A stretch of DNA of 64,000 nt from Oscillospiraceae bacterium (GTDB taxonomy: Bacteria; Bacillota; Clostridia; Oscillospirales; Oscillospiraceae): positions 1,073 through 65,072 of the forward strand of contig JAFZOI010000017.1 in the NCBI GenBank assembly GCA_017550645.1, in the 5' to 3' direction. The notes under the pieces were generated by a model. It was not told the DNA's origin. It saw only the letters and a program-made list of their open reading frames with translations, and ran no database searches. Positions 1 to 64,000 of this stretch are shown here, one piece after another. How positions within the stretch are numbered: the first letter of the stretch is position 1; each line of letters starts with the position of its first letter. A program made the translations under genes and the position numbers.

Positions 1-147
1 CGCGGGAAAAGCGAGCAGCGGCGCGAGCCACGCCGTAGTTCCGGCCTGCGCCGCCGCGGCGGACGGGAGCGCTCTGGTTATCGGCGAAAACCCTCCGATA
101 AAGAGCATGGCCGCGAACTGTTGAAAACTTACCTTATTATTATCCAT
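1..147 (-). CDS. spore germination protein, GerAB-type permease subunit (N-terminal fragment, runs off window)
   Basis: Reverse translation from ATG at 147 gives MDNNKVSFQQFAAMLFIGGFSPITRALPSAAAAQAGTTAWLAPLLAFPA. This is the hydrophobic start typical of GerAB/GerKB subunits. The start overlaps the stop of the GerAC gene. Confidence 0.6.
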   Translation of the reverse strand, partial: MDNNKVSFQQFAAMLFIGGFSPITRALPSAAAAQAGTTAWLAPLLAFPA

Positions 148-1285
148 CGCCGCCGTCTGTGCGAAGCGGAGCGCCGAGATCGTAGGTGCGCTCTATATTC
201 GCCTCGACGCGCACCTCCGTTTCCGCGCCTGCCAGACTCTCCGCGAGGCGGCCGGCAAGGCGGTCGATCTTCACGGGATGCCTGAGCCTCAATTTCCCGC
301 CTATGCCGAGATAATCGCACTCCAACTCGCGCATAAGGCCGAGCGCGCGTTCGATGCGAGAAGCTTCGAGCGAAGCGAGCTCCCGCTCCAGAAACGCGAG
401 TTCGTCCGGGCTGTACGGGTCGGCTCCCCCGCGCAGTTCCTCGATGTTCGCCTTTACGCGCACGTCGACGATGATACGGGACGGCTCGCCTTCGCAGAAC
501 TCCGCGTCAAAGGAGCTTTTTCCGCTCGTCACGCGCAGGGCGGCAAGCCCTCCCCTGCCGTCCGGGACCTCGGTCACGTCGCCCTCGACCTCGCCCGTCA
601 GGAGATTCACCGCACGCGCGGTGTCAGTGTCTATAAATGCGGCGAGCCTGCCGTCTTTGAGTACGGCGTAACCCGCCGACGCGAGGCGCCAGCCGTCGTC
701 TCCGCGCTCAGTACGGACAGCGGCGACGAGCGCCGTCCCGCTCTCGGCAAGGCTCTCTGCCGCCTCGCCGCAGCTGCAGACGCGGCTCTCTGACATGAGG
801 CGGACGTCTTTTTCGAGGGATGCGAGCAGCTCCGCCGTGCTCTCGCTCTCGGTGCTCGTCAGGCGTATCAGCTCGTTGGCGGTCCCATCCTTTACTATAA
901 GAAGCCCCGTGCTCAGGCGCAGCTCCACGGAACGCTCGACGTAATCGAGAAACTTTCCGAGCCCGGCGCGCGCGGCCCCTTCGCCGATGAGCAGATATTT
1001 CACGTGGCCGTAGAAGATATATTTTTTCGAGGAATAGTTCTGCATGAGGCGCATGGAGCGCGCGACGGTCGGCGAAGTGTTCTCGAGGACGGTCGGGCTC
1101 CCTTCGCCGACGCGCATCCCGCTCGCGGCGGTCGCGGTCACGTCCGCTCCCGAGGCGTCGAGGCCGACGGTCCGGATGAGCTCGAGCTGGTCTATTTCGC
1201 GCATGTCGGCGTAAAGCATGCCGCTCTTGCACCCGCCGAGGGCGAGAAGGGCCAAGGCAATGAGCGCGGGGACGAGCTTTTTCAT
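140..1285 (-). CDS. spore germination lipoprotein, Ger(x)C family
   Basis: 381-aa ORF with signal peptide and lipobox (LALLALGGC). Overall Ger(x)C-like sequence. ATGA start/stop overlap with the upstream GerAA gene. Confidence 0.8.
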   Translation of the reverse strand: MKKLVPALIALALLALGGCKSGMLYADMREIDQLELIRTVGLDASGADVTATAASGMRVGEGSPTVLENTSPTVARSMRLMQNYSSKKYIFYGHVKYLLIGEGAARAGLGKFLDYVERSVELRLSTGLLIVKDGTANELIRLTSTESESTAELLASLEKDVRLMSESRVCSCGEAAESLAESGTALVAAVRTERGDDGWRLASAGYAVLKDGRLAAFIDTDTARAVNLLTGEVEGDVTEVPDGRGGLAALRVTSGKSSFDAEFCEGEPSRIIVDVRVKANIEELRGGADPYSPDELAFLERELASLEASRIERALGLMRELECDYLGIGGKLRLRHPVKIDRLAGRLAESLAGAETEVRVEANIERTYDLGAPLRTDGGDG

Positions 1286-2808
1286 GCGCGTTCCCTCGCA
1301 TTTTCGACGTTGAATCCACGCTTTCTGTGCTTTTGGCTCCTGACCGGCCAGCGCAAAACGGCGCGCGATACTTCGCGGGCGTTCCCTCCGGCGAGCGGCC
1401 AGAGATACGGTACGCCGAGGTTTTCAAGCGTAGATAGGTGCCATACGAGCAGGATGACGCCTATCACTATGCCGAAGAGCCCCAGCGCGACCGCCAGACC
1501 GGCAAATGCGAATCTGAAAAGCCGCATTGCGGCGGAGAGGTCCTGATCCGGAACGGTATAGCCCGTTATGCCCGCTATGGCGGCGATGATGACGACGGCC
1601 GGCGAGATGACCTTGGCCTCGACGGCGGACTGCCCGACTATGAGCGCGCCGATGATGCCCATCGTGTCTCCTATGTTCTGCGGCAGGCGCAGGCTCGCCT
1701 CCTGCAAGAGTTCGAGGGCGAGCATCATGCCGAGCACCTCGACGGCTGTTGAAAACGGCACCTCCTGCCTGCTCTCGATAATGGACAGCATCAGCTTTGT
1801 CGGGAGCATTTCCTGATGGTACATCGAGACGGCGACATATACTGCCGGAAGGAGCAGCGAGACGACGAGCGAGACGTATCTGACGAGCGTTATAGCGGAG
1901 GCGACGATATAGTGCCCCGCGACGTCGTCCGGGACCTTGAAAAACTCGGACAGCGTGCCGGGCAGGATAAAGCCCATGGGCAGTCCGTCTGCGAGCACGG
2001 CCGCCCTGCCCTCCAAAAGCGCGATGCAGAGCTTGTCCGGCCGCTCTGTCGACTGCACCTGCGGGAACGGAGAGCCGGGCTTCTCGACGATGTATTCCTC
2101 CAGCGAAGAGGGCGAAAGCACGCCGTCGACGTCCATGGCGGCGAGCCTCGCGCGGAGGCCCTGCACCATCGCTCCGTTCGTGAGGCCCTTAATATATAGT
2201 ATGGCAATGTTAGTCCCCGTCCTGCGCCCGACGGTCAGCTCGCATATCTTCAGATCGGAGTCGCGCATCCTGCGGCGTATAAGGCCGGTGTTCGTCCGCA
2301 GGACCTCCGTCAGACAATCGCGCGAGCCCTTGACGGCCTTTTCCGAGCGCGCTTCGCCTACGGCGCGCTTTTCCCCGCCCTTGGTCTCGAACGTCACGGC
2401 GCAGCCCTCGAGCACGACGGCGCAGAAGCCGCGAAGCACGTCTTCAACGAGCTCGTCCATGCTCTCGCGCACCTTGACCGTCGACCCTGTCACCATGCCC
2501 TCGCTCATGAGCGCGACGGCCTCGCGCAGATCGCTCACGCCGCCGAACCGCTCTGCGGAGGTCAGCGGACGCAGTACGTCGCGCGATATCGCCTCGGAGG
2601 AGACGATGCCGTCTATAAAGCACACGGTCGGCTTTATGCGCACCTCCCCGCCGAGCAGGACCTCGTGCGCCACGAAGTCGTCGCAGCCGGAGAAGACCAG
2701 CGCGATATTCTCCGCCGAGACGGGCATATCATAGCGCGGCTTCGGCTCGGGATGCGCTTTTCCGCGCGGCTTTTTAAGAAACTTCAGGATATTCAACGAT
2801 CTAAACAC
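1282..2808 (-). CDS. spore germination protein, GerAA/GerKA family
   Basis: 508-aa ORF with a soluble N-terminal domain followed by a multi-TM C-terminal region typical of GerA-family A subunits. First gene of the AA-AC-AB operon. Confidence 0.85.
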   Translation of the reverse strand: MFRSLNILKFLKKPRGKAHPEPKPRYDMPVSAENIALVFSGCDDFVAHEVLLGGEVRIKPTVCFIDGIVSSEAISRDVLRPLTSAERFGGVSDLREAVALMSEGMVTGSTVKVRESMDELVEDVLRGFCAVVLEGCAVTFETKGGEKRAVGEARSEKAVKGSRDCLTEVLRTNTGLIRRRMRDSDLKICELTVGRRTGTNIAILYIKGLTNGAMVQGLRARLAAMDVDGVLSPSSLEEYIVEKPGSPFPQVQSTERPDKLCIALLEGRAAVLADGLPMGFILPGTLSEFFKVPDDVAGHYIVASAITLVRYVSLVVSLLLPAVYVAVSMYHQEMLPTKLMLSIIESRQEVPFSTAVEVLGMMLALELLQEASLRLPQNIGDTMGIIGALIVGQSAVEAKVISPAVVIIAAIAGITGYTVPDQDLSAAMRLFRFAFAGLAVALGLFGIVIGVILLVWHLSTLENLGVPYLWPLAGGNAREVSRAVLRWPVRSQKHRKRGFNVENARERA

Positions 2809-2859
2809 TTCCCGGCGTTATTTTGTCCCGCTGCGCCCGGAATAAACCAAAGAAAATGA

Positions 2860-2888
2860 TTTACAACGGCGTTCGATTGTTCTATAAT
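2860..2888 (+). promoter_or_regulatory. sigma-A-type promoter upstream of lexA (TTTACA-17-TATAAT)
   Basis: TTTACA at 2860-2865, 17-nt spacer, TATAAT at 2883-2888, about 30 nt upstream of the lexA ATG. Confidence 0.5.
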
Positions 2889-2919
2889 TTTACATACATT
2901 TGTTTGAGCGGAGGCAGGT

Positions 2920-3504
2920 ATGAGACCACTCAGCGAAAAGCAGCGGCAAATACTCTCCTTCATAGACGCCAGCATTGCCTCGCGCGGCTATTCTCCCTCC
3001 GTGCGCGAGATATGTTCGGGCGTGCGCCTTCGCTCCCCTTCCACGGTGCAGCGGCATCTGAACATTCTTGAAAGCGAAGGATACATACGGCGCGAGAAAG
3101 GCAGTTCCCGCTCGCTGACGCTCACGGGGCGTTCGCCCGCGGGAAAGATCCCCGTTCTGGGCCGCGTGGCGGCCGGACCTCCCCTGACGGCTGAGGAGAA
3201 CATCCTCGGATACGTCGATTTCGATACGAACGAGCCGGACGCATTCTTTGCCCTGCGGATAAAGGGCGACTCCATGATCGGCGCGGGCATCCTCGACGGC
3301 GACACGGTCGTCGTGCATTCGCAGCAGACGGCCGATCCGGGAGACATCGTCATCGCCCTCATAGGCGACGAGGCGACCTGCAAGAGGCTCGCAACTAGAA
3401 AGAAAAAGGTCCTTTTGATGCCGGAAAACGACAAGTATGAGCCGATAGACGGCGCGGACGCGGTCATTTTAGGGCGCGTCGCGGCGCTTATCAGGAATTA
3501 TTGA
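2920..3504 (+). CDS. lexA: LexA repressor (S24 autopeptidase)
   Basis: 194 aa. N-terminal winged HTH (REICSGVRLRSPSTVQRHLNILESEGYI), Ala-Gly cleavage site (GRVAAGPP), catalytic GDSM serine and KRL lysine. Confidence 0.93.
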   Translation: MRPLSEKQRQILSFIDASIASRGYSPSVREICSGVRLRSPSTVQRHLNILESEGYIRREKGSSRSLTLTGRSPAGKIPVLGRVAAGPPLTAEENILGYVDFDTNEPDAFFALRIKGDSMIGAGILDGDTVVVHSQQTADPGDIVIALIGDEATCKRLATRKKKVLLMPENDKYEPIDGADAVILGRVAALIRNY

Positions 3505-3517
3505 GCGTGGTATTATA

Positions 3518-4150
3518 ATGAGCAGATTATCCGAAACGATAAAAGCGTATAAGCAGCGCGATCCCGCCGCGCGGAGCTCTCTGGAGATATTTCTCCTCTA
3601 TCCGGGCATAGGCGCGATCATCGCGCACCGCGTCGCGCACTTTTTCTATGTGCATAAGCTGCGCTTTCTCGCCCGCTGCGTCTCGCAGTGGAGCAGATTC
3701 TGCACGGGCATAGAGATACACCCCGGAGCGAAGATAGGCCGCAGGCTCGTCATCGACCACGGCATGGGCATCGTCATCGGCGAGACGGCCGAGCTCGGCG
3801 ACGACGTGCTGCTCTATCAGGGCGTGACGCTCGGCGGCACGGGCAAGGAGCACGGCAAGCGCCACCCGACCCTCGGAAACAACGTCCTCGTCGGCGCGGG
3901 CGCGAAGATACTCGGGCCCTTCACCGTCGGCGACAACGCGCGAATAGCCTCCGGCGCGGTCGTGCTCGGCGAGATACCGCCCAACGCGACGGCGGTCGGC
4001 GTCCCGGCGAAGGTCGTAAGGCTCGCCGGAGAAAAGGTCGACTACGCTTCCGAGGTCGACCAGATACACGTGCCCGACCCGGTCACGGCGGAGCTTGCCG
4101 CACTCAGGGCAAGACTCGAAGCTCTTGAAAACAAGGAGAGAGACAAATGA
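3518..4150 (+). CDS. cysE: serine O-acetyltransferase
   Basis: 210 aa. QRDPAARS N-terminal motif and left-handed beta-helix hexapeptide repeats (GIEIHPGAKIGRRLVIDHGMGIVIGETAELGDDV). Confidence 0.9.
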   Translation: MSRLSETIKAYKQRDPAARSSLEIFLLYPGIGAIIAHRVAHFFYVHKLRFLARCVSQWSRFCTGIEIHPGAKIGRRLVIDHGMGIVIGETAELGDDVLLYQGVTLGGTGKEHGKRHPTLGNNVLVGAGAKILGPFTVGDNARIASGAVVLGEIPPNATAVGVPAKVVRLAGEKVDYASEVDQIHVPDPVTAELAALRARLEALENKERDK

Positions 4151-5550
4151 AGCTCTATAACAGCGCGACACACAGCAAGGACGAATTCACTCCCAACGAG
4201 CCCGGCGTCGTCAGGATGTATACCTGCGGCCCGACCGTCTACCATTTCGCCCATATAGGCAATCTGCGCAGCTACATCATGGAGGACGTACTCGAAAAGT
4301 ACCTGCGCTGGCGCGGGCTCGACGTGCGCCGCGTCATGAACATCACAGACGTCGGCCACCTCACGAGCGACGCGGATACGGGCGAAGACAAGATGCTCAA
4401 GGGAGCCAGGCGCGAGCACAAGACCGTCCTCGAGATAGCGAAGTTCTATACAGACGCCTTCTTCGCCGACTGCGAGAAGCTCAACATCCGAAAGCCCAAC
4501 ACGGTCGTTCCCGCGACGAGCCGCATAGCGGACTTCATAGAGATGATCTCCGTCCTGCTCGAGAAGGGCTACGCCTACGTCGCGGGCGGCAACGTCTATT
4601 TCGACACCTCCAAGCTCGACGAATACTACATCTTCAACAAGCACAACGAGGACGATCTCCTCGTCGGAGCGCGCGAGGACGTCGGCCTCGACGAAGCCAA
4701 GCGCAACAAGACGGACTTCGTGCTCTGGTTCACCAAGTCCAAATTCGAGGACCAGGAGCTCAAATGGGAGTCGCCGTGGGGGCTCGGCTACCCCGGCTGG
4801 CATATCGAGTGCAGCGCCATCTCCATGCGCGAGCTCGGCGACAGGCTCGATATCCACTGCGGCGGCATAGATAACGCTTTCCCCCACCACACCAATGAAA
4901 TTGCTCAATCCGAGGCCTATTGCGGGCATAAATGGTGCAATTTCTGGTTCCACGTCCACCACCTGAACACGGAGACCGGCAAAATGAGCAAGTCCAGCGG
5001 CGAGTTTCTGACCGTCTCGCTGCTCGAGGAGAAGGGCTACGACCCGCTGGTCTACCGCTTCTTCAATCTCCAGTCGCACTACCGCAAGGCGCTCACCTTC
5101 ACGTGGGACGCTCTCGATAACGCCTCCGGCGCGTTCGATAAGCTTATAGCCCGCGTCGCGGCGATACCCGCGGGCGGCGAGGCCGACCCCGACGAGATGG
5201 AAAAGTACCGCGCCGCGTTCGACGAGGCGCTCGGCAACGACCTGAACACCTCCCTCGCCGTCACGGCGCTCTACGACGTGCTCAAGGCGGACATCTCCCC
5301 CGCCTCCAAGCGCGCGCTCATTGCCGATTTCGATACCGTCCTCGGGCTCGACCTCATAGCCAAGGCGGACGCAAAGCCCGCGGAGGAGCCCGCCGAGGCG
5401 GACGCGGAGATAGACGCCCTCGTCGCGGCGAGGACGGCGGCTCGCGCGGCGAAAAACTGGGCCGAGGCCGACCGCATCAGAGACGAGCTCAAGGCGCGCG
5501 GGATAATCCTCGAGGATACGCCGACGGGCGTCAAATGGAAAAGAGCCTGA
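4147..5550 (+). CDS. cysS: cysteine--tRNA ligase
   Basis: 467 aa. Class I signature HIGN (HFAHIGNLRSY) and KMSKS. ATGA overlap with cysE. Confidence 0.95.
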   Translation: MKLYNSATHSKDEFTPNEPGVVRMYTCGPTVYHFAHIGNLRSYIMEDVLEKYLRWRGLDVRRVMNITDVGHLTSDADTGEDKMLKGARREHKTVLEIAKFYTDAFFADCEKLNIRKPNTVVPATSRIADFIEMISVLLEKGYAYVAGGNVYFDTSKLDEYYIFNKHNEDDLLVGAREDVGLDEAKRNKTDFVLWFTKSKFEDQELKWESPWGLGYPGWHIECSAISMRELGDRLDIHCGGIDNAFPHHTNEIAQSEAYCGHKWCNFWFHVHHLNTETGKMSKSSGEFLTVSLLEEKGYDPLVYRFFNLQSHYRKALTFTWDALDNASGAFDKLIARVAAIPAGGEADPDEMEKYRAAFDEALGNDLNTSLAVTALYDVLKADISPASKRALIADFDTVLGLDLIAKADAKPAEEPAEADAEIDALVAARTAARAAKNWAEADRIRDELKARGIILEDTPTGVKWKRA

Positions 5551-5585
5551 CGGCAGACTTATAAACACCTGATTGGAGCGACATC

Positions 5586-7244
<1,659 letters not shown>

Positions 7245-7252
7245 ATGATAAT

Positions 7253-7290
7253 AAAGCTCCGGAGCGCGGCTGCGTTCCGGAGCTTTATTA
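7253..7290 (+). terminator. rho-independent terminator after glnS
   Basis: Stem aaagctccgga / tccggagcttt with a 12-nt loop, followed by a T-rich tail. Confidence 0.75.
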
Positions 7291-7303
7291 TGCGTTCATG
7301 CGG

Positions 7304-7332
7304 TTGATTATCCGCGCGGCGAGTGGTAAAAT
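7304..7332 (+). promoter_or_regulatory. promoter TTGATT-17-TAAAAT with TGn extension
   Basis: TTGATT 7304-7309, 17-nt spacer ending in TGG, TAAAAT 7327-7332. Lies about 40 nt upstream of the 7373 ATG. Confidence 0.5.
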
Positions 7333-7372
7333 ATGATCAGGAAAACAAAATAAAACATACGGAGGCGTCAAC

Positions 7373-9181
7373 ATGTACAGGATCAACTATTCTTGCCTAA
7401 ACCTCGAGCAGGTCAAGGCGGCCGTCCTGGCGGGCGGCGGTCCCGTGAGCGCGTCGGAGCTCTCCAAAGCGCTCGTTTCCAAGGAGATATGCATTGAGCT
7501 CGACAACGAGGGCGTGGCTCCCCCCTCCCTCAAGTACAGCTTCAAGTGCGAGAAGAAGCTCGTGCTGACCGAAAACGGCGGCGAGCCGGTCGAATGCGCG
7601 TACGGCGCGCTCGAGCTCGGAAAGTACGTGCTCTTTACCCACATGGTCCCCGGCACGCTGAGGGGCTATACGGCCGTGCTCGACATGGCGACCGGCAGGG
7701 CCGCGGTCACGGAGATGTGGTTCATCGACTACGAGGGCACCCCGGTCGAGAAGCTCAACCGCCCGCTCTCGGCGGACGACGTGACGAACCTCGGCTTCTT
7801 CGTCAACCGCGAGGTCGAGCGTCAGGTCTATAAGGGCCGCTTCGTCTGCGAGGGCGTTCCCGCCGCGGAGAGCCGCTTCTTCCGCTCGTTCAGGCTCGAT
7901 AACAAGATGGTCAAGTGGGACGACGATATAGGCAGGCAGCGCGTCTTCACCTACGTCACCAACTACTTCTCCACGATGGTCGAGGTCGACACGCCGGACG
8001 GCGAGGACGTCATCACCTTCCCCTCCGACTATCTGCAGCTCGACGACTGCACGTTCTTCTATGACGTGGGCGAGGTCGAGTACGCGGGCCGTCTCTCCGT
8101 CGAGGTCATAGACCTCTATACGATGAAAAAGATCGGCATGACGATGGGCATAAACGAGGACGACAAATTCGAGTTCTTCCTCTATACGGCCAAGGGCAGA
8201 TACCTCGGGCAGTTCGCCACGTTCTATGATTTCAACGACGACGGCGACGTCGCCCCGCCCTTCATGTCCAAGCGCGTGAACCCCGAGGTCAAGGGCTCGC
8301 GCTGCACCTACAGGACCAGCGTCCTCTCCGGGCAGCCGACGGCGGAGGAGATAAACGCCCTCTGCGGCAACGTCGTCGAATTCGAGCAGGCCGGCAGCAG
8401 CATGGCCTCCGGCAACAAGATGGAGTACAGCAGACAGTGCCTCGGAAAGAAGATAACCTTCCGCGACGACGACGGCTTTGAGGCCGAGCTCGACTTCTTC
8501 GCGGCCGAGCAGCTCCGCTTCCGTCTCAAGGGCGGCGACTGGGCCAAGGCCGAATACCGCGCCTTCCAGCTCGACGCCGATCTCGTCTATCTCGGCTTCC
8601 ACATCAAGGAGTCCTGCCCGCCGCGCGGCCTCATCTTCGCGCTCGACTTCACCAACGGCTGCGCGACCTGCATCGACGCGGTCATGGCGGACGGCGCCGA
8701 TCCGCACGACGTCGTCGAGAAGTACCACTTCGGCTACATGGTGACCGAGGGCGTCCCCGTCCCGCGCACGCGCCGCCACGGCTTCACGAGAGAGCTGCTC
8801 GGACGCTCGTTCACGTGGACCTACTCCAAGATGATGTCCAGCCAGCACATCTACAACTCCCCCACGTCCTATTCCTGGACGATATTCATGGGCGGCACGC
8901 CCGGCGACCCCGGATACAGGTCCGGCGGCTTTGTCTGGAGCTCGCCCTGCACCTACATCAAGCTCAGGGACGACGTCTATATCATGACGTGGGTCGAGCA
9001 GAAATGGTCCGGCAGCTTCACGACCGCGGCGATGAACCTGCGCATCATGCACGACTGCGGCTTCACGCTCGGCCTCACGCACACTGCCGACAAGCTGCTC
9101 TTCCACGCGATGGGTGCGTTCGCGCGCGACGCGGGCAGGGCCGACATGTCCGGCGTATACACGCTCAGGCATCTCGACTGA
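7373..9181 (+). CDS. hypothetical protein, possibly tandem MoaF-like/calycin-type domains
   Basis: 602-aa ORF with its own promoter and terminator and normal amino-acid composition. The C-terminal part (LLGRSFTWTYS...HIYNS...YIKLRDDVYIMTWVE) recalls MoaF C-terminal domains from memory only. Confidence 0.6.
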   Translation: MYRINYSCLNLEQVKAAVLAGGGPVSASELSKALVSKEICIELDNEGVAPPSLKYSFKCEKKLVLTENGGEPVECAYGALELGKYVLFTHMVPGTLRGYTAVLDMATGRAAVTEMWFIDYEGTPVEKLNRPLSADDVTNLGFFVNREVERQVYKGRFVCEGVPAAESRFFRSFRLDNKMVKWDDDIGRQRVFTYVTNYFSTMVEVDTPDGEDVITFPSDYLQLDDCTFFYDVGEVEYAGRLSVEVIDLYTMKKIGMTMGINEDDKFEFFLYTAKGRYLGQFATFYDFNDDGDVAPPFMSKRVNPEVKGSRCTYRTSVLSGQPTAEEINALCGNVVEFEQAGSSMASGNKMEYSRQCLGKKITFRDDDGFEAELDFFAAEQLRFRLKGGDWAKAEYRAFQLDADLVYLGFHIKESCPPRGLIFALDFTNGCATCIDAVMADGADPHDVVEKYHFGYMVTEGVPVPRTRRHGFTRELLGRSFTWTYSKMMSSQHIYNSPTSYSWTIFMGGTPGDPGYRSGGFVWSSPCTYIKLRDDVYIMTWVEQKWSGSFTTAAMNLRIMHDCGFTLGLTHTADKLLFHAMGAFARDAGRADMSGVYTLRHLD

Positions 9182-9211
9182 GGAACTGAATCGACCGCAA
9201 CAATAATAACG

Positions 9212-9243
9212 GAGCCCCGGCTTTCAGACGAAAGCCGGGGCTC
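9212..9243. terminator. bidirectional hairpin terminator between convergent genes
   Basis: 14-bp GC-rich stem gagccccggctttc / gaaagccggggctc with a 4-nt loop. The minus-strand side has a U-rich tail (gttattattgtt). Confidence 0.7.
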
Positions 9244-9263
9244 TCCTTATATCAAACTATCCG

Positions 9264-10145
9264 TCAATCCTTCAATCTGCCTGAGATGGAGATGCCCTGA
9301 ACGAAGTCCTCCTCGCCGTAGAGGAAGAGGAAGACAGGCGGTATCATATAGATAACCGCGGCGGCGAAGGCGATCCCCTGCTCGCCGGAGTTTATCTCCG
9401 CGAGGAAGACCGACAGCGGGAATTTGTCGACGTCCTTGAGCAGGACGAGCGGCTGCTCGACCATGTTCCAGTAATCGACGAAAAGCAGTATCGCCAGAGA
9501 CAGGATTATCGTCCTGCAGACGGGAACGTAGATGCTCTTGAAGATGATCCACCCGCCCGCTCCGTCGAGCTGAGCGGCCTCGGTATAGCTTTTCGGGATG
9601 CGGCGCATGTATTTCGTGAGCAGGAACACCCCGAACGGCGACGCTATCGCCGGTAGCCACACCGCCCAGCGCGTCTTGAGTATGCCGAGCCAGTCCGAGA
9701 CGAGATAGTTTGGGACGAGCGTGACCTGATACGGCATCAGCATCAGTAGGATATAGACGAAGAATACGAGTTCTCTGAGCCTTCCGCGCCAGCGCGTGAA
9801 GCCGTACGCCGCCAGAAGCGCAACGACGATCTGGAAGACGACGATGGGGACGACAAGGATGACGCTGTTCCAGAATTTATAGAGATAATCCGGGCTTTTG
9901 AGCAGGACCGTCCCGTACTGCGAGAACGTGACCCTGTCCGGGATGAGCTTGAGATTGACGTCCTCGGACATGCTCTGTCTCGGATCGAAGACGGTCCCGT
10001 AGTTGCTGCTCAGCTCCGACTGAGTTTCAAAGGAGTTGACGAGGGTCAGGAGCATGGGCATTATGAAGGCGGCCGCGACGAGGAGCGCGACGATGAAAAG
10101 CACGATCCGGGCCGCCGTTTTCTTTTTTCCGACCCGCTTTCTCAT
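9264..10145 (-). CDS. carbohydrate ABC transporter permease (MalG-like)
   Basis: Multi-TM protein with EAA loop (YTEAAQLDGAGGW). Start chosen at MRKRVGKKK (10145) because it forms an ATGA overlap with the upstream permease stop. The longest ORF extends to 10217. Confidence 0.85.
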   Translation of the reverse strand: MRKRVGKKKTAARIVLFIVALLVAAAFIMPMLLTLVNSFETQSELSSNYGTVFDPRQSMSEDVNLKLIPDRVTFSQYGTVLLKSPDYLYKFWNSVILVVPIVVFQIVVALLAAYGFTRWRGRLRELVFFVYILLMLMPYQVTLVPNYLVSDWLGILKTRWAVWLPAIASPFGVFLLTKYMRRIPKSYTEAAQLDGAGGWIIFKSIYVPVCRTIILSLAILLFVDYWNMVEQPLVLLKDVDKFPLSVFLAEINSGEQGIAFAAAVIYMIPPVFLFLYGEEDFVQGISISGRLKD

Positions 10146-11008
10146 TGCTCGATGTCCTTCCCGAAGCGTTTCTCGATGATGAACATCACGGCGATGACCA
10201 CGGCCATGACGAGACACATGACTACCGCCGCGCTCGAGAGCTTCTGATAGTCCAGACTGCCGAACGTGTTGTTCATGAAATGCTGGAGCATGTACAGCCC
10301 TTCCATGGGATAGCTGCCCGCGAGAAGAAAGACCTCCCTGAATATCTTGAAGCTGTTTATGAGAGACAGTATCGCGATAAAGAGGATGGATGGGGACAGA
10401 TAGCGGAGCTTTATCTTGAAGAACTTGCGGAGCGCGCCCGCTCCGTCGATATCGGCGGCCTCAAGCACGTCCTTCGGCACGTTATTGAACGCCGCGAGGA
10501 ACAGTATCATGTTGTAGCCGAGGTTCTTCCAGAGAAACAGCGCGACCGCGATGAGCTGATTATATTCGGATTTGAACCAGTCGATCCTTGCTATACCGAA
10601 CCGGCCGAGGACGCCGTTGAGCGCGCCGTTATAATGAAAAATGACCTGCCATATCAGCACGACGGAAGCTATTGGCACGACGGCAGGCGATAAGAATATG
10701 ACCCGGAAAACGCTTTTCCCGGGAATTTTGCTCTCTATGAGCCCCGCGAGGAGCAGGGCGAGGACGACGGCCAGAGGGACGCTCACGGCCGAGAAAACGG
10801 CCGTGTTTTTCGCCGCGAGCAGGAACGCCGCGTTTTCAAACAGAGCCTTGAAGTTTTCGAGAAAGACGAATCGGCTCCCGAGCTGACCTTCGACGAGAGA
10901 ATAGTAAAATACGACTATAAAAGGGACGACGAAGAACAGACCTACTCCCAGAAAGCTCGGTAGTAGGAAGGCCTTTTCGGATATTCGGTTTTTTATCCGA
11001 TGCTTCAT
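10142..11008 (-). CDS. sugar ABC transporter permease (MalF-like)
   Basis: 288 aa, 6 TM, EAA loop (VLEAADIDGAGALRKFF). Confidence 0.88.
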   Translation of the reverse strand: MKHRIKNRISEKAFLLPSFLGVGLFFVVPFIVVFYYSLVEGQLGSRFVFLENFKALFENAAFLLAAKNTAVFSAVSVPLAVVLALLLAGLIESKIPGKSVFRVIFLSPAVVPIASVVLIWQVIFHYNGALNGVLGRFGIARIDWFKSEYNQLIAVALFLWKNLGYNMILFLAAFNNVPKDVLEAADIDGAGALRKFFKIKLRYLSPSILFIAILSLINSFKIFREVFLLAGSYPMEGLYMLQHFMNNTFGSLDYQKLSSAAVVMCLVMAVVIAVMFIIEKRFGKDIEQ

Positions 11009-11017
11009 CGTTATCCC

Positions 11018-12004
11018 TTATTTTTCGGGTCTTGAAAAACCCGATTTGAGTTTCCTGATGAGCGCGGGACACAGAAACGCGAGTATGATAGCGAGCGCCG
11101 GAGCTATCCATGCGAGGATAAAGAGCGTCCAGAGCGCAAGTCTGATCTGCGCGCTGCGGGCGGCGTTTTCCCAGAACGGGAATTCGACCGGGGACTTCGA
11201 CATCCCCGCCGCGGGAAGCCCTCCCGTCAGGCGCAGGATATTCAAGGCCGAAAAGCGGCCCGTATCGACCTGCTTGACGGCGGAGCCGGCATACACGCCG
11301 TTTATTATCCTCTCCGCGTTGCCTTTGACCGGCTCGGGCAAGACCGCTTCATAGCAGCTCACCGTCTCCCCTATCGTCAGATACGGCACGAAGATAACGG
11401 AGTCGACGTCGCCGAGAGCTTCACGCACGGCCTTGCCGCCGTCAAGCTTTACGACGCCGGTCACGACGTATTCTTCGCCCTGTATGCTGAGCGTCAGGCC
11501 TTCGACGTCTACAGCGCCGAAGAGCTTCCACGCCGCGGCGTCGTTCAGCACCACGCCGCGCCCTGAATCGTCCTGCGGATAATCGCCGTAGAGCAGAGTA
11601 TACGGATGGAAGATAAAAAAGCTCCCGCCCGTCCCTATGGCCGGGACTTCAAAGTACCCGCGGGCGCTCTTGACGGTCAGCTTCGCCTGATTTGAAAAGG
11701 CATAGCTTATCCCGCCCTCGAGCTCCTCCTTCGGTACTCCCGAGGACTTGAGCGCGGTGACGATGGATTCGTTGTAATAAAGCACGTCGAAATCCGTCAC
11801 AGTCTCGTTCGCGGCGAAGAAAACGCTGACCTGCGCAAAGCGGCCTCCGCTTTCTCCGGCGCGCTCGGCTGCGTACATATCCGGCAGCGAAGATTTTATC
11901 TTCTCCATCCGGACGACCGTGAGCGCGAGCAGGATAAGCGCGAGGACAAGCAGCATGACGAGAACGATAGTTTTTCGTTTTGTCTCTTTCATCGAACAGC
12001 CCAC
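11018..12004 (-). CDS. membrane protein with MacB-periplasmic-core-like domain (no FtsX 4-TM module)
   Basis: 328 aa with one N-terminal and one C-terminal TM. The extracytoplasmic part has a MacB_PCD-like stretch (VVLNDAAAWKLFGAVDVEGLTLSIQGEEYVVTGVV). Confidence 0.5.
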   Translation of the reverse strand: MGCSMKETKRKTIVLVMLLVLALILLALTVVRMEKIKSSLPDMYAAERAGESGGRFAQVSVFFAANETVTDFDVLYYNESIVTALKSSGVPKEELEGGISYAFSNQAKLTVKSARGYFEVPAIGTGGSFFIFHPYTLLYGDYPQDDSGRGVVLNDAAAWKLFGAVDVEGLTLSIQGEEYVVTGVVKLDGGKAVREALGDVDSVIFVPYLTIGETVSCYEAVLPEPVKGNAERIINGVYAGSAVKQVDTGRFSALNILRLTGGLPAAGMSKSPVEFPFWENAARSAQIRLALWTLFILAWIAPALAIILAFLCPALIRKLKSGFSRPEK

Positions 12005-12014
12005 CGATCTACGC

Positions 12015-12680
12015 TCAGCCCGCGGCCAGCTTGACTTCCCGCCCCGGCTCTATCGGCTTCGACGATTCGATTATCACGGTGTCGCCCGCGCTTATCGAGC
12101 CGACGACCGCCGAATTCGTATCGTCCCTGTCAAATACCGAGACGGCCGCCCGCTCCGCCGTATAGCGGTTGCCAAGCGGCGTGCGCTTTTCTCTCAGCGT
12201 CAGCACGAAGAGACCGCTCCCGTCCTCGCGGACGGCGCTGTTGGGCACGACAGTCTGATAGGACGCGGCGGGCGCGCCGGCGGTTATGTATATCCTCGTG
12301 CCGACGTCCACATTTTCTATGCTGAAGACGAGTATCGTCCAGTCGGCGTCTTCCTCATAGGGTATCTTGGCGATGAGCGTCGCGGACGCGCCTCTCGGCA
12401 GCCGGACGCCCGAAACGGAGGCCTTCTCGTTCAGGCGCAGCTTTTCCGCCATCTGAGTCGAGACCAGAAACCTGCCGACGGGCTGCGTCCCGTCGTCCTC
12501 GACTACGGCGCGGCCCATGGATCTGGCCGAGATGAAGCCCTCCCCAACGGTACAGGTCGAGACCTCCGGCAGGGACCAGTTCAGTATGGTGTTGGAGAAG
12601 AACGTCAGCAGGAGCATGACGGCGAAAAAGACTATCGCCGCGGGCTTTATCCATTTACGACGTTTTTCCGCGCTGTTCAC
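12015..12680 (-). CDS. short membrane-fusion (HlyD/RND adaptor)-like protein
   Basis: 221 aa. N-terminal TM anchor, then a beta-barrel-like region resembling the C-terminal half of periplasmic adaptor proteins (VVPNSAVREDGSGLFVLTL...GDTVII). Confidence 0.45.
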   Translation of the reverse strand: MNSAEKRRKWIKPAAIVFFAVMLLLTFFSNTILNWSLPEVSTCTVGEGFISARSMGRAVVEDDGTQPVGRFLVSTQMAEKLRLNEKASVSGVRLPRGASATLIAKIPYEEDADWTILVFSIENVDVGTRIYITAGAPAASYQTVVPNSAVREDGSGLFVLTLREKRTPLGNRYTAERAAVSVFDRDDTNSAVVGSISAGDTVIIESSKPIEPGREVKLAAG

Positions 12681-12699
12681 GGAGCTTCCCTCCCGAACG

Positions 12700-14160
12700 T
12701 TATTTCTGCTCCTCGAGGTAAAGCGTGTATCGCGTCTGGATGTTTTCGGCGGTCTGCTCGGCCGTCTGTATGCCGCCGAAGAAGGCCACCGCCTCCTTGG
12801 TGATGATCGTCTCGCCCTGACCGAAGATGTTCAGGCTGCTGACGGGAACGCTCGCGTTCTCAATAAGGTCCCGGAACGTCTGAAAGTCCTCCTGCGTATA
12901 TGGAACGTATCCGGGGTAGATTATCCCGCTGCGCTCGACGCCGCTAACGTCGGTGAACGTCTCGGCGTTTTTCATCGCCGCCTCCCGGTACTCCTCGAAG
13001 ACGGATCGCTTGAGCGGGATGGTGCGGAGCTCTCCGGCAAAGAATTCGGTGTATCTGACGTCCCACAAACTGTCGAGAAATTCGCGGACGCCTTCAAGGT
13101 TCGCGCTTTTCGCGGATACGGCGACGGGCAGCTCCGGGAAGCAGCCCGACGCGGCCGGAGACGTCCCGGGTATGCCGGTATAGACTATCTTCTCTCCGTC
13201 CAAGACGGTCAGCAGCGCCGCGTGAAGGGATTCTATTGCGCCGACCTCGCCCTGCGTTATAAAGAGCCCGAGCAGGGCGTCTTTATTCTTGACCGAGAGC
13301 GGCATCACGTCTCTCTGCCCCGTGCTCTGGACGTAGAGGTCCGTCTCGGTCATTATCGGCTCGGCGGGAAGGGTCTTGCAAAATTCCAGAAGACCGATGA
13401 ATTCAGGCGTATCGAAGCTGCACACGGAGGCGTTCTTGTCGACGAGCTCGGATATCTGTATCTCGGTCAGGAGCATGAAGGTATCAAGCGCGCCGAGCTG
13501 CGGGATAAACATCTTGTTGCCCGTGTCGAACTCTCTCCACGCGCGATAGAGGTTTTCGTATCCGGCTTCTTCGCCGAGCGTCTCCTTGAGCGCATAGCAG
13601 GTCACGATGGATACAGCGGACGAGACTCTGTAAAGCTTTCCGTCCGTCTCCATGGAGCTCAGCGGGCCGGAGAAGAATTCGTCCTTGTCGTACCACTCGT
13701 AGAGGTCGAGCAGGAGGCCCGCGGAGCCGTATTTTTCGACCGGCATACCGTAGGTCACGAGCATGTCCGGCATCTGCCCCGCGCCTATCTCCGAGTTGAG
13801 GACATACAGCGCCTCGGGGCTCGAAGCGTCGCCGTAGTCTATTATCTCGACTACGTATTTTTCGTTTTTCTTATTGAATCTGTCGACGGCCTGAGTGAGG
13901 CGATAATACGACTGCAGATCGTAGCTCGCGCCGTTTTCGTTTTTGAACGCGCCTACGGTCAGGATTATCCGGCCGTCCTCGGATACGGCCGGCGAAGGCG
14001 CGGCCGACGGGATATCGGTCGGAACGTCTGGGGTCGGCGAAGGCGGCGGCGCGCCGTTCCCGCATCCCGCGAGAATGATCAGGCTCAGAAAAAGGACTGC
14101 GGCGAGCACTCTTTTCATTGTCAATCTCCTCCTTTGATCGCTTCTGAAACTCTTCCTCAT
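12700..14160 (-). CDS. extracellular solute-binding lipoprotein (ABC, CUT1-type)
   Basis: 486 aa. Signal peptide plus lipobox (IILAGCGNG), Pro/Ser-rich linker and an SBP-like body. First gene of the operon that ends with the two permeases. Confidence 0.8.
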   Translation of the reverse strand: MRKSFRSDQRRRLTMKRVLAAVLFLSLIILAGCGNGAPPPSPTPDVPTDIPSAAPSPAVSEDGRIILTVGAFKNENGASYDLQSYYRLTQAVDRFNKKNEKYVVEIIDYGDASSPEALYVLNSEIGAGQMPDMLVTYGMPVEKYGSAGLLLDLYEWYDKDEFFSGPLSSMETDGKLYRVSSAVSIVTCYALKETLGEEAGYENLYRAWREFDTGNKMFIPQLGALDTFMLLTEIQISELVDKNASVCSFDTPEFIGLLEFCKTLPAEPIMTETDLYVQSTGQRDVMPLSVKNKDALLGLFITQGEVGAIESLHAALLTVLDGEKIVYTGIPGTSPAASGCFPELPVAVSAKSANLEGVREFLDSLWDVRYTEFFAGELRTIPLKRSVFEEYREAAMKNAETFTDVSGVERSGIIYPGYVPYTQEDFQTFRDLIENASVPVSSLNIFGQGETIITKEAVAFFGGIQTAEQTAENIQTRYTLYLEEQK

Positions 14161-14165
14161 TTTTG

Positions 14166-14220
14166 AAGGTTGACATTTGTTATCCTAACGATAGCATATA
14201 GTATAACAAATGTCAACCTT
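14166..14220. repeat. perfect 18-bp inverted repeat (aaggttgacatttgttat / ataacaaatgtcaacctt) with 19-nt spacer
   Basis: Read directly: arms at 14166-14183 and 14203-14220. Each arm carries TTGACA. Lies immediately upstream of the SBP operon start at 14160. Confidence 0.85.
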
Positions 14221-14362
14221 ATTTATGCTTTTATCACACTCCCCTCTTTTTCAACGGAAGGTCTACGAAAACCGCTTTTCAGTTCACAAGCAGTCGTTTC
14301 AGGGGCATGAAATGTCAAAAAGACCGGAGCGGAAATCCCGCTCCGGTCTTTTCATATCCGGC

Positions 14363-15178
14363 TCAGAAGAGCTTTTTCGTCTTGTCCCACTCGGGACCGG
14401 TCATGAGGCCCCATGCCTCGAAGATCGTGTTGTAAAACGGCGGACGGGAGAATTCCTCCTTCATCGTCGGATAGAAGGAATTGACGGTGCCGTGGGTCGT
14501 CTGGTACTCGACGCCCTTATAGAACTCCTCCTCGCGCTGGGCGGGGACGGAGAGGATGATGTCGTCCTCGGGAGTCATGCCGCGCTCGTACTCGCCGGGA
14601 TCGGGGAGAGTTATCCTGTACTTGCCCTCCAAAATGGCAGGCACGACGGAGTAGGTGCAGGAATCGAGCGGCGTGAAGCTGCTCTCGACCATGGAATGTA
14701 TCTGGGAGTCGATGGCCATGAGGAGCACGCGGAGCTGATAGTTCTTGCAGTAGATGAGCGTCACGTCGGGCTTGAAATCGGCCTTATCCAGCGGCGCGAC
14801 GAGGACGCCTCTGTACTCGCCGTAGGGGATGCAGGGGAAGCTGTCGACGAAGGCGTCGGCGGACTCCATGCTTGTTCCGAGCTGCTTGTGCATGGCGCGG
14901 AAGCCCTTCTTGGCGGTCTCGTTGTCGATCATGCCGTAGACGATGATCGGGTTCCAGCACCAGTGGTCCTCTTTCTCCATGTAGATGGTCTTGCCCTGAC
15001 GGCGGGCATAGGCGAACGCCTGACATACGGCGATATGATAGCCCCAGTCCTTCATCGGGCGCACGGCCCCCTCGGGGACCTCGGACTCGTCCTTGATGAG
15101 CTTGAAGGCGACGCCGGGATATCTGAGGCCGACGAGCTTGACGAGCAGGTCATGGTACTTCTTGTTGTTCTCCAGCAT
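14363..15178 (-). CDS. DUF169 domain-containing protein
   Basis: 271 aa. Sequence pattern typical of DUF169/COG2043 (VGLRYPGVAFKLI...MKDWGYHIAVCQAF...). Confidence 0.75.
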   Translation of the reverse strand: MLENNKKYHDLLVKLVGLRYPGVAFKLIKDESEVPEGAVRPMKDWGYHIAVCQAFAYARRQGKTIYMEKEDHWCWNPIIVYGMIDNETAKKGFRAMHKQLGTSMESADAFVDSFPCIPYGEYRGVLVAPLDKADFKPDVTLIYCKNYQLRVLLMAIDSQIHSMVESSFTPLDSCTYSVVPAILEGKYRITLPDPGEYERGMTPEDDIILSVPAQREEEFYKGVEYQTTHGTVNSFYPTMKEEFSRPPFYNTIFEAWGLMTGPEWDKTKKLF

Positions 15179-15297
15179 TATTCTTCCTCCTCTGCCGCCT
15201 CGGCGGCGTTTTTATCTTTTAATAAGTATACTCCATTCCTCGCCGTAATTCAAGGCGGTCCGCGCCCGATTTTTCCTCCGAGGGAGCCTCGAAGGCG

Positions 15298-15326
15298 TTG
15301 AAAAGCTCGTCCGCGTGTGATAATAT
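15298..15326 (+). promoter_or_regulatory. promoter TTGAAA-17-TAATAT
   Basis: TTGAAA 15298-15303, 17-nt spacer, TAATAT 15321-15326. Upstream of the NifU-like/GGGtGRT pair. Confidence 0.45.
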
Positions 15327-15389
15327 CCTCATATAGGGCGTCGTCATGCCCGGGCCGACAAGGCCAAGCAATCTGCAAGGAGTGAAAAC

Positions 15390-16082
15390 ATGATCTATTC
15401 AAGCGAAGTAGAGCACATGTGCCCCGTCGCCAAAGGCGCGTATCACGGCCCCGCTCCCATCCCCGAGGAGGGCAAGTGGGTCCAGGCAAAAGAGATAAAG
15501 GATATAAGCGGGCTCACCCACGGCGTAGGCCGCTGCGCTCCCCAGCAGGGCGCCTGCAAGCTCACGCTCAACGTCAAGGACGGCATAATCGAGGAGGCGC
15601 TCGTCGAGGTCATCGGCTGCTCCGGCATGACCCACTCGGCGGCGATGGCCTCCGAGATACTGCCCGGCAAGACACTGCTCGAGGCGCTCAACACGGACCT
15701 CGTCTGCGACGCCATCAACGTCGCGATGCGCGAGCTTTTCCTCCAGATAGTATACGGACGCAGCCAGACGGCGTTCTCCGAGGGCGGCCTGCCCATAGGC
15801 GCGAGCCTCGAGGACCTCGGCAAGGGCATGCGCAGCCAGGTCGGCACGATGTTCGGCACGAAGGCCAAGGGCGCGCGCTACCTCGAACTCACCGAGGGCT
15901 ACGTAAACCGCATCGCCCTCGACGAGAATAACGAGATCATAGGCTACGAGTTCATCAGCCTCGGCAAGATGATGGACTTCATAAAGAAGGGCGTCGACGC
16001 AAACGAGGCGCTCGAGAAGGCCAAGGGCACCTACGGCCGCTTCGGCGACGCCGTCAGGTACGTCGACCCGCGTCAGGAATAA
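15390..16082 (+). CDS. NifU/IscU-like iron-sulfur scaffold-domain protein (partner of GGGtGRT protein)
   Basis: 230 aa. NifU_N-like core (GVGRCAPQQGACKLTLNVKDGIIEEALVEVIGCSGMTHSAAMASE). GGAG SD upstream. Confidence 0.7.
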   Translation: MIYSSEVEHMCPVAKGAYHGPAPIPEEGKWVQAKEIKDISGLTHGVGRCAPQQGACKLTLNVKDGIIEEALVEVIGCSGMTHSAAMASEILPGKTLLEALNTDLVCDAINVAMRELFLQIVYGRSQTAFSEGGLPIGASLEDLGKGMRSQVGTMFGTKAKGARYLELTEGYVNRIALDENNEIIGYEFISLGKMMDFIKKGVDANEALEKAKGTYGRFGDAVRYVDPRQE

Positions 16083-16089
16083 GGAGGGC

Positions 16090-17097
16090 ATGCAGATGGC
16101 ACTTTTTGAAAGCTACGAGCGCCGCATCGACAAGATAAACGGCGTGCTCGCCGAGTACGGCATATCCTCCGTCGAGGAGGCAAAGGAGATCTGCGCCGCG
16201 AAGGGCGTCGATCCCTATTCCATCGTCAAGTCCATCCAGCCCATCGCCTTTGAAAACGCGGGTTGGGCCTATACGGTCGGCTCCGCGATCGCGATAAGAA
16301 AGGGCGTCAAGACCGCCGCCGAGGCCGCCGAGGCCATAGGCATCGGCCTGCAGAGCTTCTGCATCCCCGGCTCCGTCGCCGAGGACCGCAAGGTCGGCCT
16401 CGGACACGGAAATCTCGGCGCGATGCTCCTGCGCGACGAGACCAAGTGCTTCGCCTTCCTCGCCGGACACGAGAGCTTCGCCGCCGCCGAGGGAGCCATC
16501 GGCATCGTCCGCAACGCCAACAAGGCCCGCAAGGAGCCCCTGCGCGTCATACTCAACGGTCTCGGCAAGGACGCTGCGCAGATCATCTCCCGCATAAACG
16601 GCTTCACCTACGTCCAGACGCAGTTTGACTACTATACGGGCGAGCTCAAGATCATCCGCGAGATCGCCTATTCCAAGAGCGAGCGCGCGCAGGTCCGCTG
16701 CTACGGCGCGGACGACGTGCGCGAGGGCGTCGCCATCATGCACTTTGAGGGCGTGGACGTCTCCATAACTGGCAACTCCACCAACCCGACGCGCTTCCAG
16801 CACCCTGTCGCCGGGACGTACAAGAAGGAATGCGTCGAGCAGGGCAAAAAGTACTTCTCCGTCGCCTCCGGCGGCGGCACGGGCAGGACGCTCCACCCTG
16901 ACAACATGGCCGCCGGCCCCGCCTCCTACGGCATGACCGACACCATGGGCCGCATGCACTCCGACGCGCAGTTCGCGGGCTCGAGCTCCGTCCCCGCGCA
17001 CGTCGAGATGATGGGCTTCCTCGGCATGGGCAACAACCCGATGGTCGGCGCGACGGTCGCCGTCGCGGTCGCGGTCGCCGAGGCGCTGAAGAAATAA
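16090..17097 (+). CDS. GGGtGRT family protein
   Basis: 335 aa containing the name-giving motif VASGGGTGRTLHPDN. Lies 7 nt after the NifU-like gene. Confidence 0.8.
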   Translation: MQMALFESYERRIDKINGVLAEYGISSVEEAKEICAAKGVDPYSIVKSIQPIAFENAGWAYTVGSAIAIRKGVKTAAEAAEAIGIGLQSFCIPGSVAEDRKVGLGHGNLGAMLLRDETKCFAFLAGHESFAAAEGAIGIVRNANKARKEPLRVILNGLGKDAAQIISRINGFTYVQTQFDYYTGELKIIREIAYSKSERAQVRCYGADDVREGVAIMHFEGVDVSITGNSTNPTRFQHPVAGTYKKECVEQGKKYFSVASGGGTGRTLHPDNMAAGPASYGMTDTMGRMHSDAQFAGSSSVPAHVEMMGFLGMGNNPMVGATVAVAVAVAEALKK

Positions 17098-17111
17098 TCC
17101 CGCATAAAGCA

Positions 17112-17150
17112 AAAGCAGGATGGCCTTCCGGTCATCCTGCTTTCTTTATT
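17112..17150. terminator. bidirectional terminator
   Basis: Hairpin agcaggatggcc..ggtcatcctgct followed by tttctttatt, with an A-run on the other side. Confidence 0.7.
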
Positions 17151-17418
17151 TGAGCTTGAAAAAGATGAGGAGCGCGAGCGCGGCATGTATCGCGAGGCCG
17201 AGGATATTGACGGCCCAGAAGTACCAGTGCTTGGTCTTGTGGCGGAATACCTCCATGCCGATGAGGCCGCCGAGCGCGCCCCCGAAGAGCCCGAAGAGCA
17301 GCAGGACCGCCTCCTTGATGCGCCATGCGTGCTTTTTTGCCTTGGCCTTGTCCGCGCCGTAGAGAATGAGCGTTATCAGGCTCATGACGCCGATGAAAAT
17401 GAGGTAATATTTGAGCAT
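17146..17418 (-). CDS. DUF1294 domain-containing membrane protein
   Basis: 90 aa. YGADKAKAKKHAWRIKE...FRHKTKHWYF is the typical DUF1294 pattern. Confidence 0.8.
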   Translation of the reverse strand: MLKYYLIFIGVMSLITLILYGADKAKAKKHAWRIKEAVLLLFGLFGGALGGLIGMEVFRHKTKHWYFWAVNILGLAIHAALALLIFFKLK

Positions 17419-17436
17419 GCGCTTCTCCCCTCCCCG

Positions 17437-17910
17437 TCAGCGGCCGAAGAAGCCGCCTATGGCGTTGACGGCCGAGCCGAGCTTCGTCGCCGTCCCGTCA
17501 AGGGCCTCGACGAGGGAGTTGATCGAGGTTATATCGATATCCGAGAGGTTCTCCGCAGCCGCTTTCAGCGCGGCGACCGCCTCGTTTAGCTCGTCAGCGT
17601 CGACGGAGCCTATCTTGTCCGCCGCGCCGCGCAGGGCGTCGACGGTTTTCCCGAAGCCCTCCATGTCGAGCTCGTCTAGCTTTTCCGCCGCCTCGGCGAA
17701 GGAATCCGCCGCGTCGTTTATGGCCTCGAAATCCACCGTCTCTATCTCGCGCCTTACCGTGTCGACGACGGAGCTTATCTCGCGGAATTTGAGCGCGATG
17801 AAGAGCCCCGCGAGCAGCACGACGACGAGCATGACCGCGATGAGCACGGTCTGAAGACGGAGCAGGCGCACCTGCTTTTTGGCGAGCTTTGCGGACGTCT
17901 GGGCATCCAT
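17437..17910 (-). CDS. hypothetical membrane-anchored coiled-coil protein
   Basis: 157 aa with a single TM and an Asp/Ala/Glu-rich helical C-terminus. Abuts the upstream gene (stop 17911). Confidence 0.6.
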   Translation of the reverse strand: MDAQTSAKLAKKQVRLLRLQTVLIAVMLVVVLLAGLFIALKFREISSVVDTVRREIETVDFEAINDAADSFAEAAEKLDELDMEGFGKTVDALRGAADKIGSVDADELNEAVAALKAAAENLSDIDITSINSLVEALDGTATKLGSAVNAIGGFFGR

Positions 17911-18411
17911 TTACATACCTCCCTGCTGCGCTTCTTCCTTTGCGGGGTCCTTTCCGAAGAGCGCTCCGATGGAGAGGAACATCAGTATCGTCGCGGGGAC
18001 GCTGAGGATCGACGTCACGAACGACACGCCGCTGCTGAGCACGCTGTACGACGAGAGGGCGGTCGCCCCGCGTCTTGCGACGAGGCCGGTTATCCCCATG
18101 CCTATCAGCGGGATGATAAGCGCGTCGAACAGCACGAACAGGACCGCCATGACGATGCCCAAAGCCTTGACCGCGCCGCGCGACGGCTTGCCGAATATGA
18201 CGAGCATGAATATAAGCGCGAGCACGACGTGGATGACGGCGGCTGCGATGGACGCGAACGGGACGCTGCGTATGGCGAGGATCTCCTCCGACGAGCTGTA
18301 AAGACGCTTGATCGGGACCTGCGCGAAGATCGAGGCTATGCTGACGAGCAGCGCGACAGCAAAAAGGATGAACGCGATAAGCTGGAGTATCTTGCTTGTT
18401 TTCGTACTCAT
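17911..18411 (-). CDS. hypothetical integral membrane protein
   Basis: 166 aa with 4-5 predicted TM helices. Co-directional and contiguous with the next gene. Confidence 0.6.
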   Translation of the reverse strand: MSTKTSKILQLIAFILFAVALLVSIASIFAQVPIKRLYSSSEEILAIRSVPFASIAAAVIHVVLALIFMLVIFGKPSRGAVKALGIVMAVLFVLFDALIIPLIGMGITGLVARRGATALSSYSVLSSGVSFVTSILSVPATILMFLSIGALFGKDPAKEEAQQGGM

Positions 18412-18488
18412 GTTATCATCTCTCCAATGCTTATAATGCGCGTAAGGAAGAGGCTTCCCTCTTCCTTACGCAGTCATATTCTGTTTTT

Positions 18489-19034
18489 TTACTTGCCGAA
18501 GTATCTGTCGAGCAGGCCCTTGAGGGCTTTGCCGTGGCGGGCCTCGTCGCGTGCCATCTCATGGACGGTGTCGTGGATGGCGTCGAGATTGAGGGCCTTC
18601 GCGCGCTTGGCGAGGTCGGTCTTGCCGGCGGTGGCGCCGTTCTCGGCCTCGACGCGCATCTCGAGGTTCTTCTTGGTGGAGTCGGTCAGGACCTCGCCGA
18701 GGAGTTCGGCGAACTTCGCGGCGTGCTCGGCCTCTTCGTAAGCGGCCTTCTCCCAGTAGAGGCCTATCTCGGGATAGCCCTCGCGATGGGCGACGCGTGC
18801 CATGGCCAGATACATACCGACTTCGCTGCACTCGCCCTGGAAATTGGAGCGCAGATCGGCGATGATATCCTCGGGAACGCCCTGAGCGACGCCGACGACG
18901 TGCTCGGCGGCCCAGCTCATCTCCGCGGCCTGCTCCACGAACTTGGAGGCGGGAGCCTTGCAGACGGGGCACTCGGCGGGGGGATTCTCGCCCTCGTAAA
19001 CGTAACCGCAGACGCTGCAAACAAACTTTTTCAT
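18489..19034 (-). CDS. reverse rubrerythrin (N-terminal rubredoxin-like, C-terminal diiron ferritin-like domain)
   Basis: Start at [15 protein letters not shown] (ATG 19034, AGGAGGA SD). CxxC...CPVC rubredoxin motif first, then ExxH diiron motifs ([15 protein letters not shown]). The longest ORF reaches 19076. Confidence 0.85.
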
Positions 19035-19131
19035 GGTTATCCTCCTGTCATGATCCCGACTGTCGCGGTCGGGCATTATTACTTTTTCTGGAAATGCGCG
19101 GAAAACGCGAGGCGCATTCCCTTTCCTATTC

Positions 19132-19160
19132 CTTATATCATATCACGCGGTGTTTGTAAA
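19132..19160 (-). promoter_or_regulatory. promoter TTTACA-17-TATAAG for rubrerythrin
   Basis: Minus strand: TTTACA (19160-19155), 17-nt spacer, TATAAG (19137-19132). Followed by a structured 5' UTR of about 90 nt. Confidence 0.5.
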
Positions 19161-19230
19161 CAGCAAAACCTATTTATGGGCCCTATTTAGCATGCGGGAC
19201 ACATCATACGGCCCTTTTCGGGATTTAGGC

Positions 19231-19259
19231 TTGCATTATGAAGGAATAATCGCTATAAT
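19231..19259 (+). promoter_or_regulatory. promoter TTGCAT-17-TATAAT for asp23-yloV
   Basis: TTGCAT 19231-19236, 17-nt spacer, TATAAT 19254-19259. Confidence 0.55.
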
Positions 19260-19319
19260 ATTTGAAACGTCAGATCGAATGAAAACGATCTCGGCCCATC
19301 AAGAAAGGGGTATCGTTTT

Positions 19320-19673
19320 ATGACGCAAAACTATAATGAATACGGCCGTGTGACCGTCTCCAACGAGGTCTACACAAGCCTCGCCGGCGCGGCGGCAATA
19401 AACTGCTTCGGCGTTCGCGGCATGGCTATGCGCTCCGTCAGCGACGGCCTCGTCCACCTCCTCAAGCGCGAGGTCATGAGCAAGGGCGTGCACGTCAGCT
19501 TCAACGAGGACCGCTCCCTCAATATCGAGCTGCACATCATCGTCAAGACCGGCGTCAACATCCCGGTCATCTGTGCATCCATCATCTCCGAGGTCGCGTA
19601 CAAGGTCCGCCTTGACGCCGGAGTCGAGGTCCGCGCCGTCGACGTCTACGTAGACTCCATAATGCCCGACTGA
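19320..19673 (+). CDS. Asp23/Gls24 family envelope stress protein
   Basis: 117 aa. GRVTVSNEVYTSLAGAAAINCFGV and IELHIIVKTGVNIPVI are typical Asp23 patterns. Confidence 0.88.
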   Translation: MTQNYNEYGRVTVSNEVYTSLAGAAAINCFGVRGMAMRSVSDGLVHLLKREVMSKGVHVSFNEDRSLNIELHIIVKTGVNIPVICASIISEVAYKVRLDAGVEVRAVDVYVDSIMPD

Positions 19674-19723
19674 CAAGGGGCTCTCATTACAGCCCTGCCG
19701 GGCGAGAATTATCGAGGTTTCAT

Positions 19724-21346
19724 ATGAAAGACAGACTGGACGGCCTGACCTTCAAGGATATGATCATGGCCGCATATGTTCGCATAAACGACAGCCAGCA
19801 GACCATAAACGAACTCAACGTTTTCCCCGTGCCCGACGGCGATACGGGCACGAACATGACCCTAACGATGCTCAACGCCAGAAAAGAGCTCTCCTCCCGC
19901 ACGCCCAAGACTCTCGGCGAGGCCTGCGACGTGACGGCCTCCGCCCTGCTCCGCGGAGCGAGGGGCAATTCCGGCGTCATCCTCTCGCTTCTCTTCCGCG
20001 GCTTCGCCCGCGCGATGAAGGAAAAGAGATCGGCGGACGCGGCCGAGGTCGCGGCGGCCCTCGGCGAGGGCGTCGCGGCGGCCTACAAGGCGGTCATGAA
20101 GCCCACGGAGGGCACGATACTTACGGTATCCCGGCTCGCGGCGGCGGCCGCGGCTCAGGCGGCGGAAGGCGGCGCTGACGTCGAGGGTTCCATCGCGGGG
20201 GCTCTTGAGGCGGCCCGCGCGGCTCTTGAAAAGACAGTCGAGCAAAACCCCGTCCTGAAAAAAGCCGGCGTCGTCGACGCCGGAGGCAAGGGATACGTCA
20301 TCATCCTCGAAGCCATGCTCGCCGTCGCCAGAGGCGAAGAGGTCGCCGCAGCCGAGACGGTCGAGGTGCGCGAAAAGGCCGAGTTCTCGGAATTCGAGAC
20401 CGAGGACATCAAATTTGCCTACTGCACGGAGTTCATCGTCGCCCGCGAGACGGATAAGGACCCCGCCCTGCTGCGCTCCTTCCTCTCCACCCTCGGCGAC
20501 AGCATAGTCGTCGTCGACGACGACGAGATAATCAAGGTCCACGTCCACAACAACTGCCCCGGCGTCGTCCTCACGGAGGCGCTGACTTACGGCAGCCTGC
20601 AGACGGTCAAGATCGAGAATATGCGCAATCAGCACACGGAGCTGACCTCCCGCGGCGAAGAGGCTCCGCAGGCTCCCGCCGAGCCGAGCAAGCCGCTCGG
20701 CGTCATCGCGGTATGCGCCGGCGACGGGCTGGAGAGCATCTTCCGCGATCTCGGAGCGGACGGCATCGTCTCCGGCGGGCAGACCATGAATCCCAGCACC
20801 GAGGACCTCGTCCGCGCGGTCGACCTCGTACCCGCGGAGACGGTCATCATCCTCCCCAACAACAAGAACATCATCCTCGCCGCCAACCAGTGCGACGCCA
20901 TAACGGACAAAAAGGTCATCGTCGTCCCGACGACGACCGTCCCGCAGGGCATCAGCGCCATGCTCGGCTACGACGCCGAGGGCGAGCCCGAGGAGGTCGC
21001 GGCGGCGATGGAAGAAACGGGCGGCGCCGTGCATACCTTCTCCGTCACATACGCCGCGCGCGACAGCGAGTTCGACGGCCTGACCATGAAGGAGGGCGAC
21101 TACCTCGCCCTGCTCGAGGGCAAGCTCCTCGTCAGCGGCAGCGATTTCGACGCTATCGTCCCCGAGATAGCCGCTTCCATAGCGGGCTTCGATCCCGCCT
21201 GCGTAACGGTGTACTACGGCTCCGACGCCTCCGAGGCGGACGCGGACGCGCTCGCGGCGAAGCTCGCTGAGGCTGTTCCCGACGCCGAGGTGCAGGTCCT
21301 CTCCGGCGGACAGCCCGTCTACTACTATGTAATAAGCGCCGAATAA
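19724..21346 (+). CDS. yloV: DAK2 domain-containing protein (YloV-like)
   Basis: 540 aa. N-terminal Dak2 motif (VFPVPDGDTGTNM), YloV-like C-terminal domain, and the conserved asp23-yloV gene pair. Confidence 0.88.
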   Translation: MKDRLDGLTFKDMIMAAYVRINDSQQTINELNVFPVPDGDTGTNMTLTMLNARKELSSRTPKTLGEACDVTASALLRGARGNSGVILSLLFRGFARAMKEKRSADAAEVAAALGEGVAAAYKAVMKPTEGTILTVSRLAAAAAAQAAEGGADVEGSIAGALEAARAALEKTVEQNPVLKKAGVVDAGGKGYVIILEAMLAVARGEEVAAAETVEVREKAEFSEFETEDIKFAYCTEFIVARETDKDPALLRSFLSTLGDSIVVVDDDEIIKVHVHNNCPGVVLTEALTYGSLQTVKIENMRNQHTELTSRGEEAPQAPAEPSKPLGVIAVCAGDGLESIFRDLGADGIVSGGQTMNPSTEDLVRAVDLVPAETVIILPNNKNIILAANQCDAITDKKVIVVPTTTVPQGISAMLGYDAEGEPEEVAAAMEETGGAVHTFSVTYAARDSEFDGLTMKEGDYLALLEGKLLVSGSDFDAIVPEIAASIAGFDPACVTVYYGSDASEADADALAAKLAEAVPDAEVQVLSGGQPVYYYVISAE

Positions 21347-21360
21347 GGGTTTTTCCGGGC

Positions 21361-21398
21361 GGCAGGCCTCGCGTTTTTTCGCGCGGCCTGCCCTTTTT
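21361..21398 (+). terminator. rho-independent terminator after yloV
   Basis: ggcaggcc..ggcctgcc stem with an inner cgcg/cgcg extension, followed by ctttttat. Confidence 0.7.
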
Positions 21399-21493
21399 AT
21401 AACATTATTTACATAATTTTTCTCAAAACCGTTTCATTTCACCGCGCTGATGTGTTATAATCATAAAAAGCTCTGATCTTTCGGAGGTGGACC

Positions 21494-22114
21494 ATGTCAA
21501 CGCTGACTATTCTGGGTATAGTGTTCCTCGTCCTGGCCGCGCTGGCGCTCGCGATAGGTATCCTTATGCTCATCGGAGGCAGGCGCAGGTCTGAGATCAT
21601 CGAATCGAAGCCCGCGGAAGAGGCCGCAAAGTGGGAGCTCGATCCCTCTTCCATCCGTCCCGAGCCCAAGCCCATATCCGAATTTGAGACTTTCGTGCCC
21701 GAGGACGAGTTCGCGCCCTTCACCGAGGCCGTCAAGACCGCCGACGACTGGTATGCTCAGGGCTGCGGCGAGCTGCGCGGAGGCGACGAGGTCGCCGCTG
21801 CTTCCAGCTTCCTGCGGGCGGCTGAGCTCGGTCACGCCCGCGCGCAGACCATCTACGCGATACAGTCCCTGCGCGGCAAGGGCGTTGCTCAGGACTATGA
21901 AAGCGGCCGCCGCTGGCTCGAAAAGGCCGCGCGGCAGGGCAACGTCGACGCTATCTACAATCTCGGCATCTGCTATATGTACGGACGCGGCGTCGAGGAG
22001 GATCTCGTCTCGGCGCGCAAGCTGCTCGTCTACGCACGCGGCAGAGGCATTGAGGAGGCCGGCAGGCTCATCGATCAGATCGATTCCGGCGTCCGATCCG
22101 ACCCGATCTTTTAG
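21494..22114 (+). CDS. Sel1-repeat (TPR-like) membrane-anchored protein
   Basis: 206 aa. N-terminal TM, then 3-4 Sel1 repeats (AAELGHARAQ..., AARQGNVDAIYNLGICYMYGRGVEED). Confidence 0.8.
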   Translation: MSTLTILGIVFLVLAALALAIGILMLIGGRRRSEIIESKPAEEAAKWELDPSSIRPEPKPISEFETFVPEDEFAPFTEAVKTADDWYAQGCGELRGGDEVAAASSFLRAAELGHARAQTIYAIQSLRGKGVAQDYESGRRWLEKAARQGNVDAIYNLGICYMYGRGVEEDLVSARKLLVYARGRGIEEAGRLIDQIDSGVRSDPIF

Positions 22115-22117
22115 GAG

Positions 22118-22684
22118 GTGCGGACAATGAGAAGATCATCTCTTACTCCTGCCGACAGAAGGCATTTCGCCGCCATCCTCTTTATCGGAGCGGCCGTCTT
22201 CCTGCTTATAGCGCTGCTCTTTTTCCGGGCGGGCGCGATGAACTCCGACGAACAGGAGCCCGCTCCGTCCAAGTCTCCCTCGTCGTCCGTCTCGACTCCC
22301 TCTCCGGACGTGACGCCTTCTCCGGACGTCACGGACGAGCCCGGCGTCACCGAGCCGCCCGAGACGACGGATACGCCGGAATCCCCCGAGCCCAGCGAGA
22401 CGCTCCCCACCCCGTCGCCGACGCCCGAGGTCGATCTGTACGAGAGGCTGGACTTCCGTCCCTCGACGATGTTTAACGAGCCGGAGACCTACGTCGTCAG
22501 CTCTCCCGACGGCGAGCTGAACGTCCGCTCCGGGCCGAGCACGGCGTACGAAAAGCTCGGACAGCTCTATACTGGCACTCCCGTTCAGGTCCATACCATA
22601 GAAAACGGCTGGGCGCTAGTCATGTTCGAGGAACGCTATGCGTGGTGCAGCGCGAACTATCTGGTCGCTGCGGGCGGAGAATAA
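22118..22684 (+). CDS. SH3b domain-containing membrane-anchored protein
   Basis: 188 aa. TM, Pro/Thr/Ser/Glu linker with a TPSPDVT duplication, and a C-terminal SH3_3-like domain (GELNVRSGPSTAYEKLGQLYTGTPVQV...GWALV). Confidence 0.72.
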   Translation: MRTMRRSSLTPADRRHFAAILFIGAAVFLLIALLFFRAGAMNSDEQEPAPSKSPSSSVSTPSPDVTPSPDVTDEPGVTEPPETTDTPESPEPSETLPTPSPTPEVDLYERLDFRPSTMFNEPETYVVSSPDGELNVRSGPSTAYEKLGQLYTGTPVQVHTIENGWALVMFEERYAWCSANYLVAAGGE

Positions 22685-22697
22685 TCGATACATAGTC

Positions 22698-22734
22698 AAA
22701 GCCGGTCGGGCAAAACGCCCGACCGGCTTTTTTT
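22698..22734. terminator. bidirectional terminator
   Basis: 11-bp stem gccggtcgggc / gcccgaccggc flanked by an A-run and a T-run. Confidence 0.8.
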
Positions 22735-22741
22735 GTTGTGT

Positions 22742-23005
22742 TTATATGAGCTCTATCCCCGCATTTTCCTCGGCGGAGTCCAGAAATACCTGCATAAGCG
22801 AGACGGCGTATCTTCCGAGCTGTCCGAGCGCCCACGGCCACTCGAGCCTTATCCTGCACGGTGGAAGGTCCGTCAGGCAGTCGTGCAGCGCGTCGAGATT
22901 CCGGCCGTAGTATTCGGGAAATCCGAAGACCTCCGCGAGGTGGTCATGCGCCTCGGCTCTGGACGTCATCTTGCGGCAGTCTATCACGAATTCTTTTACT
23001 TCCAT
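22742..23005 (-). CDS. barstar family ribonuclease inhibitor
   Basis: 87 aa. FGFPEYYGRNLDALHDCLTDL is the barstar helix-2 barnase-binding motif. Overlaps the barnase gene by 10 nt. Confidence 0.88.
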   Translation of the reverse strand: MEVKEFVIDCRKMTSRAEAHDHLAEVFGFPEYYGRNLDALHDCLTDLPPCRIRLEWPWALGQLGRYAVSLMQVFLDSAEENAGIELI

Positions 23006-23646
23006 TCGATCTTCCCCTCCTCCGTCACGACGAGCTCGGTAAAGCTCTCATAATGGTCGTCGGTATAGTAAAACAGGCCGTCGTTTGAGAATATCAGGCG
23101 CTCAGCGCCGCGGCTGTTTTTCCCGTTCGTGTCGATGTCGCACTCTGTCCACGTCCGGCCTCTTGCCTTCGGGAGCTGCTCCTCATAGTTGCCGAAGCGG
23201 TCGCCTCCGATGGCGGAGCCCGCCTTGAACTTTTCGGGCGTGCCGCCCTCCCAACCGAGCTTGCGGGCCTCGTCCTTGGTTATGTAGTTCGGCGGGAGCT
23301 TGCCGAACTCGGATATATAAAGCGCTACGCTCTCGACGTCGTAGTAATACCCGTCTTCGTCGAGCTTCGGGCCGGCTTCGGGAGTGGGCTCGGGAGTGGG
23401 CTCCGGAGTCGGATCGGGCGCGGAGGTCGGCTCGGCCGAAGGCTCTGCCGTCGGCGCCTCATACGAGCCCGGCGTTTCGCTCTGAGGCGGCGCGGTCTGC
23501 TCCGGCGCGGGAGCGTCGGTCTGCGTGTCGATGATGTTTATATCTATGTCCGGGATGTCCGGCGGCGGCGCCGATCCGCAGGCGGCCAGCGATAAGAGCA
23601 GAGCGACCGCAAGAAGCAGCGCGCCGAGCTTCAGATTTTTTTTCAT
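22996..23646 (-). CDS. secreted/lipoprotein-anchored barnase-family (N1/T1-type) ribonuclease
   Basis: 216 aa. Lipobox LSLAACG, Pro/Thr/Glu linker, and a C-terminal domain collinear with B. amyloliquefaciens barnase (LPPNYITKDEARKLGW...GGDRFGNYEEQLP...RTWTECDI...RLIFSNDGLFYYTDDHYESF). Confidence 0.9.
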   Translation of the reverse strand: MKKNLKLGALLLAVALLLSLAACGSAPPPDIPDIDINIIDTQTDAPAPEQTAPPQSETPGSYEAPTAEPSAEPTSAPDPTPEPTPEPTPEAGPKLDEDGYYYDVESVALYISEFGKLPPNYITKDEARKLGWEGGTPEKFKAGSAIGGDRFGNYEEQLPKARGRTWTECDIDTNGKNSRGAERLIFSNDGLFYYTDDHYESFTELVVTEEGKIEWK

Positions 23647-23683
23647 GGCGTTCCTCTTTTCGTATAAATGCGTTTGCCGCCTC

Positions 23684-24370
23684 TTATTCGGGCAGGCCGC
23701 GGGCGACTATGATCGTTCCCGCCGAGTACATTATCTCAAGGCAGTAGCCGTTCAGCTCGCCCTCGTACTGGAGTATTCCGAGGCTCGACGGCAGAGAAAG
23801 CCCTCCGTAGCCGGCGGCATCCGCCAGACGCACGAGCTCCTCGAAATCCTCTGTCGTGCGGTCATTCAGAAACAGGTTGTACCCGTCCGACATGACGCGG
23901 ACGAAATCGCCCTCGCGGAGCCCGTCCGGCAGCAGGAAATCGTATTCGTGCGGCAGCTCATAGATGATGATATCGGTTTCGTCCGGCTCGTAGCTCAGGT
24001 CTATCTGAATGTTCTGCAGACCGGCGAGGAGGCTCGAAAGGTCGCCCTCCTGACTGTCTACCCAGTCGCTCAGCTCGCCCGGAGTCATGATCTCCGGCGT
24101 CTTCTCGGGAGACGCCGGCTGCTCCGGCGCGGCGGTCTCGACGGGCGGCAAGGTCGGCTCCGGCGTCGCGGGAACGGGGGTCTCGAGCGGAGCGGTCTCC
24201 GGGGGCGCCGTCGGAGCGGGAGCTTCCGTCGAATCTGGAGCTTCCGTCGGGGCGGCAGACGTTTCCGGCGCGGATGTCGGAGCTGCAGTGACGGACGCCC
24301 CGCAGGCGGCCAGCGATAAGATCAGAGCGACTGCAAGAAGCAGCGCGGTGATTATATAAAAGCGTTTCAT
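23684..24370 (-). CDS. hypothetical lipoprotein (shares signal-peptide/linker module with the barnase gene)
   Basis: 228 aa. Lipobox LSLAACG, Ala/Pro/Thr/Glu linker, and a C-terminal domain of about 130 aa that I do not recognise. Confidence 0.65.
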   Translation of the reverse strand: MKRFYIITALLLAVALILSLAACGASVTAAPTSAPETSAAPTEAPDSTEAPAPTAPPETAPLETPVPATPEPTLPPVETAAPEQPASPEKTPEIMTPGELSDWVDSQEGDLSSLLAGLQNIQIDLSYEPDETDIIIYELPHEYDFLLPDGLREGDFVRVMSDGYNLFLNDRTTEDFEELVRLADAAGYGGLSLPSSLGILQYEGELNGYCLEIMYSAGTIIVARGLPE

Positions 24371-24459
24371 AATGCCCTCTTTTTGATCCGATCAGTCTAT
24401 CTTATACTTAACGGAGCAATTATAGCATATCCCGTCGCAAAATGATATATCGCAAAAGC

Positions 24460-24487
24460 GAAAACCCTGTCGTTTGACAGGGTTTTC
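24460..24487 (-). terminator. hairpin terminator downstream of 24523-26325
   Basis: 12-bp stem gaaaaccctgtc / gacagggttttc with a 4-nt loop and a short U tract on the minus strand. Confidence 0.6.
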
Positions 24488-24522
24488 GGTCGGTCAAAGC
24501 TGAGTTTTATGCGTCTGAGCGG

Positions 24523-26325
24523 TCACTTTCCGGCCTTCGTCAGCGTCGCGCCGGTTATCTTCTTGAGGAAGAACGGGACCTTGGACTGGTTTTTGATGGG
24601 CACGGGAGCGGCCATTCCGCCGTAGCTCCCTATGCTGTAAAGGCCGACGGTCTGGCCCTGCAGCGGGCCTGCGACGAGGATGGCGAGGCGGTTGGCGTCG
24701 AAGATGGGGATAAGGCCGCCGGGACGGCAGTCGTCCTCGGTGAGGCCGGGTATCCTGCCGCTCTTGGCGAGCTCGAGGACGCTCGCCTGCAGGGCTTCGC
24801 CGAGCTCGTCCCAAGCAAATCTGTTGTGGTGCGCGATATAAAGGGCGAGCTTCTCTCTCGTCCAACCCATGGAGGCCAGCTCGCGGGCGAGGCCCGGATA
24901 GAGGACGAGGATATAGTTTCGGTGGCTTATGAGCGGGAGGGCGTTCTGCCTCGCCTCGTTGGCGCCGAGCTTATGGATATCATGAACGGCGCGGGCGGCG
25001 TTTTCAAGGTTGGACGGGAGCTCGCCGACGGCTCTGTCGGCTATCCTCTTGAGGTCCTTCTCGATGCCGTCGGTCCACGCGCAGGACGGCAGATACTCAA
25101 TTTCGAACGGCCAGTTGCCGTCTACCTGCAGTATCTCGTCTATCATGACGGTGCTGTCATCGGGCGCGTAGCCCATCGTGACGTGGAACGGCTCCCAGGG
25201 GGTGAGGTCTTCGCTCTCGGTGAAGGTGAGGTTGCAGTATCTGGAGGGGTTGCCCTTCATGCCGCCGTCGACGGAGAAGTCCATATGGCCGAGGTTTATG
25301 CAGCAGAGACTGACGGCGCGGCCTATGGTGCTGTTGGCGCGGTTGCCGGGGCCGAGGTAGCCGAAGCCGGAGTTCATGCCTATCTCCTTGGCTATCGGGC
25401 CGTTGACCTCTATCATCAGGTTAGTCGAGCACACCGTCGCGATGACGTGGAACGCGCCGAAGTGCTGGTCGCAGAGCATCTCGACCGTCGTGATGATGAC
25501 GGGCAGATACTCGGGCTTCGCGCCAGCCATGACGGCGTTGACGGCGATCTTTTCTACCGTCACGAGGCCGTAGCCGGGGGTCATGTTGCCCTCGATGACC
25601 TCGGCGGGGTCGCGGCTCGTCCCGGCGAGCATCTTCTTGACGGCCTCGGGCGTCGGCGGCGCGACGGCCATGCCGTCGGTGTAGCCGTGCTCGAAGAAAT
25701 ACTCCTGAAACTTCTCGAACGCCTCCTGATAGTCCGCGCCCTCGAAGGCGAGATCGCTGAAATCGGCCTCTTCGCGCTTCGGATCCGTCTCCTCCTCCGT
25801 CAGCGGGGCGGTCAGCGCCTTCTCGATGTCCTCGACGCTGTCCTCTGCGAGCTTTCTGAAGAGCTCGGGCTCGTTCTCGCCGGGCCATCTCTCGCTCGGG
25901 ACCTTATACATCCTCAGGCCTGGCAGGCCGAATACCTTTGTGTTGCGCTTGGTCTGGCCGTAGAGGTTGTCGCCCATGCAGAGGTGCAGGCCGGGGATGC
26001 CGCCCTTTTCGAAGGTGATGGCGGGCTCGGTATTGAAGGCGGCGGTGTTGCGCACGCCGTAGACGAACGTGTCGTAGCCCTTGAGCTGGCCGAGCGTTAT
26101 CATCGGGTTGAAGACGATGCCCTGAATGATGTCGACGGTCGATGTCGGGTGGCGCTCCTGCAGTATCTTCTGCAGCTCGAGCAGATACTGGCAGCCGTCG
26201 GGCTTCTCGGAGACTATGGCGATGCGGATGCCGTCGAGCGTCGCGGGGCGCGGCTCCGTCAGGCCCTGAGGCTCCTGTATCATCTGAGCGTTGCGCGGAT
26301 TTACGACTTTAAGAACGAATGCCAT
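24523..26325 (-). CDS. conserved hypothetical protein (600 aa)
   Basis: Monocistronic ORF with its own promoter and terminator and balanced composition. Carries a TDGMAVAPPT motif followed by VNAVMAGAKPEYLPV. I cannot assign a family by eye. Confidence 0.7.
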   Translation of the reverse strand: MAFVLKVVNPRNAQMIQEPQGLTEPRPATLDGIRIAIVSEKPDGCQYLLELQKILQERHPTSTVDIIQGIVFNPMITLGQLKGYDTFVYGVRNTAAFNTEPAITFEKGGIPGLHLCMGDNLYGQTKRNTKVFGLPGLRMYKVPSERWPGENEPELFRKLAEDSVEDIEKALTAPLTEEETDPKREEADFSDLAFEGADYQEAFEKFQEYFFEHGYTDGMAVAPPTPEAVKKMLAGTSRDPAEVIEGNMTPGYGLVTVEKIAVNAVMAGAKPEYLPVIITTVEMLCDQHFGAFHVIATVCSTNLMIEVNGPIAKEIGMNSGFGYLGPGNRANSTIGRAVSLCCINLGHMDFSVDGGMKGNPSRYCNLTFTESEDLTPWEPFHVTMGYAPDDSTVMIDEILQVDGNWPFEIEYLPSCAWTDGIEKDLKRIADRAVGELPSNLENAARAVHDIHKLGANEARQNALPLISHRNYILVLYPGLARELASMGWTREKLALYIAHHNRFAWDELGEALQASVLELAKSGRIPGLTEDDCRPGGLIPIFDANRLAILVAGPLQGQTVGLYSIGSYGGMAAPVPIKNQSKVPFFLKKITGATLTKAGK

Positions 26326-26358
26326 AAGCGGACTCCTCTCTATGTGCGTTTTTGTTTT

Positions 26359-26387
26359 ATTATACCTCGCGCGAGGTCCGTATGCAA
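26359..26387 (-). promoter_or_regulatory. promoter TTGCAT-17-TATAAT
   Basis: Minus strand: TTGCAT (26387-26382), 17-nt spacer, TATAAT (26364-26359). GAGAGGAG SD before the ATG at 26325. Confidence 0.55.
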
Positions 26388-26390
26388 CAG

Positions 26391-26416
26391 AAAAGGACGG
26401 GCCAAACGGCCCGTCC
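26391..26416 (-). terminator. rho-independent terminator after small membrane protein gene
   Basis: Stem ggacgggcc / ggcccgtcc with a 4-nt loop, followed on the minus strand by ttttctgtt. Confidence 0.7.
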
Positions 26417-26446
26417 CATGCTGTCGATTTTGAAATACGCCGGCGC

Positions 26447-26755
26447 TTATTCGTCGGTCTTCGCCGCGGCGGCCGCTTCCCTGTCGAGGCGCAGATTGCG
26501 AAACCACACGAGGATGCCGAGGGTCACGATGACGGCGTTGAGGATATAGAAAAACCAGACGTACCCCGGCGTCGCTACGCCGCGGGAGAGCTTTATTATC
26601 TTGCTCGTTATGCCGAAGAGATACCCTATCAGGATCAGGAAATAAAACTGCACGCTGATGCCCTTCGTCGTGCGCGCCTTCCACGCCTTAATGATGTTCA
26701 GCGGCCACGAAACGCCGAAGCAGACTATCATGAGAAGCTCGAAAATATCGGCCAT
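26447..26755 (-). CDS. small 3-TM membrane protein, PQ-loop/SemiSWEET-like (uncertain)
   Basis: 102 aa with three hydrophobic helices. The segment SWPLNIIKAWKARTTKGIS resembles a PQ-loop. Confidence 0.55.
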   Translation of the reverse strand: MADIFELLMIVCFGVSWPLNIIKAWKARTTKGISVQFYFLILIGYLFGITSKIIKLSRGVATPGYVWFFYILNAVIVTLGILVWFRNLRLDREAAAAAKTDE

Positions 26756-26781
26756 AAGAAACTCTCCTTCCGGAACTCGGT

Positions 26782-27585
26782 CTATTTATTCAGAAACGCC
26801 CTCACGCGGCGGATATAGTCGTCCTCAAATTCGAGGGTCAGCAGATGCCCGCCGGGAAACTCGGCGTACTCCGCGCTGGGCAGGCCTGCGGCTATCTCTC
26901 TGCCGAAGGCGGGCGGGTTTATGCGGTCGTACGTGCCTGCGACGACGAGCGCCGGGCAGGATACCCTCGCCATGTCCGGGCGGAGGTCGAAGCCGACGAG
27001 CGCGGCGTTCACGGCGGCGGTCTCCTCCGGCGTCAGGGCGACGGCGTTCTCCCCTGTCGTCTTCGTGCGCGGAGAGAGCTCGGCGAGCTTTTCCGGCGTA
27101 ATTCCGGGCGACCAGAGGGCCTTTTGCAGGACGCGGGACTTCTCCGCCGGGCTCGAGGTCGTCATGTCGAGCCCCTCCTCCCTGAGAAGGCGCTGGACGG
27201 ACGATCCGCTGCCGTCGTCGTAGGCCTTCGCCGTCACGAGGACGAGGCGGTCGATCTTCGACGGGTCGAGCTCCGCCGCCTGCAGCGCGACGTAAGAGCC
27301 CATCGAAGCGCCGAGGACGGAGGCCTTTTCATAGCCGAGGACGTCTATCAGCGCTAGCAGGTCGCGCCCGTGGTCGGCAAGCGTGTAGGCCGCGGGATGG
27401 TCGGTCTGCCCGTGGCCGCGGCAGTCGTAGGTCACGACGAAGAATTCGTCCGAGAGGCGCTTCGCCGCGTCGAACATATTCATGCGCTGGCCCGTCAGCC
27501 CGTGGACGAGAAAGAGCGGCCTGTTATTCAGGCTACCGAAGGTATCGAACGCGAAGCGTATCCCGTTGGCGCGAACGTACGGCAT
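26782..27585 (-). CDS. alpha/beta hydrolase
   Basis: Start at MPYVRANGIRFAF (ATG 27585, AGGAGGA SD). HG oxyanion motif (LVHGLTG) and nucleophile elbow GASMGS. Confidence 0.85.
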   Translation of the reverse strand: MPYVRANGIRFAFDTFGSLNNRPLFLVHGLTGQRMNMFDAAKRLSDEFFVVTYDCRGHGQTDHPAAYTLADHGRDLLALIDVLGYEKASVLGASMGSYVALQAAELDPSKIDRLVLVTAKAYDDGSGSSVQRLLREEGLDMTTSSPAEKSRVLQKALWSPGITPEKLAELSPRTKTTGENAVALTPEETAAVNAALVGFDLRPDMARVSCPALVVAGTYDRINPPAFGREIAAGLPSAEYAEFPGGHLLTLEFEDDYIRRVRAFLNK

Positions 27586-27695
27586 GGAATCGTCCTCCTT
27601 TTTCGGTGAGGAAATTATAATACCCCGGCCGGGAAATGTCAAAAGGGCAAAAAGAGACCCGGAGGGCGTCCGGGTCTCAACGCGGCGACAGCCGC

Positions 27696-28469
27696 TCAGA
27701 GCATTTTGAGCTTCAGGGGCTTTCTCGGGACGATGCGCTTGTAGCTAACGGCCGGATAGCCCATGACCATGCACGTCACGGCATGGTGCCCCTCCGGCAG
27801 GTCGAGCAGGCGCCCGAGCTCCTCGCTGACGGCGGCGCATTCCCTGAAAAAGCCGCTGTATAGGACGCCGAGGCCCATGCTCTCGGCCGTCAGCTCCATA
27901 TATGAGCTCGCGAGGGCGGGGTTCACGTCGTCCGGGCCGGACACGACGATGACGAGCGGCGCGCCCTTGAAGAAAAAGTCGTCCGTCACCTCGACGCCTA
28001 TCTGCTTGAGGAAGGCCGCGGGACCCGCGGCGAGGGCGCTACCGTCGCGGAATATCTTGACGCAGATGGCCTCGATCTCCGCCTGTCTGCTCCCGAGGAT
28101 CGTGAAGGCGACGTTCTGGAAGTTGCCTCCGGTCGGGCTGTATCTGCCCGCCTCGAGTATCTTCATTATCTTTTCCTCTTCGACGGGCTGCTTCACAAAA
28201 CGGCGTATCGTCCTTCTGCTGCGCATGGCGGCGAGGAGCTTGTCCTCCCCCAGCGCGGCCACGGGGACGGCCGGCTCGTCTATGCAGTCGTAGCCCGACA
28301 TGCGGACGGCGCCCTGCGGACATATGGCGTAGCAGTGACCGCACTCGATGCACGCGGGCTTAATAAAGCGGGCCTTACCGTCTATGAGCTGCAGGCAGGC
28401 ATTGGGGCAGTCCTTGACGCAGGACGCGCAGCCGACGCATTTTTCTTCGTTTATGATTATCTGATCCAT
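27696..28469 (-). CDS. nitroreductase family protein with N-terminal 2x[4Fe-4S] ferredoxin domain
   Basis: 257 aa. CVGCASCVKDCP and CIECGHCYAICP motifs, then a nitroreductase fold (RRTIRRF, SPTGGNFQ). Confidence 0.85.
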   Translation of the reverse strand: MDQIIINEEKCVGCASCVKDCPNACLQLIDGKARFIKPACIECGHCYAICPQGAVRMSGYDCIDEPAVPVAALGEDKLLAAMRSRRTIRRFVKQPVEEEKIMKILEAGRYSPTGGNFQNVAFTILGSRQAEIEAICVKIFRDGSALAAGPAAFLKQIGVEVTDDFFFKGAPLVIVVSGPDDVNPALASSYMELTAESMGLGVLYSGFFRECAAVSEELGRLLDLPEGHHAVTCMVMGYPAVSYKRIVPRKPLKLKML

Positions 28470-28520
28470 GTCGTTCCTCCCGATCTATCTTGCGGAGCTC
28501 CGAGTACGACGTTTTTTCAT

Positions 28521-28549
28521 ATTTTACCATGCGGCGCGGCCCGAGGCAA
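28521..28549 (-). promoter_or_regulatory. promoter TTGCCT-17-TGgTAAAAT (shared motif, copy 1)
   Basis: Minus strand: TTGCCT (28549-28544), 17-nt GC-rich spacer, extended -10 TGGTAAAAT. 24/27 identical to the copy at 29600-29626. Confidence 0.45.
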
Positions 28550-28577
28550 GCATAACGCCGCGTTGCGCTTGAGGGCA

Positions 28578-28606
28578 TGAAAAGACCCCGCCTTTCGACG
28601 GGGTCT
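28578..28606 (-). terminator. rho-independent terminator after MBL-rubredoxin gene
   Basis: Stem agaccccg / cggggtct, followed on the minus strand by ttttc. Confidence 0.65.
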
Positions 28607-28615
28607 TTCGGTCTG

Positions 28616-29551
28616 TCACGCTCTGTTGAATTTCTCCTTGCCCTGCTTGCAGCGCGGGCATTTCCAATCCTCCGGCAGGTCCTCGAACGCGACGCCGTCG
28701 TGCTCGGCGGGATCGTAGACGTACCCGCAGATCGAGCAGACGTACTTGCCGGTGGCCTGCTTGACGGCTATATCGCCCACTGGCTTGCTCTCCGGCGGAG
28801 CGTTCAGGTCCACGACGGCCCTGGCCTCGAGATTTTCATAGCCGAGCGGCGTATGGGTCGAGAGATAGACGGTCGGATGGGAGGCGATGAACTCACGCAC
28901 GGCGTCCAGCGTCTTGCGCGCGGCGGCGATATCTTCGAACACGACGGATATCTTGTTGGCATAAAGCGCCTCGTCCGTGTACGTCACGTCCCCGTGCATC
29001 ATATAATACAGACCGCCGTCCTCGGCAATAACGATGCTGTTGCCGGTCGTATGGCCCTTCGCCTCGATGTAATAAACGCCGTCCGCTATCTTTTGGCTCT
29101 TAGCAAAGTTGGCGTAGGGGCAGTCCGTGAACTCCACGGGGACGACGTTCGCAAACGTCTTCAGCTCGTCGGCCTTCGCCTCCTCCGCGGCGGCGTAGAT
29201 CTTCGCGTTCGGGAAATTGCGTATCTCGCCGGTGTGGTCGGCGTGCTTATGGGTGATCAGTATCTTCGTGACCTGCTCCGGGCGGTAGCCCAGCTCCGCG
29301 AGAGCGTCCACGTAGCTTTTGATCTTTGTGCCCATGTAGATGGGCGTATTCTCGTCCGGCACCTGCTCCGGCGCCTCTGCGGGCATGCCGGTATCGACGA
29401 GGATGACCTCGCTGCCGGTGTCGATGAGGAAGTTCTGCAGGCTGGAGCGATAGCGCACCGCCGGGTCGATCCCGTCCATACCCTCGCCGCCGAAGGCGAG
29501 CGCCTGCGTCATGAACCCGTTTTCATAGAGCTTGACCGCTTTGATCTCCAT
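28616..29551 (-). CDS. MBL-fold metallo-hydrolase fused to C-terminal rubredoxin
   Basis: 311 aa. HxHxDH motif (THKHADHTG), then a rubredoxin tail ([13 protein letters not shown]...[10 protein letters not shown]). Confidence 0.85.
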
Positions 29552-29595
29552 TGTTCGTTACGTCCTTTCTCGATTTCTTACAGTTATTTGTATAT

Positions 29596-29624
29596 ATGTT
29601 ACCATACGCCGCGCCCCGAGGCAA
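29596..29624 (-). promoter_or_regulatory. promoter TTGCCT-17-TGgTAACAT (shared motif, copy 2)
   Basis: Minus strand: TTGCCT (29624-29619), 17-nt spacer, TAACAT (29601-29596) preceded by TGG. Confidence 0.45.
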
Positions 29625-29650
29625 GCGCAGATGCGCTTCCCGCAATCAAA

Positions 29651-29684
29651 CAAAAAGACGACGTGTTTCAACACGTCGTCTTTT
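29651..29684 (-). terminator. terminator downstream of tRNA-Val
   Basis: 13-bp stem aaagacgacgtgt / acacgtcgtcttt with a 4-nt loop, flanked by A and T runs. Confidence 0.75.
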
Positions 29685-29686
29685 GT

Positions 29687-29764
29687 TGGTGGACACTAAG
29701 GGACTCGAACCCCTGACCTTCCGCACGTCAAGCGGAAGCTCTACCAGCTGAGCTAAGTGTCCGC
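29687..29764 (-). tRNA. tRNA-Val (anticodon GAC), CCA encoded
   Basis: Reverse complement is GCGGACACTTAGCTCAGCTGGTAGAGCTTCCGCTTGACGTGCGGAAGGTCAGGGGTTCGAGTCCCTTAGTGTCCACCA. It folds as a cloverleaf with anticodon loop TTGACGT and T-loop GGTTCGAGTCC. Confidence 0.92.
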
Positions 29765-29811
29765 AGCGTCACGAATTATAGCTCAGATGGCGGAGGTTGT
29801 CAAGCACTTTT

Positions 29812-31638
29812 TCAGTTATTTTGCAATTTGGCGTTGTGGACGGCCTTGGCGCGCTGGGCGTGGTCGAGCACGCGCTTGCGAAGGCGCAGGCTCTTCGGCG
29901 TGACCTCGAGTAGCTCGTCGTCGGCGAGGAACTCGAGGCACTGCTCGAGGCTCATCTGGCGCGGCGGCACGAGGCGCAGGGCCTCGTCGCTGCCGGCGGC
30001 GCGCATGTTCGTAAGCTGCTTGCGGCGGCAGACGTTGACGACGATGTCCTCGTTCTTCGGCGAGACTCCGACGACCATGCCGGCATAGACCTTGACGCCC
30101 GGGGAGATGAACATCGCCCCGCGCTCCTGCGCGTTCCAAATGCCGTAGGCGACGGCCTCGCCCGTCTCGAAGGAGACGAGGGAGCCGGTCAGGCGGCGGC
30201 GCACCTCGCCCTTGAAGGGCTCGTAGCGCTCGAAGACGCTCGCCATGATGCCCTCGCCGCGCGTATCGGTCAGGAATTCGTTCCTGTACCCGAAGAGGCC
30301 GCGCGAGGGGATGAGGAAAATGAGCCTGCTGCGGCTGCCGACGGGCGTGAGCTCGACGAGCTCGCCCTTTCGCGAGCCGAGCTTTTCGATGACGGCGCCG
30401 ACGCAGCTTTCCGGCACGTCCGCCACGAGGCGCTCGACGGGCTCGCACTTTACTCCGTCTATCTCGCGGAAGAGGACGCGCGGGGGCGAGACCTGAAATT
30501 CATACCCCTCGCGGCGCATCGTCTCGATAAGGATGGAAAGGTGCATCTCTCCCCTGCCGGCGACGTTGAAGCTGTCGGTGCTGTCCGTCTCGGAGACGCG
30601 CAGAGACATGTCCTTGAGCGTCTCGCGGAAAAGTCTGTCTCGGATGTTGCGCGAGGTGACGAACTTGCCCTCCGTGCCCGCGAAGGGGCTGTCGTTGACG
30701 GAGAACGTCATCTCGACGGTCGGCGCGGATATCTCGACGAAGGGCAGCGGGTCCGGGAAGCCCGCGGCGCATATCGTGTCGCCTATGGTGACGTCGCCTA
30801 TGCCGGAGAGGGCGACGATGTCGCCGGAGGCGACCTCCGTCTCGGGGACCTTATTGAGGCCCTCGAAGACGTAGAGACTGACGGCGCGCGCCTTCTCGGC
30901 CATTTCGGGCTTGAGGGCGTTTACGACGACGATGTCCTGATTCTGGCGCAGGACGCCGCGCTCGATGCGGCCGATGGCGATGCGGCCGACGTACTCGCTG
31001 TAATCGACGGAGGAGACGAGCATCTGCAGGGGATCCGCGTCGTCGTCGCGCGGGGCGGGGATATAGTCGATTATCGTGTCAAAGAGCGGGCGCAGATCCG
31101 TCCCGACAACCTCGGGAGAGAACGACGCCGTCCCCTGCCGCGCCGAGCAGAAGACCATCGGGGAGTCGAGCTGCTCGTCGGTCGCGTTGAGGTCCATGAG
31201 GAGCTCGAGCACCTCGTCGATGACTTCGTGGATGCGCTTGTCGGGCCTGTCTATCTTATTGACGACGACGATGACCCTGTGCCCGAGCTCGAGCGCCTTG
31301 CCGAGGACGAAGCGCGTCTGCGGCATGGGGCCCTCGGCCGCGTCGACGAGCAGGAGCACGCCGTCGACCATCTTCAGCACGCGCTCGACCTCGCCGCCGA
31401 AATCGGCGTGGCCCGGGGTGTCGACGATGTTTATCTTCGTCCCGTTATAGGTCACGGCGGTGTTCTTCGAGAGGATGGTTATGCCGCGCTCGCGCTCGAG
31501 GTCGCCGGAGTCCATGACGCGCTCTACGACGGTCTGGTTCTCGCGGAAGACGCCGCTCTGGCGGAGCATCTCGTCGACGAGTGTGGTCTTGCCGTGGTCG
31601 ACATGGGCGATTATGGCGATATTGCGGATGTTCTTCAT
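29812..31638 (-). CDS. typA: translational GTPase TypA/BipA
   Basis: Start at [22 protein letters not shown] (ATG 31638). G1-G4 motifs ([17 protein letters not shown]) and a BipA-like C-terminus. The longest ORF reaches 31677. Confidence 0.95.
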
Positions 31639-31766
31639 AAAAGCATCTCCAAAAGGGCCTTCGGCCCGAAGTCTCAAAACTTAGATATTATAACAGAAAC
31701 GGCTGCAAATAGCAACCGTTTCGTTAAGTCATTTCTGCTTTTGGAGATACGCCGGCAGTCCGCCCG

Positions 31767-32432
31767 TCACGGCTCGGAGTCCGCGGGGGTGAATATGAAG
31801 TCCACGCTGTGATGCGCATATTTTCCTTTGCTGACTTTCATGTGCAGATCAACGGTAATGGTAAAGCCGTTATCCACGTCTTCCTGCTGCACTCTGTACA
31901 TACCTCTCGCCGTCCCGCCATACGCCGTATCGCCGTCGGGTTCCTCATCCGGCTTGGTGTATTTAACATAAAACTCGAAAAGATAGTCCAGCGCGGCGAC
32001 GTAGGTCTCCTCGGGAGGTCTTCTGTTGAGCTTGATGGTTTCGACCCAGCCGTCGCCTATGTCCATGTCGCTCCGGGTCTCCACGCGCATGTCCATCTTT
32101 CGCGCCGTCCCGTCGACCTTTATCTCCTTTGAGGCGGAGACGCCGCTCGCCGCCGTCGCGGTGACGGTCGCTGTGCCGCCGGATATGCCCGTGACGACGC
32201 CCTCGCCGTCCACCTTGAGGACGGATCCGTCGCTCGAGGACCACGCAACGGTCTTGTCCGCGGCGTCGTCGGGCGAAACGTCCGCCGAGAGGGCGACGCT
32301 CTCGCCGAGCACGACGCTCCTTTTCGCGCCGGTTATCCTGACCTTTTTGACCTGCTTCGGGGCGCCGCTCCCGCAGGCCGCGAGCGACAGCGCCACGGCG
32401 AGCGCAAGAAGGATCGCGATCGCTTTTTTCAT
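31767..32432 (-). CDS. lipoprotein with bacterial Ig-like (Big_2) domain
   Basis: 221 aa. Lipobox LSLAACG and a Big_2-like segment (VALSADVSPDDAADKTVAWSSSDGSVLKVDGEGVVTGISGGTATVTA). Confidence 0.7.
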   Translation of the reverse strand: MKKAIAILLALAVALSLAACGSGAPKQVKKVRITGAKRSVVLGESVALSADVSPDDAADKTVAWSSSDGSVLKVDGEGVVTGISGGTATVTATAASGVSASKEIKVDGTARKMDMRVETRSDMDIGDGWVETIKLNRRPPEETYVAALDYLFEFYVKYTKPDEEPDGDTAYGGTARGMYRVQQEDVDNGFTITVDLHMKVSKGKYAHHSVDFIFTPADSEP

Positions 32433-32663
32433 ACTATCACTCCTCTGTCAACATGATACCCCTTTCCGCGTGAAGGTCAACCTCTGGCGCACGAAAACCT
32501 CGTTTTACCCTGCGAAACGTCGTTTTCGGGACACGAAATTACAATGGTGGCAAAAAAAGAAGAACCTGCGCACTTTATTTCCCGGCTGAAATCGTCGCAC
32601 AAAGCGACATTGCCAGGCAATGATCTCGCAGGATCTTCAGGAGAAGAATAATAACATAGGTGA

Positions 32664-32699
32664 GAAAAAAGTCAAGGCCTTCCCCGTTCGGAGAAGGCC
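32664..32699 (-). terminator. rho-independent terminator after DUF1295 gene
   Basis: Stem ggccttc(c/t)cc..gg(a/g)gaaggcc, followed on the minus strand by ttgactttttt. Confidence 0.7.
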
Positions 32700-32705
32700 C
32701 CGGTT

Positions 32706-33557
32706 TTATTTCTTTATCGGGAGGAGGACGCGGGTCTCGCGCTTATACTGCTCGAAGCCGGGCTTTTTCGACTGCTTGCCGTCCGCCATGGGGATGCTCA
32801 CGAAGGTAAACAGCAGCGTATTTGCGAGCGCGCCCGCTATGAGGTACCAGCGCTGCGGCATGGCGCACACGCACGAGAGCGCGACGCCCCACCACATGGA
32901 TATCTCGCCGAGATAGTTCGGATGGCGCGCATTCTGCCAGAGCCCCGTCCGGATGAAGCCGCCGGCGCCGCTCTTGCGGAAGCGGTGCATCTGGAGGTCG
33001 GCCGTCCCCTGCAGTATGACGGCGGCGAAGGAGACGCAGATGAAGACGACGCTCCCGGCAGTTATCGGCGCGGACTCGACTATCGCGAAGACGGCGGGCA
33101 GGATGCAGACCCAGACGACGAGGGTCGGGACGAGGTGGATGCCGACGAAGTTTATTACGGGATAGGCCTTCCCCGTCTGCTCGCGGAGCAGGACGTACCG
33201 CCAGTCCTCGTGCATGAGGCCGTGGAAGGTATAGGCCCAGTTGCCCGTCAGGCGCACGCCCCAGAAGCAGACGGCGACGAGCAGCAGTACGCCGAGCGCG
33301 GTCAGATGCCGCCCCGCGGCGTAGCAAGCGAGGATGAATATGGGCTGGACGCTCCAGTACGGATCGTAGACGGAGGCGTTTTTGAATATGAGGCTGAAGA
33401 TGAAGGTCACGACCGTCGCGCCTATGTCGGCGACGAGCAGCGCGAGCCAGAAAGGCAGGCTGAGCGCCCTGTAAATGGCTACTCCGGCGAGCGCGGCTAT
33501 AACGTATACGATCACGACGGCGACGAAACTGAGCGCGCGGCTTTCTTTAAGTTTCAA
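32706..33557 (-). CDS. DUF1295 family membrane protein (steroid 5-alpha-reductase/ICMT-like superfamily)
   Basis: Multi-TM protein with the C-terminal signature GLWQNARHPNYLGEISMWWG. Proposed TTG start at 33557 (KLKESRAL...) overlaps the upstream stop as TTGA. No in-frame ATG lies near the hydrophobic N-terminus. Confidence 0.75.
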   Translation of the reverse strand: MKLKESRALSFVAVVIVYVIAALAGVAIYRALSLPFWLALLVADIGATVVTFIFSLIFKNASVYDPYWSVQPIFILACYAAGRHLTALGVLLLVAVCFWGVRLTGNWAYTFHGLMHEDWRYVLLREQTGKAYPVINFVGIHLVPTLVVWVCILPAVFAIVESAPITAGSVVFICVSFAAVILQGTADLQMHRFRKSGAGGFIRTGLWQNARHPNYLGEISMWWGVALSCVCAMPQRWYLIAGALANTLLFTFVSIPMADGKQSKKPGFEQYKRETRVLLPIKK

Positions 33558-33865
33558 GCTTCTGTCCCTTCCCCGGCATTTTCTTTTTCCGACTCCTCGG
33601 CCAGCTCGCGGCCGATGCGGCCCATGAACACGTCCCACGGGCCGAGCCGCTTGACAAGATAGGCGTACCCGACGGTGTTGGCGCGGGTCATCTTCTTGCC
33701 GAGAGCGCGCTTTTGCTCCTTGACGTACTCATAGAGCTCCTCGTCGCTCACTTCGGCGAATTTGGCGGCGAACTCGTCCTCGAGTTCCTTTCTGCCGCTC
33801 TCGCGGAGCTTTTTCTTCACGCTTCTGTCCGAAAGCGTCTTCTTCCTCTTGGGATCGACCGGCAC
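33554..33865 (-). CDS. hypothetical small charged protein (103 aa)
   Basis: GTG start preceded by GGGGAGGGGA SD. Lys/Glu-rich with no recognisable domain. First ORF downstream of the cobalamin riboswitch. Confidence 0.55.
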   Translation of the reverse strand: MPVDPKRKKTLSDRSVKKKLRESGRKELEDEFAAKFAEVSDEELYEYVKEQKRALGKKMTRANTVGYAYLVKRLGPWDVFMGRIGRELAEESEKENAGEGTEA

Positions 33866-33889
33866 GGCGTTCCCCTCCCCGTTATATCT

Positions 33890-33953
33890 GAAATTAAGAA
33901 CGGGCGTAATAAGACATACCTCTCAAATACGTCCCATTACGCCCGATATTCGC
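33890..33953 (-). terminator. riboswitch expression-platform hairpin (putative intrinsic terminator)
   Basis: Minus strand: GGGCGTAAT-G-GGACGTA...TATGTCT-T-ATTACGCCC long stem, followed by GTTCTTAATTT. Lies between the aptamer and the SD of the 33865 gene. Confidence 0.45.
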
Positions 33954-33994
33954 GTCGCACTTAAAACATCCCTCCCCTTGCGGGGCCCTTTGTT

Positions 33995-34200
33995 CTCGAT
34001 CACCATAGGTCTTCCGACTACATGCATTATGGGACTTGCGCCCCTGCGCCTGCCTTTCTACCTTCTCACGAGCTTACTCGCAATGGCCGGATCACTCCGC
34101 GAAAGACAACCTCATGCACTCACGGCAACGTGCAATGTTCCAGATTCTCGCTGGATTCCCTCATCCCGACGGCTGCCTCACACAGTCGAAGGGTCATGAT
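33995..34200 (-). promoter_or_regulatory. cobalamin (B12) riboswitch aptamer
   Basis: The minus strand reads GAGGGAATCCAGCGAGAATCTGGAACATTGCACGTTGCCGTGAG, close to the E. coli btuB leader AGGGAAUCCAGUGCGAAUCUGGAGC. It also carries GCCATTG...TGAGAAGGT (GCCACUG...GGGAAGGC element) and a B12 box AGTCGGAAGACC at 34008-34020. Confidence 0.75.
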
Positions 34201-34318
34201 GCAGCATATTCAATTGTCAATTTCAAATATGTTCAGGTACGTATAGATTAGCCTATTTTTTCACCCGTGTCAATAGCTAAAGGGCGACTTTACGCGCAAA
34301 TTTTCGATTTTCTTCCGC

Positions 34319-34693
34319 TCAGGAGAGGTCGTAGCGCTTTCCGGCCTCCGGCGTCCTGTATTCGTGCTTCTCGTAGTAGCCGATGAGCTCGCCGGACGGG
34401 GCGCGCAGGGCGATCATGTAGACGTCCTTATTCTCCTTTTCGTTGCGGAATGTGAAGACTCTGTTGTGCGACTTATCGGCGCGAAACCACGCGAGTACGC
34501 GCTCTATGGCGGCGTTGGACTCTGCGTTGTGGCAGTCGGTGAGCTTTTTCCCGAGCAGGGCCTCCCCGCCCCGTTTTGAGTAGCGCTCCTTCGCCGAGGG
34601 GTTCATATAGACTATCGTGTGATCCGCGGCGCAGACGACTATGGGCGCGGTGTCCTGCTCCAGAATGCTCCTGAAAAGCTCCTCCATATTCAC
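34319..34693 (-). CDS. stand-alone PAS domain protein
   Basis: 124 aa. The APIVVCAADHTIVYMNPSAKERY...GKKLTDCH pattern is typical of PAS folds. Confidence 0.65.
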   Translation of the reverse strand: MNMEELFRSILEQDTAPIVVCAADHTIVYMNPSAKERYSKRGGEALLGKKLTDCHNAESNAAIERVLAWFRADKSHNRVFTFRNEKENKDVYMIALRAPSGELIGYYEKHEYRTPEAGKRYDLS

Positions 34694-34758
34694 GTTCCGG
34701 GCCTCCCTTCGTTTTCCACATTATACCGCATGGACGCGCGCGGCGCAATATTTTCCTC

Positions 34759-34787
34759 TTGACAGACGCGCGCGGCGCGGATATAAT
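34759..34787 (+). promoter_or_regulatory. consensus promoter TTGACA-17-TATAAT
   Basis: TTGACA 34759-34764, 17-nt spacer, TATAAT 34782-34787. A small palindrome GGGAT-TTAT-ATCCC (34800-34813) lies just downstream. Confidence 0.65.
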
Positions 34788-34835
34788 GGGCTTGTATATG
34801 GGATTTATATCCCGTTATGCAAAGGAGGCCTTCCG

Positions 34836-35456
34836 ATGCGCAAAATGGACGCAGAGCGTTTCTCCGCCATAAAAAGCTGCATAGACCGCTCCCTCGAGGA
34901 GACGGGGCGCTCCCCCACGGTCTACGACATAGAGAGGACGACCGGCATCCCGAAGTCGACTGTCGCGCGCTATCTCGCCCGCATGTGCGACAGCGGCGAG
35001 GTCGAGATATCCGGACGCAGGAGCGTGCTGACGAAAAAGGCGCGCGACGCCGCCGGGGCGACGAGGCGCGTCCCGCTCGTGGGCTCGATAGCCTGCGGCC
35101 TGCCGAAGCTCGCGGAGGAGAACGTCGAGGAATACGTCCCGCTCCCCCGCTCGATATTCGGCTCGGGCGAGCTGTATCTCCTGCGCGCGGACGGCGATTC
35201 GATGATAAACGCCGGCATAGCCGACGGCGACCTCGTCGTCATACGCGGGCAGAACCACGCAGAGCCCGGGCAGATCGTCGTCGCCCTCGTCGACGACGAG
35301 GAGGCCACGCTCAAGCGCTACCGCCCCTCCCCCGCCGGGAAGCGCGTCGACCTCGTGGCGGAAAACGACGATTTCCCGACGCAGAGCGTCGATCTGCGCA
35401 GGCACAGTCTCGCCATTCAGGGCGTGGCGGTCAACGTCATAAAGAGTCTGGGGTGA
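34836..35456 (+). CDS. LexA-family (S24) repressor paralog with UmuD-like Cys-Gly cleavage site
   Basis: Start at MRKMDAERF (AAAGGAGG SD). HTH (TVYDIERTTGIPKSTVARYLARM), SIACGLP in place of the LexA AAG site, then GDSM and LKRY catalytic motifs. Confidence 0.85.
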   Translation: MRKMDAERFSAIKSCIDRSLEETGRSPTVYDIERTTGIPKSTVARYLARMCDSGEVEISGRRSVLTKKARDAAGATRRVPLVGSIACGLPKLAEENVEEYVPLPRSIFGSGELYLLRADGDSMINAGIADGDLVVIRGQNHAEPGQIVVALVDDEEATLKRYRPSPAGKRVDLVAENDDFPTQSVDLRRHSLAIQGVAVNVIKSLG

Positions 35457-35462
35457 GGCGGC

Positions 35463-36797
35463 GTGCGGACCTATTTCTGCATAGACATGAAGTCCTTTTA
35501 CGCCTCCGTCGAATGTGCGGACCGCGGGCTCAATCCCTTTGAGACGGGTCTCGTCGTCGCCGACGTCACGCGCGGAAAAAACGCGCTCTGCCTCGCCGTC
35601 AGCCCGAAGCTGAAGGCGCAGGGCGTCCCCGGGCGGTGCCGGCTCTCGGAGATTCCGAAAAACGTCGAATATGAGGCCGTGCCGCCGCGCATGCAGCGCT
35701 ATATAGACTGCGCGGCCGACATCTATTCGATATACCTCGATCATTTCGACCCGCGGGATATCCATGTATACTCCGTCGACGAGTCGTTTATAGACGCGAC
35801 GCAGTACCTCCCCGCCTGCGGCATGACGCCGCGCTCGCTCGCCAAAGCGCTAATAGACGAGATAGCCGAAAAGCTCCGCATCCCCTCCACGGCGGGCATA
35901 GGGACGAATCTATACCTCGCGAAGATCGCGCTGGATATCACGGCGAAGCACTCGAAGGACCACATGGGCTATCTCGACGAGGAGCTCTACCGCGAGACGC
36001 TCTGGGATCACGCGCCGATAACGGATTTCTGGCAGATAGCGGGCGGCACGGCGCGCCGCCTCGCGCGCTACGGAATAACGACGATGCGCGAGATCGCGCA
36101 CGCGGACTCGGAGCTTCTCTACAAGGTCTTCGGCAAGGACGCGGAGCTCCTGATAGACCACGCGTGGGGCCGCGAGAGCTGCCTCATTTCGGACATAAAG
36201 GGCTATAAGGCCAAGACGCATTCAGTCTCGTCCTCGCAGATACTGCCGAGCGACTACGACTTCTCCCGCGCGCGCCTCGTCATGCAGGAGATGCTCCTCA
36301 ACGGCTGCCACGAGCTCATGCGCCGCAAGGTCATCGCGCGCAAGGTCGGCCTCTACATCGGCTATTCGCACGACGCCATCCCCTCCTCGCACGGCAGCGT
36401 CCGCCTCATGAGTGCGACGAACCTCAACTCCCTCGTGAGCGGCCCCGCGCTCGGCCTTTTCGACAGGCTCGCCTCGCGCGAGGTCCCGATAAGGCGTCTC
36501 GGCGTCTCCTTCGCGGACGTGTGCGACGAATGCGGCGAGGGGTACGATCTCTTTACGGATATCGAGGCCGTCGAGCGCGAAAAAGCCCGCGAGCGCGCCG
36601 TTTTGGAGCTCGCGGACAGATACGGGAAGAACGCCGTGCTGCGCGGCATGAACTTTCTCGACGGGGCGACGCAGCGCGAGCGCAACGAGATGATAGGAGG
36701 ACACAGAGCAGGCTATGATGACGAGGCAGGAGCGGGCCAAGCAGTTCATGCCGTTCGACGCGATGAAGGGGCTTCAGGCCGCGCTGCGCGACCGTGA
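35463..36797 (+). CDS. Y-family DNA polymerase (UvrX/YqjW-like)
   Basis: GTG start. MKSFYASVEC, YSVDESFID and the family-typical near-C-terminal RNEMIGGH. The ORF then continues about 28 aa further, into the YolD gene. Confidence 0.88.
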   Translation: MRTYFCIDMKSFYASVECADRGLNPFETGLVVADVTRGKNALCLAVSPKLKAQGVPGRCRLSEIPKNVEYEAVPPRMQRYIDCAADIYSIYLDHFDPRDIHVYSVDESFIDATQYLPACGMTPRSLAKALIDEIAEKLRIPSTAGIGTNLYLAKIALDITAKHSKDHMGYLDEELYRETLWDHAPITDFWQIAGGTARRLARYGITTMREIAHADSELLYKVFGKDAELLIDHAWGRESCLISDIKGYKAKTHSVSSSQILPSDYDFSRARLVMQEMLLNGCHELMRRKVIARKVGLYIGYSHDAIPSSHGSVRLMSATNLNSLVSGPALGLFDRLASREVPIRRLGVSFADVCDECGEGYDLFTDIEAVEREKARERAVLELADRYGKNAVLRGMNFLDGATQRERNEMIGGHRAGYDDEAGAGQAVHAVRRDEGASGRAARP

Positions 36798-37038
36798 GGA
36801 GCATCATTCCCGCGTCGAGAGGCGCGTGCTGTCCGAGGAGACAATAGCGGCAAACTCGGCCGTGCTCGCGCGCATAGACGTCGGCTCGCAGGTGCGGCTC
36901 CGGTATTACGGCAATTTTCACGAGGCCGTGCGGAGCGGCGCGGTCGAGGAGCTCGACACGAGCTTCCGCTTCCTGCGGCTCGGCGAGGAAAAGATATACT
37001 TCGACGACATTTACGAGATAAGCGATATGCCCTTATAA
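36715..37038 (+). CDS. YolD-like family protein
   Basis: 107 aa. QFMPFDAMKGLQAAL...YFDDIYEI is the YolD-like pattern. Positioned directly after the Y-family polymerase, as in B. subtilis yqjW-yqjX and uvrX-yolD. Confidence 0.8.
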   Translation: MMTRQERAKQFMPFDAMKGLQAALRDREEHHSRVERRVLSEETIAANSAVLARIDVGSQVRLRYYGNFHEAVRSGAVEELDTSFRFLRLGEEKIYFDDIYEISDMPL

Positions 37039-37048
37039 TAAGGCAATA

Positions 37049-37082
37049 AAAGAGGACGGATGCGTTTGCATCCGTCCTCTTT
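37049..37082. terminator. bidirectional terminator
   Basis: 15-bp stem aaagaggacggatgc / gcatccgtcctcttt with a 4-nt loop. Confidence 0.8.
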
Positions 37083-37095
37083 GTCATTGAGAGAT

Positions 37096-39633
37096 TCAGG
37101 GCAGGACCGGGGTCCAGTACTCGTTGTTGTAGATATCCGTGAAGACGTACATCGCGGAGGCGTACTGCGCGTCGGGGATATACACGTCGTTGACGGTGTA
37201 GGTCCCGTCGTAGACCCACTGATCGCCGAGCATATAGGTGTCGGAATACTCGCCGGCGTAGGTGTAGTAGTCGCAGAGGAAGTCTATCCTGTCGCCGATC
37301 TTGAGAGGCACTTCCTTGGCGACGGCTTCGGTCTCACCGGAGGTGTAGGCCATGCGGGCGCCCGCTATCTTGCCGATACCGTTCGGATTGGCGTCGTCAT
37401 AGAGTATCACGACGATGAGCTCGGCCCTCGCGCCGTTGAGATAGACGGGCACGCGGCCGGTGATCGCCATGCCGCCGTCATAGACGGTCGTGTCCATGTG
37501 GTAGTACGCGACGGGTTGGTTGTTGATGGCGAGCCAAGTCCCGTCGTACTCGCCGACGAGGTCGCCGTTGGCGTCGAAGCTGAACTTGTTGTCGAGGCCG
37601 AGGTCGATGTAGCCCTCGCCGTCGTCATAGAAGACGTTCAGCTCGAGGCCGTTGACATAGGACCACTGCTCCTCGGTCAGGTGCATCGTATAGCCGTTGC
37701 CGTTCGAGGACCAGATGAGCGCGGTGGGATCGAAGCGGTTATCGCTCAGGTATTCGACGGCGCTGTCGGCGTCAAGCCCCCTGCCGAAGAGGGAATCGAG
37801 CCCGGTGGTGCCGCCGAGCATGCTGCCGAGGCCGGAGGTATCTCCGCCGAAGAGGCTGCCGAGCAGGCTGTTGACCATGTCGTCGCCCATGAGGCTGCCG
37901 CCGGATGAGGCGCCGAACAGGGACGAGTACGCGGAGGTGCCGCTCGAGATGGTCTGGCCGCCGGCCTCCATGCTCGCGAACTGCTGGATGCAGCGGGAAT
38001 ACTCGCTGTCAAGTCCGAGCGCTTCATAGGCCGCGACGGCGCTGTTGACCTTGGATATCTTCTGATACGGGAAGTAGACGGACACGCCGTAGGCGTTGGT
38101 CACGCTGGAGGCAGTCCTGTTGTACTTGACCGCGCCGAGGAGGGTGTTGGCGAGTTCGCGGCCCTCAGCCGTTCCGATGCGGTTGGCGAGGTCGACGAGG
38201 TCGACCTGATCGGACTTGCTGGACTCGGCGAAGGAGCGCGCGCTGCTGCGGGCGTCGGAGACGGTCTTATACCCGTCGTTGTTCATGAGCTCGGAGGTGC
38301 TCTGCGCGAAGGCCTTGAAGTCGGCGGGGACGGTCTTTTCAAGCTCGGCCAGGTCGATGATGGAGAGCGTCGCCTTCTGGCCGGAGCATCTTCTGTCGCA
38401 CTGGGTGATGAAGTCGTCGATGATCTGCTTGCCTACCCTTACCGTCTCGGTCGAGGTGTTCTGCGAGATGGTCGTCAGCCAGTCGGTATAGTACCAGCCG
38501 ATGCCGGGCTCCGTCTCCTCGGAGGCGATGAGGTAGTCCGCGTAGGGCGCCATGGTGAGAGCCGTCTCGAGCGTTCCCATGAGGCAGGCGTCATATCCGA
38601 TGAAGTCGAATTTCACGCCGCCGCTCTGGAGCGCGCTGCTCAGGCGCTGGAGGTTCATGGAGCCCGACTTCGTGTTCTTTTCGTCATAGCCGTAGCCCGT
38701 GATGGAGCCGCCGCCGTGATCCCAGAGGATGAGCTCATTTCTGTTTGCCTGGAAGTTCGTCGCGCAGAACTGGATGAAGCTCGTCAGCGTGGAGGGGTCT
38801 GTCATGGCGCCGGTGCCCGCGTTGTCGACGAGCTTGCGAACGCCGCCGGACTCGATCTTGTAGATCTGGTTGACGGTGCTGCTCACGATGCTGTTCTGCC
38901 ACTTCTTACAGCCGCCCGTATAGACGATGACGTTGACCTTGTCGCTTATCCTGGCGTTGCACATCTCCTGGATGTCGTAGGAGCCCATGCCGCCGCCGCT
39001 CTCAAGGTCGGAGCCGCACATATAGACCATGACGGTGACGGTATCCTGACCGCCGCCGAGTATCCTCGTATATTTCGCTCTGGCGGAAGGATCGACGCTC
39101 GTATCGAGGCTCGAGATGTTCTGCGTTGAAGTCCAGCCGGAGGAATAGCCGCTCGCGGAGGACGTCAGGCCGCTGCTCGACGAGGTCATGCCGCCGAGGA
39201 GGCTGCTGAGGTCGAGCCCGCCGTAGGACGAGCTGGACTGGGTCGCCTGCGTGGTCTGCTGCAGCATTTCGGTCTGCTGCAGTCCGGAGAGCAGCGAGGT
39301 GAGATCGCCGCCGGTGCCGGTCACGTCGGTCGTCGTTCCGGAGCCGCAAAGCTTCGGCCTGAGGAAAAGGAACGCGACTACGATGATGATAATGATAAGG
39401 ATGGGGCTCATCTTCCCGGCCGAGCGGGCGCGGGTCACGTTGACGTTCGTGTTATTCTGTGTCGCGCCGGTCTGAGGCGGGGTATAGCCCGGTCTTCTCC
39501 CGGCGTAGCCGCCCTGCTGCCCGACGGGGCCGGTGCCCTGCCCGGAGCCGCGTCTGCCGATGGAATTGCCGGTGCCCGTCGCGTTGCTGGGGCGCCCCTG
39601 CGGTCTGTTCTGCGGTCTGTTGTTCTGATTCAT
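37096..39633 (-). CDS. clostripain-family (C11) cysteine peptidase, membrane-anchored
   Basis: 845 aa. Gly/Gln/Pro-rich N-terminus, one TM (ILIIIIIVVAFLF), Ser/Thr-rich linker, then a C11 core with LILWDHGGG (His) and FIGYDACLMG (Cys). Confidence 0.82.
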   Translation of the reverse strand: MNQNNRPQNRPQGRPSNATGTGNSIGRRGSGQGTGPVGQQGGYAGRRPGYTPPQTGATQNNTNVNVTRARSAGKMSPILIIIIIVVAFLFLRPKLCGSGTTTDVTGTGGDLTSLLSGLQQTEMLQQTTQATQSSSSYGGLDLSSLLGGMTSSSSGLTSSASGYSSGWTSTQNISSLDTSVDPSARAKYTRILGGGQDTVTVMVYMCGSDLESGGGMGSYDIQEMCNARISDKVNVIVYTGGCKKWQNSIVSSTVNQIYKIESGGVRKLVDNAGTGAMTDPSTLTSFIQFCATNFQANRNELILWDHGGGSITGYGYDEKNTKSGSMNLQRLSSALQSGGVKFDFIGYDACLMGTLETALTMAPYADYLIASEETEPGIGWYYTDWLTTISQNTSTETVRVGKQIIDDFITQCDRRCSGQKATLSIIDLAELEKTVPADFKAFAQSTSELMNNDGYKTVSDARSSARSFAESSKSDQVDLVDLANRIGTAEGRELANTLLGAVKYNRTASSVTNAYGVSVYFPYQKISKVNSAVAAYEALGLDSEYSRCIQQFASMEAGGQTISSGTSAYSSLFGASSGGSLMGDDMVNSLLGSLFGGDTSGLGSMLGGTTGLDSLFGRGLDADSAVEYLSDNRFDPTALIWSSNGNGYTMHLTEEQWSYVNGLELNVFYDDGEGYIDLGLDNKFSFDANGDLVGEYDGTWLAINNQPVAYYHMDTTVYDGGMAITGRVPVYLNGARAELIVVILYDDANPNGIGKIAGARMAYTSGETEAVAKEVPLKIGDRIDFLCDYYTYAGEYSDTYMLGDQWVYDGTYTVNDVYIPDAQYASAMYVFTDIYNNEYWTPVLP

Positions 39634-39654
39634 ATTTACCTCCCGTCCGCGCTC

Positions 39655-41067
39655 TCAAGCGCCAATAGGATCTGTGTTTTCCGCGGAATTCTCTTCCGCG
39701 AGCCTCTGAAGGTATTTCTTCTCGTTTTTCTCGTACGCCCGTTTTCGAAGCGAGAAGTAGCAGATGAGCTGCGCCGCTATCGTCAGCACCCACGAGATCG
39801 GGTAAGACGCATAGAGCACCGCGAGCGTCTTATGCGCGGCAAAATACGTGAATATGTATATCACCCTGAAGCCGCATATGCCCATCAGGGTTATAGCGGT
39901 CGGCAAGATACTGTACCCCAGACCTCGCATTACGCCCGTCATCATATGCTGCATGCCGTTTGTGAAGTATACCGTCCCGAGGATGATGATGCGCGTGCAG
40001 CCCGCCTCTATGGCCGCCTCCTCGGAGGTGTAGATGCCCACGAGCTGCTTGCGGAACAGTACCGTCAGAAGTCCCAGCACCGTCGCCACGATGAACTCCA
40101 TCGAGAGACACAGTCGGACGGCCTTCCTCGTTCGCTGGTATTCGCGCGCGCCCATGTTCTGGCTGACGGAGGCGACAGCCGACTGATTCATCGCGTCCAT
40201 CGAGACGAAGAGGAAGGCCTCTATGTTCGCCGCGGCGGCGTTGCCCGCCATGGTCATGTCGCCGAAGTAGTTTATCGAGGACTGGATGAGTACGTTAGAG
40301 ATGGAAAACAGCGAGCCCTGAATGCCCGCGGGCAGGCCGATGCGGATGATTTCCTTGAACGCCGTCCACGAGAAGCGGAAGGGCTTGAGGACGAGCCTGC
40401 ACATCGTCTTGGATCTGATGAGGCAGCGGAGGGTCAGCGCGCAGGAGACGCACTGGCTCGCGACGGTCGCTATCGCGACGCCCGCGACGCCCATGTGGAA
40501 GACGATGACGAAGATGAGGTTCAGCCCGACGTTCAGCACGCCGGCTATCGACAGAAACACGAGCGGCCTTCTCGAATCGCCCACGGCGCGCAGAGCCGCG
40601 CTCGAGAAGTTGTAGGTGATCATGATGGGCAGGCCGCAGAAATAGATGCGAAGATACAGCTTCGCGAGCGGAAGGACTGTCTCGGGCGTCCCCATGGCCT
40701 TGAGGAGCAAGCCGGAGAAGATGATTCCCGCGGCGCCGAAGATGACGCCGCCTATGATGGCGACTATGACCGTCGTCTGCACGGCGTCGAGCAGGCGCTT
40801 TTCGTCCTTCGCGCCGAAATAGCGCGATACGAGGATGCTCGTGCCGGTGCCGAGGCCCATGAGGACGTTCAGAATGAGGGCGACGAGCGAGCCGTTCGAG
40901 CCGACGGCGGCAAGCGAGAGCTCGCCGGCGAAGCGCCCGACGACGATGAGGTCGGCCGCGTTGAAGGCCAGCTGTAAAAGCCCTGAAAGCAGCAGCGGGA
41001 TGGCGAATGAGATAAGCTTTCCGAAAAGCTTGCCCTGACTCATATCTATTTCATAGTTTTTCTTCAT
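39655..41067 (-). CDS. MATE family efflux transporter
   Basis: Start at MKKNYEIDMSQGKLFGKLISFAIPLLLSGLLQ (ATG 41067). 12 TM with typical MATE N-terminal motifs. Confidence 0.9.
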   Translation of the reverse strand: MKKNYEIDMSQGKLFGKLISFAIPLLLSGLLQLAFNAADLIVVGRFAGELSLAAVGSNGSLVALILNVLMGLGTGTSILVSRYFGAKDEKRLLDAVQTTVIVAIIGGVIFGAAGIIFSGLLLKAMGTPETVLPLAKLYLRIYFCGLPIMITYNFSSAALRAVGDSRRPLVFLSIAGVLNVGLNLIFVIVFHMGVAGVAIATVASQCVSCALTLRCLIRSKTMCRLVLKPFRFSWTAFKEIIRIGLPAGIQGSLFSISNVLIQSSINYFGDMTMAGNAAAANIEAFLFVSMDAMNQSAVASVSQNMGAREYQRTRKAVRLCLSMEFIVATVLGLLTVLFRKQLVGIYTSEEAAIEAGCTRIIILGTVYFTNGMQHMMTGVMRGLGYSILPTAITLMGICGFRVIYIFTYFAAHKTLAVLYASYPISWVLTIAAQLICYFSLRKRAYEKNEKKYLQRLAEENSAENTDPIGA

Positions 41068-41264
41068 AATCAAATTAACTCCCTGAAGCGCGGCGGGCGT
41101 TGCATGCTCGAAGCGCACTTATATCCCAATATAATAAATTAGTATAACTCCGTTTTTTCAAAAAGTAAATCACTTAATCAGCCGATTTCAAAATCTTTCT
41201 TCGTATTGCGAAACATGACGTTTTTTGATAGAATTTATCAAAAGAGATCTGACGGAGGAACGGC

Positions 41265-42143
41265 ATGTACGAGCTCATTCAGGCCGGCGAACGCAGCTGG
41301 TATATAGACAGCCCGGCTAAGATAGGTATAGTCGACGCAGGAAACGGCGAAGTCTGCTTGATAGATACGGGAAACGACGGCGACGCGGCGAAAAAAGCCC
41401 TGCGCATCCTGAACGAACGCGGGTGGAAGCTGCGCGCCGTCTTCAATACCCACGCGCACGTCGACCACATCGGCGGGAATAACTATCTGCAGTCGCACAC
41501 GGACTGCCCGATCTACGCGCCGCCGCTCGAGCGCTTTTTCGCCGAGCAGCCGGGTATAGGCGTTTCGATACTCTTCGGAGCGACCGTCCCGAAGGAGCTG
41601 CACAACAAGTTCTTCATCGCCAAAGGCAGCCGCGTCCTCCCCTTCTCGCCGGAGGTCTTCCCCGAGGGGCTCGAGCCGATACCCCTCCCAGGGCACAGCC
41701 ACGACATGTACGGCTTCCGGGCCCCGGACGGCGTCGTCTTCCTCGCGGACTCGCTCGTCAGCGCGGCGACGCTGGAAAAGTATCAGGTCAGCTTCGTTTT
41801 CAATGTCGGAGTCTATCTCGAGACGCTCGAAAAGGTCAAGACCATGAGCGCGCCGCTCTTCGTCCCTTCGCATGCCGAGGCGACGGAGGACATCGTCCCG
41901 CTCGCGCAGAAAAACATAGATAAAGCTCTTGAAATAGCGGACTTCATAGTCGGCTTCTGCCGGGAGCCCGCCGATCACGAGCAAGTGCTCAAGGCTCTGT
42001 TCGACAGGTATTCCCTGCGGATGAGCCTGCAGCAGTACGTGCTCGTCGGGTGCACGGCGCGCTCTTATATGAGCTGGCTGCGCGACACCGGCAGAGTTGA
42101 GATCATATGTGAAAAAGACCGGCTGTTATGGCGTTCGGTCTGA
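41265..42143 (+). CDS. MBL-fold metallo-hydrolase
   Basis: 292 aa. HxHxDH motif (NTHAHVDHIGG). Confidence 0.85.
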   Translation: MYELIQAGERSWYIDSPAKIGIVDAGNGEVCLIDTGNDGDAAKKALRILNERGWKLRAVFNTHAHVDHIGGNNYLQSHTDCPIYAPPLERFFAEQPGIGVSILFGATVPKELHNKFFIAKGSRVLPFSPEVFPEGLEPIPLPGHSHDMYGFRAPDGVVFLADSLVSAATLEKYQVSFVFNVGVYLETLEKVKTMSAPLFVPSHAEATEDIVPLAQKNIDKALEIADFIVGFCREPADHEQVLKALFDRYSLRMSLQQYVLVGCTARSYMSWLRDTGRVEIICEKDRLLWRSV

Positions 42144-42171
42144 TATAAAGAGAAAAACGGAGGTCTTCCCA

Positions 42172-45100
42172 ATGAAATCACGCGCGCTTGCATTCTTCAT
42201 CGTCTTTTGTATGCTGCTGACACTCTTTCCGGCCGTCGCTTCGGCGGACGGCGCAACGCTGGCCTACGCCGCGCCGATATATGTGTCGGAAACGGATGTG
42301 AACGGAGAGCCGACCGGATTCGCTTTCGATCCCGCCGAAGCGATAATTGAGGATCCGATCGCGATCTACGTGTCCGGAGCGAGCACGTACGTTCTGGCGG
42401 AGGATCTCCGCGATACCTTTCTCTTCGTCAGCGGTTCGAGCGTAGTCCTCGAAGACGTCGGTCGGGTATACGGCGACGCTCTCTTCGTCTGCGGAGGCGG
42501 CAGGATTGATTCCAACGGCCTCGTCATTGAAAGCGGATCGGAAGCCGCTCCGGAAAATGCTTCGGCAAACGAGCTCGTCGCATATGCGCGCGGGCTTTCC
42601 GAAAACGAGCCTCTTTTCCTCAGCGGGGATATAAACGAGATATTTACCGTCAATAAAGCTCTCATAAAGTCGGGGACTTCCGTCGTCATCAAGTCCGCGC
42701 CCGAGGGCAGCGATCCCAACGGGCTCAACATCACGGCGTCTCTCAAGCTCGAGGGCAACGCCGGCCTTACGGCCGAGGCCGGTCAGATACTCGAGATACG
42801 CAAAGGAGCGTCTGTCAAGGGGCTCACGCTCTATGACTGCGACGGCGTGACCGAGTTCAGCGATTTTTCAAACACCGAGACGTTCAATTACGACTCCGCG
42901 AGCGGCAAATGGATACGCTGCTCTGACGGCACCGATCCAGGTACCGAACCGGGAGGCGAACCCGAATTCGATCTCGCCAAAGCGAAAAGCGATATCGAAG
43001 GCCGCGATTTTGCTTACTGCGGCTCGGCCGAGGAGATAAAGGCCTATATGGCGCAGGAGCTTTGGGCGGAGTTTTTCGGTGTGCTCTACCGCTGGAACGG
43101 CGAGCGGTTCGAGGCCGCACATACGGGCGAATTCAGCGGGATGTTCGGCGAGACGAAGGCTCCCTCCGAGTATTCGGGCGACGACCTCGTCTGCGTCGTC
43201 TCCGACGCGTTTATGCGGGCGTTCTCCTTAAGCGAGCAGAAGCCTGCGGGCGAGGGCGATATACTCGATCTCCCCTATTACGAATACAGCATCGCGCTGC
43301 CCGACGGCAAGACCGCCGCGGAGGGCAAGGTCTTCATACTCGAAAAGGCGACGCAGTTCGTCGTCCGCATCGGCGGGTCATATGTGATCGCCGATTCGGA
43401 TGGTCTTGCCGAGGGCGATGATCTCGTTTTGCAGGCTGAGCCCGAAAACGGCGCTTTTGACGCGGACGTATTCGGCAACGGCGTATGCATAGCAGGCGGG
43501 CTCGACGCAGGAAGCGAGAGCATTTGGGCGGGGCACGTCACGCAGGAGCGCTCCGGGCTCGACATCGGCCCCATCAATTGCCGTCTCGTCATCGTTCCGG
43601 TCGGCTCGGCCTGCGTAAGGATAGACGGAGAAACGTGGGCGGCGCCGTGGGGCTTCGGGAACGTTTCCCTCTTCCCCGTCGGCACGAAGGACGCGCCCGC
43701 CCGCGCTGTCGTTTATTACGGCAACAGCGGCGCGGAGGGCCGCCGCCTGAGGCTTTATAAGAGCGCATTCGACGGAGATCCCGATCCCGTGGCGCATGTC
43801 GAGATCGACGTATCGAGGCTCTCTGCCTCGGCCGCGACCGTATACGAGACAGCCTACGGATACTTCTATTTTGATTTTCATACAGACTTCGGCGTTATCC
43901 CGCTCATAGTCACCTTCTCTGACGGGAGCAAGGGCTACATAGACCTTGAGCGCACGGGGCTCGATATAGCCGAATATGCCGTCGAGGGCGGCAAATACCG
44001 CGTCCGTCACGGGATCGACTCCACGGAATACGCCTCAGAGGCCGAGCGCGTCGTCACGGGCTCGTTCTACTACGCTACGGGCAGCGACACGCCCGACGAG
44101 AGCGTCAAGCTTCTCGTGACTGTCGAGACCGCTTCCGGCACCGAGACGCGCGAGATCGCCCGCATGAACGGCGATTATATCGAGACCGAGGGCGCAGACA
44201 AATGGTGCGACGATTTCCTGCTCTGGAGCGGGCGCGAGACCGAGTGGGCCGACGTTATCTCAGTCACGGCCGAAGTAGTCCCGGCGGGCGGGAACGAAGC
44301 GGCCGAGATAACGCTGACCGCAGAGGCGACGGCCTCCTCCGTCACGTTCAGCGGCGAGGCCGACTGCGTCGCGGTCACGGTACAGCTTCTAAACGGAGAA
44401 AACATACTCGCCTCCGACAACTTCACCGTACTTGACGGAGCGTTTTCGGGGAAGTTCGACGGTCTCTCTCTTCAGACGGGCAAGACCTACTCCGTCCGCG
44501 CCGCGAGCGTCGACGGAGGCGAATGGGTCACGGTCGAGGTAAAGGTCCCCTCCGCGCCTAACCCGTCCTCTCCTTCTTCCCCGCCCTCCGGCGGCGGTTC
44601 GTCGGCTGCAAAGAAATATACGCTCACGTTCGACACTAACGGCGGCAGCGAGATCGAGCCTGTCACGGAAAAGGCCGGAACGGTCGTCGATCTCTCGCTC
44701 TATATCCCGACCAAGGCCGGGTATACGTTCGTCTGCTGGTGCGGCTCTCCCACGCTCGGCGACGCGCTCACGGAGGTCACGCTCTCGCAGGACATTACCG
44801 TCTTCGCGAAGTGGCGCATAGCCTGCGCGCACGGCAGCGGCTGCCCGCTCTCAGCTTTCAGCGATCTCGACCCGAACGCGTGGTACCACGAGGGGATCCA
44901 CTTCTGCCTCATGCGCGGGATAATGAACGGCATAGGCGGCGGTCTTTTCGATCCGGCGGGCACGGCGACGCGCGCGCAGATCGTGACGATGCTCTACCGC
45001 CTCGAGGGCGAACCGGCCGTTTCCGGCGGCAATCCCTTCTCCGACGTCCCGGAGGGCAGCTTCTACTATAAGTCGACCGCGTGGGCGAACGCCGAGGGCA

Positions 45101-45405
45101 TAGTCCTCGGCTACGGCGACGGCGTCTTCGCCCCGGACGACCTCATAACGCGTGAGCAGGCGGCGACCATCCTCTATCGCTACGCGAAATACAAGGGCGT
45201 CGACACCGACGCGATGAGCGCGAACACGAATACGCTCTCGTACACGGACGTCTTCACGATAAGCGATTTCGCGCGGCCCGCGATGCATTTTTGCATAGCG
45301 ATAGGCGTCATAAACGGCAATAACGGCTATCTGCGCCCGGCCGACACGGCGACGCGCGCGGAGCTGGCGGCCATGTTCCAGCGTTTCTGCGACGCCGTGG
45401 CTTAA
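42172..45405 (+). CDS. large SLH-domain cell-surface protein
   Basis: Start at MKSRALAFFIVFCMLL (signal peptide ...AVASADG). One Listeria-Bacteroides-type repeat (YTLTFDTNGGSEIEP...GYTFVCW) and three C-terminal SLH repeats (FSDLDPNAWYHEGIHF, FSDVPEGSFYYKSTAW, YTDVFTISDFARPAMHF). Confidence 0.85.
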   Translation: MKSRALAFFIVFCMLLTLFPAVASADGATLAYAAPIYVSETDVNGEPTGFAFDPAEAIIEDPIAIYVSGASTYVLAEDLRDTFLFVSGSSVVLEDVGRVYGDALFVCGGGRIDSNGLVIESGSEAAPENASANELVAYARGLSENEPLFLSGDINEIFTVNKALIKSGTSVVIKSAPEGSDPNGLNITASLKLEGNAGLTAEAGQILEIRKGASVKGLTLYDCDGVTEFSDFSNTETFNYDSASGKWIRCSDGTDPGTEPGGEPEFDLAKAKSDIEGRDFAYCGSAEEIKAYMAQELWAEFFGVLYRWNGERFEAAHTGEFSGMFGETKAPSEYSGDDLVCVVSDAFMRAFSLSEQKPAGEGDILDLPYYEYSIALPDGKTAAEGKVFILEKATQFVVRIGGSYVIADSDGLAEGDDLVLQAEPENGAFDADVFGNGVCIAGGLDAGSESIWAGHVTQERSGLDIGPINCRLVIVPVGSACVRIDGETWAAPWGFGNVSLFPVGTKDAPARAVVYYGNSGAEGRRLRLYKSAFDGDPDPVAHVEIDVSRLSASAATVYETAYGYFYFDFHTDFGVIPLIVTFSDGSKGYIDLERTGLDIAEYAVEGGKYRVRHGIDSTEYASEAERVVTGSFYYATGSDTPDESVKLLVTVETASGTETREIARMNGDYIETEGADKWCDDFLLWSGRETEWADVISVTAEVVPAGGNEAAEITLTAEATASSVTFSGEADCVAVTVQLLNGENILASDNFTVLDGAFSGKFDGLSLQTGKTYSVRAASVDGGEWVTVEVKVPSAPNPSSPSSPPSGGGSSAAKKYTLTFDTNGGSEIEPVTEKAGTVVDLSLYIPTKAGYTFVCWCGSPTLGDALTEVTLSQDITVFAKWRIACAHGSGCPLSAFSDLDPNAWYHEGIHFCLMRGIMNGIGGGLFDPAGTATRAQIVTMLYRLEGEPAVSGGNPFSDVPEGSFYYKSTAWANAEGIVLGYGDGVFAPDDLITREQAATILYRYAKYKGVDTDAMSANTNTLSYTDVFTISDFARPAMHFCIAIGVINGNNGYLRPADTATRAELAAMFQRFCDAVA

Positions 45406-45416
45406 GCGGCGCAAAT

Positions 45417-45449
45417 AAAGCCTCCCTTGAATAGTTCAAGGGAGGCTTT
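45417..45449. terminator. bidirectional terminator
   Basis: 15-bp stem aaagcctcccttgaa / ttcaagggaggcttt with a 3-nt loop. Confidence 0.8.
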
Positions 45450-45463
45450 ATTATTTTGTCCTA

Positions 45464-46213
45464 TCAGACGTCCGGGCAGATATAGCGGCGCTTTCCCGCG
45501 CTCTTTGTGCCGAATTCTATCGCTTCCTTCGGGCAGCGGCAGATGCAGGACATGCACTGCGTGCAGTTGCCGCCCCAGACGGGTCTCCCGTCCTTAAGGG
45601 TTATGTTCCCGAGCGGGCAGACCTCTTCGCAGAGGCCGCAGGAGACGCAGGCGTCGGTCGCGAAGAACTTGTCGTCCTTTATAGCGGAGGCGTAAAAGCC
45701 CTTATTTACGACGGCGCTGAGAAAGCCCGCGAGCGGGCTCTTTTTGACCGGCGGGAGATCGCGGCCCTCCTTGATGAGCGCGGCGGTCTCGTCTATGCCC
45801 GGAACGGCTTTTTCTATGATGCGCCGCGCTTCTTCGGCGTCGGGCGCGCCGAACATGGCTATGTAGTTTTCGGGCATGACTATACGGGCCATGCCTCGAA
45901 AGTTCATTCCCTTGCTCCGGCAGAGCTTTCGGGCGTATTTGTCTGCGTTTCCCGTGTCGCCGCCGCAGGTCAGGACGAAATACACGTCCCTGCTCCCGCG
46001 AAGCTCCGTCGAGGCGATGTGGTCGCGCACGACGCGCGGCATCTGCCACGCGTATATCGGCGCGCAGACTACCCAAGGGGTCTCGGACTCGAGCGGCGAG
46101 CAGTCGGCCTCTCTTAGGCGCTTTGCGAGAGAAACGGGCTCCTCTCCGACGATGCGTCCTATCCTACGCGCGGCGTATTCGCTGTTGCCCGTCCCTGAAA
46201 AAAACAATATCAT
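45464..46213 (-). CDS. EFR1-family ferredoxin (flavodoxin-like domain + 2x[4Fe-4S])
   Basis: 249 aa. ILFFSGTGNS flavodoxin-like start, then CVSCGLCEEVCP and CTQCMSCICRCP. Confidence 0.8.
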   Translation of the reverse strand: MILFFSGTGNSEYAARRIGRIVGEEPVSLAKRLREADCSPLESETPWVVCAPIYAWQMPRVVRDHIASTELRGSRDVYFVLTCGGDTGNADKYARKLCRSKGMNFRGMARIVMPENYIAMFGAPDAEEARRIIEKAVPGIDETAALIKEGRDLPPVKKSPLAGFLSAVVNKGFYASAIKDDKFFATDACVSCGLCEEVCPLGNITLKDGRPVWGGNCTQCMSCICRCPKEAIEFGTKSAGKRRYICPDV

Positions 46214-46274
46214 GCTTTACTTCCTTTCGTGCTCGTCCTGCATGCAAGCCGTAAATGGCGCGTATCGCTCCGCG

Positions 46275-47078
46275 TCATCTGAGAAATCGGCGGAAAATAA
46301 TGTCTATGACTCCCTCGGGCAATACGGATAGCAGGCCGACGCGGACGTCGTTTTTGATGCGGTAGACGCGGCGGGGCTTCTTCGCGCCGACGGCCTTCCC
46401 GACGAGCTTTGCAAGCCTCGACGGGTCGCCCGCGTTTTTCGTCGCGTTGATCATCATGGGCTTGAGCCTTTTATATATCCCGGAAAAATGCTCCGAAGTC
46501 CCGACGAGGCGGTCGAACGTCGGGCAGGTGCTCGACGTCATGGGCGTCGCGAAAGAGCCGGGGCGTATCGTGACGACCTTCATGCCGAGGTAGCCGAGTT
46601 CCCTTCTGAGGCTGTCGGAATAGGCCTCGACGGCCCGCTTGCTCGCAGTATACAGCCCGTTGAACGGCAGAGAGCAGAACCTGCCGTACTCGCTGGAGAT
46701 ATTTATGATGCGGCCCTTCGCCCGCTCCAGCAGCGGGAAAAACAGCGTATCGACTCTGTTCATGCCGCCGATGTTGACGCGCATTATCGCGTCCATGTGT
46801 TCCGGGTCATGCTCGACGAGCGCGCCGAAAAACATTATCCCGGCGGCGTTTACTATAGCGTCGAGCCGGTCGGTCCGCTCCGAGACGAGTCCGAGGGCCC
46901 GCTCAACGCTCCCGGAGTCCGTTATATCGCATTCAACGTGGACGTAGCTGTCGTTCTCGATCGGCGAAGCGCCGAGGTCGAGCCCGTAGACCGTGTCGCC
47001 GGAAGCGAGCAGCTCGCGGACTATGGCGCTGCCGAGGCCGCCGGACGCCCCCGTTACGAGTATCTTTCTGTTCATCAT
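46275..47078 (-). CDS. SDR family oxidoreductase
   Basis: 267 aa. TGASGGLG cofactor motif and YTASK catalytic motif. Confidence 0.88.
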   Translation of the reverse strand: MMNRKILVTGASGGLGSAIVRELLASGDTVYGLDLGASPIENDSYVHVECDITDSGSVERALGLVSERTDRLDAIVNAAGIMFFGALVEHDPEHMDAIMRVNIGGMNRVDTLFFPLLERAKGRIINISSEYGRFCSLPFNGLYTASKRAVEAYSDSLRRELGYLGMKVVTIRPGSFATPMTSSTCPTFDRLVGTSEHFSGIYKRLKPMMINATKNAGDPSRLAKLVGKAVGAKKPRRVYRIKNDVRVGLLSVLPEGVIDIIFRRFLR

Positions 47079-47119
47079 ATCGCCTCATGGCTATTTTACC
47101 GCATTTTTCCCGATCCGTC

Positions 47120-47159
47120 AAAAAAAGCTCTCCGGCGCTCGTTCGTCGCGCCGGAGAGC
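47120..47159 (-). terminator. rho-independent terminator after thioesterase gene
   Basis: 12-bp stem gctctccggcgc / gcgccggagagc, followed on the minus strand by ttttttt. Confidence 0.8.
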
Positions 47160-47173
47160 CGTTTATTCTCTTT

Positions 47174-47902
47174 TTATCTGCCCGCGGGGCGTATCGCCAT
47201 GAGGATGGCGGTCCTGTCGCCCACGGAGCCCTGAACGTATATCAGGCCGTCCGCCTCTTTCTTCCTGAACTCGATGATCTCGCCCTCGTAGCAGGAGCTC
47301 TTGAACTGGACTTCCACGGAAGCGGGATCGAGCTCGTTCCACTCCTTAGTCGTAAACAGGCTCTCGAAGGCGCGGACATAGGCGACGTTGTTCATATGTC
47401 CGCCGATGTCGATATCCGTTCCCTTTATCCTGTACTCGGCGAAAGGTATTCCGGGGAAATCCTCGACTATGCGCCTGAAGGGCTCTTCGATGGCCGTGTC
47501 CTCGCGAAGCGTGACGCAGTCGGGATATATCCCCTTGAGATTTACGAGCCTGCCCGTCTTTGTATTTATGACCGCCCACAGCGACTTGCCTTTTGCAAGG
47601 ATCCGGTCCCCGGAGGAGATGACATAGTCTCTCATCCCCCGCATGCCCTCGGGCTTTTCAGGCCACGTCGTCACGGTCACGGTCTCGGTCAGGCCGGGAC
47701 GTCTGTAAAAATCGATCCTGGTCTTGACCGTGATCCAGAACTGATCCCTGCGGCCCAGCGCCGTAAATCCGCCCTCCAGCGATTCGGCATGCTCCGTCGC
47801 GGCGTCCATGAACAGGTCGAAACAGTCGGATACTCCGAGCTTGCCCGTCGAGTCGCAGCGGCTTGCGAGGATCATCGTTTCCTTGGATAGAGTAGGTTCC
47901 AT
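47174..47902 (-). CDS. acyl-ACP thioesterase family protein
   Basis: 242 aa with a double hot-dog layout. Resembles FatA/B-type bacterial thioesterases (FDLFMDAATEHAESLG..., GGHMNNVAYV). Confidence 0.72.
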   Translation of the reverse strand: MEPTLSKETMILASRCDSTGKLGVSDCFDLFMDAATEHAESLEGGFTALGRRDQFWITVKTRIDFYRRPGLTETVTVTTWPEKPEGMRGMRDYVISSGDRILAKGKSLWAVINTKTGRLVNLKGIYPDCVTLREDTAIEEPFRRIVEDFPGIPFAEYRIKGTDIDIGGHMNNVAYVRAFESLFTTKEWNELDPASVEVQFKSSCYEGEIIEFRKKEADGLIYVQGSVGDRTAILMAIRPAGR

Positions 47903-47966
47903 TTTGCCCTCCAGATATTGCGTGAGTTTTTAGCGAAATCGCGTTTTATCGAATGTTGAGCGAGCG

Positions 47967-48131
47967 CTATCGCTCCATTCCCATTTTCTTTGTCAGATCC
48001 CCGAGGCTTTTTTCATACTGCGCCCGGGAAATTGCGCCGTTGGCGAGAAAAGTGTCGAGCAGCTCCTTTTGCTTTTCATAGAGCTTGCAGCGCTTTTCCT
48101 CGTCGGAAAGGCCGGTCCATTCGTTTTCCAT
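47967..48131 (-). CDS. small hypothetical protein (54 aa, below the ORF-track cutoff)
   Basis: Hand translation: MENEWTGLSDEEKRCKLYEKQKELLDTFLANGAISRAQYEKSLGDLTKKMGMER. Helical and protein-like, unlike the overlapping 61-aa Arg/Ser-rich track ORF. There is no strong SD, so the call is moderate. Confidence 0.45.
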   Translation of the reverse strand: MENEWTGLSDEEKRCKLYEKQKELLDTFLANGAISRAQYEKSLGDLTKKMGMER

Positions 48132-48225
48132 AAACGTCTCCTATGCCCGCGGGACATCGCCGAGGCTGATTGTAACACTCAATTGTTAAGAATTTGAGAA
48201 CTCTCGCGAAAAAATAAAAAGAAAT

Positions 48226-48600
48226 TCAGCCGCCGTGAGCTCTTTCGCCGCGCTTCAAGGCCTCGTGCTCGGCCGAGAGCTCCTCATAAAGCCGCGACGC
48301 AGTCCATTTTATATTCTGCTCCGTAACCACGGCTTTGAGCGCGACGGGCGCCTTGACGCGGCGCAGCCCGTCAAGCAGGCTCTGAATACGGCGCGAGTCG
48401 AGCCCGTCCATAACGAGCATCTCGCCGGAAAACGGCTCCGCGCTCTCAGCGGCTGCGGCTTCCCTGCCGGTCAGCTCCGCGAGGGTCTTCCCGAAGTCCT
48501 CCGGAGATACCTCGCGGCATGCCACGCCGAGCTTAGTAAGCAGGAAGCGTATCTTCTTTTTCTTTTCCTCGCCGATGTTGAAAAGCAGGACCTGCGCCAT
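48226..48600 (-). CDS. DUF3783 domain-containing protein
   Basis: 124 aa. VLLFNIGEEKKKKIRFLLTKLGVACREV is a typical DUF3783 start. Confidence 0.7.
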   Translation of the reverse strand: MAQVLLFNIGEEKKKKIRFLLTKLGVACREVSPEDFGKTLAELTGREAAAAESAEPFSGEMLVMDGLDSRRIQSLLDGLRRVKAPVALKAVVTEQNIKWTASRLYEELSAEHEALKRGERAHGG

Positions 48601-48666
48601 GGCTTTTCTCCCCTTTCGTCCGCTCGATTATACTCCCGCGGTGGTTTTTGCGCAACCTCGATACGC

Positions 48667-48694
48667 AAAAAGAGCGCGCCCGAAGGCGCGCTCT
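48667..48694 (-). terminator. rho-independent terminator after ferredoxin subunit
   Basis: Stem agagcgcgcc / ggcgcgctct with a 4-nt loop, followed on the minus strand by tttttgcg. Confidence 0.8.
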
Positions 48695-48711
48695 TTTGTA
48701 TGGGATCGCAA

Positions 48712-49008
48712 TTACTTGACCTGGCTGATCTTGCCGGTCTCCTTGTTCCTCCAGCGGGGCTTGAGGGGCAGCGGATAATTGAACTCGATCGCGCCGGGAG
48801 TCGGGCAATCGGTCACGCAGCAGCCGCAGTACCAGCACTCTTCGGGATGAAGGATGATGGGGGGCTGGCCCTTCTTGGGGTTGGGGATGTAGACGTCGAT
48901 CTGGCAGACCTCGACGCAGGTATTGCAGCCGATGCACTTGTCGGGATTGACCCTGACCGGCATGCTCGGCGTCTGAACGTTGGGTATCGCAAACACTTTA
49001 TTCGCCAT
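48712..49008 (-). CDS. 4Fe-4S dicluster protein, AprB-like small subunit
   Basis: Start at MANKVF (ATG 49008, GGAGGA SD). CIGCNTCVEVCQ and the CWYCGCCVTDCP motif with the AprB-like layout. Confidence 0.78.
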   Translation of the reverse strand: MANKVFAIPNVQTPSMPVRVNPDKCIGCNTCVEVCQIDVYIPNPKKGQPPIILHPEECWYCGCCVTDCPTPGAIEFNYPLPLKPRWRNKETGKISQVK

Positions 49009-49025
49009 TACTCTGTCCTCCTGTC

Positions 49026-50978
49026 TCATTCAGCGGGCTTATACACGCCGGTATAGTCCTTGTTGTGAGCCTCGTAGCCCTCTTTCATGTTGCCGTACCA
49101 CTTCGAAGGCAGTCTCTCAAACTTGACCTCGTCGTTCTCAAGCCTAAGCGTGAGGAAGCAATTGGCCTCTTCGGGATTGTCCTGCGGATAATCGACGCGG
49201 TCGATACGGAGTCTGGCATTGGTGAGCCTGCGCTCCTTCATGGCGTAGATGGCTACCTTGCAGCAGGTGATGATGCTGAGGTCCTCTATCGAGCGCATGA
49301 GCTTGTGCGGGTCGAGAGCATAGAGCTGAGGCACGGCGTTCTCTTCGATCCTCTCGATCTCCTCGAGAGCGATGTCAAGGAGCTTCTCGCTCTTGAACTC
49401 GCTGACGAAGTACTGCATGACGCGGTTGACGCCGTTGTGCAGTTCCTTCCACTCGATGCCGCCGTCGCGCTTGGTCGGAGCGAGGACGCGCTCCTTCTCC
49501 TTGTCTATCTGCTCGCGGCAGACCTTGCCTTCGCCGTTGGCCTTGGCGTACGCGGCGGCCTTGCGGCCGGCGTAGCGGCCGGTGGAGGCGGCGAAGCTGT
49601 GGTCGCCCGGGGAGAAGATGGAGGTGCCGGCGCCGAAGAGGCCGGGGACGTTGGTCATCAGATCCCAGTCGATCATAAGGCCGCCGCTGCGGGAACCGTC
49701 GCGGTACTGCTGAGAGGGCTGGAACTCGATGAGCGTGTAGTTCATGATCTGGTCGCGCTTGTAGTCGAAGCCGTTCTCGGTCATCGTCTTGACCATGACC
49801 TTCGTCGTGGACTCCTCGTTGAGCATGAGGTTCCATGTGGCGTTGGCCTCCTCGGGCTTCATGCCGGCGAAATCGCCGAAGAACGGGAGCTCGTACTTGC
49901 CTTCCTTGACGCCCTCGCGGATCTCGTTGATGATGTTGGCCTGGTTGGAGAACATCGCGCCGCCGTCGGCCCAGCCCTGAGTCGGGGCGGGGAGCTTCGT
50001 GTTGTTCGCGTCGACGAGGGGAACGTTTTCATAGCTCGCGTCCGCGCCGCCGGAATACCACTTGTGCTTGAGGCCGGAAGCGATCCTGTACGGAGCGCTG
50101 CCTTCCATCATGGTGATCTTCGCGCCGGCGTTGAACGCCATGGCGGTCGCGTCGCCGCACTCGTTGCGGGAATACATCGTCGAATATCCGCCGTGCTCCA
50201 TGTCCATGAACCACAGGGAGTTCGGGCCGGCCGCGGACATGACGACGGCCTTCGCCTTGACGATGATGAATTCGCCCGTGCGGACGTTGAGGCCGGTCGC
50301 GCCGACTATGCGGGCGCCCTGCTTGCCGCCCTCATTGAGCAGGCTGGTCGCCATGACGCGGTCGAACACCTGCACGCCGAGCTTCTTGCATTCTTTCTTG
50401 AGGATGGGCTTGAACGTGCTGCCCCAGATACGGAGAACGACGTTCGTGCGCTTCTCGGGGGGATTGTAGCCGGGCTTCTTCCAGTCGTCATACGGAGCGT
50501 AGCCGACGCCGACGCCGTAGCGTGGAGAGACCATGAACTTGGTCTCGTCGTCACGTCCCTCGACGCCGACGAACTCGTCGTCCGTGTCGCGGATCTTGCC
50601 GCCCATCTGCTCCATCTCGAGCAGGGTGTCGAAGTCCTCGCGGCACTGGATCTCGGTGCCGATGCCGTTGGAGAACGGCCCCTGAGTCATCTGCTCGGCC
50701 CACCAGTCGGGGTCGACTCTGGACAGGGGGTTCGCCGGCACGTTGCACCAGTGGTCGCAGCCCGGTCCGCCGGCGCCGCTGCGCCTGACGTCGCCTTTCT
50801 CGAGGAGGACGACCTTCGCGCCGTTGCGGGCGGCGGTGATGGCGGCCCAGCATCCCGCGATGCCGCCGCCGAGGACAAGTACGTCGGTCTCTACCTCTTT
50901 TTCCTCACCGAACTTGATCGGATAAGGCCACTCGGGAGGCGTACCCTCGGACTTCAGATAATCATGCCATGTTCCCAT
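49026..50978 (-). CDS. FAD-binding oxidoreductase, AprA/fumarate-reductase-flavoprotein-like large subunit
   Basis: 650 aa. N-terminal dinucleotide fold DVLVLGGGIAGCWAAITAARNG. Size and the ferredoxin partner match the AprAB/Frd-type flavoprotein family. Substrate unknown. Confidence 0.75.
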   Translation of the reverse strand: MGTWHDYLKSEGTPPEWPYPIKFGEEKEVETDVLVLGGGIAGCWAAITAARNGAKVVLLEKGDVRRSGAGGPGCDHWCNVPANPLSRVDPDWWAEQMTQGPFSNGIGTEIQCREDFDTLLEMEQMGGKIRDTDDEFVGVEGRDDETKFMVSPRYGVGVGYAPYDDWKKPGYNPPEKRTNVVLRIWGSTFKPILKKECKKLGVQVFDRVMATSLLNEGGKQGARIVGATGLNVRTGEFIIVKAKAVVMSAAGPNSLWFMDMEHGGYSTMYSRNECGDATAMAFNAGAKITMMEGSAPYRIASGLKHKWYSGGADASYENVPLVDANNTKLPAPTQGWADGGAMFSNQANIINEIREGVKEGKYELPFFGDFAGMKPEEANATWNLMLNEESTTKVMVKTMTENGFDYKRDQIMNYTLIEFQPSQQYRDGSRSGGLMIDWDLMTNVPGLFGAGTSIFSPGDHSFAASTGRYAGRKAAAYAKANGEGKVCREQIDKEKERVLAPTKRDGGIEWKELHNGVNRVMQYFVSEFKSEKLLDIALEEIERIEENAVPQLYALDPHKLMRSIEDLSIITCCKVAIYAMKERRLTNARLRIDRVDYPQDNPEEANCFLTLRLENDEVKFERLPSKWYGNMKEGYEAHNKDYTGVYKPAE

Positions 50979-51227
50979 TATTCAACCTCCTATGAATTTA
51001 CATTTGCTTTCGTTAGAATTACCTATTTTGATTTTAATCTCAATTCGTCAAAAGGTCAATATGATAAAAAAATAAAAGCGCGCTTTATCTGGCAAAATAT
51101 GCCTGCAAACGCTTTTTCAAAATAATGCTTTTCACTTGGAGCAACATGCTGTATAATATTTGTAATTCCCGCCGAGGGCGGGATCAGAGACGAAAAAGAA
51201 TAATAAAAATACAGCGGAGGTAACCAA

Positions 51228-52775
51228 ATGAACGCGAAAACCTACATTGAGCCCCAGACTACGCTGCCCGTATACGACGAATGCGACGTGCTCGTCGTCG
51301 GCGGCGGCGCGGCCGGGCATTCCGCCGCGATCGCCGCGGCGCGCGCAGGCAGCAAGAACGTTATACTTATGGAGCGCTACGGCTACTGCGGCGGCGACGT
51401 CACCGGCGGCTTCGTCCTGCTTATCCCCAGCCTCTCGTTCCATGAGAAGATCTATGTCCGCGGCATTCAGGAAGAGTGGTTCACCCGCCTGAAGAAGGTC
51501 CCCGGCGGCGTCGCGGGCCCCGATCCCGAGCTGACCGGCTCAAAGGATCCCGCTCTCATCGCCAAGTATGCCGAGGTCGGCGGCGCGGGCGGCATCGTCG
51601 AGCGCCGCGTAGAGCACGGCTTCATGCTCGATCCGATGCAGCTTCGCATCGAGATGGACCTCATGCTCCGCGAGCACGCCGACTCCATCCGCATCCTCTA
51701 TCATTCCTGGGGCACGAAGCCCATCATGGAGGGCAACGTCTGCAAGGGCGTAATCTTTGAGTCCAAGGAAGGGCGCAAGGCCGTCCTCGCGAAGGTCGTC
51801 ATCGACTGCACCGGCGACGCGGACATCTGCCGCCTCTCCGGCGCGCCGACCACCTCCTCCATCGACGACGAGTGCCGCTGCGGTTCCACGGCGCTGGTTT
51901 ACCGCATCGGCGGCTTCAGCCGCAAGGCCTTCGCCAAATGGAGAGCCGAGAACCCCGAAAAGAGCAAGGCGCTCTCCGCCGAGCTCGTCGAGATACACGG
52001 CTTCCGCTCCGGCATGATCGCAGGCGTGCGTGACGACGTCAGCTGGGTCAACAACTGGCAGCCCAAGCGCGACTGCTCCAAGATCGAGGATCAGAGCATC
52101 ACCGAGTGGGGCACCCGCATCAAGATCAGGGACATCATGGATTGCTACAAGCGCTACGCGCCCGACGTCTTCGCCGACGCCTACCTCTATGATATCGCCC
52201 CGCAGCTCGGCACGCGCGGCTCCCACCGCATACTCGGCGAGCACATCATCTCCTCCAACGACTGGGCCTTCCCCAAGGAGCATGAGGACTGCATCGCATG
52301 GCACTGCACCGTCGAGACGCTCAACGACAACGCGCCCATCGAGATCCCCTACCGCGCGATCCTCCCGCAGAAGGTCGAAAACCTCCTGGCCCCCGGCCGT
52401 CACCTCTCCGCCGACCGCGTCGCCATCGACAACGTCAACCTCATCCCGCAGTGCGTCGGTACCGGTCAGGCCGCCGGCGTCGCGGCTGCCGTCGCGATCG
52501 CGGACGGAGCCAGCACGCACACCGTCAACGTCTCCAAGGTGCAGGATATCCTCGCCGGCGAGCAGGACGTGCCTCTGCCCCGCAACCCGCACACCGACAA
52601 GAGCTACACCGAGTGCCTCATCGAGCACGAGTACGGCCTCTACACCCCCGCGGCCAAGAGGGCCCGCGAGGCCGGCGACGCCGCGAGCGTATACCGTCAC
52701 TGGACGCTGTCCGGCGGCTCCGGCATGCAGAAGGAGCAGCAGAAGGACGGCAAGGACTCCGGCCTGCTCCACTGA
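51228..52775 (+). CDS. FAD-dependent oxidoreductase (FAD_oxidored family)
   Basis: 515 aa. DVLVVGGGAAGHSAAIAAARAG motif. Divergent from the AprA-like gene across an AT-rich 250-nt region. Confidence 0.8.
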   Translation: MNAKTYIEPQTTLPVYDECDVLVVGGGAAGHSAAIAAARAGSKNVILMERYGYCGGDVTGGFVLLIPSLSFHEKIYVRGIQEEWFTRLKKVPGGVAGPDPELTGSKDPALIAKYAEVGGAGGIVERRVEHGFMLDPMQLRIEMDLMLREHADSIRILYHSWGTKPIMEGNVCKGVIFESKEGRKAVLAKVVIDCTGDADICRLSGAPTTSSIDDECRCGSTALVYRIGGFSRKAFAKWRAENPEKSKALSAELVEIHGFRSGMIAGVRDDVSWVNNWQPKRDCSKIEDQSITEWGTRIKIRDIMDCYKRYAPDVFADAYLYDIAPQLGTRGSHRILGEHIISSNDWAFPKEHEDCIAWHCTVETLNDNAPIEIPYRAILPQKVENLLAPGRHLSADRVAIDNVNLIPQCVGTGQAAGVAAAVAIADGASTHTVNVSKVQDILAGEQDVPLPRNPHTDKSYTECLIEHEYGLYTPAAKRAREAGDAASVYRHWTLSGGSGMQKEQQKDGKDSGLLH

Positions 52776-52804
52776 CAGCGAAAACCGCATCAAAATAAGC
52801 TTCG

Positions 52805-52841
52805 CCGCCCGGGACAAATCCCCGGGCGGTGTTGTTTTTTT
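52805..52841 (+). terminator. rho-independent terminator
   Basis: Stem ccgcccggg / cccgggcgg, followed by gtgttgttttttt. Confidence 0.8.
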
Positions 52842-52858
52842 CTGGAACCAAAAAACAC

Positions 52859-53317
52859 TTACTGTTTTATGTCAACTAAATGGTCTGCTATTCTTTTTTC
52901 ATCAGAAATGTTGCAAAGAATACCTGTCAGTTTTTCATCCCAACTTAATGCTTCATTCAAATCAGTTTTAATATTTTGCGCCAAACTGTCCGGCAAAACT
53001 TCTCCTCTTTTTATATGCAGATAGTTTTCGCTTCCCCCAAAACATTGATGGCACCAGTAGTTTCTTCTTTCCCTTAATTTATCCAGTTGATGTATTTCTT
53101 CGATTTTTATGTACTCGTGCCCTTGTTGCTTTTGATCTTTCTGGATTCTAATGAGTAGTTTTCCCATAGGGTCTTCTTCATAATCGTCAAGTCTTTCGAT
53201 CCATCCTTTGTTGCCGTCCATGTTAATAGCAGCGCATATTCCTTTCAATCGCATTTCTATAAGTTGATAATATTCAATTATCATACTGTGCATGATTCGA
53301 AAATCTTTTTCTTTCAT
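52859..53317 (-). CDS. hypothetical protein on low-GC islet, HEPN-like Rx4H motif
   Basis: 152 aa, predicted all-helical. RNYWCH (aa 85-90, nt 53048-53065) fits the HEPN R-[N/D/Q]-x3-H motif. Local G+C was hand-counted at 18/60 and 22/60 on two lines, against about 60-70% in the flanks. Confidence 0.6.
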   Translation of the reverse strand: MKEKDFRIMHSMIIEYYQLIEMRLKGICAAINMDGNKGWIERLDDYEEDPMGKLLIRIQKDQKQQGHEYIKIEEIHQLDKLRERRNYWCHQCFGGSENYLHIKRGEVLPDSLAQNIKTDLNEALSWDEKLTGILCNISDEKRIADHLVDIKQ

Positions 53318-53460
53318 TTTTTATCCCTCAGGTATCTCGCAAAACTATTATCACTATACTTCTATTTGCGGCTGTTTTCAATCAGGTCAATGAGGGTTGT
53401 TTTTCTTGCTGTGAGATGGTAAGATATCTACACGAAGCAGATTCCTCCATTTGAAGCGAA

Positions 53461-53880
53461 ATGAGGCGCGATATGATCGAAACGAGAATCGACGTCAGAT
53501 ACACAGACTGCGACAGCATGGGCATCGTCCATCACGCGGTTTATCCGGTATGGTACGAGCTGGCGCGGATGGACCTTTTCAAGAGGGCCGGCTTCGGGTA
53601 CTCTCATACGCATCCTCTCGGGCTCGACCCCGCGATGGTCCACCTCGAGCTCAATTACGGCGCGCCCGTTTCCTTCCCCGGCAGCGTCACGGTCAGGACC
53701 CGCGTTACGCTCTGCGAGGGGAAAAAGCTCAGCTGTTCCTACGAGGTCTGGCAGGAAGGCGCGGAGGCGCCGTGCGCAACGGCGAGCAGCTTCCATATAT
53801 GGGTCAGAGGCGGGAAAAGCCTTGACCTAGAGCACGAGTATCCGGATATCTTTGCGGCATACCGCGCCATGATGGACTGA
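53461..53880 (+). CDS. acyl-CoA thioesterase, 4HBT/YbgC-like hot-dog fold
   Basis: 139 aa. VRYTDCDSMGIVHHAVYPVWYE matches the YbgC catalytic Asp/His region. Confidence 0.82.
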   Translation: MRRDMIETRIDVRYTDCDSMGIVHHAVYPVWYELARMDLFKRAGFGYSHTHPLGLDPAMVHLELNYGAPVSFPGSVTVRTRVTLCEGKKLSCSYEVWQEGAEAPCATASSFHIWVRGGKSLDLEHEYPDIFAAYRAMMD

Positions 53881-53892
53881 AGGATAATAACG

Positions 53893-53936
53893 AAAAGGAG
53901 GCTCCGTCCGCGGACGGGATCTCCTTTTTCTTTTTT
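53893..53936. terminator. bidirectional terminator
   Basis: aaaaggag...ctcctttt outer stem with inner ccgtccg/cggacgg, followed by a long T-run. Confidence 0.75.
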
Positions 53937-55963
53937 CAGAGCTTATATATCCTGAGGCCGTCGAACTTCTTTATGAGCTTGAGCATGCTGTTGAAGGGCT
54001 CGTAATCCTTGCCCTTCTCCGTTTCGGGCAAAGCGTCGTAATGCGCCTTTATCTGCGCGTCGTCCGGCTCGCCGTCCATTGCCAGCTTATGGCGGCGCAT
54101 CTGCTCACGGAAGGCTTTGCGCTTTGAGTACATGCTCTCCCCTTCGGCAAGGCTCTCGCCCTCCGGGAGCGGCAGGCTCTCATATTCGTCGCCGTACCGC
54201 CAGCCCATGGAGATGTGCTCGAGCACCCATCTCTTGTGTTCCATCGGCGCGAACACCTCCGTCTGCGCCGGGGAGAACTTGACGATCTCCTCGCAGTCGA
54301 CGGGCTTATCCGTATAAAAGCAATCTATCGCGTTGAGATACGCGCTGAAGCTTTTCGCCTGATTGATGTTCGATAGCTGGTATTCAAGCGAAAGCGCTTC
54401 GAACTTCTCCTCCAGAAGCTCGGGGCTCACTTTGTCCTCGTTCCCGCCGTAGAGATAGCGCGCATTGAGCGCGACGGCGAAATCGTAAAGATGCATGAAG
54501 CTGCTGCTCGAAAGATAGGTATGCTTGCTCTTCCTGTCCGCCGCACGCACGTCAGCGACGACGGAAAGCGGCGCCGAGGACGTATCCACGATGCGCTCTA
54601 TATCCTTCCGGAAGCGCCCGCCGACCATGTCGCTGTAGGCTTTGAGCCTCGGTTCCTCCCCCGCGCAGCCGCTCTGTCTCCACTCCGCAATGCTGCGCTC
54701 GAAGTCCTCGATCTTGTCGCGCTCGGCGCTGTCGAAAAAGTAGGTCGCCCTTATCGATCCGCCGGAGAGATCGAACTCCGCGGCGGACGGGTGGAGCTCC
54801 CTGCGCGAATTGCGTCCATAGGCGATTCGGTCCCAGCACTGGAGCTCGTCGCACAGCATGAGAAGATACGCAAGAGGCTGCAGCCGCATCTTCAGCGGCA
54901 CGTCCGGCTTTTTGTTTGCTATGGCGAATTTGAAAAGGCTGTTGTGCATGAGGATGGCCGAGAGCGCGTTGACGTGGAAGGGCGTGAGCGAGGAAGCGCC
55001 CTCGGGCGTCTCAGCCAGCTCCCGGAACAGGCGCATCGCAGAAAACCATGCGTGGTCCATATAGTACCCGAAGGTCTCCGGCGAAGTCGGCTTTCGCGCT
55101 ATGGTCTCCGCGAGCTCGTTTTCCGACGCTCCGTATTCCTTCCCTATCGTCCGCGCGATATCGAACGCAAAGACGTCGACGAGCGAGGAAAACTCCCGCC
55201 CGAAAAGCTCCCCGAAGCGCCTTTTCGCAGCCTCGGGCACGTCCGTCAGGCTGTTTAAGTCGCGGTAGGCCATATAGACGGCGCCCTTTCCGCGCCGGAT
55301 ACCGTCCGTCTCGAAATACGAGAGCACCTGCTCGAACGGGAGCTCGAACGGATATCCTATGTCGTGGAAAAGCGAGGTCAGACCCCAGTATTCGAGAAAC
55401 AGACAGGCCGCTTCCCTGTCGCTCTCCGCGTTTTCCTCGTCGGGATCGAGCCCGTAAAACTCCTTGAAGGCGCGGCGGTATGCCGAGTTGCGCTCATATA
55501 CGGCAAGACCGAGCGCGAAAACGTAGACCGAATGGGAGTAGTGATCTCTGTGCTTCATCAGAAGCGAGCTGCCGTTGGACTCATACTCGGAGAGGAGCTC
55601 GACCATCTTCTTGGACTTTCCGTAGCAGCCGAAAAACATCTCGAGATAGCAGTAATAGACGTTGTAGGCGTCGTCCGCCGCGCCGGAATCGATGAACTTC
55701 TCGAGTTCTCTTTCGAGGCAAAGGCGCTCGACGTCCATCTCCATGTCGTACGGGATCTGGCGCGGCTCGGAGCTCCTGCCGGAATAGGGCGCGTCATCCC
55801 GGAAATTAAGCTTCTCACAGCGGTCGTGGATAAAGCGGAGAGCGGAGTTTTTCAGGTCCGCGCGCGCCGGGTCGAAGTGCCTGTCGGGCTGCGCGGGACC
55901 GACGTCGGCGCCGAAGCGGACGATATTCTCCTTCCGCATTTGATCAAGGAACGTATACGCCAT
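53936..55963 (-). CDS. HD-domain phosphohydrolase fused to C-terminal RyR-type domain
   Basis: 675 aa. HD motif set HRDHYSHS / LFHDIGYP / LMHNS / LCDELQCWDR. C-terminal RyR-like motifs SNINQAKSFSAYL, MEHKRWVLEHISMGWRYGD and YDALPETEKGKDY. The ATG overlaps the TIR gene stop (TAATG) with a GGGAGG SD. Confidence 0.75.
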   Translation of the reverse strand: MAYTFLDQMRKENIVRFGADVGPAQPDRHFDPARADLKNSALRFIHDRCEKLNFRDDAPYSGRSSEPRQIPYDMEMDVERLCLERELEKFIDSGAADDAYNVYYCYLEMFFGCYGKSKKMVELLSEYESNGSSLLMKHRDHYSHSVYVFALGLAVYERNSAYRRAFKEFYGLDPDEENAESDREAACLFLEYWGLTSLFHDIGYPFELPFEQVLSYFETDGIRRGKGAVYMAYRDLNSLTDVPEAAKRRFGELFGREFSSLVDVFAFDIARTIGKEYGASENELAETIARKPTSPETFGYYMDHAWFSAMRLFRELAETPEGASSLTPFHVNALSAILMHNSLFKFAIANKKPDVPLKMRLQPLAYLLMLCDELQCWDRIAYGRNSRRELHPSAAEFDLSGGSIRATYFFDSAERDKIEDFERSIAEWRQSGCAGEEPRLKAYSDMVGGRFRKDIERIVDTSSAPLSVVADVRAADRKSKHTYLSSSSFMHLYDFAVALNARYLYGGNEDKVSPELLEEKFEALSLEYQLSNINQAKSFSAYLNAIDCFYTDKPVDCEEIVKFSPAQTEVFAPMEHKRWVLEHISMGWRYGDEYESLPLPEGESLAEGESMYSKRKAFREQMRRHKLAMDGEPDDAQIKAHYDALPETEKGKDYEPFNSMLKLIKKFDGLRIYKL

Positions 55964-58566
55964 TATTCAGCCTCCCGGGTCAGCTTTATCAGCTCGTCGA
56001 GCGTCGCGTACATCTCGCCGACCGCCGCTCTGCCGTCGGAGAGCATCGCGATCGCTTTGGATCCGTCCGGGCTGAAGCCTATCTCCGTGAAGCTGAGATC
56101 GCCCGGAGCCGTGATGCGATAGAGCAGATTGCCCGTCCGGACGGAATAGACGAGCACCACGTTGCCAGAGGTCCCGCACAGCAGCATGAGCTTTGACCCG
56201 TCCGGAGAGAATTCCGACTTGTACGCGTATCCCTCGCCGCGCAGGACGTGGACCATAGTCCCGCTCTCGAGGTCGAAGACGGCGCATCTCGGGTCGTAGC
56301 CCCCGCAGGAGGCCATCAGCGAGCCGTTGAAGACCACGTCCTCGACGGAGTTATAGCAGTGCTCCGCCATACAGTATGCGTCCTTGATATTGTCCGGATC
56401 GGAGATGTCGAAGACCTCGATGAATCCGTCGTAATGCGTGCAGGCAGCGTATTTCGTCTCGGGGTCTATATACACGGCCGACTTTCTGTTCACGTTGCCG
56501 GGGAAGGTCGTATAGTAATCGCCGGCGGAATGCTTCAAGGTCAGTCCGATGAACGCGGAGGGATTGGTGTATCTCGGCGTCGTGAAAAGCTCGCCCTTAT
56601 AGCCGCTTACTATCTTCGCCGTCGCCGCCTCCGGCGTTATGAGGACGGCCGGATCGCTGCCGTAGGTATCGCTGAGAACCTTCGTCCCGTCGTTGGAGAA
56701 GGCAGAGCACGGGCGGTCGGAGAGCATCTCCCCCGTCTTTATATCGAATACGCCCGAGATCCCCCCGTAGGCGCAGACATACTTGCCGTTGGGCGAGACG
56801 GACGCCTCCGTCACGATGTTGGATTCGGCGGAAATATCCCAAAGCTTTTTCCCGCTCTTGACGTCTATCGCGCAAAGATACTCGGAGGACATGAACAGCA
56901 GCACGCTCCCGTCGTAATTGATGAGAGCCGTGCCCATAGAGAAGCCCGTACCGCTCACCGCTCCGCTCAGGATGAGCTTTCCCGTCTCGGCGTTCCAGAC
57001 GAAATACGTATTCACGGAGGAGGCGGCGACATATTTGCCGTTGCCGCTGAACATTATCGGGAAATAACCGCGCTCGGAATCGTTTTCGAGCTTGATCTCA
57101 CGCTTCCCGTCGAGGGACTTTATCTTCAGCCCCTCGCCGTAACCGGGCGAGCCCTCGACTATGCACGTCCCGTCCGGAGAGAGATCGACCATGAAGGGCT
57201 GGATGTACGACTCGACCGTCCCCGTGTTTATGGGGAGCACGTCCACGCCGTCGTCGGCCTCGTAGTCCCATATGCACAGTACCGTGCGCAGAGGGACGAG
57301 TATCCTGTGATCGTCCATGGCGAAGACCTTTTCGCCTATGTTCCATGCCATTCCGTCGGACGCGTCAAACTCTCGGTACAGCTCGCCGGTCTCGGTCTTA
57401 TAAAGGGAAACGTAGCCGTACCATGAGTCGACCGTGAAGAAATACTTGTCATCCTTGGTAAATCCGACGCTGTCGAGCATTCCGACGTCGCTGCGCGATA
57501 CGGAGTACATCAGCTTTCCGCTCTCGGCGTCTATGAGCGTCGCGGAATTGAGATTCGTGATGCCGAGCAGGTAGCGGTCGTCGTGGGAGAAGACTATCGA
57601 ATTGAACCTGCGGTTGTCGTTGTCTATGGTCTGTATCGTCTCGAAGCTGCCGGTATAGAGCGACGCCTCGAGCGCGGAATAGAGCGCCCCGTCGTTGTCC
57701 TTTCCGACCGTTTCCCGAAGTTCCGACGCCTCTGCAAGCATCTTCTGCGCGGGCAGCTTGTTGTCGCTGCTGACGGAGATGTTGGCCTGCTCGATGAGCA
57801 CCTGCATCTGATTGTTCAGCGCGATGTCCCTCTGCTCCGCTATCTCCTCGTTTTGCCGGACTATCTCCTCGTTCTGGCTCTTTATCTGCTCGTTCTGCGC
57901 GGTGATCTGCGCGTTTTTAACAAGTGCGTACGTCAGGAATCCGCCGAGCAGCACTATGACCGCGGCCGCCGCGGCGATCGCCGTCCTGACTCTTTTTCTT
58001 CTCGCGCGCTGACGCAGGGCGTCGTAGCTGACGTTCAGGATAGGCGCGAGAAGGCGCAGCTTCTCCCGCCCGAGCTTCTTCAGGGATTCCGAGAGGGTCG
58101 AGCCTCTGACGTCGCCCGCCAGCGGCTCTATCTCGACCATTCTCCCCTCCTGCTGCACGAAGCGCAGCTGCGCGGGGAAGGAATCCTCCGGCTCGCCGTT
58201 CGCGAGAACGGTCAGGATATGGTCGCGCCTGCCTATCGAAATGAAATACTCGAGCTCGGTCATGCACCATTTCGACTGAAGGTAATCCGGAGAGCATACG
58301 GCGATGAGCCACTCGGAATTATCCAGAGCGGCCTTGATGTCGCCTCCGAGGTCGGTCGAAAGCGGCAGTTCCTCCTGATCGCGGAAGACCCTGCCCATTT
58401 TCCTGCGGCCGGAGGAGGCCTTGACGTCCTTCGGGATGGAATAGTTTTCGATGAGCGAATGGAGCTTTTTCGCTATCGCTTCGTCGGGAAGCTTATGCCG
58501 GTAAGAAATAAAGGCCGTATATGCGTATTGATCCACAGTCTTCACCCCAAACGGTTTTTTATTCAT
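55963..58566 (-). CDS. TIR domain - single TM - coiled coil - WD40/PD40-like beta-propeller protein
   Basis: 867 aa. TIR_2-like N-terminus (AFISYRH, VFRDQEEL, SKWCMTELEYF). TM TAIAAAAAVIVLLGGFLTYALV is preceded by RQRARRKRVR. More than 10 blades of the FSPDGSK/FSGNGKY/VSPNGKY type. The 5' end is uncertain: no SD precedes the first ATG, and an in-frame GTG at 58536 has GGGGTGA upstream. Confidence 0.8.
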   Translation of the reverse strand: MNKKPFGVKTVDQYAYTAFISYRHKLPDEAIAKKLHSLIENYSIPKDVKASSGRRKMGRVFRDQEELPLSTDLGGDIKAALDNSEWLIAVCSPDYLQSKWCMTELEYFISIGRRDHILTVLANGEPEDSFPAQLRFVQQEGRMVEIEPLAGDVRGSTLSESLKKLGREKLRLLAPILNVSYDALRQRARRKRVRTAIAAAAAVIVLLGGFLTYALVKNAQITAQNEQIKSQNEEIVRQNEEIAEQRDIALNNQMQVLIEQANISVSSDNKLPAQKMLAEASELRETVGKDNDGALYSALEASLYTGSFETIQTIDNDNRRFNSIVFSHDDRYLLGITNLNSATLIDAESGKLMYSVSRSDVGMLDSVGFTKDDKYFFTVDSWYGYVSLYKTETGELYREFDASDGMAWNIGEKVFAMDDHRILVPLRTVLCIWDYEADDGVDVLPINTGTVESYIQPFMVDLSPDGTCIVEGSPGYGEGLKIKSLDGKREIKLENDSERGYFPIMFSGNGKYVAASSVNTYFVWNAETGKLILSGAVSGTGFSMGTALINYDGSVLLFMSSEYLCAIDVKSGKKLWDISAESNIVTEASVSPNGKYVCAYGGISGVFDIKTGEMLSDRPCSAFSNDGTKVLSDTYGSDPAVLITPEAATAKIVSGYKGELFTTPRYTNPSAFIGLTLKHSAGDYYTTFPGNVNRKSAVYIDPETKYAACTHYDGFIEVFDISDPDNIKDAYCMAEHCYNSVEDVVFNGSLMASCGGYDPRCAVFDLESGTMVHVLRGEGYAYKSEFSPDGSKLMLLCGTSGNVVLVYSVRTGNLLYRITAPGDLSFTEIGFSPDGSKAIAMLSDGRAAVGEMYATLDELIKLTREAE

Positions 58567-58630
58567 AATAGCACACGGGTCTATTTATGACAATACATGC
58601 CGGAAAGCGGCTCAAAAGCGCCGCCGCAGG

Positions 58631-58659
58631 TTGAATTTCATAAAGAAATGATGTATGAT
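58631..58659 (+). promoter_or_regulatory. promoter TTGAAT-17-TATGAT
   Basis: TTGAAT 58631-58636, 17-nt spacer, TATGAT 58654-58659. This argues that the downstream CDS starts at 58685, not 58655. Confidence 0.45.
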
Positions 58660-58684
58660 AAAAGAAAAAACACGGAGGTCAGCC

Positions 58685-59092
58685 ATGATCATCAACGGAA
58701 CACTCTACTATAAGGACGTCATCACCATCGAGGATAAGTTCGAGGGCTTCGACACCTCGAAAAAGGGCGCGGCTTTCGATCCCGACGTCGCCGATTCGAT
58801 CGCGTTCGCGCTCTACGGCAAGACCGTCTTCAACGAGATCACAAAGCTCAGCAAGGGCGTGCCCCTCATCGACCTCGAGATCGAGTGCGGCGGCAAGAAG
58901 ACCCGCGTCGTCAGGCAGCCGAGATACGTCGCCATGGAGAGCTACGGCGCAGGCCGCCCGTCTCCCGAGCAGTGGAACATCCAGGACGGCACGCCGAAGC
59001 TCCAGACCCTGACAGGCGACGAGTTCTTCAAGCGCGTCAAGGACTGCATCGACATGGATTACGAGGAGTTCGCAGCCTTCTGCAAGGGCTGA
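58685..59092 (+). CDS. hypothetical protein resembling an SbcC/Rad50 N-terminal segment without Walker A
   Basis: 135 aa from MIINGTLYY (GGAGG SD 6 nt upstream). ADSIAFALYGKT, KTRVVRQPRY and MDYEEFAAF recall the AAA_23 N-terminal lobe, but no GxxGxGK(S/T) motif is present. Confidence 0.5.
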   Translation: MIINGTLYYKDVITIEDKFEGFDTSKKGAAFDPDVADSIAFALYGKTVFNEITKLSKGVPLIDLEIECGGKKTRVVRQPRYVAMESYGAGRPSPEQWNIQDGTPKLQTLTGDEFFKRVKDCIDMDYEEFAAFCKG

Positions 59093-59109
59093 GATCCCCG
59101 AAAAACGCG

Positions 59110-59141
59110 AAAAAGCCCATCCGGCCGGATGGGCTTTTTTT
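59110..59141. terminator. bidirectional terminator
   Basis: Stem aaaaagcccatcc / ggatgggcttttt with a 4-nt loop. Confidence 0.8.
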
Positions 59142-60717
59142 ATTCGTCTCCGCCGCAGAGGTTGTACATGAGGAGGCTCATTAGCAGACCCGTACGGACG
59201 TTCGCGTCCTCGAGATCGCCCAGATGCACGGTCTCGCGCAGGTGCTCTATCCTGTATACGACGCTGTTGCGGTGAAGATGCATCGCTTCGCCGGTCTCCT
59301 TCGCGCGCCGCTCGTTCATCAGATACGTATACAGCAGCTGCAGATTGTTCGAGCCGTTTTTCCTGTCGAGCTCTTCTATCTCGGAGAGAGCGCGCCCTGC
59401 GTCGGACAGCAGCCACTGGCGGATGACGTCGTAGGAGTTGTCCAGAAGGCAGTACGGCAGATACTCGTCGAAGCGGAAAGCGTGCGGATAGCGGGTCCGC
59501 AGCTGCTCTATATGCGCGCTCCTGCGCAGCCGGTCGCCGGAATTGAGCGCCTCCTTCGCCTGCATATACGCCACGCCGATCTGCGAGACATCATCAAAAA
59601 ACGAGCTCACTCCGCAGGTCAGCTCGTATTTTTCAAGCAGCTTGAAAAATTCGAGCGCTTCCCTGTCAGCCGCGTCGTAAGAGCCCTCCTCCGCACCGAT
59701 GAGGAGGACGAGTTCCTGCTGATAAAGAGCGATGTGGACGTGGGAGAAGAGCTCGGAAACGTCCTTGCTCAGACGCCCTACTAGGGTATTCGCGACGGCG
59801 TTCACGGGGATCCGGACGAGGCACATCACGTCGCTCGGGAAGCCGTTTTGCGCCATGCGCTCCTTCACCTGCTCTTGATCAGTCGCGCTGCCGCTGAGAA
59901 GGTCTGACAGCAGAGAGCTGTAAAGCACCAGCTCCGCGTTCTGGTTCTCCCAGTCGCGGGCGGCGAATTTGGCGATGAACTCGCAGAGCATATTATACAG
60001 GTCGATCACGTCCGGCGTCGCCTCACGGTTATTGCAGGTCATGACGGCGTGGGCCATGTATTCGCCGTTCATGCGAAATATGCGCCCGACGAGCGTATAC
60101 GGCGAGAAGAGATGTCCGTTGTCTATGTAAAAGTCGTGTTCCTCCCAGAACTTCACCCGGCCGGTGCTGCGGAATTTGGCGACGACGGACTCGGGGTGGT
60201 ATCCATGCTTGATCATGCGCTGGCAGATGGCGTCGTCGCAGGGTATGTTGGCGGTATTGGCGACTAGCCTGAACGTGTTGTCGCTGACGGCGATGTAGTT
60301 GCCGATCATGTCCTTGCTCATCTCCATGATCTCCTGCAGACTGCAGCCGTTGGTCATGTCCTCGGCCATACGCATGCGCCAGTCCATGATGCGAATGTAC
60401 CGCTCGTTGAGCCTCTGATAAATCTCGGCAGGCTCAGCGTCGGCAAACACGGCGACGACGCCGCGCGGGTCGTTCTCCGGGAAAACGCCGCCTTCTCCGC
60501 AAAGGCAGACTATCGCGCCGTATCCCTTGATAAGGGCCGCCTCGGGCACATCCGCCGCCGAGCAAACTATAAGGCGCTCCTCAGGAACGTCGTCGGTCCT
60601 CCCCCCTTTGCAAAAAAGCGTTATGCCGCTGACGCGCAGTCCGTCCTGATCCGCGACGCGGCTTTCCGACGGGAGATCGCTTATCGCGGCGAGCAGCATG
60701 TTCAAGGTCGCCTGCAT
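59140..60717 (-). CDS. PucR/CdaR-family transcriptional regulator
   Basis: C-terminal PucR HTH (AMHLHRNSVVYRIEHLRE). Start set at MQATLNMLL (AAAGGA SD 8 nt upstream). The longest ORF reaches 60759. Confidence 0.8.
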   Translation of the reverse strand: MQATLNMLLAAISDLPSESRVADQDGLRVSGITLFCKGGRTDDVPEERLIVCSAADVPEAALIKGYGAIVCLCGEGGVFPENDPRGVVAVFADAEPAEIYQRLNERYIRIMDWRMRMAEDMTNGCSLQEIMEMSKDMIGNYIAVSDNTFRLVANTANIPCDDAICQRMIKHGYHPESVVAKFRSTGRVKFWEEHDFYIDNGHLFSPYTLVGRIFRMNGEYMAHAVMTCNNREATPDVIDLYNMLCEFIAKFAARDWENQNAELVLYSSLLSDLLSGSATDQEQVKERMAQNGFPSDVMCLVRIPVNAVANTLVGRLSKDVSELFSHVHIALYQQELVLLIGAEEGSYDAADREALEFFKLLEKYELTCGVSSFFDDVSQIGVAYMQAKEALNSGDRLRRSAHIEQLRTRYPHAFRFDEYLPYCLLDNSYDVIRQWLLSDAGRALSEIEELDRKNGSNNLQLLYTYLMNERRAKETGEAMHLHRNSVVYRIEHLRETVHLGDLEDANVRTGLLMSLLMYNLCGGDE

Positions 60718-60830
60718 CGGCCTCATCCTTTCATCGTGTCTTTGCCAACAGTATACCATTCAAAGGCTCTCGGTGTCTACAAAAAAAGGAAGCAGCCGGA
60801 TCGAGTCCGGCTGCTTCCTTTTCGTTTAAG

Positions 60831-61364
60831 TTACATGGGCCACTCGGAGATGATGCGCTCGCGCAGATCCTTGTGGAAAAGCCCTATGGTGTTTCTGACC
60901 GCGCCGTAGATCAGCTCAATGGCAAACAGCGCCAGACCTACGGCCATCAGATAATAGAACGGATAATACGGGATATAGAGCGTGTCGGTCGCGGCCTTCA
61001 TCGTCTTGAGAAATCCCGCGTGCACGAAAGAGGCATATGTCAGAAGCACGCCCACGATCGCGCTGAACCAGTTGACGACCGTCCAGCATATCATCGGTCC
61101 ATGGCCGGGCAGCTTGCGCATGAAGAACGTGATCTCTACCATGCCCTTCTTGTGCTGCGTGTAGGCCATGCCGAAGAATATCAGGACCGTCTCGCCGAGC
61201 CCTACGTATTCGCTGCTGCCGCGCACCGCCTTGTGCAGTACAAAGCGCCCGAACACGTCCGCGATGATGACGCCAAAGTTGAATACTATCGCCAGCGCCG
61301 CCACGATGCAACCCGCCAGTCCAATATAGCCAACTATCTTTTCCGCCTTATCGATTGTCTTCAC
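60831..61364 (-). CDS. TRAP transporter small permease (DctQ-type)
   Basis: 177 aa, 4 TM. The N-terminal region (IIADVFGRFVLHKAVRGSSEY) is typical of DctQ. Confidence 0.8.
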   Translation of the reverse strand: MKTIDKAEKIVGYIGLAGCIVAALAIVFNFGVIIADVFGRFVLHKAVRGSSEYVGLGETVLIFFGMAYTQHKKGMVEITFFMRKLPGHGPMICWTVVNWFSAIVGVLLTYASFVHAGFLKTMKAATDTLYIPYYPFYYLMAVGLALFAIELIYGAVRNTIGLFHKDLRERIISEWPM

Positions 61365-61431
61365 GGATGAAACACCGCCTTTGAAAGATCAGTTGATGAT
61401 CGCTTTATGATCTGATGAGCTCGCTCCGGGA

Positions 61432-62511
61432 TCAGTTGTAGTAGTTATAAACTCCGTTGTAGTACTCGATGAACTCTCTGGTCTTGTCGAAGATGCCCTG
61501 ACCGTCGTAGCCGGCCTCGTTCATCTCCTGGATCCAGGCGGCCCAGACTTCCTCGGCGGCCGCGGTGAGCTCGGCGTTGAACTCGTCGCTGATGGGGGCG
61601 ACGGTGATGCCGGCGGCCTCAGCCTTGGCGACCATCTCGTCGCGCTGCTCGGCGTAGATCTGGCCGATGCGATCGCGGAACCACTGCTGGGAGCCGTCTA
61701 TAATAGCCTTGAGGTCATCGGGGAGAGCATCGTACTTGTCCTTGTTGAGGCAGAAGAGCAGCTCGCTGGCGCAGCAGTGCGCGTCGACGATGTAGCCGGT
61801 CTGCTCAAGCAGAGCGCCGGACTGGATCTTGTCCCAGTCGTAGAGGTAGGAGTTGATGATGCCCTTTTCGAGGTACTCATAGCCCTCGTTGGAGCCGGCG
61901 TTGATGGGGTTGGCGCCAATGGCGGTGACCCAGTTGGAGTTGAAACCGCCGGTGACGCGCATGTTGAGGCCCTTGAGGTCGGCCATCGAGGTGACGGGGG
62001 TGCTGTCCTTGAAGCCGATGGGCATCGTGGTCGCGGAGTGGAGGGTCACGACGTAGAGGTTGCTGAGAGACTCGGTATAGTAGTCGGTCTGCTCGAGCAT
62101 GGCGGTAAGGGTCGCGGAGGCGACGTCGGCGTTATGCACGCCCATCATCGGGAGCGTGAGGGCCTCGGCGGGACGGTACAGGCCGGCATAGATGGTCATG
62201 GCGGACCAGAAGCCGTCGGTCAGACCGCCGACGCAGTTGCTGACGCAGTCCTTGATGCTGCCTAGCTGGCCGTTGGCGCAGATCTGCATATCGAGGCGGC
62301 CGTTGGACTGCTCCTTGAGCATCTGGCTCCACTCGGTCAGAGCGATGTAAGCGCCGGAGTTCTCGGGGTTGGGATAGTCGATCTTGAAGGTGTAGACCTT
62401 GTTGTCGTCCGTAGAGGATGAGGGCTTCTGAGCGCCGTTGCTGCAGCCGGCGAGGAGCATGGCAGCGATGAGCACCAGCGCAAGGATCGCGATGAGCTTG
62501 GTTCTTTTCAT
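61432..62511 (-). CDS. TRAP transporter substrate-binding lipoprotein (DctP-type)
   Basis: 359 aa. Lipobox LLAGCSNG and DctP-like fold motifs (LNMRVTGGFNSNW). Confidence 0.8.
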   Translation of the reverse strand: MKRTKLIAILALVLIAAMLLAGCSNGAQKPSSSTDDNKVYTFKIDYPNPENSGAYIALTEWSQMLKEQSNGRLDMQICANGQLGSIKDCVSNCVGGLTDGFWSAMTIYAGLYRPAEALTLPMMGVHNADVASATLTAMLEQTDYYTESLSNLYVVTLHSATTMPIGFKDSTPVTSMADLKGLNMRVTGGFNSNWVTAIGANPINAGSNEGYEYLEKGIINSYLYDWDKIQSGALLEQTGYIVDAHCCASELLFCLNKDKYDALPDDLKAIIDGSQQWFRDRIGQIYAEQRDEMVAKAEAAGITVAPISDEFNAELTAAAEEVWAAWIQEMNEAGYDGQGIFDKTREFIEYYNGVYNYYN

Positions 62512-62590
62512 GTCTTTTCTCCTTTTAATTATTTGATATGTTCGACCCTTGCGGGTTTAACATCATTGATCTTCATGCAGGCGCGACGCG

Positions 62591-63907
62591 CTACATGACC
62601 GGTCCGTATATCAGCGTGGGGAGCCACGTGGAAAGCGACGGGAAGAGAATGATCAGCACCGTGACCGCGAAGATCGCGATACAGTACGGCACGACCCGCT
62701 TGAAGACGTCTTTGAGCGCCACCTCCGACGATATCGTCGACGATACGAATACGCCGAAGCATATGGGCGGCGTGATGGAGCCCGCGCACATGATGAGGAC
62801 GATGACGACGCCGAACCAGATGGGATCGAAGCCGAGGCTCGTCGCCACGGGCAGGAAGATGGGCACCGTGAGGAGGACCGTCGCCATGGAATCCATGACC
62901 ATGCCGAGCAGGAAGTAAATGACCACGATGATCAGCATGATGACGTAGCGGTTCACGTTCATGCTCGCGGCGAGATTGGCGAGGTCCTGAGGAAGGTGCG
63001 TCGCGGTCAGGAAGTAGCCGAAGACGTAGGCGCCGAGCATGATGAGGAAGACCATGCATATGCTCTTGACCGAGTCGCCGAGCGCCTTCGTGAAGCCCTT
63101 GAAGGTAAACTTGCCGGTGAAAACGGTGTAGAGGAAAGCGAGCAGGCATCCGACGGCGGCGGCCTCGGTCGCGGAGAAAATGCCGCTGAACATGCCGCCG
63201 ATGACGGCCGCAAAGAGCACCACGATGGGGATAAGGCCGACAAGGCTCTTGAGCTTCTCCTTCATGGTATAGCTCTGGCCCTTGGGGCCGAGCGAGGGAT
63301 TGATGATGCAGAGCACCGTGCAGGCGACTATGTACGCGACGAGGAGTATGACGCCGGGGATGATGCCGGCTGCGAACAATCGCCCGACGGAGCACGTCGC
63401 GATAACGCCGTATAGGATAAAGCCCGTGCTCGGCGGTATGAGCCAGCTGAGCGTGCCGCCCGCGGCCGCGGTGGCGAGGCTCAGGCCTCCGTCGTACTTA
63501 AAACGCTTCATCTCGGGATAAGCAAGCCTTCCCATCGTCAGGACCGTCGCGTTGGTCGCTCCGCAGATTGCGCCGAAGCCGCCGCAGGCGACGAGGGTGG
63601 CGAAGCTCAGTCCGCCGGGAAGACGGCCGAGCCAGTGCTCGCAGCAGTCGTACAGGCCTTTGCCCATCCCTGACATTAGAGCGAAGGCCCCCATCAGGAC
63701 GAACAGCGGGATAACGACCATCGTATAGCTTGAGGCGTTGGAGAACGGAACGGTACGGAAGAGGAATATAGCCTGCTTCCAGCTTCCGGTCGCGACCCAG
63801 TAGCCGACAAGGCCGACGAGGAACATGCTCATGCCCATATTCATGCCCAGGAAGGTCAGGCCGATCATGACGAGTATTCCTATGATGCCAAGCAACGTAA
63901 GATCCAT
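62591..63907 (-). CDS. TRAP transporter large permease (DctM-type)
   Basis: 438 aa, about 12 TM, DctM-like throughout. Confidence 0.88.
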   Translation of the reverse strand: MDLTLLGIIGILVMIGLTFLGMNMGMSMFLVGLVGYWVATGSWKQAIFLFRTVPFSNASSYTMVVIPLFVLMGAFALMSGMGKGLYDCCEHWLGRLPGGLSFATLVACGGFGAICGATNATVLTMGRLAYPEMKRFKYDGGLSLATAAAGGTLSWLIPPSTGFILYGVIATCSVGRLFAAGIIPGVILLVAYIVACTVLCIINPSLGPKGQSYTMKEKLKSLVGLIPIVVLFAAVIGGMFSGIFSATEAAAVGCLLAFLYTVFTGKFTFKGFTKALGDSVKSICMVFLIMLGAYVFGYFLTATHLPQDLANLAASMNVNRYVIMLIIVVIYFLLGMVMDSMATVLLTVPIFLPVATSLGFDPIWFGVVIVLIMCAGSITPPICFGVFVSSTISSEVALKDVFKRVVPYCIAIFAVTVLIILFPSLSTWLPTLIYGPVM

Positions 63908-63955
63908 TACTTCAGATACGCTCCTTTCTGCGGGACTTCATACGATCCGGAGCTG

Positions 63956-64000
63956 TCACTCCAGTTCGATCATGTAGTATTCGAGGATTATGGAGTCGGG
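63956..64000 (-). CDS. 3' end of an unidentified upstream CDS (fragment)
   Basis: Open frame ...PDSIILEYYMIELE followed by TGA at 63956-63958. Too short to identify. Confidence 0.3.
   Translation of the reverse strand, partial: PDSIILEYYMIELE

Follow-up and report, generated by a model that had tools for sequence, protein, structure and literature searches.

A cobalamin riboswitch cassette with a small HNH_repeat-like protein as probable cargo and a DUF1295 gene as probable lineage-specific passenger in an Oscillospiraceae bacterium

On the minus strand of the analysed window (the whole stretch of 64,000 nucleotides), a cobalamin riboswitch probably switches transcription OFF in response to B12 and thereby represses a cassette of which a small protein of 103 amino acids is the cargo, with the DUF1295 gene located behind it as a lineage-specific passenger. 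The riboswitch itself is ordinary, and it is the comparative result that counts: across the loci compared, the small ORF, and not DUF1295, appears to be the conserved partner of the riboswitch.

The cobalamin riboswitch and its expression platform

The cobalamin aptamer reported on the minus strand in the initial annotation was confirmed by an Rfam cmscan as a genuine, full-length RF00174 element with a large peripheral extension (positions 33987–34210), scoring 43.0 bits vs. a gathering score of 31.5 and covering model positions 1–189 out of 189. Its E-value is 5.3e-09 in a 2-kb scan and 1.7e-07 when all 64 kb are scanned, and the latter scan yielded no other riboswitch match. The family motifs sought were the GGGAA..GGUG.GAAUCC hairpin, GCCAYUG, GAGAAGG and the B12 box AGYCRGRAGAC. 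All the previously listed aptamer motifs were found in the DNA (AGGGAATCCAGCGAGAATCTGGA, GCCATTG...GAGAAGGT and the B12 box AGTCGGAAGACC), the core motifs present at the RNA level being AGGGAAUCCAGCGAGAAUCUGGA, GCCAUUG, GAGAAGG and AGUCGGAAGACC, and a regular expression combining core and B12 box matches the window at 34087–34010. In the close relatives L082, L086, L087, L088 and L089, the RF00174 element also lies upstream of the small ORF, on the same strand, with 39–43 bits. We infer that the aptamer binds a corrinoid, with OFF polarity.

The long hairpin with a U-containing tail, already noted after the aptamer, was recovered by a terminator scan as an intrinsic-terminator-like expression platform (33891–33945, minus strand), composed of a 20-bp hairpin (33945–33901) located 42 nt past the aptamer and of the U-rich tract TTCTTAATTT (33900–33891). 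The 146-nt stretch containing this hairpin folds at z = -3.85 vs. shuffles. The hairpin is retained in L088 with both arms changed (GUAAUGGGAC/GUCUUAUUAC vs. GUGAGGGAC/GUCCAUCAC), and a GC hairpin followed by a U-run occupies the equivalent site in every small-ORF lineage compared (the window, L088, L083, L091, L092, L098, L095 and L102).

An antiterminator was sought by pairing the 3' portion of the aptamer with the 5' terminator arm. The most stable duplex (AGUCCCAUAAUGCA/GCGUAAUGGGAC, -17.4 kcal/mol) was rejected: 134 of 500 shuffled arms performed as well, and this segment is not the one used in L088.

In Firmicutes, RF00174 riboswitches with a peripheral extension and an intrinsic terminator precede btu, cob and cbi operons, ligand-induced termination being the standard logic of the cobalamin riboswitch family. 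The window shares with them the full-model match, the B12 box, the GCCAYUG/GAGAAGG core and the downstream GC hairpin with its U-tract, but differs in its cargo, which consists of a 103-aa HNH_repeat-like protein and a DUF1295 membrane protein.

The downstream genes and the insertion of the cassette

The small ORF (33554–33865, minus strand) encodes 103 amino acids from a GTG start at 33865, with the Shine-Dalgarno sequence GGGGAGGGG (33872–33880) 6 nt upstream. This agrees with the start initially proposed, which is further supported by an ATG at the same place in L088. The small ORF ends with a TGA that shares bases with the TTG start codon of the DUF1295 gene (TTGA in the window, ATGA in L088), as stated in the initial annotation, and this TTG start is common to the window and L081. 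The DUF1295 gene (32706–33557, minus strand) codes for a polytopic membrane protein of 283 amino acids, matching PF06966 with 137.6 bits vs. a gathering score of 20.4 over profile positions 2–235 out of 235. Weak Steroid_dh and ERG4_ERG24 matches were obtained besides PF06966, and the alignment with 15 orthologues displays 83 invariant columns. A terminator-like hairpin with a T-run closes the bicistronic unit (32673–32702, minus strand; 13-bp stem with eight GC pairs, then ACTTTTTTCT). Since both ORFs sit between the riboswitch and this next terminator, both are probably B12-repressed in this organism. As previously remarked, neither gene belongs to the usual target classes of B12 riboswitches, the cargo being neither a transporter, nor a biosynthetic gene, nor a B12-independent isozyme.

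The L081 locus is syntenic with the window (LexA/IMS/YolD, PAS, DUF1295 and BipA genes), with 73–82% identity at the DNA level and 76% identity between the two DUF1295 proteins. It has neither riboswitch nor small ORF at the DUF1295 locus, where only 80 bp separate the PAS stop from the DUF1295 start. A promoter-like block was read from the window sequence at 34245–34273 (minus strand), made of TTGACA (34273–34268), a 17-nt spacer and TAATCT (34250–34245). It is kept in L082, in L088 and in the cassette-less L081, where it lies directly 5' of the Shine-Dalgarno sequence and TTG start of DUF1295. Because L081 keeps the same promoter directly ahead of the DUF1295 start, the riboswitch, terminator and small ORF would form a single evolutionary unit of ~680 nt that entered a pre-existing DUF1295 5' UTR. 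The block is presumed to function as that pre-existing promoter; its -10 hexamer TAATCT is weak and the consensus promoter scan did not call it. Transcripts of the PAS gene located upstream may also read through into the unit.

The tight overlap between the two ORFs shows that the expression of DUF1295 has become part of that of the cassette. On account of this tightness, the coupling between DUF1295 and the cassette could be adaptive rather than incidental.

Distribution of cobalamin riboswitches among DUF1295 loci

The initial annotation reasoned, by the logic of B12-independent isozymes, that the DUF1295 enzyme may catalyse a reaction dispensable in the presence of B12. DUF1295, as such an enzyme or as one handling corrinoids, would then be the functionally relevant target of the riboswitch and the small ORF its accessory, a reading that we consider unlikely. 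It can draw on the translational coupling of DUF1295 to the small ORF, on the lack of a separate DUF1295 promoter past the riboswitch, and on the retention of the arrangement throughout the clade in which DUF1295 is at least 80% identical: it is complete in L082 and L088, while in L086, L087 and L089 the riboswitch and small ORF are present and the sequence ends before the DUF1295 position. Yet the association is non-recurrent. Among orthologous DUF1295 loci from other species (50–66% identity, Clostridia and Treponema), RF00174 was found by Rfam scan in 0 out of 55, and for 51 of these the upstream sequence available extends over 700 nt or more. The core-plus-B12-box motif, whose search covered the 25 loci beyond these 55, was found in none of the 80 (~0.43 Mb); this regular expression recovers 21 of 24 Rfam-positive elements and misses three atypical copies (L092, 2745–2879; L091, 4528–4802; and a partial AdoCbl match in L095). 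The syntenic L081 also stands against this reading, as do the absence of any small-ORF homologue from the 80 DUF1295 loci (tblastn), the fact that the homologues found elsewhere are never ahead of DUF1295 in the loci compared, and the absence from the literature searched of any paper joining DUF1295 with a riboswitch.

As a whole, the link between riboswitch and DUF1295 is restricted to one narrow clade and would simply result from the site where the cassette landed. The genome comparison suggested earlier, i.e. looking for DUF1295 or the small ORF behind B12 riboswitches, gave a negative answer for the former outside this clade and a positive one for the latter, with seven or more further locus types.

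The small ORF and its protein family

The differences between the small ORF and its L088 counterpart are distributed 9/9/32 over the three codon positions, which argues for a coding sequence under purifying selection at the protein level. Across 25 sequences with a mean identity of ~29%, ten residues are invariant (M1, R25, E29, F32, D41, L44, G66, R73, G75 and W77), nine of them besides the start Met. The ORF could instead be a long translated leader devoid of protein function, whose translation couples read-through to the downstream gene: it is always the first ORF past the terminator, its coupling with the following gene is frequently tight (in the window, and by a 4-nt overlap in L106), and no function, structure match or annotation is attached to it. 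This explanation is nevertheless very improbable in view of the codon-position pattern and the invariant residues, to which are added the existence of two-repeat versions of the family, the duplicated paralogues of L095, and the monocistronic copy of L102, followed by convergent genes.

The small protein is basic (pI 8.8), has no signal peptide, and is predicted to be all-helical, with an acidic tail. Its AF2 model (pLDDT 71) displays five helices and gave no match by Foldseek in PDB (best E = 7.7) or BFVD (best E = 2.3). Sequence searches of PDB with the family profile and with a four-repeat HNH_repeat protein revealed no relative; NCBIfam gave no match and PHROGs only noise. A profile search at E ≤ 1e-3 gathered 146 cluster representatives, one member cluster including a protein present on 378 contigs, and the source names of the relatives retrieved are all blank or "hypothetical".

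As for its affiliation, the window protein scores 19.8 bits against PF18780 (HNH_repeat), below the gathering score of 26, but 11 of 20 family members match this model, with a best E-value of 1.4e-08, and residues 39–85 of the window protein, in its C-terminal half, align with the full repeat. The profile also reaches bona fide repeat arrays, the long relatives consisting of 10–22 HNH_repeat copies, with no informative partner domain. Unlike these arrays, the window subfamily is single-copy, begins with a pair of helices conserved over 35 aa (L-x-x-x-L-x-x-P-x-R-x-x-x-E-x-x-F-A) and carries no nuclease domain. The small ORF is best described, from these profile matches, as a divergent HNH_repeat relative rather than as a certified PF18780 member. 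To our knowledge, PF18780 has no demonstrated function; in the literature searched, there was no mention of "homing endonuclease associated repeat" and nothing relevant joining a cobalamin riboswitch with HNH.

Cobalamin aptamers at other small-ORF loci

The cassette was defined by a cobalamin aptamer and a terminator within about 700 nt upstream of the small ORF, on the same strand, an arrangement found in the window. Small-ORF homologues with 35–58% identity are likewise preceded by an aptamer and a terminator in no fewer than seven further locus types (L083/L084, L085, which is partial, L091, L092/L093, L095/L096, L098–L101 and L102/L103), in a small sample of at least about 10 locus types. 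The upstream, same-strand elements reach 74 bits in L095/L096, 61 bits in L102/L103, 49–52 bits in L098–L101, 48 bits in L083/L084 (with a proximal 15-bit copy), and 41 and 43 bits in L092/L093 (with a proximal motif match). In L091, a proximal motif match was found at 3754–3832, upstream of the small ORF and on the same strand, and the L085 contig begins inside a B12-box-like 3' end ahead of the small ORF. L104/L105 is an exception: the homologue lies inside an operon, 58 nt of DNA precede it, and the available sequence contains no aptamer. The upstream DNA of L106 is too short to judge. A metagenome scan for further loci provided only four close relatives.

The genes located 3' of the small ORF vary by locus. 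They include a secreted 200-aa protein, 531/551-aa and giant SLH proteins, 1164-aa and dockerin proteins, or a second paralogue with a 1191-aa GLUG protein, and none is present in L102. The giant secreted downstream proteins carry SLH, dockerin or DUF4430 domains. In one locus type, the small ORF is embedded in an ECF-type uptake operon, and cobN/cbiK/TP_methylase, DUF4430 and ECF-type transporter genes are found among the neighbours of the homologues. The fallback proposal of the initial annotation, an unrecognised role in corrinoid handling, is plausible if it is transferred from DUF1295 to the small ORF, judging from its upstream aptamers and its DUF4430, ECF, cob and surface-protein loci.

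The relationship with PF18780, the "homing endonuclease associated repeat", would also suit a selfish or mobile-element gene akin to homing-endonuclease accessory domains, associated with a riboswitch by historical accident and deprived of any B12 role. The cassette does occur at differing genomic sites and is insertion-like in the window; in L095/L096 and L102, a gene for a phage-type integrase is located about 1–3 kb away at most, and AbiEii and zeta-toxin-like genes are also close by. We nonetheless regard such an origin as improbable: none of the small members contains a nuclease domain, no homologues were found in 50,697 phage records and 72,556 plasmid records (tblastn) or in IMG/VR viral contigs, no PHROG match rose above noise, and no flanking repeats were seen at the cassette junctions. 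Moreover, the small ORF repeatedly adjoins cob, DUF4430 and ECF-transport genes, and the aptamers remain above the gathering score although the proteins have diverged to 35–58%, a sign that control by B12 is under selection.

Discussion

The preferred reading, that of a B12-repressed cassette with a small-protein cargo, can be set out as follows. In the ancestor of a narrow clade, the cassette would have been placed between the DUF1295 promoter and start codon, and transcription would begin at this old promoter (~34245–34273). With a corrinoid on the aptamer (33987–34210), the 20-bp terminator (33901–33945 plus the U-tract) would form and stop the transcript ahead of any ORF; when corrinoids are scarce, read-through would yield a bicistronic mRNA ending at 32673–32702, from which the 103-aa protein, then DUF1295 by TTGA-coupled translation, would be produced. 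The small protein would be the conserved, selected cargo and DUF1295 a passenger that became B12-repressed. Across Clostridia, genes of the HNH_repeat-like family would come first after the cobalamin aptamer in regions devoted to corrinoid acquisition, and the cargo protein is best read as a B12-regulon member not described so far.

In gut Bacteroides, BtuG, BtuH/DUF4465 and BtuJ, initially of unknown function, were recognised from B12-riboswitch-controlled acquisition loci (PMC6143338, PMC8941943), and DUF4430 is a domain of the transcobalamin C-terminal type (PMC4350170). The small ORF resembles these proteins in sitting in B12-riboswitch loci, where it co-occurs with DUF4430, ECF-transporter genes and large surface proteins. 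The Bacteroides proteins are surface-exposed B12-binding lipoproteins, whereas the small protein has no signal peptide, is basic and helical, shares no sequence similarity with them and belongs to Gram-positive Clostridia. It is presumably a cytoplasmic factor made under B12 limitation, and could, tentatively, be a nucleic-acid-binding or regulatory accessory of corrinoid scavenging.

In Listeria (Rli55 and AspocR) and Enterococcus (EutX), B12 riboswitches have a trans-acting regulator as output, either an sRNA or an antisense RNA. If the small protein were a regulator, the riboswitch would similarly broadcast the B12 status in trans, with a protein instead of an RNA as output. Speculatively, the ~100-aa HNH_repeat-like protein might be a new trans-acting part of the clostridial B12 response, made only without corrinoid. 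As a regulator or adaptor binding nucleic acids, it would activate or help a scavenging machinery encoded adjacently or elsewhere (giant DUF4430/SLH/dockerin surface proteins, ECF-type uptake). Should this be true, riboswitch and small ORF would constitute a portable "B12-status module", able at each insertion site to make a further gene, such as DUF1295 in the window, responsive to B12.

The comparison corrects the attractive but wrong inference of DUF1295 as a B12-linked enzyme, and indicates how an unrelated gene can be captured when a riboswitch cassette inserts into its 5' UTR. It also defines an unannotated family of small proteins, repeatedly encoded directly after cobalamin riboswitches in Clostridia of the gut and rumen, whose members often head operons for very large secreted DUF4430, SLH or dockerin proteins. 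As one of its proteins is present on 378 contigs, an experimentally tractable host may exist. Corrinoid capture is far less understood in Gram-positive gut bacteria than in Bacteroides, and this family and its neighbours provide concrete candidates for the Gram-positive corrinoid-capture machinery or its regulation.

Organisation of the riboswitch-controlled unit

An Rfam scan of window positions 33000-35000 gave RF00174 (Cobalamin) as the sole match, at 33987-34210 on the minus strand, with 43.0 bits (gathering score 31.5) and 189/189 model positions spanned; this element is also the only riboswitch across the 64-kb window (E = 1.7e-07). The aptamer motifs quoted in the initial annotation are present in the sequence, and the layout it described agrees exactly with the anatomy found. 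A terminator-type hairpin of 20 bp (33945-33901, minus strand) lies 42 nt downstream of the aptamer and is followed by TTCTTAATTT. Between this hairpin and the small ORF, the SD GGGGAGGGG precedes the GTG (33865, minus strand) of the 103-aa reading frame (33554-33865), whose TGA stop shares bases with the TTG start codon of the next ORF (283 aa; 32706-33557, minus strand), which belongs to PF06966 (DUF1295; 137.6 bits). A second terminator-like hairpin (32702-32673, minus strand), 3' of the DUF1295 gene, closes the unit. The riboswitch RNA is an ordinary RF00174 member, and what sets it apart is the cargo.

A TTGACA-N17-TAATCT block immediately upstream of the riboswitch is common to the window and to L082 and L088, two close relatives with the full arrangement. 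A stand-alone 124-aa PAS-domain protein is encoded directly upstream of this putative promoter (34319-34693, minus strand); since no obvious terminator was seen between the two, read-through from the PAS gene into the riboswitch leader is possible.

The unit thus combines a canonical aptamer, a terminator-type platform and two cistrons joined by a stop/start overlap. Corrinoid binding would favour the terminator, giving an OFF switch, while under corrinoid scarcity transcription would run on past the terminator, with the small protein and DUF1295 translated in a coupled manner. No statistically supported antiterminator was identified in the window leader.

DUF1295 as a riboswitch target

The initial annotation had suggested for the DUF1295 gene an "isozyme logic", by which its enzyme may perform a reaction dispensable when B12 is present. 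Homologues of the DUF1295 protein number in the thousands, and 80 of their loci were compared, taken from different GTDB species of Clostridia and Treponema at 50-66% identity. Rfam found a cobalamin riboswitch at 0 of 55 loci, 51 of them with 700 nt or more of DNA upstream. A core plus B12 box regex, which recovered 21 of the 24 Rfam-positive elements of this analysis, matched none of the 80, and tblastn found no small-ORF homologue in any of them. A literature search for DUF1295 together with riboswitches also returned nothing. With the riboswitch absent from these orthologue loci (55 by Rfam, 80 by regex) and from L081, a further comparison locus, the isozyme rationale failed its key test and is unsupported, although the B12 control proposed with it is likely.

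L081 is the most telling case. Its DUF1295 is 76% identical, and the locus shares gene order with the window (YolD, IMS polymerase, LexA, PAS, DUF1295, BipA; DNA 73-82% identical), with only 80 bp from the PAS stop to the DUF1295 start. There, AAAGGAGG and the DUF1295 TTG start come directly after the TTGACA-N17-TAATCT block, so that in the window a cassette of ~680 nt (aptamer, terminator and small ORF) separates a putative pre-existing promoter from the DUF1295 start codon. This placement ahead of DUF1295 is confined to the clade whose DUF1295 proteins are at least 80% identical (L082, L088). On this sequence comparison, the parsimonious reading would be a single gain in that clade, and DUF1295 appears to have been captured by the cassette in the window lineage.

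As for other features, an SOS mutagenesis cassette lies beside the PAS gene (34641-37038, plus strand), comprising a LexA-like repressor (Peptidase_S24), an IMS/DinB-type translesion polymerase and a YolD-like protein, labels carried over from the 79%-identical L081. The L088 lineage is without this block; there, a truncated PAS remnant sits directly against the peptidase C11 gene. The window encodes an 845-aa clostripain-family (Peptidase_C11) protein (37096-39633, minus strand), which has a putative membrane anchor and a long N-terminal stretch of low complexity rich in Gly, Ser, Thr and Gln, and a 311-aa protein (28616-29551, minus strand) in which a metallo-beta-lactamase fold is fused to a C-terminal rubredoxin domain. 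A tRNA gene (29690-29762, minus strand; 68 bits) immediately downstream of a BipA/TypA-type GTPase gene (29812-31677, minus strand) forms a pair also present in L081.

The small protein and its family

Differences between the small ORF and its L088 counterpart fall 9/9/32 by codon position, and 25 small-ORF sequences share ten invariant residues, nine if the start Met is set aside; the ORF encodes a real protein. Few homologues were found by word index; an exhaustive profile search gave 146 cluster representatives, consisting of ~100-aa proteins, two-repeat ~200-aa proteins and long arrays of bona fide HNH_repeat (PF18780). This model was matched by 11 of 20 small members, the window protein scoring 19.8 bits, under the gathering score. 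Five helices are predicted for the latter, which has no signal peptide and a pI of 8.8 (9.7 without its acidic tail). Structure and sequence searches found no relative of assigned function, and no literature on the HNH_repeat family was found. Phage, plasmid and viral-contig collections contained no homologues, which argues against a simple mobile-element explanation.

Small-ORF loci in other lineages

The contigs of nine diverged homologues (35-58% identical to the window protein) were looked up and scanned. L083/84 (57%) has an RF00174 element of 48 bits with a terminator, followed by a weak second copy of 15 bits, and secreted 200-aa and 290-aa proteins nearby. L092/93 (56%) carries elements of 41 and 43 bits and a third, proximal one seen as a motif match, with 551-aa and then 3219-aa SLH proteins. 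L091 (58%) shows a proximal upstream motif match (3754-3832) and a second RF00174 (40 bits) 3' of the small ORF, with cobN, ABC, cbiK and TP_methylase genes upstream and 531-aa and 3466-aa SLH genes after. L098-101 (48%; 49-52 bits upstream) has 1164-aa and dockerin proteins and a divergent DUF4430/ECF transporter operon. In L095/96 (40%; 74 bits) a second paralogue and a 1191-aa GLUG protein follow, and in L102/103 (35%; 61 bits) the small ORF is monocistronic, with no downstream gene. The L085 contig (48%) starts within a B12-box-like 3' end, and its secreted protein of at least 199 aa runs to the contig end. In L104/105 (41%) the small ORF is an internal gene of a DUF4430/ECF-type operon, with no cobalamin element in the 58 nt available; in L106 (40%), with only 96 nt upstream, it is coupled to a 2015-aa DUF4430/SLH protein.

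A GC hairpin with a U-run lies between aptamer and small ORF in every lineage, and the aptamers of L083, L091, L092 and L099 show clear mutual homology; riboswitch and small ORF therefore evolve as one unit.

Cobalamin elements occur in series (two or three) upstream of the small-ORF homologues of L083 (582-735, 859-1111), L092 (2745-2879, 3316-3469, ~3590-3855) and L091 (~3620-3855). The ORF-nearest copy reaches only 15 bits in Rfam. It retains the GCCATTG..GAGAAGG core and the B12 box (AGTCAGGAGAC) but has a shortened hairpin (GGGGCGAAACCCC or GGACTTACGTCC, vs. GGGGTGAAAATCCCC in canonical copies), and may be either a variant aptamer that functions or a duplicate in decay. In L095, the tandem paralogues (4001-4288, 4353-4649) stand behind a single 74-bit riboswitch, ~2.5 kb from a phage-type integrase; at 1961-2038 there is a partial match to the AdoCbl variant (RF01482).

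The DUF4430 operon, comprising DUF4430, a ~295-aa membrane protein, a duplicated ABC ATPase and an ECF S-component, was seen in L098 (2683-3264, minus strand, and upstream genes) and L104 (1497-4211), and resembles a system for corrinoid uptake. In L098 the operon is oriented divergently to the riboswitch-small ORF unit and has no riboswitch match of its own; in L104 the small ORF is embedded within it.

Role of the cassette

The small ORF almost always neighbours genes for exported or membrane proteins and B12-related genes. Together with DUF4430 being the domain at the transcobalamin C-terminus (PMC4350170), this suggests a link with corrinoid scavenging. For the small protein itself, our best guess is a regulatory or nucleic-acid-binding function, and it is a tentative one. 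BtuG and BtuH were likewise first noticed through Bacteroides B12 loci (PMC6143338, PMC8941943), whereas the small protein looks cytoplasmic, comes from Gram-positives and is without a described function.

The cassette of cobalamin riboswitch, terminator and small HNH_repeat-like ORF is conserved, a more interesting finding than the DUF1295 rationale, and seems to represent a part of the clostridial B12 regulon not described before; it would be of greater interest if the small protein were a trans-acting B12-status factor.

Follow-up and report, generated by a model that had tools for sequence, protein, structure and literature searches.

The window, by which we mean the whole 64,000-nucleotide stretch of DNA that was analysed, carries two adjacent genes on its minus strand. 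Gene 1 (55963..58566) is an open reading frame of 867 aa as called, whose product reads as a receptor made of a TIR domain, a transmembrane (TM) helix, a coiled-coil stalk and a beta-propeller. Gene 2 (53936..55963) is an open reading frame of 675 aa with an HD-like region at its N-terminal side and a RyR domain of the Repeat12 type (R12) at its C-terminal side. The stop codon of gene 1 (55965-55963) overlaps the start codon of gene 2 (55963-55961) in the sequence TAATG, and a GGGAGG motif (55976-55971) precedes the ATG with a 7-nt spacer, the whole junction spanning 55961..55976 on the minus strand. The two genes are real and translationally coupled, and both reading frames and their overlap are as the preliminary description of this DNA had given them. 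On the far side of gene 2, a hairpin that is rich in G+C and has T-runs on each strand (53895..53930), seen in the sequence and in a terminator scan, appears to be an intrinsic terminator common to gene 2 and a convergent thioesterase gene. At the other end, gene 1 probably starts at GTG 58536, which follows the Shine-Dalgarno sequence GGGGTGA and yields a product of 857 aa, because the homologues measure 855-857 aa and because ATG 58566 is overlapped by a promoter-like site (TTGTCA-17-TGcTATTAT with an extended -10, 58565..58593, minus strand; 10 of 12 matches in a consensus scan, and a consensus match only).

The pair has a G+C content of 0.58-0.59 against 0.60 for the window, and two related Oscillospiraceae MAGs carry it in synteny, with a nucleotide identity of 79-80%. 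We consequently regard it as native; a recent import, which had been doubted from base composition, is ruled out by the same two observations. The source genome belongs to the rumen-type Clostridia. Around the pair the window encodes a TRAP transporter, a PucR regulator and oxidoreductases, and no candidate effector other than gene 2 was found in it.

The TIR_2 domain of gene 1 (residues 19-137; 58156..58512, minus strand) scores 44.5 bits in Pfam against a cut-off of 28, and the TIR family itself matches with 35.9 bits against a cut-off of 21.3. Its SKWCMTEL segment aligns column for column with SKWCLMEL of the flax L6 TIR, SSWCLDEL of AtTIR and SDWCWDELE of Cat1, which places E104 (codon 58255-58257) at the catalytic-glutamate position of the SxWCxxEL motif, where the preliminary description had put it. 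Residues W100, C101 and E104 are unchanged in 90 of 90 homologues, and by alignment the domain is nearest to enzymatic TIRs of plants and of bacteria (CRISPR-associated). Judged by its sequence, therefore, this TIR should be catalytically competent. It is followed by a single TM helix (residues about 193-217; 57916..57990; Kyte-Doolittle maximum 2.28) whose flanks carry charges of +6 on the N side and -2 on the C side, so that the TIR is predicted to lie inside, in an N-in/C-out orientation. Beyond the membrane would stand a QNE-rich coiled-coil stalk, read directly from the sequence (residues about 218-300; 57667..57915), and a region of FSPDG/PD40-type propeller blades (residues about 301-851; 56014..57666), all on the minus strand. 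Many beta-propeller families of Pfam match residues about 300-851, and PQQ_2 exceeds its cut-off. Hydropathy, flank charges and Pfam thus bear out the architecture proposed earlier, and gene 1 is predicted to encode a type-II single-pass membrane receptor with its propeller facing outward. Mean identity over 89 homologues is 55% in the propeller and 67% in the TIR. We found 521 homologues of gene 1, labelled, where they are named at all, 'TIR domain-containing protein'.

Gene 2 encodes a protein predicted to be soluble, in which no TM segment was found. It has more than 2000 close homologues, every one of them annotated as 'hypothetical'; 1241 clusters at 50% identity reach E<=1e-3, and identity is 56-62% among MAGs of Lachnospiraceae, Oscillospiraceae, Erysipelotrichia and Chloroflexi. 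Its AF2 model is of high quality (pLDDT 89.8, pTM 0.93). The RyR domain proposed earlier (residues about 540-675; 53939..54346, minus strand) stays below the cut-off of Pfam RyR (PF02026) when this protein is searched alone (21.7 against 27.4), but it is recognised in 21 of 46 diverse members of the family, with a best E of 1.2e-12. Furthermore, all 51 PDB matches of the C-terminal family profile are RyR-domain chains, among them RyR2 (8.7e-9), the R12 domain of RyR3 (2e-7) and bacterial 6uag (5e-4). The assignment is firmly supported at the level of the family.

The HD assignment, made at the same time, stands as far as conserved motifs go and has no significant match in Pfam, NCBIfam, PDB or Foldseek searches. 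The N-terminal region of gene 2 is roughly 540 aa long and comprises an all-alpha HD-like core, a small alpha/beta insert and a helical linker. Within the core (residues about 130-390; 54794..55576, minus strand), three family alignments have H138/H141/H144, H200-D201 (LFHDIGYP), D303-H304, H340 and D372 as invariant, and, as judged by inspection, H144, H200-D201, D303-H304, H340 and D372 are kept with few or no exceptions even where identity falls to 27%. We take the LFHDIG segment to resemble the LLHDIGK motif of HD proteins. No HD-family HMM of Pfam or NCBIfam matched gene 2 or its 46 relatives, isolated motif segments matched no HD family at E<=10, and sequence and profile searches of the PDB with this region found no match. 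An hhalign comparison of the family profile with E. coli YfbR, which is a genuine HD protein, was likewise negative, a weak test given its single-sequence target. In Foldseek searches the best enzymes, both weak matches, were the HD-GYP protein Bd1817 and PDE9A, with a probability <=0.44, E>=0.2 and a TM-score <=0.31; the full-length model, compared with PDB and BFVD, returned only helical membrane and tape-measure proteins and nothing significant, and trimming to the HD-like core brought no improvement. The PADLOC, NCBIfam and PHROGs libraries contained no match to gene 2. What the protein has in common with HD-GYP and class I phosphodiesterases is an all-alpha domain in which H…HD…H…D residues are conserved; it differs in that no HD HMM matches any of 46 members, and membership of the superfamily is not established. 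In the absence of HMM support, the catalytic arm of gene 2 is HD-like by motif only.

The RyR domain offers a more specific comparison. Two 2026 preprints describe binding or cleavage of 2'/3'cADPR by RyR-domain proteins of phages; neither states the role of cellular RyR-domain proteins (PMC13232231; 10.64898/2026.06.04.730250). In the C-terminal alignment of the gene 2 family H576, W579 and H625 never vary and K652-D653 hardly does, and this HxxW…H…KD set is the counterpart, by motif and spacing and with no structural superposition, of H75/W78/H100/D117 in RyDEP (mycobacteriophage DyoEdafos gp78) and of H129/W132/H154/K170-D171 in RyR Tad (Pectobacterium phage CB1 gp68). The second His and the Asp are 18 residues apart in short members of the gene 2 family and 17 in the phage proteins. 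In RyDEP the equivalent residues contact the ligand, H75 and D117 forming the catalytic dyad, and in RyR Tad they are required for 3'cADPR binding (PMC13232231; 10.64898/2026.06.04.730250). A tblastn search of 50,697 phage records with the RyR region of gene 2 found one match only, on an unverified faecal phage-like scaffold; DyoEdafos and CB1 were not matched, hence our reliance on motif and spacing for the equivalence. The likeness consists of PF02026 and the HxxW…H…KD residues. RyDEP and RyR Tad are small and belong to phages, which use them to destroy or sequester signals of the host, whereas gene 2 is host-encoded, lies in cis with a TIR gene and is fused to its large N-terminal region.

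Gene 2 homologues keep company with TIR genes well beyond this genome. A TIR open reading frame lies within 8 kb at 52 of 80 loci, and at 39 of the 51 well-flanked loci (those with 4 kb or more of sequence on either side) the homologue stands beside a TIR gene, across several phyla; the other 12 have no TIR gene nearby. The TIR frames are co-directional in 62 of 66 cases, all within the same gene cluster. Their products are of diverse build, with TIR_2-TM-LRR_4, TIR_2-TM, LRR_5+TIR_2+Sel1 and TIR-TM-propeller architectures, and on one phage-like scaffold a gene for a soluble TIR overlaps a gene 2 homologue by ATGA. Since the partners carry different sensor parts, the constant feature is a TIR together with the RyR protein. 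The catalytic Glu is kept in 63 of 81 TIR domains beside gene 2 homologues, and a class of short TIR-TM proteins at these loci does not have it. A SLATT(DUF4231)/SLOG(YAcAr)-like gene directly follows the gene 2 homologue at 21 of 51 loci, and TIR, gene 2 homologue and SLOG-SLATT-like protein occur together at 18 of 51. In one representative, HD-like, RyR and SLOG-like parts seem to be joined in a single protein, at weak E-values. Burroughs et al. 2015 (NAR), who reportedly defined SLOG and SLATT, may mention the neighbourhood; we found no published description of the pair.

Co-occurrence outside this genome thus holds for gene 2 with TIR genes in general but not for the TIR-propeller family, which has a gene 2 partner at 7 of 80 loci (about 10%). 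TIR-propeller genes at 51-72% identity to gene 1 are solo, the partner being absent from three long contigs. A strict two-gene family of TIR-propeller and HD-RyR proteins is ruled out, as gene-1-type TIRs are mostly solo and propeller-type TIRs are present at no more than about 10 of the 80 gene 2 loci. The 146 non-core neighbours of gene 2 loci are mainly transporters and metabolic genes, with one Cas9 and a few ATPase cross-hits, and gene 2 homologues often stand alone amid housekeeping genes; a location in defence islands is ruled out by this content. PADLOC gave the TIR of gene 1 weak ThsB-like and SAVED_TIR matches (best 1.1e-7). Given the housekeeping surroundings and the lack of a PADLOC match for gene 2, the defence role first suggested is not established.

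We favour the following interpretation. Binding or clustering by an extracellular ligand would activate the TIR of gene 1, which would turn NAD+ into a cyclic-ADPR-type nucleotide, and the R12 domain of gene 2, given its HxxW…H…KD residues and the behaviour of the phage RyR-domain proteins, would recognise that nucleotide. The RyR domain would thereby act as sensor and the N-terminal HD-like domain as catalytic output, possibly a metal-dependent phosphohydrolase with nucleotides or nucleic acids as its substrates, making gene 2 the effector of a two-gene system whose output could protect against phages or be a physiological answer to some external cue. We think a link between the two genes likely, by way of a nucleotide that the TIR makes and the RyR domain reads. 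That the pair amounts to a Thoeris-like module of TIR and ADP-ribose-nucleotide signalling, in which the TIR is of receptor type and a host RyR-domain protein is the receiver, we would put slightly short of an even chance, and gene 2 as the effector specifically is a more tentative proposal still, favoured here because the window holds no other candidate. Sequence-level evidence for this interpretation comes from the anatomy and coupling of the pair, the conserved Glu, the TIR adjacency and the RyR ligand residues, which also speak for the earlier suggestion of a linked, undescribed TIR pair whose second protein receives or degrades an NAD-derived signal. The SLATT/SLOG-like genes that follow gene 2 homologues at 21 of 51 loci are in its favour too, as type VII Thoeris couples a TIR to a SLATT effector. 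Against it, HMM and fold searches assign the putative catalytic output to no HD, phosphodiesterase or nuclease family, the loci have neither a PADLOC match nor a defence-island setting, some gene 2 loci have no TIR, and most gene-1-type TIR genes have no gene 2 neighbour.

The alternative that best survives is that gene 2 turns over the products of the TIR and is not an effector, a possible reading about which we are doubtful. Like RyDEP, its RyR domain would linearise 2'/3'cADPR by glycosidase action, leaving an ADPR-type nucleotide for the HD-like domain to hydrolyse. Such turnover would either set the threshold or duration of signalling or recycle cADPR isomers, which are very stable. The signal would then take effect by other means, through depletion of NAD+ by the TIR or through an effector with its gene at another place (in other genomes SLOG-SLATT, for instance). 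The counterparts of the RyDEP dyad, H576 and D653, are indeed invariant or nearly so, the family is highly conserved and often solitary, and gene-1-type TIR genes mostly work without gene 2. The 18 three-component loci, with SLATT directly after gene 2, and the apparent fusion protein point the same way, and where a SLOG-SLATT-like effector is already present a regulatory role for gene 2 fits better. However, only one of nine phage RyR-domain proteins tested was catalytic, six of eight homologues binding the signal and none of the eight cleaving it, and in RyR Tad the same residues serve binding alone (PMC13232231; 10.64898/2026.06.04.730250). Moreover, an N-terminal region of roughly 540 aa is large for a simple clean-up enzyme, and two-gene loci like that of the window would be left without an effector unless the TIR itself were one. 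Signal turnover of this kind would resemble the ring nucleases of type III CRISPR and CBASS in being the work of an in-cis enzyme that degrades its own second messenger, although their messenger is a cyclic oligoadenylate where that of the pair would be ADPR-based, and the folds are unrelated.

Two further explanations fare worse. The TIR might be a non-enzymatic oligomerisation or adaptor module, as in animal Toll-like receptors, that recruits gene 2 by protein contact with no nucleotide signal; the receptor-like topology of gene 1 would suit this, and the short TIR-TM proteins lacking the Glu could be adaptors, but we hold it to be improbable given that neither the Glu nor the WC motif varies within the gene 1 family, that its TIR is nearest to enzymatic ones and that gene 2 carries a nucleotide-binding type of domain with its ligand residues intact. 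Few TIR genes are expected per genome, and the adjacency at 39 of 51 loci is far above that expectation, which is not a measured baseline. Chance adjacency and co-transcription of unrelated genes in this lineage, to which the solo TIR-propeller genes, the 7 partnered loci in 80 and the housekeeping surroundings might point, is accordingly very improbable, since the adjacent TIR genes are co-directional, of several unrelated architectures and from several phyla, since the stop/start overlap recurs independently at another locus (L085), and since HD-RyR and SLOG-SLATT genes are the sole recurrent neighbours of gene-1-type TIR genes.

The favoured interpretation, a TIR-made nucleotide read by gene 2, can be set against known systems. 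Thoeris (a ThsB TIR plus effector; types I-XI) resembles the pair in that a TIR with the catalytic Glu adjoins a nucleotide-binding and putatively catalytic gene. The closest parallel by analogy would be type VII, described in a 2025 systematic survey as a TIR with a SLATT effector and a cADPR signal, since loci related to the pair add a SLOG/SLATT-type protein after the gene 2 homologue. RyR, PF02026, WD40 and LRR are absent from the main text of that survey and from its four supplementary tables, two of them searched in truncated form. The Thoeris TIR is a cytoplasmic sensor, whereas that of the pair belongs to a membrane receptor whose extracytoplasmic part is a propeller (in relatives, LRR); the partner's sensor is here an RyR domain, and the pair differs also in having no defence-island context and no PADLOC match for gene 2. 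With animal Toll-like receptors gene 1 shares a single pass through the membrane, a repeat sensor outside (LRR in many relatives of the pair) and a TIR inside. In those receptors, however, an N-terminal LRR ectodomain and the TM segment precede a C-terminal TIR, while gene 1 shows the inverse order, with the enzymatic Glu in its TIR and a beta-propeller as its ectodomain. Gene 1 would thus be analogous in logic and not a member of the family, and nothing suggests common descent of the architecture.

TIR-made ADPR nucleotides are an immune currency common to bacteria, plants and animals, and to our knowledge no known Thoeris type reads the outside of the cell; if the membrane TIR partners signal, bacteria would own TIR pathways that sense the cell exterior. 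We suggest, with clear reservation, that in gut and rumen Firmicutes surface-receptor TIRs with LRR or propeller outside make a cADPR-type signal from an extracellular cue, and that the host RyR protein is its native receiver or terminator. If so, bacteria would possess a transmembrane TIR pathway built on Toll-like logic; the RyR fold deployed by phages against Thoeris would have its cellular source there, and the action of cADPR on the R12 domain of ryanodine receptors would have a prokaryotic precedent. Because the loci lie among housekeeping genes, discovery based on defence islands would have missed such a system. A host RyR-domain family beside TIR genes gives the fold a testable cellular role and the phage proteins a likely origin.

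The gene 2 family is characterised by a C-terminal RyR domain and by a strong association with TIR genes. It has more than 2000 close homologues, every one labelled 'hypothetical', and at E<=1e-3 falls into 1241 clusters at 50% identity. Members from MAGs of Lachnospiraceae, Oscillospiraceae, Erysipelotrichia, Christensenellales and even Chloroflexi still share 56-62% identity, and nearly all of these MAGs come from rumen or gut. We fetched 80 genome loci encoding such homologues and used an iterated TIR profile to scan the ORFs of all six frames. One or more TIR ORFs lay within 8 kb in 52 of them, and in 39 (76%) of the 51 loci whose flanks both reach 4 kb or more; the other 12 had no TIR nearby, only unrelated housekeeping genes. 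The TIR ORFs were nearly always on the strand of the gene 2 homologue (62/66), and all of them lay in its gene cluster, directly adjacent to it or separated from it only by a giant LRR protein. The partners belong to several families: TIR_2-TM-Pro/Thr linker-LRR_4 proteins of about 380 aa, short TIR_2-TM proteins lacking the Glu, giant TM-LRR proteins (1000-1290 aa), LRR_5 proteins with two TIR_2 domains and Sel1 but no TM segment, and TIR-TM-propeller proteins whose identity to gene 1 is only about 29%. The catalytic-position Glu is kept in 63 of 81 TIR domains, and the short Glu-less class is always accompanied by a Glu-bearing TIR. Furthermore, a SLOG-SLATT-like gene lies directly downstream of the gene 2 homologue in 21/51 loci; DUF4231, a member of the Pfam SLATT clan, is matched by 17/22 of these neighbours, and the SLOG family YAcAr by 9/22. 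SLOG and SLATT were reportedly defined by Burroughs et al. in 2015. By gene neighbourhood, the gene 2 family is strongly associated, in many lineages, with co-directional TIR genes, and it frequently has a SLOG-SLATT-like gene beside it as well.

The reverse link is weak. Three long contigs carry gene 1 homologues (72, 56 and 51% identity) with no gene 2 relative within 6 kb, and of 80 metagenomic loci with a gene-1-type TIR gene only 7 had one within 5 kb; the co-occurrence that the preliminary description proposed to test is strong from the side of gene 2 (39/51) and weak from that of gene 1 (7/80). The gene 2 and SLATT-like families were nevertheless the sole recurrent neighbours of gene-1-type TIR genes. 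Around gene 2 loci, the 146 non-core neighbours were mostly transporters and metabolic enzymes, with few defence genes (one Cas9 and some ATPase cross-hits), and no PADLOC model covers gene 2.

In the window, both ORFs were recovered exactly as described, gene 1 at 55963-58566(-) with 867 aa and gene 2 at 53936-55963(-) with 675 aa, as was their junction, GGGAGG-ctgaa-TAATG. The stop codon of gene 1 (55965-55963) and the ATG of gene 2 (55963-55961) have one base in common, with the Shine-Dalgarno sequence 7 nt 5' of this ATG. Since a G+C-rich hairpin with T-runs, common to the convergent thioesterase gene, is also found 3' of gene 2, the two genes are predicted to form a two-gene operon. Their composition is native-like, as had been claimed (G+C 0.58-0.59, against 0.60 for the window), and two related Oscillospiraceae MAG contigs are collinear with the whole stretch at 79-80% nucleotide identity; the pair is native to its clade and vertically inherited. 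The true start of gene 1 is probably the GTG at 58536, ten codons 3' of the annotated ATG, because the latter is part of the -10 element in the best promoter-like match (TTGTCA, 17 nt, TG-n-TATTAT; 58565-58593), the GTG has a GGGGTGA Shine-Dalgarno, and homologues of 855-857 aa fit it better. Residue numbers nevertheless follow the 867-aa ORF.

Gene 1 encodes a putative membrane receptor with its TIR domain inside and a Glu at the catalytic position. The proposed TIR_2-type domain is matched by Pfam TIR_2 at residues 19-137 (44.5 bits, cut-off 28) and by Pfam TIR (35.9 bits), and among solved structures it comes closest to enzymatic TIRs (flax L6, AtTIR, CRISPR-associated Cat1, RPP1/ROQ1/RUN1). 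SKWCMTEL aligns ungapped with SKWCLMEL and SSWCLDEL, so that E104 falls on the catalytic-Glu position of the WCxxE motif, as suspected; W100, C101 and E104 are invariant in 90/90 homologues, down to 41% identity. The expected topology also stands: a single strong hydrophobic segment (193-217) has flank charges of +6 (N) and -2 (C), so that the TIR should be cytoplasmic and the remainder outside. A QNE-rich coiled coil and about 550 residues matching many Pfam beta-propeller families follow, in the order anticipated. Among homologues the propeller has a lower mean identity (55%) than the TIR (67%), yet it is not hypervariable.

The gene 2 protein is soluble, apparently co-translated, and carries a RyR domain whose ligand residues seem intact. 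This domain, claimed from the window protein, is upheld at family level only, the protein alone scoring 21.7 against a Pfam cut-off of 27.4. Pfam RyR is matched by 21/46 diverse family members (best E 1.2e-12), and a profile of the C-terminal 140 residues matched 51 PDB sequences, all 51 RyR-domain chains, including RyR2 (8.7e-9), the RyR3 Repeat12 crystal (2e-7) and the bacterial 'putative ryanodine receptor' 6uag/3nrt (5e-4 to 9e-4). On these matches we consider the assignment sound and the domain, by sequence, a true PF02026 member. In 19 sequences, down to 28% identity, H576-x-x-W579 and H625 are invariant and K652-D653 nearly so. Two 2026 preprints (PMC13232231; 10.64898/2026.06.04.730250) show Thoeris signals to be targets of phage RyR-domain proteins; host RyR-domain proteins beside TIR genes are discussed in neither. 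RyDEP, a glycosidase, turns 2'/3'cADPR into ADPR by means of H75 and D117, while its W78 stacks against the adenine and its H100 sits at the phosphates; of eight homologues tested, six bound the signals and none cleaved them, two being characterised as nanomolar binders. RyR Tad binds 3'cADPR, 2'cADPR and cADPR via H129/W132, K147/H154 and K170/D171. The second-His-to-Asp spacing is 18 in short gene 2 family members versus 17 in the phage proteins. One relative, P0333 (824 aa), seems to have a weak DprA/SLOG-like segment C-terminal to its RyR domain (residues 673-725, E 0.007), a possible fusion linking the family with its SLOG-SLATT neighbour.

The claim of an HD phosphohydrolase found no HMM support. 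H138/H141/H144, H200-D201 (LFHDIGYP), D303-H304, H340 and D372 are invariant or near-invariant in the family and make up an HD-like constellation. No HD family was matched in Pfam or NCBIfam by gene 2, 46 relatives or excised motif segments (E<=10), nor was any HD match obtained in PDB sequence and profile searches. Foldseek with the confident AF2 models (pLDDT 89.8 and 88.2) gave no significant match, the only enzyme folds slightly above noise being HD-GYP Bd1817 (prob 0.44) and PDE9A (prob <=0.33, TM 0.30). Because the motifs are kept and these searches gave no significant HD match, we term the region HD-like by motif, its membership in the HD superfamily being unproven. Nine more distant relatives of this core, 915-1070 aa long (P0299, P0301, P0309, P0344, P0357, P0365, P0376, P0378 and P0390) appear to lack the RyR domain, and their extra N- or C-terminal regions match no Pfam family; in them the HD-like core may be combined with other sensor modules.

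Engagement of the gene 1 ectodomain would lead the TIR to convert NAD+ to a cADPR-type nucleotide, which the RyR domain of gene 2 would recognise. We tentatively favour gene 2 as a sensor-effector, with RyR sensing and the HD-like domain as catalytic output, because this follows the Thoeris pattern and no other effector was found within the window. The main rival, which we regard as rather doubtful, is a signal-terminating or salvage enzyme combining a RyR glycosidase with an HD-like hydrolase; the presence of SLOG-SLATT together with gene 2 homologues, the apparent HD-like/RyR/SLOG fusion, the very high conservation of the family, its solo copies and the usual working of gene-1-type TIR genes without a gene 2 relative all speak for it. 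With E104 retained and TIR genes so regularly adjacent, a purely adaptor TIR or a chance adjacency of the two genes is unlikely.

The sensor-effector reading likens the pair to Thoeris in its way of working; however, the features tested do not make it a member, no known effector model matched, and defence-island enrichment is lacking. A 2025 preprint surveying defence-island TIR systems names Thoeris types up to XI, type VII being TIR plus SLATT with canonical cADPR as signal; RyR, PF02026, WD40 and LRR are absent from its text and from the accessible portions of its four supplementary tables. TLRs are alike in logic only, since the topology of the pair is inverted and its TIR is of enzymatic type. 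The pair would be a new form of TIR/ADPR-nucleotide signalling in which a TIR of receptor type produces the signal and a host protein with a RyR domain receives it; it would place the recently found link between RyR and cADPR in a cellular context and points to TIR pathways that sense what lies outside the cell. The system may serve in phage defence or sense some other outside cue: the housekeeping setting and the conserved ectodomain speak against an arms-race defence island of the classic kind, whereas a phage-like scaffold and the parallels with Thoeris speak for defence. This scaffold, L085 (MT836912.1, labelled unverified 'Bacteriophage sp.', human faeces), encodes, at 2081-6509, a full HD-like/RyR homologue of 774 aa whose stop overlaps (ATGA) the downstream gene of a soluble TIR protein (703 aa, three C-terminal repeats of about 130 aa each). 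A Mu-F-like head-morphogenesis gene lies nearby (7093-8046), and the pair may travel on a (pro)phage; a 511-aa protein with C-terminal TM segments is encoded upstream.

The Glu-less TIR_2-TM proteins (about 275 aa; L036, L039, L045, L048, L054, L063, L065, L066, L068, L074, L077 and L078 among the fetched loci) have D-x-x-x-K-S-x-x-L in place of S-x-x-C-x-x-E, and their genes are always directly upstream of a Glu-bearing TIR-TM-LRR gene, a duo that resembles a helper/sensor or adaptor/enzyme pair. In several loci (L048, L054 at about 5600-7900, also L010, L020 and L074) the genes directly upstream of the gene 2 homologue encode a small HTH protein and a Ser/Thr protein kinase-TM-LRR protein, so that a second type of surface LRR receptor shares this neighbourhood. 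Beside the pair in the window, a 616-bp segment (52839-53454) has 35% G+C within a 60% G+C genome and holds a 152-aa ORF (52859-53317(-)) with its own promoter-like site and terminator; this ORF matched no family in any library searched, and its Rx4H motif, RNYWCH, recalls HEPN toxins. In the related MAG contig L001 this place is taken by a 1.5-kb segment that codes for a MatE-like membrane protein, which makes it an indel hotspot adjoining the pair. Divergent from gene 1, a 145-aa ORF (58655-59092(+)) gave no family match; its stretch 'SIAFALYGKT … KTRVVRQPRY' recalls the N-terminus of SbcC/Rad50-type ATPases, with the Walker A not intact, and it may be a gene remnant.
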